This document shows, in pieces, positions 1 to 20,000 of a stretch of 20,000 nucleotides of DNA. The first letter of the stretch is position 1. Every line of letters starts with the position of its first letter. The stretch is taken from the IMG/VR virus record IMGVR_UViG_3300027836_000010; one strand, given 5' to 3'. The notes below the pieces were generated by a model. It ran no database searches, had not been told where the DNA came from, and worked only from the letters and a program-made list of their open reading frames with translations. The translations under genes were made by a program, and so were the position numbers. This stretch comes from an uncultured virus (IMG/VR IMGVR_UViG_3300027836_000010) (Duplodnaviria; Heunggongvirae; Uroviricota; Caudoviricetes).

Positions 1-1501
1 GAATCCGGCGGACTCCGTCTAAAATTAGAAAATCAACTTTATAAATTCTATTTTTAACTCGAATGTCAGTATCGTTAACAAATAGTATTCGCTGGCCTTG
101 GGCCACATCAATCCCGTCAATGTTATAACCAAACTGTCCTTCTACGTTTGACATAACATCTAAGGTATAACTATCAATCAAGTCAATGTTGTCAGATGCC
201 TCAGTACCAAAATTGAATAGGCGAATGTTAGCTTCAAATTCTATAATTGGTCTAACAGCACGAGCTGTTTGGTCATAACTTGGAACTTTGTTGTTATACG
301 TTGCGCTATCTTCAATTACATCTTTATGAAACCATCTATTATATCGACTCCACGGATTATGATCAAACCCACCTCTGTTAATTACTACATAGTCTTTTAC
401 GCCGGCAAAAGTTGTAGCATCACTCCATGGCAGGCTGTCAAAAGGCGTAGTATCAAATAATATAGCTTCCGACTCAGTATACGAACTTACTAATTCTAAT
501 ATTGATTCGTGAATAAGCTGTATAGAAGTGCCTACTCCTTCAACGTAGTATTGGCCCGATTGATAACTTTCTGGCAATACCCGGCCAACAAAAGACACTT
601 TCATTCCGTTACTTAACGAGGTTCCGTCTGGTAACACATAATTGGTTTTACCAATAACATCGGCAGTGACGTTAAGTGAAGAATTAGTATCAATAGATAA
701 TATTTGAAATACTCCTCCAAGATTAACATCAGTTTCACTAACATAAAATAATATGTCAGGACTGTTAAAAGGAATAGTAAATTCAATAACTCCTAATTCA
801 ACAGCATGTCCAGTTATTTGCGGGATTTCATATCTGTTAGTAGTGCCTAATGTGCGCTTTGTTTTAATACTAAACGGATTACCAGGACTGTTAATTTCAA
901 ATTTATATGTCTGACCCCTGTATAATTTTATACTAGGATTTTGTAAAACACTTGTTATATTTGGTTGGAACACATACGTATTATTATCGAGTTCTGCCTG
1001 GATGCTAATAGTGTATGTACTAGTAACTTCTTGTTGTTGTCCTGCTATCTTAATTACGTCAGGGCCGTAAGGTAACCAATAGTAATTTTGAAAGTTAACA
1101 AACTTATCCCAATCAATGTGCGGATCCCATGAATAAAATTCTTGAGAATTTATGCGGGCATGGTTAGATGTGTTTGATCCAAACACAGATAATTGATTAA
1201 TATAATCTTGATAATCTTTAAAAAATGTAGTATTACCTAAATCATCTTTAATAGTCAAACCAGGTTCTAACTGATAATTCTGTCTTACAGTATTGGCAGC
1301 TTCTATAAAAATGTCGGCGCCGGTTGATGACTTAGCATTTTGTCGGCCGATGTATCCGTTAATTTTTTTAACAGTACCAGGTTGTATTAATTGATCAACA
1401 GTGGCTTGTAAAAACTTTTTATTAGCATCTGTTCTATAGTATTTAGGTAATAGATTTGCGCTAATTGACTTGTCGCCGCTTGGATTGATTTTATCCGCCA
1501 T
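1..1501 (-). CDS. Large virion structural protein, probable baseplate wedge-associated subunit (partial, runs off the window's left edge)
   Basis: Not in the ORF track because its stop lies outside the window. ATG at 1501 overlaps the end of the gp6-like gene and reads MADKINPSGDKSISANLLPKYYRTDANKKFLQATVDQLIQPG. Spot checks further on give EFYSWDPHIDWDKFVNFQNYYW (frame verified) and NPSIKLYRGQTYKF. It occupies the gp7-like position after gp6. Confidence 0.7.
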   Translation of the reverse strand, partial: MADKINPSGDKSISANLLPKYYRTDANKKFLQATVDQLIQPGTVKKINGYIGRQNAKSSTGADIFIEAANTVRQNYQLEPGLTIKDDLGNTTFFKDYQDYINQLSVFGSNTSNHARINSQEFYSWDPHIDWDKFVNFQNYYWLPYGPDVIKIAGQQQEVTSTYTISIQAELDNNTYVFQPNITSVLQNPSIKLYRGQTYKFEINSPGNPFSIKTKRTLGTTNRYEIPQITGHAVELGVIEFTIPFNSPDILFYVSETDVNLGGVFQILSIDTNSSLNVTADVIGKTNYVLPDGTSLSNGMKVSFVGRVLPESYQSGQYYVEGVGTSIQLIHESILELVSSYTESEAILFDTTPFDSLPWSDATTFAGVKDYVVINRGGFDHNPWSRYNRWFHKDVIEDSATYNNKVPSYDQTARAVRPIIEFEANIRLFNFGTEASDNIDLIDSYTLDVMSNVEGQFGYNIDGIDVAQGQRILFVNDTDIRVKNRIYKVDFLILDGVRRI

Positions 1502-4500
1502 TGTTTGCTCCGTATGTAGAACTTGTAATTTGTTGTGTAGACGAAACTGTAGACTCAGCTGTAGTTCCTGCTATCGATTTAATGTTTGTCGCTGTGATGC
1601 CTGAAATAATTTCAATATCATCGACTGTTGCTCCGTTAGCAAACAATTGATCACTGCCTGATTTAATTTCAAATAGACTACCAAAACTTAGGCCGCCAAG
1701 TCTAGGAACAATAACAAAGCTAGAAATATCAGGACTTAGTTGTGTTACAACATAAGTCGATAATTCCGTAAAATAAAATGTATCGCCAAAATCCCAATTT
1801 TCTAAAGCAAAAAATTCTTCAATAGCAGTTATAACTCTTGTTTTAATATCGTTGTCGCTGATAACTTTATTAGGATTCTTAATAACTTTAAAACTAGCTT
1901 GAACATCAGGAGTGGCTGCTGGCCCGAATAGAATTTTATAATTTACTGGATGATATACAATTTCATCGCTGATTGATTTAATTAAATTCAATTGGTCTGC
2001 TACTAAATCATAAAGTTCGCTAGAGCTAGGTGGTAAGGGCTTAGACGAAATTGCGCCTGAAATCCACTGTCTAAACAAAATATCGTAAGATTTAGTTAAA
2101 ACATAAATGTCAATAATATTACTTACACCAGGATCGATGCGTGTTTCGTAGTCAGCATTGTGTATGTATTGAAACTTGATATTGTCGCGGCCCGCATGGA
2201 TCTTGTAATCTAGTGTTGGGACAAATGGATTCTGCAAAGCAGTGTCTAATTTAACTACTGTTTTTGTATTGATAAAATAAAAATATTGTCCGTTAGGGTA
2301 TTGTGATAAGCTACCAACAGATGCTTTACTATATTTTATTAACACAGTACCGCTAGTATTATCAGCATATTGATAATCGTCCTGACCTTGACTTATTGTA
2401 TATTTTGCAAAAATTTTATATTTGTTCTGTAATACAACACTGTTAGTTTCTGTGACGCTAGCCGGTGCTACAATATTTAAAAATAGTTCTGGATCGTCAA
2501 CAATGTCATTATAATCTGAATCAGCAAATGTTACTACTAATTTCTTAGTATCAACATATCCATCTAATCCAACATATTCGCTAACAATATCCCAAGGCTG
2601 ATCTATTGTAAAGGGTAATGTGCTGTCTGGCTTAGTATTAATGCTCAACACGTTGATTGAATCTTTGATCATAGAATTGGATTTGCTATCGTAAATATTA
2701 TTACTGCTGTCAAAATAGAATCTGATTTGTTTATCACTTTCAAAAATATAACGTTGAACACGGCTTGTTACTGTGTAAAATTCATTATCTGTTGTAAACA
2801 ATAACAACCAACTAGCATCTTGTTTTAAATTAGTTTGGTCGCCTTGTTTACCTAAACTAAACTGGTTTGAAATATCTAAATTTAATTCAAATACAATTGT
2901 CCAAATTTGGTTAATTGCATCGTATCGTAGACCAAATGGCTTGTTAGCAGATATTAAATCAATCATGGTAGTAATAACACTACTATCGATTACTGTTCTC
3001 CACTTAGGAATAATTTGCGAAATGATTGCTCCGGATGGCACTACACGATTTAATGTAACTGGGCCAAACCCAGTGTCTAGCACGCCAGTATTAGCCGCTG
3101 TGCCATCGTCAATAACACTTACCACTTCAGCCCATATAGTTGTTACTGCTCCTGGAGTTGTATCAGCTCCAAGTAATAAAACATTGCCGTTTAACGTATC
3201 GAAGTAGCGGCCTGCGGGTGCTACAAATTTAACTAAGCATCCTGCTTTAAAATATTTTAAATCTGTTGCTGTATACGAACCAACTTTATAAACAGTGTTG
3301 CCGTCGGCTGATACTACGGTACCGGTTGACGCAGTACTATCTGAGGTAACATTACGCCAAAGAATATCTAAGCTAGCAGTAACAAAATTAATGTACTGAC
3401 TATAATAAAAGTTTCTTAAATTTATATCTTTTAAAATATCAAATATATTATTATAAATTACGCCCTCGATATCTGTTTTATTCTGGTATGAAAACCGCAG
3501 TGAATTTTCATATTCTTCAGTATATAAAACACCGTCGTCAGCAAACAACGTAGTGCTACTGGATTTGCCTGTAGGGTCTGATAAATCAAAATAACGACTA
3601 ATCCCAGAGCTAGTTCTATTGACTGCTTTGATTTTTGAAATTTGTGTACTGGCACTTAGTGGACTAATGTTATAGTCCTCTCCAGTAATCATACGATTTT
3701 GTGTATAGTATGTTTGCGGTGCGTTAACTTTAATACTATCGCTGGTTTCAGTAGATCCAGCATTAGATACACTACTAGCTAACGCCATAGTTACTGTTAA
3801 GTTTTCTAGTTGGCCTGCCGCAGATGTGTAAGGAATACTGATGCTAACATTTCTAATATCCTGTGTATTAATAGAATAGTCTAGTCCGTTGGCAATACGA
3901 TAATAGGTACGGAATGTTCCTAATGGCAAATTGCCAAACGTTCCGTCACTAAATTGCAAACTAATAGCATCGTTAGTTCTTGTAATGATGCTAAAAATAT
4001 TTTTAATGTTTTTGTTTAAACTGTTATAGATAATATTATTTGCTTCAAGATTAGAAACACTGGTCCACATTTCGCTTTCAATACCGTCTTGGTCTAACTT
4101 ATAAAGCCACACATCATCATTGTTAATATTTTCTGCGTCAATATCTATTGACTCATTACTACTTGGTTGACTAATTGTAAACGAACCAGTTTGTAACGAC
4201 CCTTGAACAAATCGCATAAAGAATCCCGAGCCGGCACTGCTTGCTCCGCGGCCGTCATCACGATAAATGTAAGAAATTGTATTATTGTTTTTAGGAGCTT
4301 CTTCGTAGATATAACCTTGACCGTTGAACGTAGTGCTTACTACTTCAAAATCCATAGGGCGGCCAGCAACAGTCTTAGTAAACCCAAACACTGGTACTCC
4401 AGTTTCGATATTTTTAAATCTGTATTGTTCGGTTGGAATTCCGTAAATGTCTGCTGAATCCACTGGGTTGCCAAACTGTTGTGTTTTAGCCATGGCGGCA

Positions 4501-4982
4501 TTTATTATTTTAATAAACTGGTCGTACCAGTTGACATTGCTAGGGTCGTTCCAGTTGATAACCTGACCTGACATGTTTCTGCCGTTACTGTCAATAACAC
4601 TTTCAGTAGTTTGTATGGTTGTAAATTTTAATAAACCGCTAGCACTAACTGTACGTTTAGCATTATAGGATAACATACGGGCTAAACGCAATACAGATTC
4701 GCGGCGAGATGCTAGTTCTAAGAAGTTGTCTCGGGCATTTAAGTCAACGCGGAAAGCTATGCTTTGGCCCAAGAACGCAATAAGATCAATTAGGGCAAGG
4801 TATTCGCTAGACTCGATGTAATCATTAAAATCTTCAGGATAATTTTGACGTATATAGTCAAGCATTGTACGGCGTAAATTCTCAAAGTCGTAGCTTTGAA
4901 AATCCGCATTTCGGAAGCTCTGATATATTTTTTTCCAATCTTCGCTTACTAGTAATCTGTTTTGTCTAGTTGTTATACTCAT
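1491..4982 (-). CDS. Baseplate wedge subunit, T4 gp6-like / baseplate J family (1163 aa)
   Basis: gp6-type motifs: DFENLRRTMLDY...DFNDYIESS...ARDNFLELASRRESVLRLARMLSYNAKR, FSDGTFGNLP, ETSDSIKVNAPQTYYTQNRMITGEDY. Follows a gp25-like gene. Confidence 0.85.
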   Translation of the reverse strand: MSITTRQNRLLVSEDWKKIYQSFRNADFQSYDFENLRRTMLDYIRQNYPEDFNDYIESSEYLALIDLIAFLGQSIAFRVDLNARDNFLELASRRESVLRLARMLSYNAKRTVSASGLLKFTTIQTTESVIDSNGRNMSGQVINWNDPSNVNWYDQFIKIINAAMAKTQQFGNPVDSADIYGIPTEQYRFKNIETGVPVFGFTKTVAGRPMDFEVVSTTFNGQGYIYEEAPKNNNTISYIYRDDGRGASSAGSGFFMRFVQGSLQTGSFTISQPSSNESIDIDAENINNDDVWLYKLDQDGIESEMWTSVSNLEANNIIYNSLNKNIKNIFSIITRTNDAISLQFSDGTFGNLPLGTFRTYYRIANGLDYSINTQDIRNVSISIPYTSAAGQLENLTVTMALASSVSNAGSTETSDSIKVNAPQTYYTQNRMITGEDYNISPLSASTQISKIKAVNRTSSGISRYFDLSDPTGKSSSTTLFADDGVLYTEEYENSLRFSYQNKTDIEGVIYNNIFDILKDINLRNFYYSQYINFVTASLDILWRNVTSDSTASTGTVVSADGNTVYKVGSYTATDLKYFKAGCLVKFVAPAGRYFDTLNGNVLLLGADTTPGAVTTIWAEVVSVIDDGTAANTGVLDTGFGPVTLNRVVPSGAIISQIIPKWRTVIDSSVITTMIDLISANKPFGLRYDAINQIWTIVFELNLDISNQFSLGKQGDQTNLKQDASWLLLFTTDNEFYTVTSRVQRYIFESDKQIRFYFDSSNNIYDSKSNSMIKDSINVLSINTKPDSTLPFTIDQPWDIVSEYVGLDGYVDTKKLVVTFADSDYNDIVDDPELFLNIVAPASVTETNSVVLQNKYKIFAKYTISQGQDDYQYADNTSGTVLIKYSKASVGSLSQYPNGQYFYFINTKTVVKLDTALQNPFVPTLDYKIHAGRDNIKFQYIHNADYETRIDPGVSNIIDIYVLTKSYDILFRQWISGAISSKPLPPSSSELYDLVADQLNLIKSISDEIVYHPVNYKILFGPAATPDVQASFKVIKNPNKVISDNDIKTRVITAIEEFFALENWDFGDTFYFTELSTYVVTQLSPDISSFVIVPRLGGLSFGSLFEIKSGSDQLFANGATVDDIEIISGITATNIKSIAGTTAESTVSSTQQITSSTYGANNGG

Positions 4983-5001
4983 GATTTGTCCTATATAACT
5001 A

Positions 5002-5033
5002 TATTTATCGAACAGAATTATCTGGGTAGTTTA
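5002..5033 (-). promoter_or_regulatory. Late promoter (GATAAATA box plus upstream element) for the gp6-like gene
   Basis: Minus strand reads TAAACTACCCAGATAATTCTGTTCGATAAATA. The box is one mismatch from the T4 late consensus TATAAATA and ends about 20 nt before the ATG. An AGGA RBS follows. Confidence 0.7.
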
Positions 5034-5474
5034 TCCTAGCAATAAGCCGGCTGACTGGTCGAATTGTAAACGCATTGATTGCGATATGTTATAAGGCAAG
5101 TATGTTAATAAACACTCAATTTGTATGCCTGATTCGTAAGAAGTAACTAACACTTGGCTAGCACTGACTCGCGGATCATAGTTTATTATTTCGTTAACGT
5201 TATCTGTGATAATGTTTTTAAGCTCCTCTGTTAAAGGCTCAAATAGTAAATCCCAGATAACCGTGCCAAAAGTTGGGTTCATTAAACGCTCACCTTGTCG
5301 TATATGAAAGTGATTTAATAAGTCCTGCTGGATCAACTGAAAATCATATAGACTAAAATGCTCAGTATCGCCGCTTACGCTACTAAATCCTTTGTAGGTT
5401 TTAGGGATAATTTTTCCGTTATTAATATTTGGTTTTAATACTATCTTGTTGTATAGTTGTGAGTTTGAGCTCAT
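5031..5474 (-). CDS. Baseplate wedge / sheath initiator, gp25-like (GPW_gp25 family)
   Basis: LIQQDLLNHFHIRQGERLMNPTFGTVIWDLLFEP...INYDPRV fits the gp25 pattern (GER..P.FG...LFEP...EPRV); 147 aa. Confidence 0.9.
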   Translation of the reverse strand: MSSNSQLYNKIVLKPNINNGKIIPKTYKGFSSVSGDTEHFSLYDFQLIQQDLLNHFHIRQGERLMNPTFGTVIWDLLFEPLTEELKNIITDNVNEIINYDPRVSASQVLVTSYESGIQIECLLTYLPYNISQSMRLQFDQSAGLLLG

Positions 5475-6967
5475 GCGTTGTTTGCTCCTTCTTCTGGTTC
5501 TGGTGGGAGATACTTGTCAAACGTATCTGTAATTAGCGAGTACTTTTTCCAAGAAGCCGGGAGCGGGATCGCAGTAGCCGTATCTCTATCTGTCTTGGAA
5601 GGTATAAAACTCTGTGGGTCTAAATTTTCATGGTGCGGCCATGGTTCATGCATTGGTGCCCGCATTAAAATAGAGTCAATAGTAGCTCCTTCTTCTGCTG
5701 GTATTGCTATTGTTTGTAATGCTATTACTGCTTCAGCCGCAGCCGTTGAACTATTCATATAAATTTTCCCAGCAGTTTCTCGATGGGTAACTTTACTGTT
5801 GATATGCGAGGTTCCGCCGCTAGTAATTTTTGTATCAAGTACAGCTATGATTTCAACATTGTTACCTTCCGCATGAAATTTTTCGCCGGCTTTTAAATTA
5901 ATGTTTCTAACTGCTTCTAAATTTATGTCTCTACCAGCAAGGATATTTAAATCATTTTTAGTATGAATGCTGATACTATCTTCGGCAAAAATATCAATTT
6001 TACCGTTACTGGTTAATTCAATCCATGTTGTACCTTTAGAATTACCAATGTAAATTAAATCTTCACTATTGTGTAATAAAATTTGATGGCCCGTTCTAGT
6101 ACGAAGACGAATTAATTCATTATGTGGAATCGTAGTATCACCATCAGTTTCTTTTTGTTCAATACTAGCATATTCAGGAGGCCCTTCGCCTGCTGGCTTT
6201 TTACGAAGAAATTGATCATCTCCGTCGTCCATTACAAATGTGCTTCCGCCCAGCCTACTAACTGGCATATTTGATTTTTTATTTTTAGGGCCAATTTGGC
6301 CTCGTTTGCCTTTCTTATCAGTTATACCCGGAGTGCTTATACCAAATACCATACTAGGTGCTTCGCGGCGAGCACTTGATGTTGTAATGCCGCGGACATC
6401 GTCTTGTAATAATCCTTGTATTTCTAATGCTTGGGCAAATTTATGTTCTGGTTTATAAATTTTAGTTGCGTCTTGTTCTGTAGAAGAAATTGCTTTATTG
6501 TATTCTGCCACTGGCACGCGAACATATTTGCCATCTGTAGTTTTACTATCTTGAACTACGTAGCGAGTCGCGGCTAAACCTGGAACACTAAAGTTCATAA
6601 ATTCGTCAGGTACAACTCCAATCCAGTACCCGTATTTGATATCATGATTAGCAAACACTACTAGAACTGTTGCTCCGACGTCAGGAGGAACCATCCAAAA
6701 ACCGTAGGACTTTTGAGTTTGATCATAATTATTAGGATCCTTGCCAACACTATCTCTGCTGGTTGATCCAAAGAACGGACTCATATAGCTAACTGGTAAT
6801 ATTTGTCCTTCTATCTCATCATTGCCTGAGTAGCGTTCAATTTTTACAGTTAATACGCCCATGAAGGTCTTATCTAAGTGTCCAACCACTTTAGCTTTAT
6901 AAATGCCAAAGCGGGGCTTAGGGCCTGTTGAGGAAATATTATCTATATTATCGTTAAAATCGCTCAT
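5471..6967 (-). CDS. Baseplate central spike, gp5/gpV-like (OB fold plus beta-helix, no lysozyme domain seen)
   Basis: N-terminal OB-fold-type motif GFWMVPPDVGATVLVVF...YWIG; spike-type segment RTRTGHQILLHNSEDLIYIGNSKGTTWIELTSNGKIDIF; short beta-helix-like repeats; located between the hub and gp25 genes. Confidence 0.8.
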   Translation of the reverse strand: MSDFNDNIDNISSTGPKPRFGIYKAKVVGHLDKTFMGVLTVKIERYSGNDEIEGQILPVSYMSPFFGSTSRDSVGKDPNNYDQTQKSYGFWMVPPDVGATVLVVFANHDIKYGYWIGVVPDEFMNFSVPGLAATRYVVQDSKTTDGKYVRVPVAEYNKAISSTEQDATKIYKPEHKFAQALEIQGLLQDDVRGITTSSARREAPSMVFGISTPGITDKKGKRGQIGPKNKKSNMPVSRLGGSTFVMDDGDDQFLRKKPAGEGPPEYASIEQKETDGDTTIPHNELIRLRTRTGHQILLHNSEDLIYIGNSKGTTWIELTSNGKIDIFAEDSISIHTKNDLNILAGRDINLEAVRNINLKAGEKFHAEGNNVEIIAVLDTKITSGGTSHINSKVTHRETAGKIYMNSSTAAAEAVIALQTIAIPAEEGATIDSILMRAPMHEPWPHHENLDPQSFIPSKTDRDTATAIPLPASWKKYSLITDTFDKYLPPEPEEGANNA

Positions 6968-6975
6968 TAATTACC

Positions 6976-9144
6976 TTATGGGTTAGGAGGTTGGACTGGG
7001 GCCGGAGTTTGAACATTCTGTGTTTGTGCGGCGGTTGCTACCTTTGGATTTTCTTGCTGTGGAACTCTATAACCTTTAAGGGTTTGTCTAAATTGTCCTT
7101 GTCTAAACGAACTAGTCACTCGGTTAACACAATACAATCCTGTAAATCCAATAGTAGGAGCGGCCTTGCTTGATAAGGTTAAGTCTTGGGTGTGGTTTCC
7201 TGATTTAAAATCATACATACCCGTGATTGGATTAATGTCTATCGGACTGCGAAAGTAAACCCAAGTGTGTACTTCGCTGGTTTGCCAGTTAACGCTGCCG
7301 TCTTGGCATAAATCCTTAATACCTTCTACTGATTTAGATGTATAATTACCCATTCCACTGTTTACAATCCAGAACGGGTCTCCCCATATTTCTAATTCTA
7401 GAACTACCATATCATTTGGGTTTGTTATTGCATCATGAAAAATTCTTGCGGCTGCTTGAGCGGCCGTTTCTCCAGTTCGTGGACCACCTTGATTTGCGTA
7501 GGTAGTAGTAGTCTTAGTATACTTTGACTGGTTTTGTGAGGCGCCATATTGAGTATTTGGCGGATTGCCCTTGGCTTGCTGTTCAAGGACTGGCTTATTT
7601 TCAGTATCTTGTTTAGCTTGTTTGGCAGATTCCGATACTCCTTGCGATTTATCAAGACTAGCAGAAGCAAGTGTATTAGAAAATCCTACACTAAAATCAA
7701 TATTAAAATTAATTATTTCAGTATTTTTACCAGTATAAATGTAATCGTAGCGTTTAACTATTGCTTTTTTAATTTCATCAAGACCCTGTCCAGCAGTTCC
7801 TGGCGAAGTAGTTTTGCTTGAATGCGCTTCAAATGGCACAACTCTGTAAACAATAATCCTAGGGTAGTCGCCGGTTTCTTTTAAATTTTCTTTAGTATCA
7901 ATATAAAATACTTGGGTGTCAATTCTCCACCATTTTCTAAAACCTTTTTCAAGTTTAGCTAATGCCTTTTCAGGATATTCGCTTGACAGTAGTACCTGAT
8001 TAATAATTGATGGAACATCCATGTCTTGAGGAAATTTCATAATTCCTTCTTTAGGATCAACTGTCATTTTGCCGCGAGTCCATGTGCCTGTTTGTTCATT
8101 AACAATGATTTCAGGGTCGCCTGGGGCGGCTTCTCCTGGTTTGCTAGGAGTATAATTTAAGGTAGCTTTGCCAAGAATATTAACATCGCCGGCGGCTTGT
8201 TGTAAATTTGACTGGTTAATACCAATCTTTTTAAAGATGGCTGCTGAGTCGCCGGTTACTTGCTGAGGATTATAGGAGGCTGTATCTTTTTTGTCTCCGC
8301 CGCCGCCGCTGGAACCTTGTGCTCCGCTGTCTAATTTTTTTTCGTTAGGAAATAAAATAACAATTTTATCAGCAACAGTTACAGTTTTATCTTTAACAAA
8401 TCCTTCTAAGTATGTATTCATTACTGCTTGTAAACTTTGCGGGCCAGTTTGTAAAATTTCTTGAACTGTTTTACCTTTAATAGTTGCATCAGTTTTTAAA
8501 TTAGCATATTGTGTTGTTAATGCCTGGCCTTGGGTAGCATAGGCCATTACAGAATATTTACAACCTTTTTCGTTTGCTTTCATTCCTATAGTAGTAAATC
8601 TTATAGGAATATGTCTAGCGGAAAACGGCACAGTTTTTATCTGGCCGGTTTCTGTATTTCCTCTAAATTCTATAGTTAAAAGAAATGGTGCTGCACGCCA
8701 GTTGTCAAATTTTGCTTGATACGCGGCTGTTTGAAGAGACAAGAAAAAAGTACCGATACTGTAAGGTTCAAATACATCAAACTGTATTGTAGACACGTTA
8801 GTAGCCTTAGCATTGGCTAACCCTATGATTGACTCAAATGTTAACTGGTCTATATAAAAGTCAAACTTACCGTATGAAGTAGCTACTCGATTATTTGGAT
8901 CTGCTCCACCGCTTTTACAAATCAAGGGCAATACCTTGCCGGCTTTATAAGATGTATCAGGATAATTAAAATCTTGAATTGTTAACGCACTTAAACTGAT
9001 AACATAGTCATAGCTAGCATAATTAGATAAAATATTTGGTGCTGGTATTTTAAGACCAAGGGCCGTACCAGCATTTGTAAAAGTATTTCCTATTATATTA
9101 CCAAGTGTCGATACTGCGTTGGTAGTTGCGCCTAAATCTGCCAT
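6976..9144 (-). CDS. Putative baseplate hub protein (gp27 / Mu gp44-like)
   Basis: C-terminal hub-type motifs LELEIWGDP and FTGLYCVNRVTSSFRQGQFRQTLKGYR; canonical position between the LysM/gp53-like gene and the spike gene. Confidence 0.6.
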   Translation of the reverse strand: MADLGATTNAVSTLGNIIGNTFTNAGTALGLKIPAPNILSNYASYDYVISLSALTIQDFNYPDTSYKAGKVLPLICKSGGADPNNRVATSYGKFDFYIDQLTFESIIGLANAKATNVSTIQFDVFEPYSIGTFFLSLQTAAYQAKFDNWRAAPFLLTIEFRGNTETGQIKTVPFSARHIPIRFTTIGMKANEKGCKYSVMAYATQGQALTTQYANLKTDATIKGKTVQEILQTGPQSLQAVMNTYLEGFVKDKTVTVADKIVILFPNEKKLDSGAQGSSGGGGDKKDTASYNPQQVTGDSAAIFKKIGINQSNLQQAAGDVNILGKATLNYTPSKPGEAAPGDPEIIVNEQTGTWTRGKMTVDPKEGIMKFPQDMDVPSIINQVLLSSEYPEKALAKLEKGFRKWWRIDTQVFYIDTKENLKETGDYPRIIVYRVVPFEAHSSKTTSPGTAGQGLDEIKKAIVKRYDYIYTGKNTEIINFNIDFSVGFSNTLASASLDKSQGVSESAKQAKQDTENKPVLEQQAKGNPPNTQYGASQNQSKYTKTTTTYANQGGPRTGETAAQAAARIFHDAITNPNDMVVLELEIWGDPFWIVNSGMGNYTSKSVEGIKDLCQDGSVNWQTSEVHTWVYFRSPIDINPITGMYDFKSGNHTQDLTLSSKAAPTIGFTGLYCVNRVTSSFRQGQFRQTLKGYRVPQQENPKVATAAQTQNVQTPAPVQPPNP

Positions 9145-9145
9145 A

Positions 9146-9445
9146 TTAAATTCCTAACACTGTTCGTAAACTACTATTCTTAGGAATAAAAATTTTTGTT
9201 CCAGCAGTAAAATCAAAAATAGGATCTTGTAGAACGTCTAAATTTCTTTGCATAAAGACCCACCATAGTTGAGTTTCGCCGTACAAGTCAAATGCTAATA
9301 AATCAGGACGGTATTCATACTGACTTTCTATTGTGTAAGCAAAGTCGTCAGGTTCAGCACTTACTGGTCGTATGTTAAAAATTCCTAGATAATTATCTTG
9401 GAGCGGAGTGTTAAACCACGGGCTTGTATTTGTATATGTTGCCAT
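9146..9445 (-). CDS. Baseplate wedge protein, gp53-like (LysM-type fold)
   Basis: RPDLLAFDLYGETQLWWVFMQRN...DPIFDFTAGTKIFIP matches the gp53/LysM pattern RPD..A..YG...LWWV. Confidence 0.8.
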   Translation of the reverse strand: MATYTNTSPWFNTPLQDNYLGIFNIRPVSAEPDDFAYTIESQYEYRPDLLAFDLYGETQLWWVFMQRNLDVLQDPIFDFTAGTKIFIPKNSSLRTVLGI

Positions 9446-9447
9446 GA

Positions 9448-10452
9448 TTAAACGTATCCAAAAGTATTTTTTAAGTAGCCGCCGGTAACAAATCTGTCTA
9501 GACTAAACTTGCGAGCGGCTGCTCTACTATATATCGGTACTACGGTGATGTTCATGGTGCTTTTGGTTGGCACATGAGCAACTCCTCCGCTGGTTGTTCC
9601 ACCAATTCCAAATGCTCCTAATAAACTAGAAACTCCGCTTACTGCTCCGGTAATATCGCTGACCACACTTCCAATACCAGCAATACCTTTGCCGAAAGTG
9701 TCACCTATAGCGTCAGCAAGGCCTCCAATGTTATCTGCTTGAGCTGCAAGATTGCCGGCTGCTGATCCAACAACGTCACAACTGATATAATCACAATCTT
9801 GCGGCAATGTAATATTGATAGATGTAATAACTACCGGAACATTTTTAAAAACATAATTTCCGTAGCCGTTTAAGAACACAATAGGCGGTGGGTTCCCTGC
9901 TTTCGGATCAGATCCGCTGAACATTTTGGACGCAGACCTTAAATAATGAACTGCGGCTACCCAGTACAATGCTTGAGCACTATCTTCCACAGCAAAAGAT
10001 GCTTGTATATCAATCGATCCAGGATCACTATTCTTATATGCTTGGAAGGGAAAGTTAGAATGTGTAGGCGATTCTGGTGTATACTTAGCACTGGACTTTA
10101 TGGAGATTTGAGGAGTGAAAGGAAACACTAATCCACCGGCATCTCTTAATGGTCTTAATACTGGACTAGATTTAAAGCTAGTCCAATTAGGCATACTTAA
10201 TCTAACACGCCAATCTGCGTCGTTGGCATCTCCTCCAAATGCGCTAACAGCACTCATTAAGTCACCTATCGCTTCTCCCCCTGCGGGTAGATTCAACGAA
10301 CGGATCGTTGATCCAATAGTGTCAGCACTACCAATGTTTGATAAAGCCGAACCTAGTCTAGCCGCAGTATTGACCGCTTGGGTTGCGGCTCCAAAAACTG
10401 CTACGCCAGCTCCAAGTTTTGATTGTAAATTTTGTCCCGGGGTGAATGCCAT
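9448..10452 (-). CDS. Putative tail tube initiator / baseplate-tube junction protein (gp48/gp54-like)
   Basis: LVFPFTPQISIKSSAKY and GNPPPIVFLNGYGNYVFKNVPVVITSINITLP resemble tube-fold initiator proteins; first gene of the baseplate operon; Gly/Ala-rich stretches. Confidence 0.6.
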   Translation of the reverse strand: MAFTPGQNLQSKLGAGVAVFGAATQAVNTAARLGSALSNIGSADTIGSTIRSLNLPAGGEAIGDLMSAVSAFGGDANDADWRVRLSMPNWTSFKSSPVLRPLRDAGGLVFPFTPQISIKSSAKYTPESPTHSNFPFQAYKNSDPGSIDIQASFAVEDSAQALYWVAAVHYLRSASKMFSGSDPKAGNPPPIVFLNGYGNYVFKNVPVVITSINITLPQDCDYISCDVVGSAAGNLAAQADNIGGLADAIGDTFGKGIAGIGSVVSDITGAVSGVSSLLGAFGIGGTTSGGVAHVPTKSTMNITVVPIYSRAAARKFSLDRFVTGGYLKNTFGYV

Positions 10453-10476
10453 AATATATTTGTCCTTTTGGTATAT

Positions 10477-10508
10477 TATTTATTTGACTTTTTAATGTGC
10501 GTAGTTTA
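10477..10508 (-). promoter_or_regulatory. Late promoter (AATAAATA box plus upstream element) for the baseplate operon
   Basis: Minus strand reads TAAACTACGCACATTAAAAAGTCAAATAAATA, ending about 25 nt before the ATG at 10452. An AAGGA RBS follows. Confidence 0.7.
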
Positions 10509-10512
10509 TAAT
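10484..10512 (+). promoter_or_regulatory. Sigma70-type early promoter for the gp55-gp47-gp46 operon
   Basis: TTGACT (10484-10489), 17-nt spacer, TATAAT (10507-10512); GAGGA RBS at 10522-10526 before the ATG at 10535. Confidence 0.85.
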
Positions 10513-10534
10513 ATACTTTACGAGGACTCATTTA

Positions 10535-11392
10535 ATGACAGCAAAAGTTAATTACCTAAACAACAAGGATATGTTGTTGGAAATACATAGAAGTAAGGCT
10601 ACTTATTGTAGCTTTACAGACCCGGAATATCACCAATATGACATTATTCTCCCAAGTGTAGATAAAGTTAACATTCGAACTATCGCCGAGGCCAAGCGTA
10701 ATAAAGCCAAAAGATTGGGCGACCGTGAATATGCTAGGCGCAGGGCATCTGGCGAGAAAGTCAAAATGGCCGACTGCGAGGTAGATTATAAGAAAATTAC
10801 CAAGGAAGAGATAGTTTTTCGAATAATGTCATATGAGCATATTCCTCTTAATAGTACACGGAAGAAAAATCCAAAAAGTCTAGCAGACCACAGAGACAAA
10901 GTAAACTTTCCGCCATTCCAACATTTTAAATTTACCGACGAAGGCGATTTGATTTGTGTTGGTAAGTCGCACTGGAAAGGTGATCTAACAACAGGACACT
11001 TTGACAAAGATGCTGGGCAAATTACACCTACCTTAGCTCGCATGATGATCAAACTATGTGAGCGATATGCTACACGTGGTAACGTTCGCGGTTATACCTA
11101 CAACGATGAGATGAAGGGGCAGGCTATCCTACAACTTACACAAATTGGCTTACAATTTGACGAATCTAAAAGCGATAATCCGTTTGCCTATTTTACCGCG
11201 GCTGTTACTAACAGCTTTGTTCGTGTTATTAACATTGAAAAACGTAATCAAAACATCCGCGATGATATTTTAGAAATGAATGGTATGAATCCGTCATACT
11301 CACGTACAGGCCAAGGCGAACACGAGGCCGCATTAAAACGTCATGCTGAGGACACAACTAATGAAGCAACCAATGACACACCAACTGTTTAA
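10535..11392 (+). CDS. gp55: Late-transcription sigma factor, T4 gp55-like
   Basis: N-terminal NYLNNKDML and C-terminal RGNVRGYTYNDEM...QFDESKSDNPFAYFTAAVTNSFVRVINIEKR match gp55 motifs. The gene order 55-47-46 is typical of T4-like phages. Confidence 0.85.
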   Translation: MTAKVNYLNNKDMLLEIHRSKATYCSFTDPEYHQYDIILPSVDKVNIRTIAEAKRNKAKRLGDREYARRRASGEKVKMADCEVDYKKITKEEIVFRIMSYEHIPLNSTRKKNPKSLADHRDKVNFPPFQHFKFTDEGDLICVGKSHWKGDLTTGHFDKDAGQITPTLARMMIKLCERYATRGNVRGYTYNDEMKGQAILQLTQIGLQFDESKSDNPFAYFTAAVTNSFVRVINIEKRNQNIRDDILEMNGMNPSYSRTGQGEHEAALKRHAEDTTNEATNDTPTV

Positions 11393-12389
11393 AAAAGTAG
11401 CATGTTTTACTGATATTCACTTTGGATTAAAATCCAATAGTTCAACACATAATCAGGACTGCGAAGACTTCGTAGACTGGTATATTGCTAAGGCAAAGGA
11501 GGAAGGCTGTGATACTGGAATATTTATGGGGGACTGGCATCACAATCGCAATAGTCTTAACATCACTACTATGGACTATAGCCTTAGGGCCTTGGAGAAG
11601 CTGGGTCAAGCCTTTGATAACTTTTACTTCTTTCCTGGCAATCATGATTTATATTACAAAGATAAGCGGGATATTCATTCCGTCGAGTTTGGCAAGTATA
11701 TTCCAGGGATTACTGTTGTACACGAGCCTACTACTATTGGGGACGTTACGCTGTGCCCGTGGCTTGTAGGCGACGAATGGAAGACAGTGGGCAAGAAAGG
11801 CGGCAAGTATATCTTTGGTCACTTCGAATTGCCTAACTTCTTTATGAACGCTATGGTACAGATGCCGGATCACGGCGAGCTTAGAGCAGACGATTTTAAA
11901 AATTACGAGCTCGGCTTTAGCGGACACTTCCATAAGCGTCAGCAAAAAGGCAATATGATTTATATTGGCAATGCGTTTCCGCACAACTACGCAGATACAT
12001 GGGATGACGAGCGTGGTATGATGATACTAGAATGGGACGGTAAACCCGAGTATCATAGTTGGCCTGCGCAACCAACCTTTAGAACTGTTAAATTAAGTCA
12101 GCTTATTGATGAAGCGGACTCGTTAATCTTGCCCAAGCAACATTTACGTGTTACACTAGATATAGATATCTCATACGAGGAAGCAAGTTTTATCAAAGAA
12201 AAGTTTATGGCGGATTATAGTATTCGTGAATTAACTTTGATTGCTGAAAAAAAGGAAAACGAAATCAATACAGACATCGATATTCAAGCGTTTGAATCCG
12301 TTGATCAAATTGTATCTAATCAACTAATCAACATTGACAGCGAGCAGTTTAATAAAAACACGCTACTATCGATTTATAATAGCCTATGA
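11361..12389 (+). CDS. gp47: Recombination endonuclease subunit, gp47 / Mre11 / SbcD-like
   Basis: Phosphoesterase motifs DIHFG, GDWHH, GNHD, GHFE, SGHFH. Start placed at ATG 11361 because GAGGA lies at 11348-11352; the track uses 11343 and 11373 is also possible. Confidence 0.93.
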   Translation: MKQPMTHQLFKKVACFTDIHFGLKSNSSTHNQDCEDFVDWYIAKAKEEGCDTGIFMGDWHHNRNSLNITTMDYSLRALEKLGQAFDNFYFFPGNHDLYYKDKRDIHSVEFGKYIPGITVVHEPTTIGDVTLCPWLVGDEWKTVGKKGGKYIFGHFELPNFFMNAMVQMPDHGELRADDFKNYELGFSGHFHKRQQKGNMIYIGNAFPHNYADTWDDERGMMILEWDGKPEYHSWPAQPTFRTVKLSQLIDEADSLILPKQHLRVTLDIDISYEEASFIKEKFMADYSIRELTLIAEKKENEINTDIDIQAFESVDQIVSNQLINIDSEQFNKNTLLSIYNSL

Positions 12390-14167
12390 CAATTAAAATA
12401 AAAGAACTAACCGTAAAGAATTTTATGAGTGTGGGCAACCAGACTCAAGCCGTTGACTTTAGCAAACAATACTTGACGCTAGTACTGGGTGAAAACTTAG
12501 ACATGGGCGGTGACGATAGCGGAAGTCGCAATGGAACCGGTAAAACTACCATTGTTAATGCCTTAAGCTATGCTTTATTCGGTAATGCTCTTACTAATAT
12601 TAAAAAAGATAATCTTATTAATAAGATTAACAATAAAAATATGTTAGTTACCCTTGCGTTTGACAAGGACGGAACAGATTATCGTATAGAGCGTGGCCGA
12701 AAGCCTAATGTATTAAAGTTCTATGTTAATAATCAAGAACAAGAAACAGCAGAAACAGATGACGCACAAGGCGACATGCGTGAAACCCAGAAGGACTTAG
12801 ATGACTTGCTGGGTATGAGTCACGATATGTTTAAACATATTCTTGCTCTTAACACATATACAGAACCGTTTCTTAGTATGCGGGCTAATGACCAGCGGGT
12901 TATTATCGAACAGTTGTTGGGTATTACTATACTCAGCGAAAAAGCAGAAGCACTTAAAGAGCTTATTCGTCAAACTAAAGATGCTATTATTCAAGAAAAC
13001 GCAGACATAGAAGCAACTAAGAAATCTAACGAAAAGATTCAAACTAGTATTGATAGTTTACTAACAAGACAGACTGTTTGGAATACTCAAAGAGATAATG
13101 ATGTTGAAAAGATTGGCCGTGCTATTGTAGAACTAGAAAATGTAGACATTACTGCGGAACTAGAGATACATGCCCAACTTAAAACATATCTTGAACAGAC
13201 TGCTAGACTAAAGAGTCTGAATAAAGAACGGGCGACGCTAGAAAGCGCGACAGCGCAAGCGGAGCGAAGCGTAAAAAAATACGCTAGCGAGCTTGCCGCA
13301 TTAGATGGTAAGAAATGCCATGCTTGTGAACAAGAATTACATGATCATAAACATGAAGAACTTACAACTAAGGCTCAAACTTCGATTGACGAAGCTAGCA
13401 AGTATTACAACAAGGTAACTACTGACTTAAACAAGCTGGTTACTGAAATATCTGCCATAGGTGAACTGTCTGCCCGTCCAGATACTTACTACGACACAGT
13501 TGAGGAAGCTCTTAAACATCAGAACAACTTGAAAACTCTGGAAACTAACTTGGTTATCAAAGCAGGCGAAGTAGATCCTTATCAAGAACAAATTGATGAA
13601 CTGTTAAGTACCGCTATTCAAGACATAACTTGGGATCATATTAATGAACTTAATACTCTCAAAGAGCATCAAGAGTTCTTGTTAAAGTTACTTACAAGTA
13701 AAGACAGCTTTATTCGCAAGAAGATTATTGACCAGAACCTTGCCTACTTGAATAATCGTCTAACTTATTATCTCGACAAAATGGGTTTACCGCATACAGT
13801 TACTTTCTTAAACGACTTGAATGTGGAAATTACGCAACTTGGGCAAGATTTAGACTTTGATAACTTGTCACGTGGTGAACGTAACAGACTTATACTTGGA
13901 TTGTCGTGGGCGTTCCGCGATGTATGGGAAAGTCTATATCAAAACATTAACTTGTTGTTTGTCGATGAGCTTGTTGATAACGGCTTAGATGCTAGCGGTG
14001 TTGAATCAGCATTGGCTGTGCTTAAAAAGATGGCTCGTGAACGTAACAAGAACATATTCTTAATTTCGCACAAGGATGAATTGATTGGGCGTGTTAATAA
14101 TGTACTTAAAGTTATTAAAGAAAATGGATTTACCAGCTACGCAAATGATGTTGAGGTTACAGACTGA
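12386..14167 (+). CDS. gp46: Recombination ATPase subunit, gp46 / Rad50 / SbcC-like
   Basis: Walker A NGTGKTT, coiled coil with central CHAC zinc hook, signature LSRGE, Walker B LLFVDE, D-loop GLD, H-loop ISH; ATGA overlap with gp47. Confidence 0.95.
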   Translation: MTIKIKELTVKNFMSVGNQTQAVDFSKQYLTLVLGENLDMGGDDSGSRNGTGKTTIVNALSYALFGNALTNIKKDNLINKINNKNMLVTLAFDKDGTDYRIERGRKPNVLKFYVNNQEQETAETDDAQGDMRETQKDLDDLLGMSHDMFKHILALNTYTEPFLSMRANDQRVIIEQLLGITILSEKAEALKELIRQTKDAIIQENADIEATKKSNEKIQTSIDSLLTRQTVWNTQRDNDVEKIGRAIVELENVDITAELEIHAQLKTYLEQTARLKSLNKERATLESATAQAERSVKKYASELAALDGKKCHACEQELHDHKHEELTTKAQTSIDEASKYYNKVTTDLNKLVTEISAIGELSARPDTYYDTVEEALKHQNNLKTLETNLVIKAGEVDPYQEQIDELLSTAIQDITWDHINELNTLKEHQEFLLKLLTSKDSFIRKKIIDQNLAYLNNRLTYYLDKMGLPHTVTFLNDLNVEITQLGQDLDFDNLSRGERNRLILGLSWAFRDVWESLYQNINLLFVDELVDNGLDASGVESALAVLKKMARERNKNIFLISHKDELIGRVNNVLKVIKENGFTSYANDVEVTD

Positions 14168-14400
14168 TGCACCAAGACGAAGAGTTACATGCTGAACTCT
14201 TAAAAGTGTTTCGCGAGTACTTTGAAGCTAATCAAAAGTGGATTAACACTGGCACCAAAGTCTCTGCGATTCGCTTGCGTCAAAAATTAAGTGAGATTAG
14301 AACCATTTGTACAAAACGCAGAGCTGTTGTACGAGAATGGGGTGTAGAAAAAGAGGCCGTGCTGATGGCTCGGAAGACTAAGAGAAAGAATGATGATTGA
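14167..14400 (+). CDS. Small basic helical protein, possibly histone H1-like (Hc1-type) DNA-binding protein
   Basis: 77 aa, TGATG-coupled to gp46. GTKVSAIRLRQKLSEIRTICTKRR resembles, from memory, the G.K.A..R.RK.L.E....K.RR pattern of Hc1-like phage proteins. Confidence 0.5.
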   Translation: MHQDEELHAELLKVFREYFEANQKWINTGTKVSAIRLRQKLSEIRTICTKRRAVVREWGVEKEAVLMARKTKRKNDD

Positions 14401-15148
14401 TTTGGATGTGGATTGCCTATATGTTAATGGAGATTCGTGGGCTTACGGCAGTGAGCTACGCGACCTTACTAGGTCAGATATCACAAACGACTTTGATCCA
14501 GTACACGACACTTACAGGCAACAGCATAACTGGGCAGGGCTACTGGGTAAACGCTTGGGATTACCTGTTGTTAACAACGGATGGGCAGGTGGAAGTAATC
14601 AACGCATCATGCGCACCACGCTGTCAGATATCACTAACTTAAAACGAGAAGGCCGCAAGCCGTTAGCTGTCATTGCTTGGACACAAATGCAACGTTTCGA
14701 GTTGTACGATGCCAACGCTTGCCGCTGGAGTGAATTTGTTAGCCCAACGGCGGGCAATGTTCCTAAAATAGGTTTAGAAATATGGGAAAAGTACAGCAGT
14801 GACCGCAGTGATGTACACATGTATCTACAACAATTGGTTTACATGGATGCATTTTTAAAAACAAATCAAGTTACTTATTTGGGTACAAACGTATTTAGGC
14901 ACAACTGGAACATACTTGAAGACTATTCCAAGGATCCAGAGTTTGCGCCACACTTGTATCATTTAAGTAAGACTATAAAAATGTCCGAACACTTATTCAA
15001 TGTAAGCATTAGTCAAGTACTAACGCCACATTTAGATGTAATCTACGGCGCTGGCGGACATCCGCTGGAGCGTGGACAAGAAATAATAGCTGAACACTTA
15101 CATAGTAAAATTAAACAGCATTATCAATTCAAAACTACACAGGCATAA
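14390..15148 (+). CDS. SGNH/GDSL-type hydrolase-like protein
   Basis: Block I LYVNGDSWAYG, block II NNGWAGGSN, C-terminal GGHPLERGQEIIAEHL. Confidence 0.7.
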   Translation: MMIDLDVDCLYVNGDSWAYGSELRDLTRSDITNDFDPVHDTYRQQHNWAGLLGKRLGLPVVNNGWAGGSNQRIMRTTLSDITNLKREGRKPLAVIAWTQMQRFELYDANACRWSEFVSPTAGNVPKIGLEIWEKYSSDRSDVHMYLQQLVYMDAFLKTNQVTYLGTNVFRHNWNILEDYSKDPEFAPHLYHLSKTIKMSEHLFNVSISQVLTPHLDVIYGAGGHPLERGQEIIAEHLHSKIKQHYQFKTTQA

Positions 15149-15171
15149 AGGCACCGCATGATACATAGTGC

Positions 15172-15606
15172 ATGGATTGGACTTATGAGAACACCGTTGT
15201 TGAAACACTTCCCGAAGACTGTATAGGCTTCGTGTATCTTATAACTAACTCCATCTCTGGGCGCAAATATATAGGCAAGAAACTTGCAAAATTCAGCAAG
15301 ACCACATATAAAACAGTAAAGCTAAAAAACGGCACAAAGAAAAAGAAGAAAATTCGTAGCAAAATTGACAGTGACTGGCGTGAATACTACGGTAGTAGCC
15401 CAGAACTAAGCAAAGATGTTGCGGAATTAGGCGCAGAAAACTTCACCAGAGAAATCTTATTTTACTGTAAATCCAAATCAGAATGTAGTTACATCGAGGC
15501 TCGTGAGCAGTTTAGTAGGCGTGTATTGGAATCAAAAGACTATTATAACGGTCATATTCAAGTACGTGTCCATGGCTCACATATAATCAAACTTCAAGAA
15601 AACTAG
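15172..15606 (+). CDS. Stand-alone GIY-YIG nuclease-domain protein (Seg-like)
   Basis: GFVYLITNSISGRKYIGKK motif pair; candidate catalytic Glu in YIEAREQF and Asn in YYNG; Lys-rich insert; no C-terminal DNA-binding modules; 144 aa. Confidence 0.8.
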   Translation: MDWTYENTVVETLPEDCIGFVYLITNSISGRKYIGKKLAKFSKTTYKTVKLKNGTKKKKKIRSKIDSDWREYYGSSPELSKDVAELGAENFTREILFYCKSKSECSYIEAREQFSRRVLESKDYYNGHIQVRVHGSHIIKLQEN

Positions 15607-15624
15607 GCTCTAAACCACCAAATT

Positions 15625-16020
15625 AAGCCCGCACTGGCGATAGTATAGTGCCCTGAATCCGTTCTGATGTGTGACGGCAAGGTAGTTCTGCTTGGTGGCA
15701 GAGATGTAAATCACTATCCTTTACAGGACGATGATGGGATATGCCTTCGCAAGAACCCGTTTGATTTACAGGAAAAGGAATTTTTAAGGCTAAATGAGGG
15801 GAAATACGCCCCACGTCTGTAAACATGTTAGTGTATGTTTGCGGGCCGCCGTCATATATAAGACAGCACGATTAGGTACCGGATGACCGCCTAAGCTATT
15901 GTTTATAGACAATTATAGACAATTATAGTGCAAACACTAAGTGAACTGCTCAACTCAGATAATGTTCAAAACAACTTTGCCCGCCAGGGCGAAGTGTGAC
16001 TACACAATCTAGATAATATT
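15625..16020 (+). ncRNA. Candidate large structured non-coding RNA (family not recognised)
   Basis: Lies in the only long intergenic region (15607-16140). Helices checked by hand: 15667-78/15848-59 (12 bp), 15705-13/15762-70 (9 bp), 15815-27/15834-46 (13 bp), 15974-82/15987-95 (9 bp), 15686-92/15697-703, 15872-77/15889-94. G-U pairs indicate the plus strand. Boundaries are approximate. Confidence 0.65.
15903..15928 (+). repeat. 10-bp tandem repeat TTATAGACAA x2.6
   Basis: TTATAGACAA at 15903-15912 and 15913-15922, then TTATAG at 15923-15928. Confidence 0.9.
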
Positions 16021-16023
16021 TAA

Positions 16024-16104
16024 AGTGCTTCGCACTAATTACTTCTAAGTTAAAATAAAGAAAAGTTCGAGCGAAAGCGAAGAACAGATGAACGTAGTTC
16101 ATCT
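16024..16104. other. Cluster of three compact hairpins with GNA/GAAA loops (possible ssDNA signal or origin element)
   Basis: AGTGC-TTC-GCACT (16024-36; GCGAAGC on the minus strand), GTTC-GA-GCGAAAGC-GAA-GAAC (16065-85), AGATGAAC-GTA-GTTCATCT (16086-104). Confidence 0.55.
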
Positions 16105-16112
16105 TGACACAG

Positions 16113-16120
16113 TATAAATA
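16113..16120 (+). promoter_or_regulatory. T4-type late promoter TATAAATA
   Basis: Exact consensus, 20 nt upstream of the ATG at 16141. Confidence 0.8.
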
Positions 16121-16140
16121 TAGAATCACGAGAGACTTAC

Positions 16141-17166
16141 ATGAAAGTATACGATATTATTGTTGAAGCACCTGGTAATGCTGCCCTTTATACAGCTATC
16201 TTAAACAGGATAACCAGTGTTGCTGATATTGACAAAGCATTAGCCGCTCTTGCTAGATTAGTTAAGAGTAGTAGGTTTACTGCTGACGAAATTGCCAACT
16301 CGTGGGTAGAATCTGCCACCAAGACTGGTTTAACTCTAGAAGAAATTGTAATACTGGGCGAGCGTGAATTACGTGCCGCTGGTATTGAAGAAGCATTGAT
16401 TAAGAAAGCCTTGAAAAAAGTTGATGCCATTGAACCTGGTATAGCTGCCAAGGTCACTGCTCGCGTCAGCTCCGAAATGAGTACATCGGCATGGTTGGGG
16501 AAAAGCCTAGAAAAAGTTAGTGGCTATGCTAACTTGCTAGGACTAGGTATACCAATTGCGTTGTGTATTAAGAACATTAGTTTAGAATACGCAGACTATC
16601 AACAAAGTGCAAAAACTCCAGCGGATTACGAAAAATTTAAACACAGTTCTCAATACTGGATTAACCAATGCGTGGGCGAAGTTGCGGTCATTATAACTGG
16701 TAATTGGTTTATTGCCAAAGTTGTTTCTATTCCCGGCGGGTGGGTTGGGTTGACTGGATCAAAAAAACTTCAAGGGTTTTATTTGGGATTAACTCGCGCG
16801 GCTCAAATAGCATTCATGACAGCTATCACAAGTCCAGCAGGCCGCGAATGGGTAGCTAAAATGTTTGTTGCTGACTTGTTGTTTAATGTGCCTGTTGCAG
16901 TTGGCGGAAGAATCGAACAACATCCTGTACAACAAGTTATCAGGGATATGGTAGGCGGTTGGACCACTGGAGCATTAGGATGGATAACTGATCAAGCTCA
17001 AAAAATTACTGACCCAGCAGGCGCCGCTAAGAAAACTGCAGATGCTACTGCTAAAGCCGCCGCAGACAAAGCTAAAGCAGATGCGGCATATCAAGGAGTT
17101 ACTCCGGGTTGGAAGTACGACAAGTACGGAAAACCTGCAGCACCTGTAGGCCCTGATAATTTCTAA
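16141..17166 (+). CDS. Late hypothetical protein, possible internal head / ejection protein with hydrophobic helices
   Basis: 341 aa; preceded by a late promoter; N-terminus MKVYDIIVEA; several Gly/Ala-rich hydrophobic segments; Ala/Lys-rich tail. Confidence 0.6.
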   Translation: MKVYDIIVEAPGNAALYTAILNRITSVADIDKALAALARLVKSSRFTADEIANSWVESATKTGLTLEEIVILGERELRAAGIEEALIKKALKKVDAIEPGIAAKVTARVSSEMSTSAWLGKSLEKVSGYANLLGLGIPIALCIKNISLEYADYQQSAKTPADYEKFKHSSQYWINQCVGEVAVIITGNWFIAKVVSIPGGWVGLTGSKKLQGFYLGLTRAAQIAFMTAITSPAGREWVAKMFVADLLFNVPVAVGGRIEQHPVQQVIRDMVGGWTTGALGWITDQAQKITDPAGAAKKTADATAKAAADKAKADAAYQGVTPGWKYDKYGKPAAPVGPDNF

Positions 17167-17169
17167 AAT

Positions 17170-17409
17170 TTACAACAACGGTAGTCCAGATTCTTTTGTA
17201 GTTTCTATATTATCTTTAATAACAGCGTAAAATGCTTCTCTGTCATCGGCAGAGTACTCGTGTAGTAGTTGATGTACTGTTACACCGCCTCTCATGTACC
17301 AACTAATTTTAGCTAAATCAGTTTTAAAATCTTTAATTTCTTTTTCTAGCCCAACTAGATATTCTTCAATTTCCGAGGCGGATAATCTAGTTAGGCGTTT
17401 ACGAAAAAA
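17170..17409 (-). CDS. -1 frame extension of the gp26-like gene (gp51-like / GT-type chaperone C-terminal domain)
   Basis: 79-codon open frame FFRKRLTRLSASEIEEYLVGLEKEIKDFKTDLAKISWYMRGGVTVHQLLHEYSADDREAFYAVIKDNIETTKESGLPLL that fills the gap between genes. It opens exactly at the slippery site; its only ATG is at 17295. Confidence 0.75.
   Translation of the reverse strand, partial: FFRKRLTRLSASEIEEYLVGLEKEIKDFKTDLAKISWYMRGGVTVHQLLHEYSADDREAFYAVIKDNIETTKESGLPLL
17349..17409 (-). promoter_or_regulatory. Programmed -1 ribosomal frameshift signal
   Basis: Heptamer U UUU UUC (17409-17403) in X XXY YYZ phase, 6-nt spacer GUAAAC, 12-bp stem GCCUAACUAGAU / AUCUAGUUGGGC. Confidence 0.75.
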
Positions 17410-18215
17410 TTAGTTTGGTCTAAGTCAACAGTTAAGTCTTCTTCGTGTTCGCAATTATCGCATTTGACATGATGTTGGGGTGTGTCCCAAGCATTTCTAT
17501 TGTGTTCTATGTGAGATACAACTGATTCCATAACATTACGGTCAACATTATCGATCCATTCGCGGATAAATTCTCGTTCAGTAACTACCGTTGTTCCGGT
17601 ATCGATACTTTCAATACCAGATACAAATACTTCATTACGTAGATTACCTAAATTTACCAGCACTTCATCCATTACAATTTTACGTTGCTCTTCGTCTAGT
17701 GAATCTAACTGTTTTAATTTTTGTTGCATTTCAAAATTCTTCAAAGCAAAAACAGAACTTTGTTTATAAGTCAATGGCTTTGTAGTTATAATTAAATCAT
17801 CTAATACTAATCGATTATCATAACGACAACTCATGTAATGATCAATAATTGAGCTTAGACCGATATCGTAACTATTAACAGTTTGACATTCTCCACATAC
17901 ATTTGTAACGGACATTTCGCCGCCGAATGTGGCAATTCTAATAGCGGTTAAAATTAGATTAACATCTAATGAAGAAAGATCCCACGCATCAGTAATAGTT
18001 GGGCAACAGCTTTGAATTACTTTTACTGTGCTATCTCCGGATATCAACGCATCTGGAGTTTTCATAAAGATTTCATCCATGCCAGTCATGCCGTAAACCG
18101 GAATGCGATCTGCTTCACCTTGTATAGTTGCAGGCTTGTTGTAAATACCCCCGCTAGGTAATGCCACAAAGATTTTTGGTTGTCTAAAAAACTGCTGTAA
18201 AGGATTTTGTGCCAT
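17391..18215 (-). CDS. Baseplate hub assembly protein / tail assembly chaperone, gp26-like
   Basis: LPSGG, MTGMDE, LDVNLILTAIRIATFG, two CxxC pairs (CGEC, CDNC) and a C-terminal NFF fit gp26-like proteins of T4-related phages; adjacent to the tape-measure-like gene. Confidence 0.75.
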   Translation of the reverse strand: MAQNPLQQFFRQPKIFVALPSGGIYNKPATIQGEADRIPVYGMTGMDEIFMKTPDALISGDSTVKVIQSCCPTITDAWDLSSLDVNLILTAIRIATFGGEMSVTNVCGECQTVNSYDIGLSSIIDHYMSCRYDNRLVLDDLIITTKPLTYKQSSVFALKNFEMQQKLKQLDSLDEEQRKIVMDEVLVNLGNLRNEVFVSGIESIDTGTTVVTEREFIREWIDNVDRNVMESVVSHIEHNRNAWDTPQHHVKCDNCEHEEDLTVDLDQTNFFVNA

Positions 18216-18226
18216 ATTTTACTCCG

Positions 18227-18234
18227 GATAAATA
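18227..18234 (+). promoter_or_regulatory. Late promoter box GATAAATA for the tape-measure-like gene
   Basis: One mismatch from TATAAATA, 45 nt upstream of the ATG at 18280. Confidence 0.6.
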
Positions 18235-18246
18235 TAATGTACACTG

Positions 18247-18278
18247 TATTTATATACGCATATAACCTGAGATTTTTA
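18247..18278 (-). promoter_or_regulatory. Late promoter (TATAAATA plus upstream element) for the gp26-like gene
   Basis: Minus strand reads TAAAAATCTCAGGTTATATGCGTATATAAATA; GGAG RBS before the ATG at 18215. Confidence 0.75.
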
Positions 18279-18279
18279 A

Positions 18280-20000
18280 ATGGCAACATTAGAAGATAAA
18301 ATTGATTCGCTGATTACAACTCTTAACAACACGTTGGGTAAACCAACTGTACCCGGCGGCAAGGAAATTTCCACGGCCGCAGTGGGTAATTTTGTCAATG
18401 GCGTTATAGACAGTACAACTAAACTAATGACTGGCACATATTCTTTATCTGCTGGCCTAAAAGATGTATCCGCGGTACTAGGAGCTGCAGGAGGCCCTAT
18501 AGTAGCACAGCTTACTGACGCAATTGGCAAAATTGGTGATAGTGCTATACACATTAATAAAGCATTGAATGAAGTTGCTGGAAGTGGTGTTAACTTTGGC
18601 AACAACATTGGTAAATTTACCGAAGATGTAGTTAGTGCTCGCATGAGCATACCAGAATTTGCCAGAGTCATAGCAGAAAGCGGACAAAAGGTTGCTGGTC
18701 TATCTGGCAATGCTCAAAAAGGAGCCGAGGCGTTCTTAACGATAGGTAAGGAATTTGCTGAAAGCCCCGCAGTCCGACAATTAAATGCGGTTGGCGTTGG
18801 CTCTGAAGAACTGAATAGAGTTCTTTTGATTAGTGCTGTTAATCGACGCGGTATGGACATGACTGATAAAGTTGTCCGAGACCGTGTAAACGCAGCCGCT
18901 CAGGACATGGCTGTTGAGATGGACAACATTGCTAGATTAACTGGTGTTAGCCGTCAACAACAAGAAAAACAAATCCAAGATCAGATGAAGAAAGTAGAAG
19001 TTGAACTTTCATTAGCTGCCATGTCAGAACAAGAAAGAGCTGCCTACGAAAAAAATATATCAGCGTTAGGCGCATACGGAGCAAAGTTTCAAGATGTGAT
19101 GACCATTGTAGCAACTGGTGGAGCACGTAACGCTGAAGACAACATGAAGATGGCACAATTAGGTCCAACATTTGTTGGCTTAGTAAACGAAATGAATGCT
19201 ATTAAGGGCAACGAGCAAAAAGATGTAGATAGACGTCGAGAAATACAAAATCGAATAGAAGCAGAAGCATTACGTATTGCTAACGATAAAGCTGGTCTTA
19301 AGACCGGAGCGGTGCTAGCAACGGGCGGTGGCGATTATGGTAGAGGTGCGGCCGAAGTTCAAGTGGCTGCTTTAAGAGTCGGGCAAGTAATGCAACAAGC
19401 AGCCAAAGATTTAGATGCAGAAAATAAAAAACGTTTTGATGCTAAAGAGCCGTTGATAACCTTAGAACAACTTCAAACTGCACGTCTAATAGAAGAACAA
19501 AAGAAACGTGAAGCGGCGCAGACTTCGTTAGAACCCGGCGCAATTATTAATAGAACTGAAGCATTGATCAAAGACATAAGTGCTGGCGCTAGCAAAGGAC
19601 TGAACGATTTAAACACTGGTGCTAAAAATGCTGCCACTGGTTTAAATGAATTTTTGAAACCTCTTACTAAAGAAGATGTTATTAGAAACTTTAGTGATTT
19701 TATTTCCAAGTTAAATTCAAATGCTGTTGACAGTAATAAACTCAGTGACCGCGCTAAGGCCGCCGAAGAGGCAGCTAAGGCCAAGAAGCCCGGTGAAAAA
19801 GCTGAAGGCGGCGGAATGTTTGGTAACATGCCTTATTTGGTCGGAGAAGACGGTCCAGAAATTGGGTCGTTTAATAAAGATAGTAATTTATTATCTAATA
19901 AAAACTTAAGAAGTTTGTTTGGCGAAGCAGATACAGATTTACGCAATGCCACAAGTAGTTTACAATCTGAAATGCGCAGTAAGATAGCAGATTTGAAAAG
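18280..20000 (+). CDS. Tape-measure-like tail protein (partial, runs off the window's right edge)
   Basis: Not in the ORF track because it has no stop in the window. ATG 18280 reads MATLEDKIDSLITTLNNTLGKP and stays open to the end. Ala/Gly/Glu/Lys-rich helical composition; AEGGGMFGNMPYLVGEDGPE resembles the A.GG...Y.VGE.GPE motif common in tape-measure proteins. Confidence 0.7.
   Translation, partial: MATLEDKIDSLITTLNNTLGKPTVPGGKEISTAAVGNFVNGVIDSTTKLMTGTYSLSAGLKDVSAVLGAAGGPIVAQLTDAIGKIGDSAIHINKALNEVAGSGVNFGNNIGKFTEDVVSARMSIPEFARVIAESGQKVAGLSGNAQKGAEAFLTIGKEFAESPAVRQLNAVGVGSEELNRVLLISAVNRRGMDMTDKVVRDRVNAAAQDMAVEMDNIARLTGVSRQQQEKQIQDQMKKVEVELSLAAMSEQERAAYEKNISALGAYGAKFQDVMTIVATGGARNAEDNMKMAQLGPTFVGLVNEMNAIKGNEQKDVDRRREIQNRIEAEALRIANDKAGLKTGAVLATGGGDYGRGAAEVQVAALRVGQVMQQAAKDLDAENKKRFDAKEPLITLEQLQTARLIEEQKKREAAQTSLEPGAIINRTEALIKDISAGASKGLNDLNTGAKNAATGLNEFLKPLTKEDVIRNFSDFISKLNSNAVDSNKLSDRAKAAEEAAKAKKPGEKAEGGGMFGNMPYLVGEDGPEIGSFNKDSNLLSNKNLRSLFGEADTDLRNATSSLQSEMRSKIADLK

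Follow-up and report, generated by a model that had tools for sequence, protein, structure and literature searches.

Within the window, the 20,000-nucleotide stretch of phage DNA analysed here, no space without long ORFs is larger than that at 15607–16140 (534 nt), in agreement with the first-pass annotation, which had noted a single large intergenic gap. The question is what occupies it. The annotation proposed a structured RNA matching no known RNA, ending at 16020. The gap very probably contains the full-length form of an RNA (about 484 nt, 15621–16104, plus strand) whose first 141 nt are the Rfam Polynucleobacter-1 motif.

Extent and identity of the RNA

The RNA and its neighbours are arranged as follows.

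15172–15606, plus strand: compact GIY-YIG nuclease gene, 144 aa, catalytic domain only (Pfam PF19835 SegE_GIY-YIG, PHROG 447)
15621–16104, plus strand: full-length structured RNA, about 484 nt, made up of a 5′ domain, a 3′ core and a terminal pair of hairpins, with full-length homology in 50 distinct sequences
15626–15771, plus strand: 5′ domain, the Rfam Polynucleobacter-1 motif (P1–P5), from the RF01718 match
16113–16120, plus strand: TATAAATA, late-promoter-like, read from the sequence, between the RNA and the next ATG
16141–17166, downstream of the RNA: next gene, encoding a 341-aa protein

The RF01718 (Polynucleobacter-1 RNA) model matches 15626–15771 on the plus strand over all its positions (1–141 of 141) with 79.9 bits (E 8e-16); its gathering score is 37 bits. 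With this score, the 5′ third is an already catalogued orphan motif. The novelty that the annotation had claimed, and had said an Rfam hit would remove, is thus lost for this third only; the model spans just the first third of the RNA, and the remainder, lying beyond it, keeps its novelty. The subgroup to which the window belongs scores lower (80 bits) than the other members (83–122 bits). At the other end, the RNA continues about 85 nt past 16020.

Other assignments find no place here. ARAGORN detects no tRNA or tmRNA gene in the window, and no intron family, group I included, is among the Rfam matches, even when the gathering score is replaced by a limit of E 10. The genes flanking the RNA vary between loci, some being on the opposite strand, and they do not form the interrupted gene expected of an intron. 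A blastn search of 50,697 phage records found no cultured-phage DNA relative of 15100–16700.

Fold and strand

Alignment A3 contains 50 distinct homologues; MAFFT alignments and shuffles were used for covariation. The model has 92 pairs in 18 helices, which are 88.1% paired in the 50 homologues against 73.0% in shuffles, with none of 500 shuffles as high, and pairing falls to 42.7% or less when the partners are slid. Changes on both sides are seen in 69/92 pairs. The plus strand folds with −122 kcal/mol (z −3.69; 0/100 shuffles as good), the minus strand with z −1.58 (5/100 shuffles as good). In the pairs of the model, G-U cells number 439 and A-C cells 100, in agreement with the earlier argument from G-U pairs for a plus-strand RNA. 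Covariation in homologues and folding energy relative to shuffled controls, both suggested as checks, therefore back the proposal of a large, multi-domain, pseudoknotted plus-strand phage RNA. Long-range pairs predicted by RNAalifold from 12 close sequences (25–29/402–406 and others) were dropped because their supporting columns are invariant.

The region is present on contigs from RNA libraries of three studies, which is weak evidence, as contigs do not give the strand. Metatranscriptome contigs X17 and X18 span 15282–15809. The depth figure of one contig covering 15656–15809 is higher than that of a GIY-YIG-gene contig, a figure that cannot rank expression or show strand or ends.

The 5′ domain

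The helices of the 5′ domain are all on the plus strand.

15631–35/15647–51, plus strand: P1 hairpin, double changes in 5/5 pairs, 98.4% paired
15659–62/15674–77, plus strand: shortened P2 hairpin CCGU/ACGG, with a T-A to C-G switch among 12 close homologues
15687–91/15698–702, plus strand: P3 hairpin, double changes in 5/5 pairs
15705–13/15762–70, plus strand: P4, closing the junction (15705–15770) that holds UCCU/AGGA and P5, double changes in 7/9 pairs
15733–38/15756–61, plus strand: P5, 100% paired, double changes in 2/5 main-run pairs; a sixth pair, counted apart, covaries too

P1, P3, P4 and P5 of the RF01718 consensus are kept with compensatory changes. Two of these had been drawn from the single sequence: the hairpin at 15686–703, which covaries in the P3 segment, and the 9-bp helix P4, which changes on both sides at seven of its nine pairs, two pairs in its outer part being mostly unpaired in other members. 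The UCCU/AGGA element (15717–20/15725–28) also holds and is mostly invariant, while the stem drawn with a GCAA loop sits in a length-variable loop and is not conserved. P2 has its own features. The RF01718 consensus has 7 pairs here (CUGGAYC...GAUC-CAG), while the window has 4 bp and a different loop, UGAUGUGUG, peculiar to its subgroup, and cmscan marks non-standard pairs. Family-wide, P2 is 79.3% paired because the alignment register is poor in this part.

In one main point the proposed architecture was wrong. The 12-bp long-range helix 15667–78/15848–59, thought to enclose several elements, shows 59.7% pairing; shuffles give 57.9%, and sliding the partners gives up to 53.7%. It is confined to the window's own subgroup and competes with two covarying local helices, CCGY/RCGG (15659–62/15674–77) and GUCAU/AUGAC (15851–55/15883–87).

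The 3′ core, pseudoknots and terminal hairpins

Downstream of P4 the RNA has the following elements.

15743–47/15786–90, plus strand: pseudoknot 2, P5 loop GCCUU with AAGGC, compensatory changes
15798–801/15809–12, plus strand: GGGG/CCCC hairpin, double changes in 4/4 pairs, 86.2% paired
15815–27/15834–46, plus strand: 13-bp stem with four G-U pairs, its loop making pseudoknot 1, double changes in 12/13 pairs, 86.9% paired
15828–33/15935–40, plus strand: pseudoknot 1, double changes in 6/6 pairs, 93.9% paired
15851–55/15883–87, plus strand: core helix GUCAU/AUGAC, 99.2% paired, double changes in 3/5 pairs
15866–69/15928–31, plus strand: core helix GCAC/GUGC, 97.5% paired, double changes in 4/4 pairs
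15892–15927, plus strand: variable core-loop insert with TATAGACAAT tandem copies; A3 columns 378–449 are gapped in most rows
15975–15994, plus strand: conserved hairpin CUUUGCCC/GGGCGAAG between R1 and R2 (see below), 78.7% paired (MAFFT register), double changes in 2 pairs
16024–16036, plus strand: small hairpin AGUGC-UUC-GCACU, in which GUGC/GCAC switches to ACGC/GCGU
16065–85, plus strand: terminal hairpin GUUC..GC-GAAA-GC..GAAC
16086–93/16097–104, plus strand: last hairpin AGAUGAAC/GUUCAUCU, double changes in 8/8 pairs, 95.9% paired, top of the de novo scan

Both pseudoknots suggested by the annotation stand. Pseudoknot 1 is strongly supported, with all six pairs covarying, and ranks fourth in the de novo helix scan. 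Pseudoknot 2 is supported as a 3–5-bp contact: an exact 4-mer complement is found with the RNA's own loop in 22/50 sequences and in 88/1090 mismatched pairings, and in 9/10 sequences whose GGC core varies, as counted by eye, the loop has changed to match. The GGGG/CCCC hairpin and the 13-bp stem, also predicted, are borne out by their compensatory changes. The two core helices GUCAU/AUGAC and GCAC/GUGC cross each other around the invariant GGUACCGG and ACCGCC (15851–15931). The insert site in the core loop has about 8 nt in most members, and TTATAG-rich inserts similar to that of the window are found in L001 and L087.

The end of the RNA carries no intrinsic terminator: the last hairpin ends in ...CAUCUU and is followed by GACA, with no U run. 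A terminator scan gave only a weak site, at 16024–36, and the number of sites was overall no higher than expected.

Modularity

At least the 3′ core is present in 76/80 loci seeded with the GIY-YIG protein, the other four ending too early to tell. A different conserved 5′ domain is found in 18 GIY-YIG-seeded loci; in loci with this other domain the core helix GUCAU/AUGAC becomes GUUGA/UCAAC. The RF01718 match is absent in 8/20 Rfam-scanned loci, all eight of which hold part or all of the 3′ core. The 5′ domain is exchangeable: some loci have Polynucleobacter-1, others a folded domain of some 190 nt that is unrelated to it. The 3′ core, GUCAU...GGUACCGG...ACCGCC with its crossing helices, is conserved and common to both types. 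A pattern scan of viral contigs gave many chance hits, the motif being present in only 37 of the 80 loci examined with their flanks. Two of the nine hits of a similar scan of genome contigs (L200 and L208) were rejected as chance, being GC-rich coding DNA without any Rfam family.

Genomic context in phages

The GIY-YIG protein matches PF19835 over residues 3–129 of 144 (E 3e-33), and the RNA starts a median of 13 nt past its stop codon (82 loci). The association is near complete both ways in the phage sample (34/37 and 76/76 informative loci). There are exceptions: phage locus L095 has the full motif without a GIY-YIG gene, and the gene and the core lie more than 1 kb apart in L004, L007, L008, L024, L031 and L034. 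Homologues of the nuclease (40–51% identity) occur once per genome in 526 cultured phage records, so the family has the appearance of a core gene, not of a selfish gene of sporadic occurrence; no RNA was found beside the three cultured-phage homologues inspected. The locus is also syntenic, with a gp46 homologue within 2.5 kb upstream in 58/80 loci and a gp26-like hub gene downstream in 31/80. The role of nuclease partner, one of those suggested by the annotation, is possible but weakened by the homologues that have no such RNA and by the GIY-YIG-less islands described below.

On the downstream side, the octamer TATAAATA is what we take to be the T4-type late-promoter consensus, and ATAAATA is conserved ahead of same-strand downstream ORFs in 12 close homologues. 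No relatives of the 341-aa protein were found in viral contigs by the pattern method. A same-strand ORF starts 420–505 nt past the RNA start in about 30/50 loci and is absent there in about 19/50.

Such an arrangement could suggest a cis-acting element, which would either regulate or stabilise the GIY-YIG message as its 3′ UTR or serve the downstream gene as a leader. The table of Weinberg et al. (2010, PMC2864571) marks the motif 'cis-reg: y', probably cis-regulatory, and the RNA abuts the GIY-YIG stop and often precedes a same-strand ORF. However, the roughly 19 loci without that ORF, the late-promoter-like octamer between the RNA and the next ATG, and the island copies, whose upstream neighbour is another, divergent gene, all argue against it. 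A UTR hairpin would also need far less than 480 nt, several pseudoknots and two variable words, and a cis-acting role is quite improbable.

Polynucleobacter islands

The motif is also present in 13 of 121 genomes of the genus Polynucleobacter. None of the 11 chromosomal island copies examined has a GIY-YIG gene; in all 11 the RNA lies 0.3–1.3 kb upstream, on the same strand, of a gene for a 188-aa tyrosine recombinase that consists of the catalytic domain only. This protein has a PF00589 domain and aligns only to residues 104–274 of a 292-aa XerC-like protein. The 3′ core was detected by nhmmer in 9/11 island copies and R1/R2 were located in at least seven. No protein is common to the phage and island contexts (best E 0.12).

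Since both neighbouring enzymes have no DNA-binding domain, the RNA might be a subunit that gives DNA recognition to the adjacent phage GIY-YIG nuclease and island Xer-like recombinase. One scaffold would then serve as the DNA-reading subunit of two unrelated enzymes, with R1 and R2 pairing with inverted-repeat half-sites. The RNA shares its strand with both enzyme genes, following that of the nuclease by 13 nt and preceding that of the recombinase by 0.3–1.3 kb, and two identical words would suit the two half-sites of such a target. Against this, nuclease homologues occur in hundreds of cultured phages, with no such RNA beside the three inspected, in several loci more than 1 kb separates the nuclease gene from the core, recombinases of FimB/FimE size are not known to need an RNA, and a target was found neither at the island ends nor in three genomes. 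The subunit role is therefore unlikely, and equally so the sharing of one scaffold by two enzymes.

A self-standing RNA gene that acts in another way, for instance as a decoy, sponge, ribozyme or regulator, is less unlikely, if still on the doubtful side. The GIY-YIG nuclease and recombinase would then be mere neighbours, through conserved gene order or through a Seg-type homing nuclease parked at a highly conserved RNA gene, like SegB in the T4 tRNA cluster, and R1 and R2 would bind two subunits of one protein. The RNA without a GIY-YIG gene (11/11 island copies and L095), the widespread GIY-YIG family without the RNA, the synteny with gp46 (58/80) and gp26-like genes (31/80) and two contexts that share no protein are all consistent with this explanation. 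However, protein sites seldom tolerate 11 or more words with both copies identical, the phage association is nearly complete, and there is no candidate binding protein common to both contexts.

The twin words R1 and R2

The 3′ region also has a pair of short segments that flank the hairpin at 15975–15994.

15953–15966, plus strand: R1, ACUC followed by the variable 7-mer AGAUAAU (15957–63), with top mutual information to the column 54 nt downstream
16007–16020, plus strand: R2, AUCU followed by the same 7-mer AGAUAAU (16011–17), equal to R1

R1 equals R2 over 7 nt in 71/75 distinct sequences, which have 11 alleles, against 975/5550 comparisons between different sequences. For every variable R1 column, the top mutual-information partner is always the column at +54. 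Mutual information reveals no third, complementary partner within the RNA, and from the lack of a covarying partner in the MAFFT alignments R1 and R2 appear to be single-stranded. Phage alleles include AGAUAAU, GCAUAAU, GGAUGAA and AGAUGAG. The island copies have other words, again doubled: AGCGAAAG, ATCAAAAG, AGAGAAAG, GGAGAAAG and AACAAAAG, with alleles AGCG, AUCA, AGAG and AACA.

Several simple explanations for the words were rejected. As sigma-70 or MotA-type promoters, judged by the consensus rules for the two types, they have −35-like words 10–12 bp off and alleles such as GATGAG without the final T. As tRNA anticodon-loop mimics or partners, their register is inconsistent. In the window as a whole AGATAAT occurs 15 times (4.9 expected), mostly within genes, with an overlapping palindrome at 9387–9398; as a signal, the excess and the palindrome were judged not significant once the many possible spacings were allowed for.

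Covarying direct repeats at a spacing of 54 bp are what protein-binding iterons typically look like, so the locus might act at the DNA level, for example as a replication origin with R1 and R2 as iterons and the folded transcript as a by-product or primer. Its occurrence in both phages and host islands would fit, and T4 origins use transcripts as primers. This is very improbable, given the strong strand-specific RNA signature (the G-U excess over A-C), the compensatory changes in the pseudoknots and the lack of an initiator gene common to both contexts.

Proposed role

The reading that best accommodates these features, although held tentatively, is that of an autonomous mobile-element RNA with R1 and R2 as twin recognition segments. 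That mobile elements carry it, and that it is a modular RNA gene containing several pseudoknots, is very probable. So is its transcription, in freshwater T4-like phages, by read-through from the compact GIY-YIG gene, as the median 13-nt spacer leaves no room for a promoter, with an end at the two hairpins just ahead of the next gene's apparent late promoter. The folded core would display two apparently single-stranded copies of one 7-nt word, which varies between lineages while its two copies remain identical. R1 and R2 could then base-pair with two equal sites of a variable partner, for example inverted-repeat half-sites or a repeated site in DNA or RNA, and through such pairing the RNA may direct or tether an enzyme of its element. 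It is somewhat more tentatively that the RNA as a whole may be regarded as a trans-acting adaptor or guide-type RNA. The fold, strand, extent and modularity of the RNA, the identity of R1 with R2 and the two genomic contexts are established by the analysis; the unpaired state of the words, their base-pairing with a partner and any involvement of the enzymes encoded next to the RNA are inferred.

Some observations run counter to an adaptor or guide. Searches of three island genomes and of the surroundings of the island ends revealed no target sequence. In G038, G021 and G112 there were 0 matches to an inverted repeat of AGCGAAAG, an island word, in either arrangement, a result that says little since an integrated element would split its target, and extra copies of the words near the island ends are at chance level, with no consistent extra copy. 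The identity of R1 and R2 would also be expected if a dimeric protein bound at both, or if they were iterons acting at the level of DNA, and both neighbouring enzymes may be present by conserved gene order alone.

Relation to known RNAs

The closest relative is Polynucleobacter-1 itself: the window matches the whole 141-position model of RF01718, and P1, P3, P4 and P5 covary likewise. The habitat, freshwater or estuary samples and Burkholderiales, also fits. The 3′ core, both pseudoknots, R1/R2, the alternative 5′ domain, the phage GIY-YIG context and the island recombinase context all lie beyond the RF01718 model. A full-text search by motif name returned only the catalogue paper of Weinberg et al. 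(2010, PMC2864571), and no published account of these added features was found.

As a group, the RNA resembles other orphans in several respects. GOLLD, ROOL and HEARO are large structured RNAs of phages and mobile elements from the Breaker/Weinberg catalogues, of which HEARO later proved to be the omega-RNA that guides IscB. Like the present RNA, they have several hundred nucleotides, many helices with pseudoknots and phage or mobile-element carriers, and were found by comparative genomics beside a small nuclease gene; there is no sequence or Rfam relation to them. The IscB/TnpB- or IS110-type protein that would accompany an omega-RNA or bridge RNA is replaced here by a GIY-YIG domain or a PF00589 domain. 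No guide segment was identified at an end of the RNA, the variable parts being two internal identical 7-mers.

The IS110 bridge RNA, as described by Durrant et al. (2024, PMC11208160), partners a DEDD/Tnp recombinase, and its two loops differ, one serving the target and the other the donor. It is likewise a folded mobile-element RNA with two recognition segments (PMC11208160); those of the present RNA are proposed to read DNA for a recombinase. In the present RNA, however, the segments are identical and the adjacent gene encodes a GIY-YIG nuclease or the catalytic domain of a tyrosine recombinase, so that the resemblance is at the level of the idea only.

In T4, segB is a free-standing GIY-YIG homing endonuclease gene in a tRNA cluster. 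It provides a similar case of a Seg-type GIY-YIG gene directly beside a conserved structured-RNA gene in a T4-like phage, although the GIY-YIG protein here has no DNA-binding tail and belongs to a family that is single-copy in the 526 cultured phage records. A full-text literature search (titles and abstract starts; one preprint) found nothing relevant to GIY-YIG nucleases or tyrosine recombinases that work with an RNA partner.

Significance

An orphan Rfam motif of 141 nt thus forms the front part, itself exchangeable, of a roughly 480-nt RNA with a previously undescribed conserved core. Large RNAs with many covarying helices and multiple pseudoknots are rare, and time and again they have proved to be ribozymes or guide RNAs. 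A word that varies between lineages and is identical within each RNA is a clear, testable sign of specific recognition, and in two kinds of mobile element the RNA adjoins DNA-cutting or DNA-joining enzymes without DNA-binding parts of their own. Since the carriers include complete Polynucleobacter chromosomes and isolates of this genus are cultivable, the transcript, its partners and its targets can be studied directly. If the RNA were a subunit of its neighbours, it would define a new class of RNA-guided nuclease and recombinase; a guide would mean a new enzyme class for RNA-guided DNA manipulation. If it is not a guide, it is still among the more elaborate phage RNAs of unassigned role.

Genomic setting of the RNA

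The window, a segment of a T4-like phage genome, contains genes for baseplate proteins and a DUF6071 protein, along with the following features.

10535-11392: gp55-type late sigma factor
11343-14167: gp47/gp46-type nuclease subunits
15172-15606: compact SegE-type GIY-YIG protein of 144 aa (Pfam PF19835, E 3e-33, residues 3-129)
15607-16140: gap, beyond which lies the gene of a 341-aa protein that belongs to no known family
16113-16120: TATAAATA, 20 nt upstream of the ATG of the 341-aa gene

The gap is the sole long stretch without long ORFs in the window, as the first-pass annotation had recognized, and neither tRNA nor tmRNA was detected in it. The element at 16113-16120, which we take to be the T4-type late-promoter consensus, has ATAAATA kept at its position in related loci. 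Many phage records, as well as PHROG 447, call the compact GIY-YIG family 'NAD synthetase', apparently a misnomer that has propagated.

Identity and extent

The + strand of 15626-15771 is the Polynucleobacter-1 RNA (Rfam RF01718), which matches over the full 141-position model with 79.9 bits (gathering score 37 bits). The novelty first proposed for the whole RNA is therefore lost for this 5' domain and kept for the rest, which lies outside the Rfam model. The source of the motif is Weinberg et al. 2010 (PMC2864571), where it is tabulated as a likely and probably cis-regulatory RNA with 16 sequences, its provenance being Burkholderiales and fresh water or estuary. A full-text search on the motif name returned this paper alone, and the literature searched assigns the motif no function. 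The same literature has nothing on the 3' core, its repeats or the contexts of the RNA; the supplementary text of the 2010 paper may describe the motif.

At least 584 relatives of the GIY-YIG protein were found in viral contigs, and 80 loci with 76-94% identity to it were collected from these. The entire gap is present in 13 loci at 70-78% DNA identity, and RF01718 directly follows the GIY-YIG stop codon in 12 of 20 other loci (83-122 bits). A protein-independent scan with a 14-base motif pattern gave 80 loci with flanks. The motif was confirmed by nhmmer in 37 of these. A co-oriented GIY-YIG gene immediately precedes it in 34, but not in L095, with a full motif, or in L122 and L149, with weak partial matches. 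The median distance from the GIY-YIG stop codon to the start of the RNA model is 13 nt (82 loci). Since 50 distinct sequences of 520 nt each align over their whole length, the Rfam model covers only the first third of the RNA. In about 30 of these 50 loci, the next same-strand ORF begins 420-505 nt past the RNA start.

At least the 3' part (about 15846-16138) was found with a whole-RNA profile in 76 of the 80 protein-seeded loci, the remaining four ending too early to show it. In at least 18 loci (including L020, L022 and L029), Polynucleobacter-1 gives way to a different domain of about 190 nt, conserved and with visible covariation (for example L029:2921-3113, some 190 nt past the GIY-YIG stop), which joins the same 3' core; the core helix there is GUUGA/UCAAC. 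Neither the alternative domain nor the core matches an Rfam family. In L004, L007, L008, L024, L031 and L034, a distance of 1.2-1.6 kb separates the GIY-YIG gene from the core downstream of it, which implies an insertion between them.

Fold and covariation

For 15607-16020, the folding energy of the + strand is -122 kcal/mol, with z -3.69 relative to dinucleotide shuffles, none of 100 of which folded as well; the - strand has z -1.58. All column pairs of the 50-sequence alignment were scanned for stacked covarying pairs, and the resulting 92-pair model was then counted. Paired cells amount to 88.1%, against 73.0% after shuffling (0 of 500 as high) and at most 42.7% with partners slid by 1-3 columns; the corresponding covariation scores are 0.441, 0.178 and at most 0.095. 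Changes on both sides occur in 69 of the 92 pairs. The excess of G-U cells (439) over A-C cells (100) points to a + strand RNA, in agreement with the original proposal.

Supported helices of the 92-pair model
P1, P3, P4 and P5 of the Rfam motif
GGGG/CCCC hairpin
13-bp stem: 12 of 13 pairs covary
15828-33 (loop of the 13-bp stem) with 15935-40: pseudoknot, 6 of 6 pairs covary
15851-55 with 15883-87: GUCAU/AUGAC, 99.2% paired
15866-69 with 15928-31: GCAC/GUGC, 4 of 4 pairs, crossing the GUCAU/AUGAC helix
15975-94, 16024-36 and 16065-85: hairpins
16086-16104: last hairpin, 8 of 8 pairs

The GGGG/CCCC hairpin, the 13-bp stem and the first pseudoknot had all been predicted from the window alone. 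The second predicted pseudoknot, between the P5 loop and AAGGC (15786-90), is short; by manual reading of the sequence list, matching changes occur in 9 of 10 sequences with a different core. Two other predicted elements did not hold up. The enclosing 12-bp helix (15667-78/15848-59) has 59.7% of its cells paired (57.9% in shuffles) and is possible only in the subgroup of the window; its 3' partner GUCAU is already occupied by AUGAC. In this subgroup, the usual 7-bp P2 is exchanged for CCGY-UCUGAUGUGUG-RCGG, a local 4-bp hairpin that covaries (T-A to C-G). The stem with a GCAA loop sits in a loop of variable length.

In the same subgroup, the core word GUGUGAC at 15993-16001 recurs at 15667-15677, where it replaces the normal P2. 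Since either copy could pair with GUCAU(A) at 15851-56, the RNA may adopt alternative conformers. Tandem TATAGACAAT copies at 15900-15930 form a lineage-specific insert within a core loop, and L001 and L087 have longer TTATAG-rich inserts at this spot. RNA-library contigs of X2 and X3 break at the TATAGACAAT insert, and a loose end shows an insert-free variant.

Twin words of the core

15953-66: R1, ACUC-AGAUAAU, direct repeat
16007-20: R2, AUCU-AGAUAAU, direct repeat

R1 and R2 covary by identity, not complementarity. For each variable R1 column, mutual information peaks at the column located exactly 54 nt further downstream (0.83, 0.50, 0.24, 0.20, 0.95, 0.75 and 0.78). The two words are identical over 7 nt in 71 of 75 distinct sequences, with 11 alleles, and R1 equals the R2 of another sequence in only 975 of 5550 pairings. 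By mutual information, neither the core nor the 5' domain contains a complementary third partner. A perfect 12-nt palindrome made of the R1/R2 word and its complement, AGATAATTATCT, lies at 9387-9398 inside a gp53-like gene; alone, it is judged not significant.

Polynucleobacter islands and the neighbouring enzymes

The motif occurs in 13 of 121 genomes of Polynucleobacter, the genus of the MAG locus L204, and several of these genomes are single-contig chromosomes. All 11 chromosomal copies fetched (L221:9138-15904 and L223-L232) have one module in common, in the order divergent DUF6641 gene, RNA, same-strand 188-aa tyrosine recombinase, 260-aa protein, AAA ATPase and 424-aa protein; all 11 lack a GIY-YIG gene. 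The recombinase aligns with the Xer catalytic half only (residues 104-274 of a 292-aa XerC-like chain). The island RNA retains the 5' domain, ACCGCC, R1/R2 and the two terminal hairpins. Its words differ and are again doubled (AGCGAAAG(T), ATCAAAAG, AGAGAAAG, GGAGAAAG, AACAAAAG), with a single mismatch between R1 and R2 in one copy. Genomes G112 and G021 each have two diverged island copies. The seven genuine core-pattern matches in genome contigs all lie on phage-like contigs within MAG bins.

The evidence for the GIY-YIG nuclease as a partner of the RNA is mixed. In favour, the RNA and the nuclease gene lie close together on one strand, and this nuclease, like the island recombinase, lacks DNA-binding parts. 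However, synteny is seen at the phage locus, where 58 of 80 loci have gp46 on the upstream side and 31 of 80 a gp26-like hub on the downstream side; the adjacency may therefore be inherited gene order. Each of 526 cultured phage records, mostly from cyanophages, also has one member of the GIY-YIG family (at most 51% identity); in phages Melnitz-3 (Methylophilales), P-HM1 (Prochlorococcus) and phiM12 (Sinorhizobium), neither a long gap nor a profile match follows the gene. Moreover, the phage and island contexts have no protein in common.

RNA-library contigs from three studies carry the region, and in two of them pieces span 15282-15809. As these contigs show no strand, ends or level, they lend weak support to expression.

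The RNA is real and exceeds the catalogued motif: it is very probably a modular, mobile-element-borne molecule of about 484 nt that contains several pseudoknots. Its core is conserved and previously undescribed and bears putative twin specificity words. For its mode of action, the favoured but tentative reading is an autonomous adaptor or guide-type RNA; a bolder one, an RNA-guided nuclease and recombinase, appears improbable.
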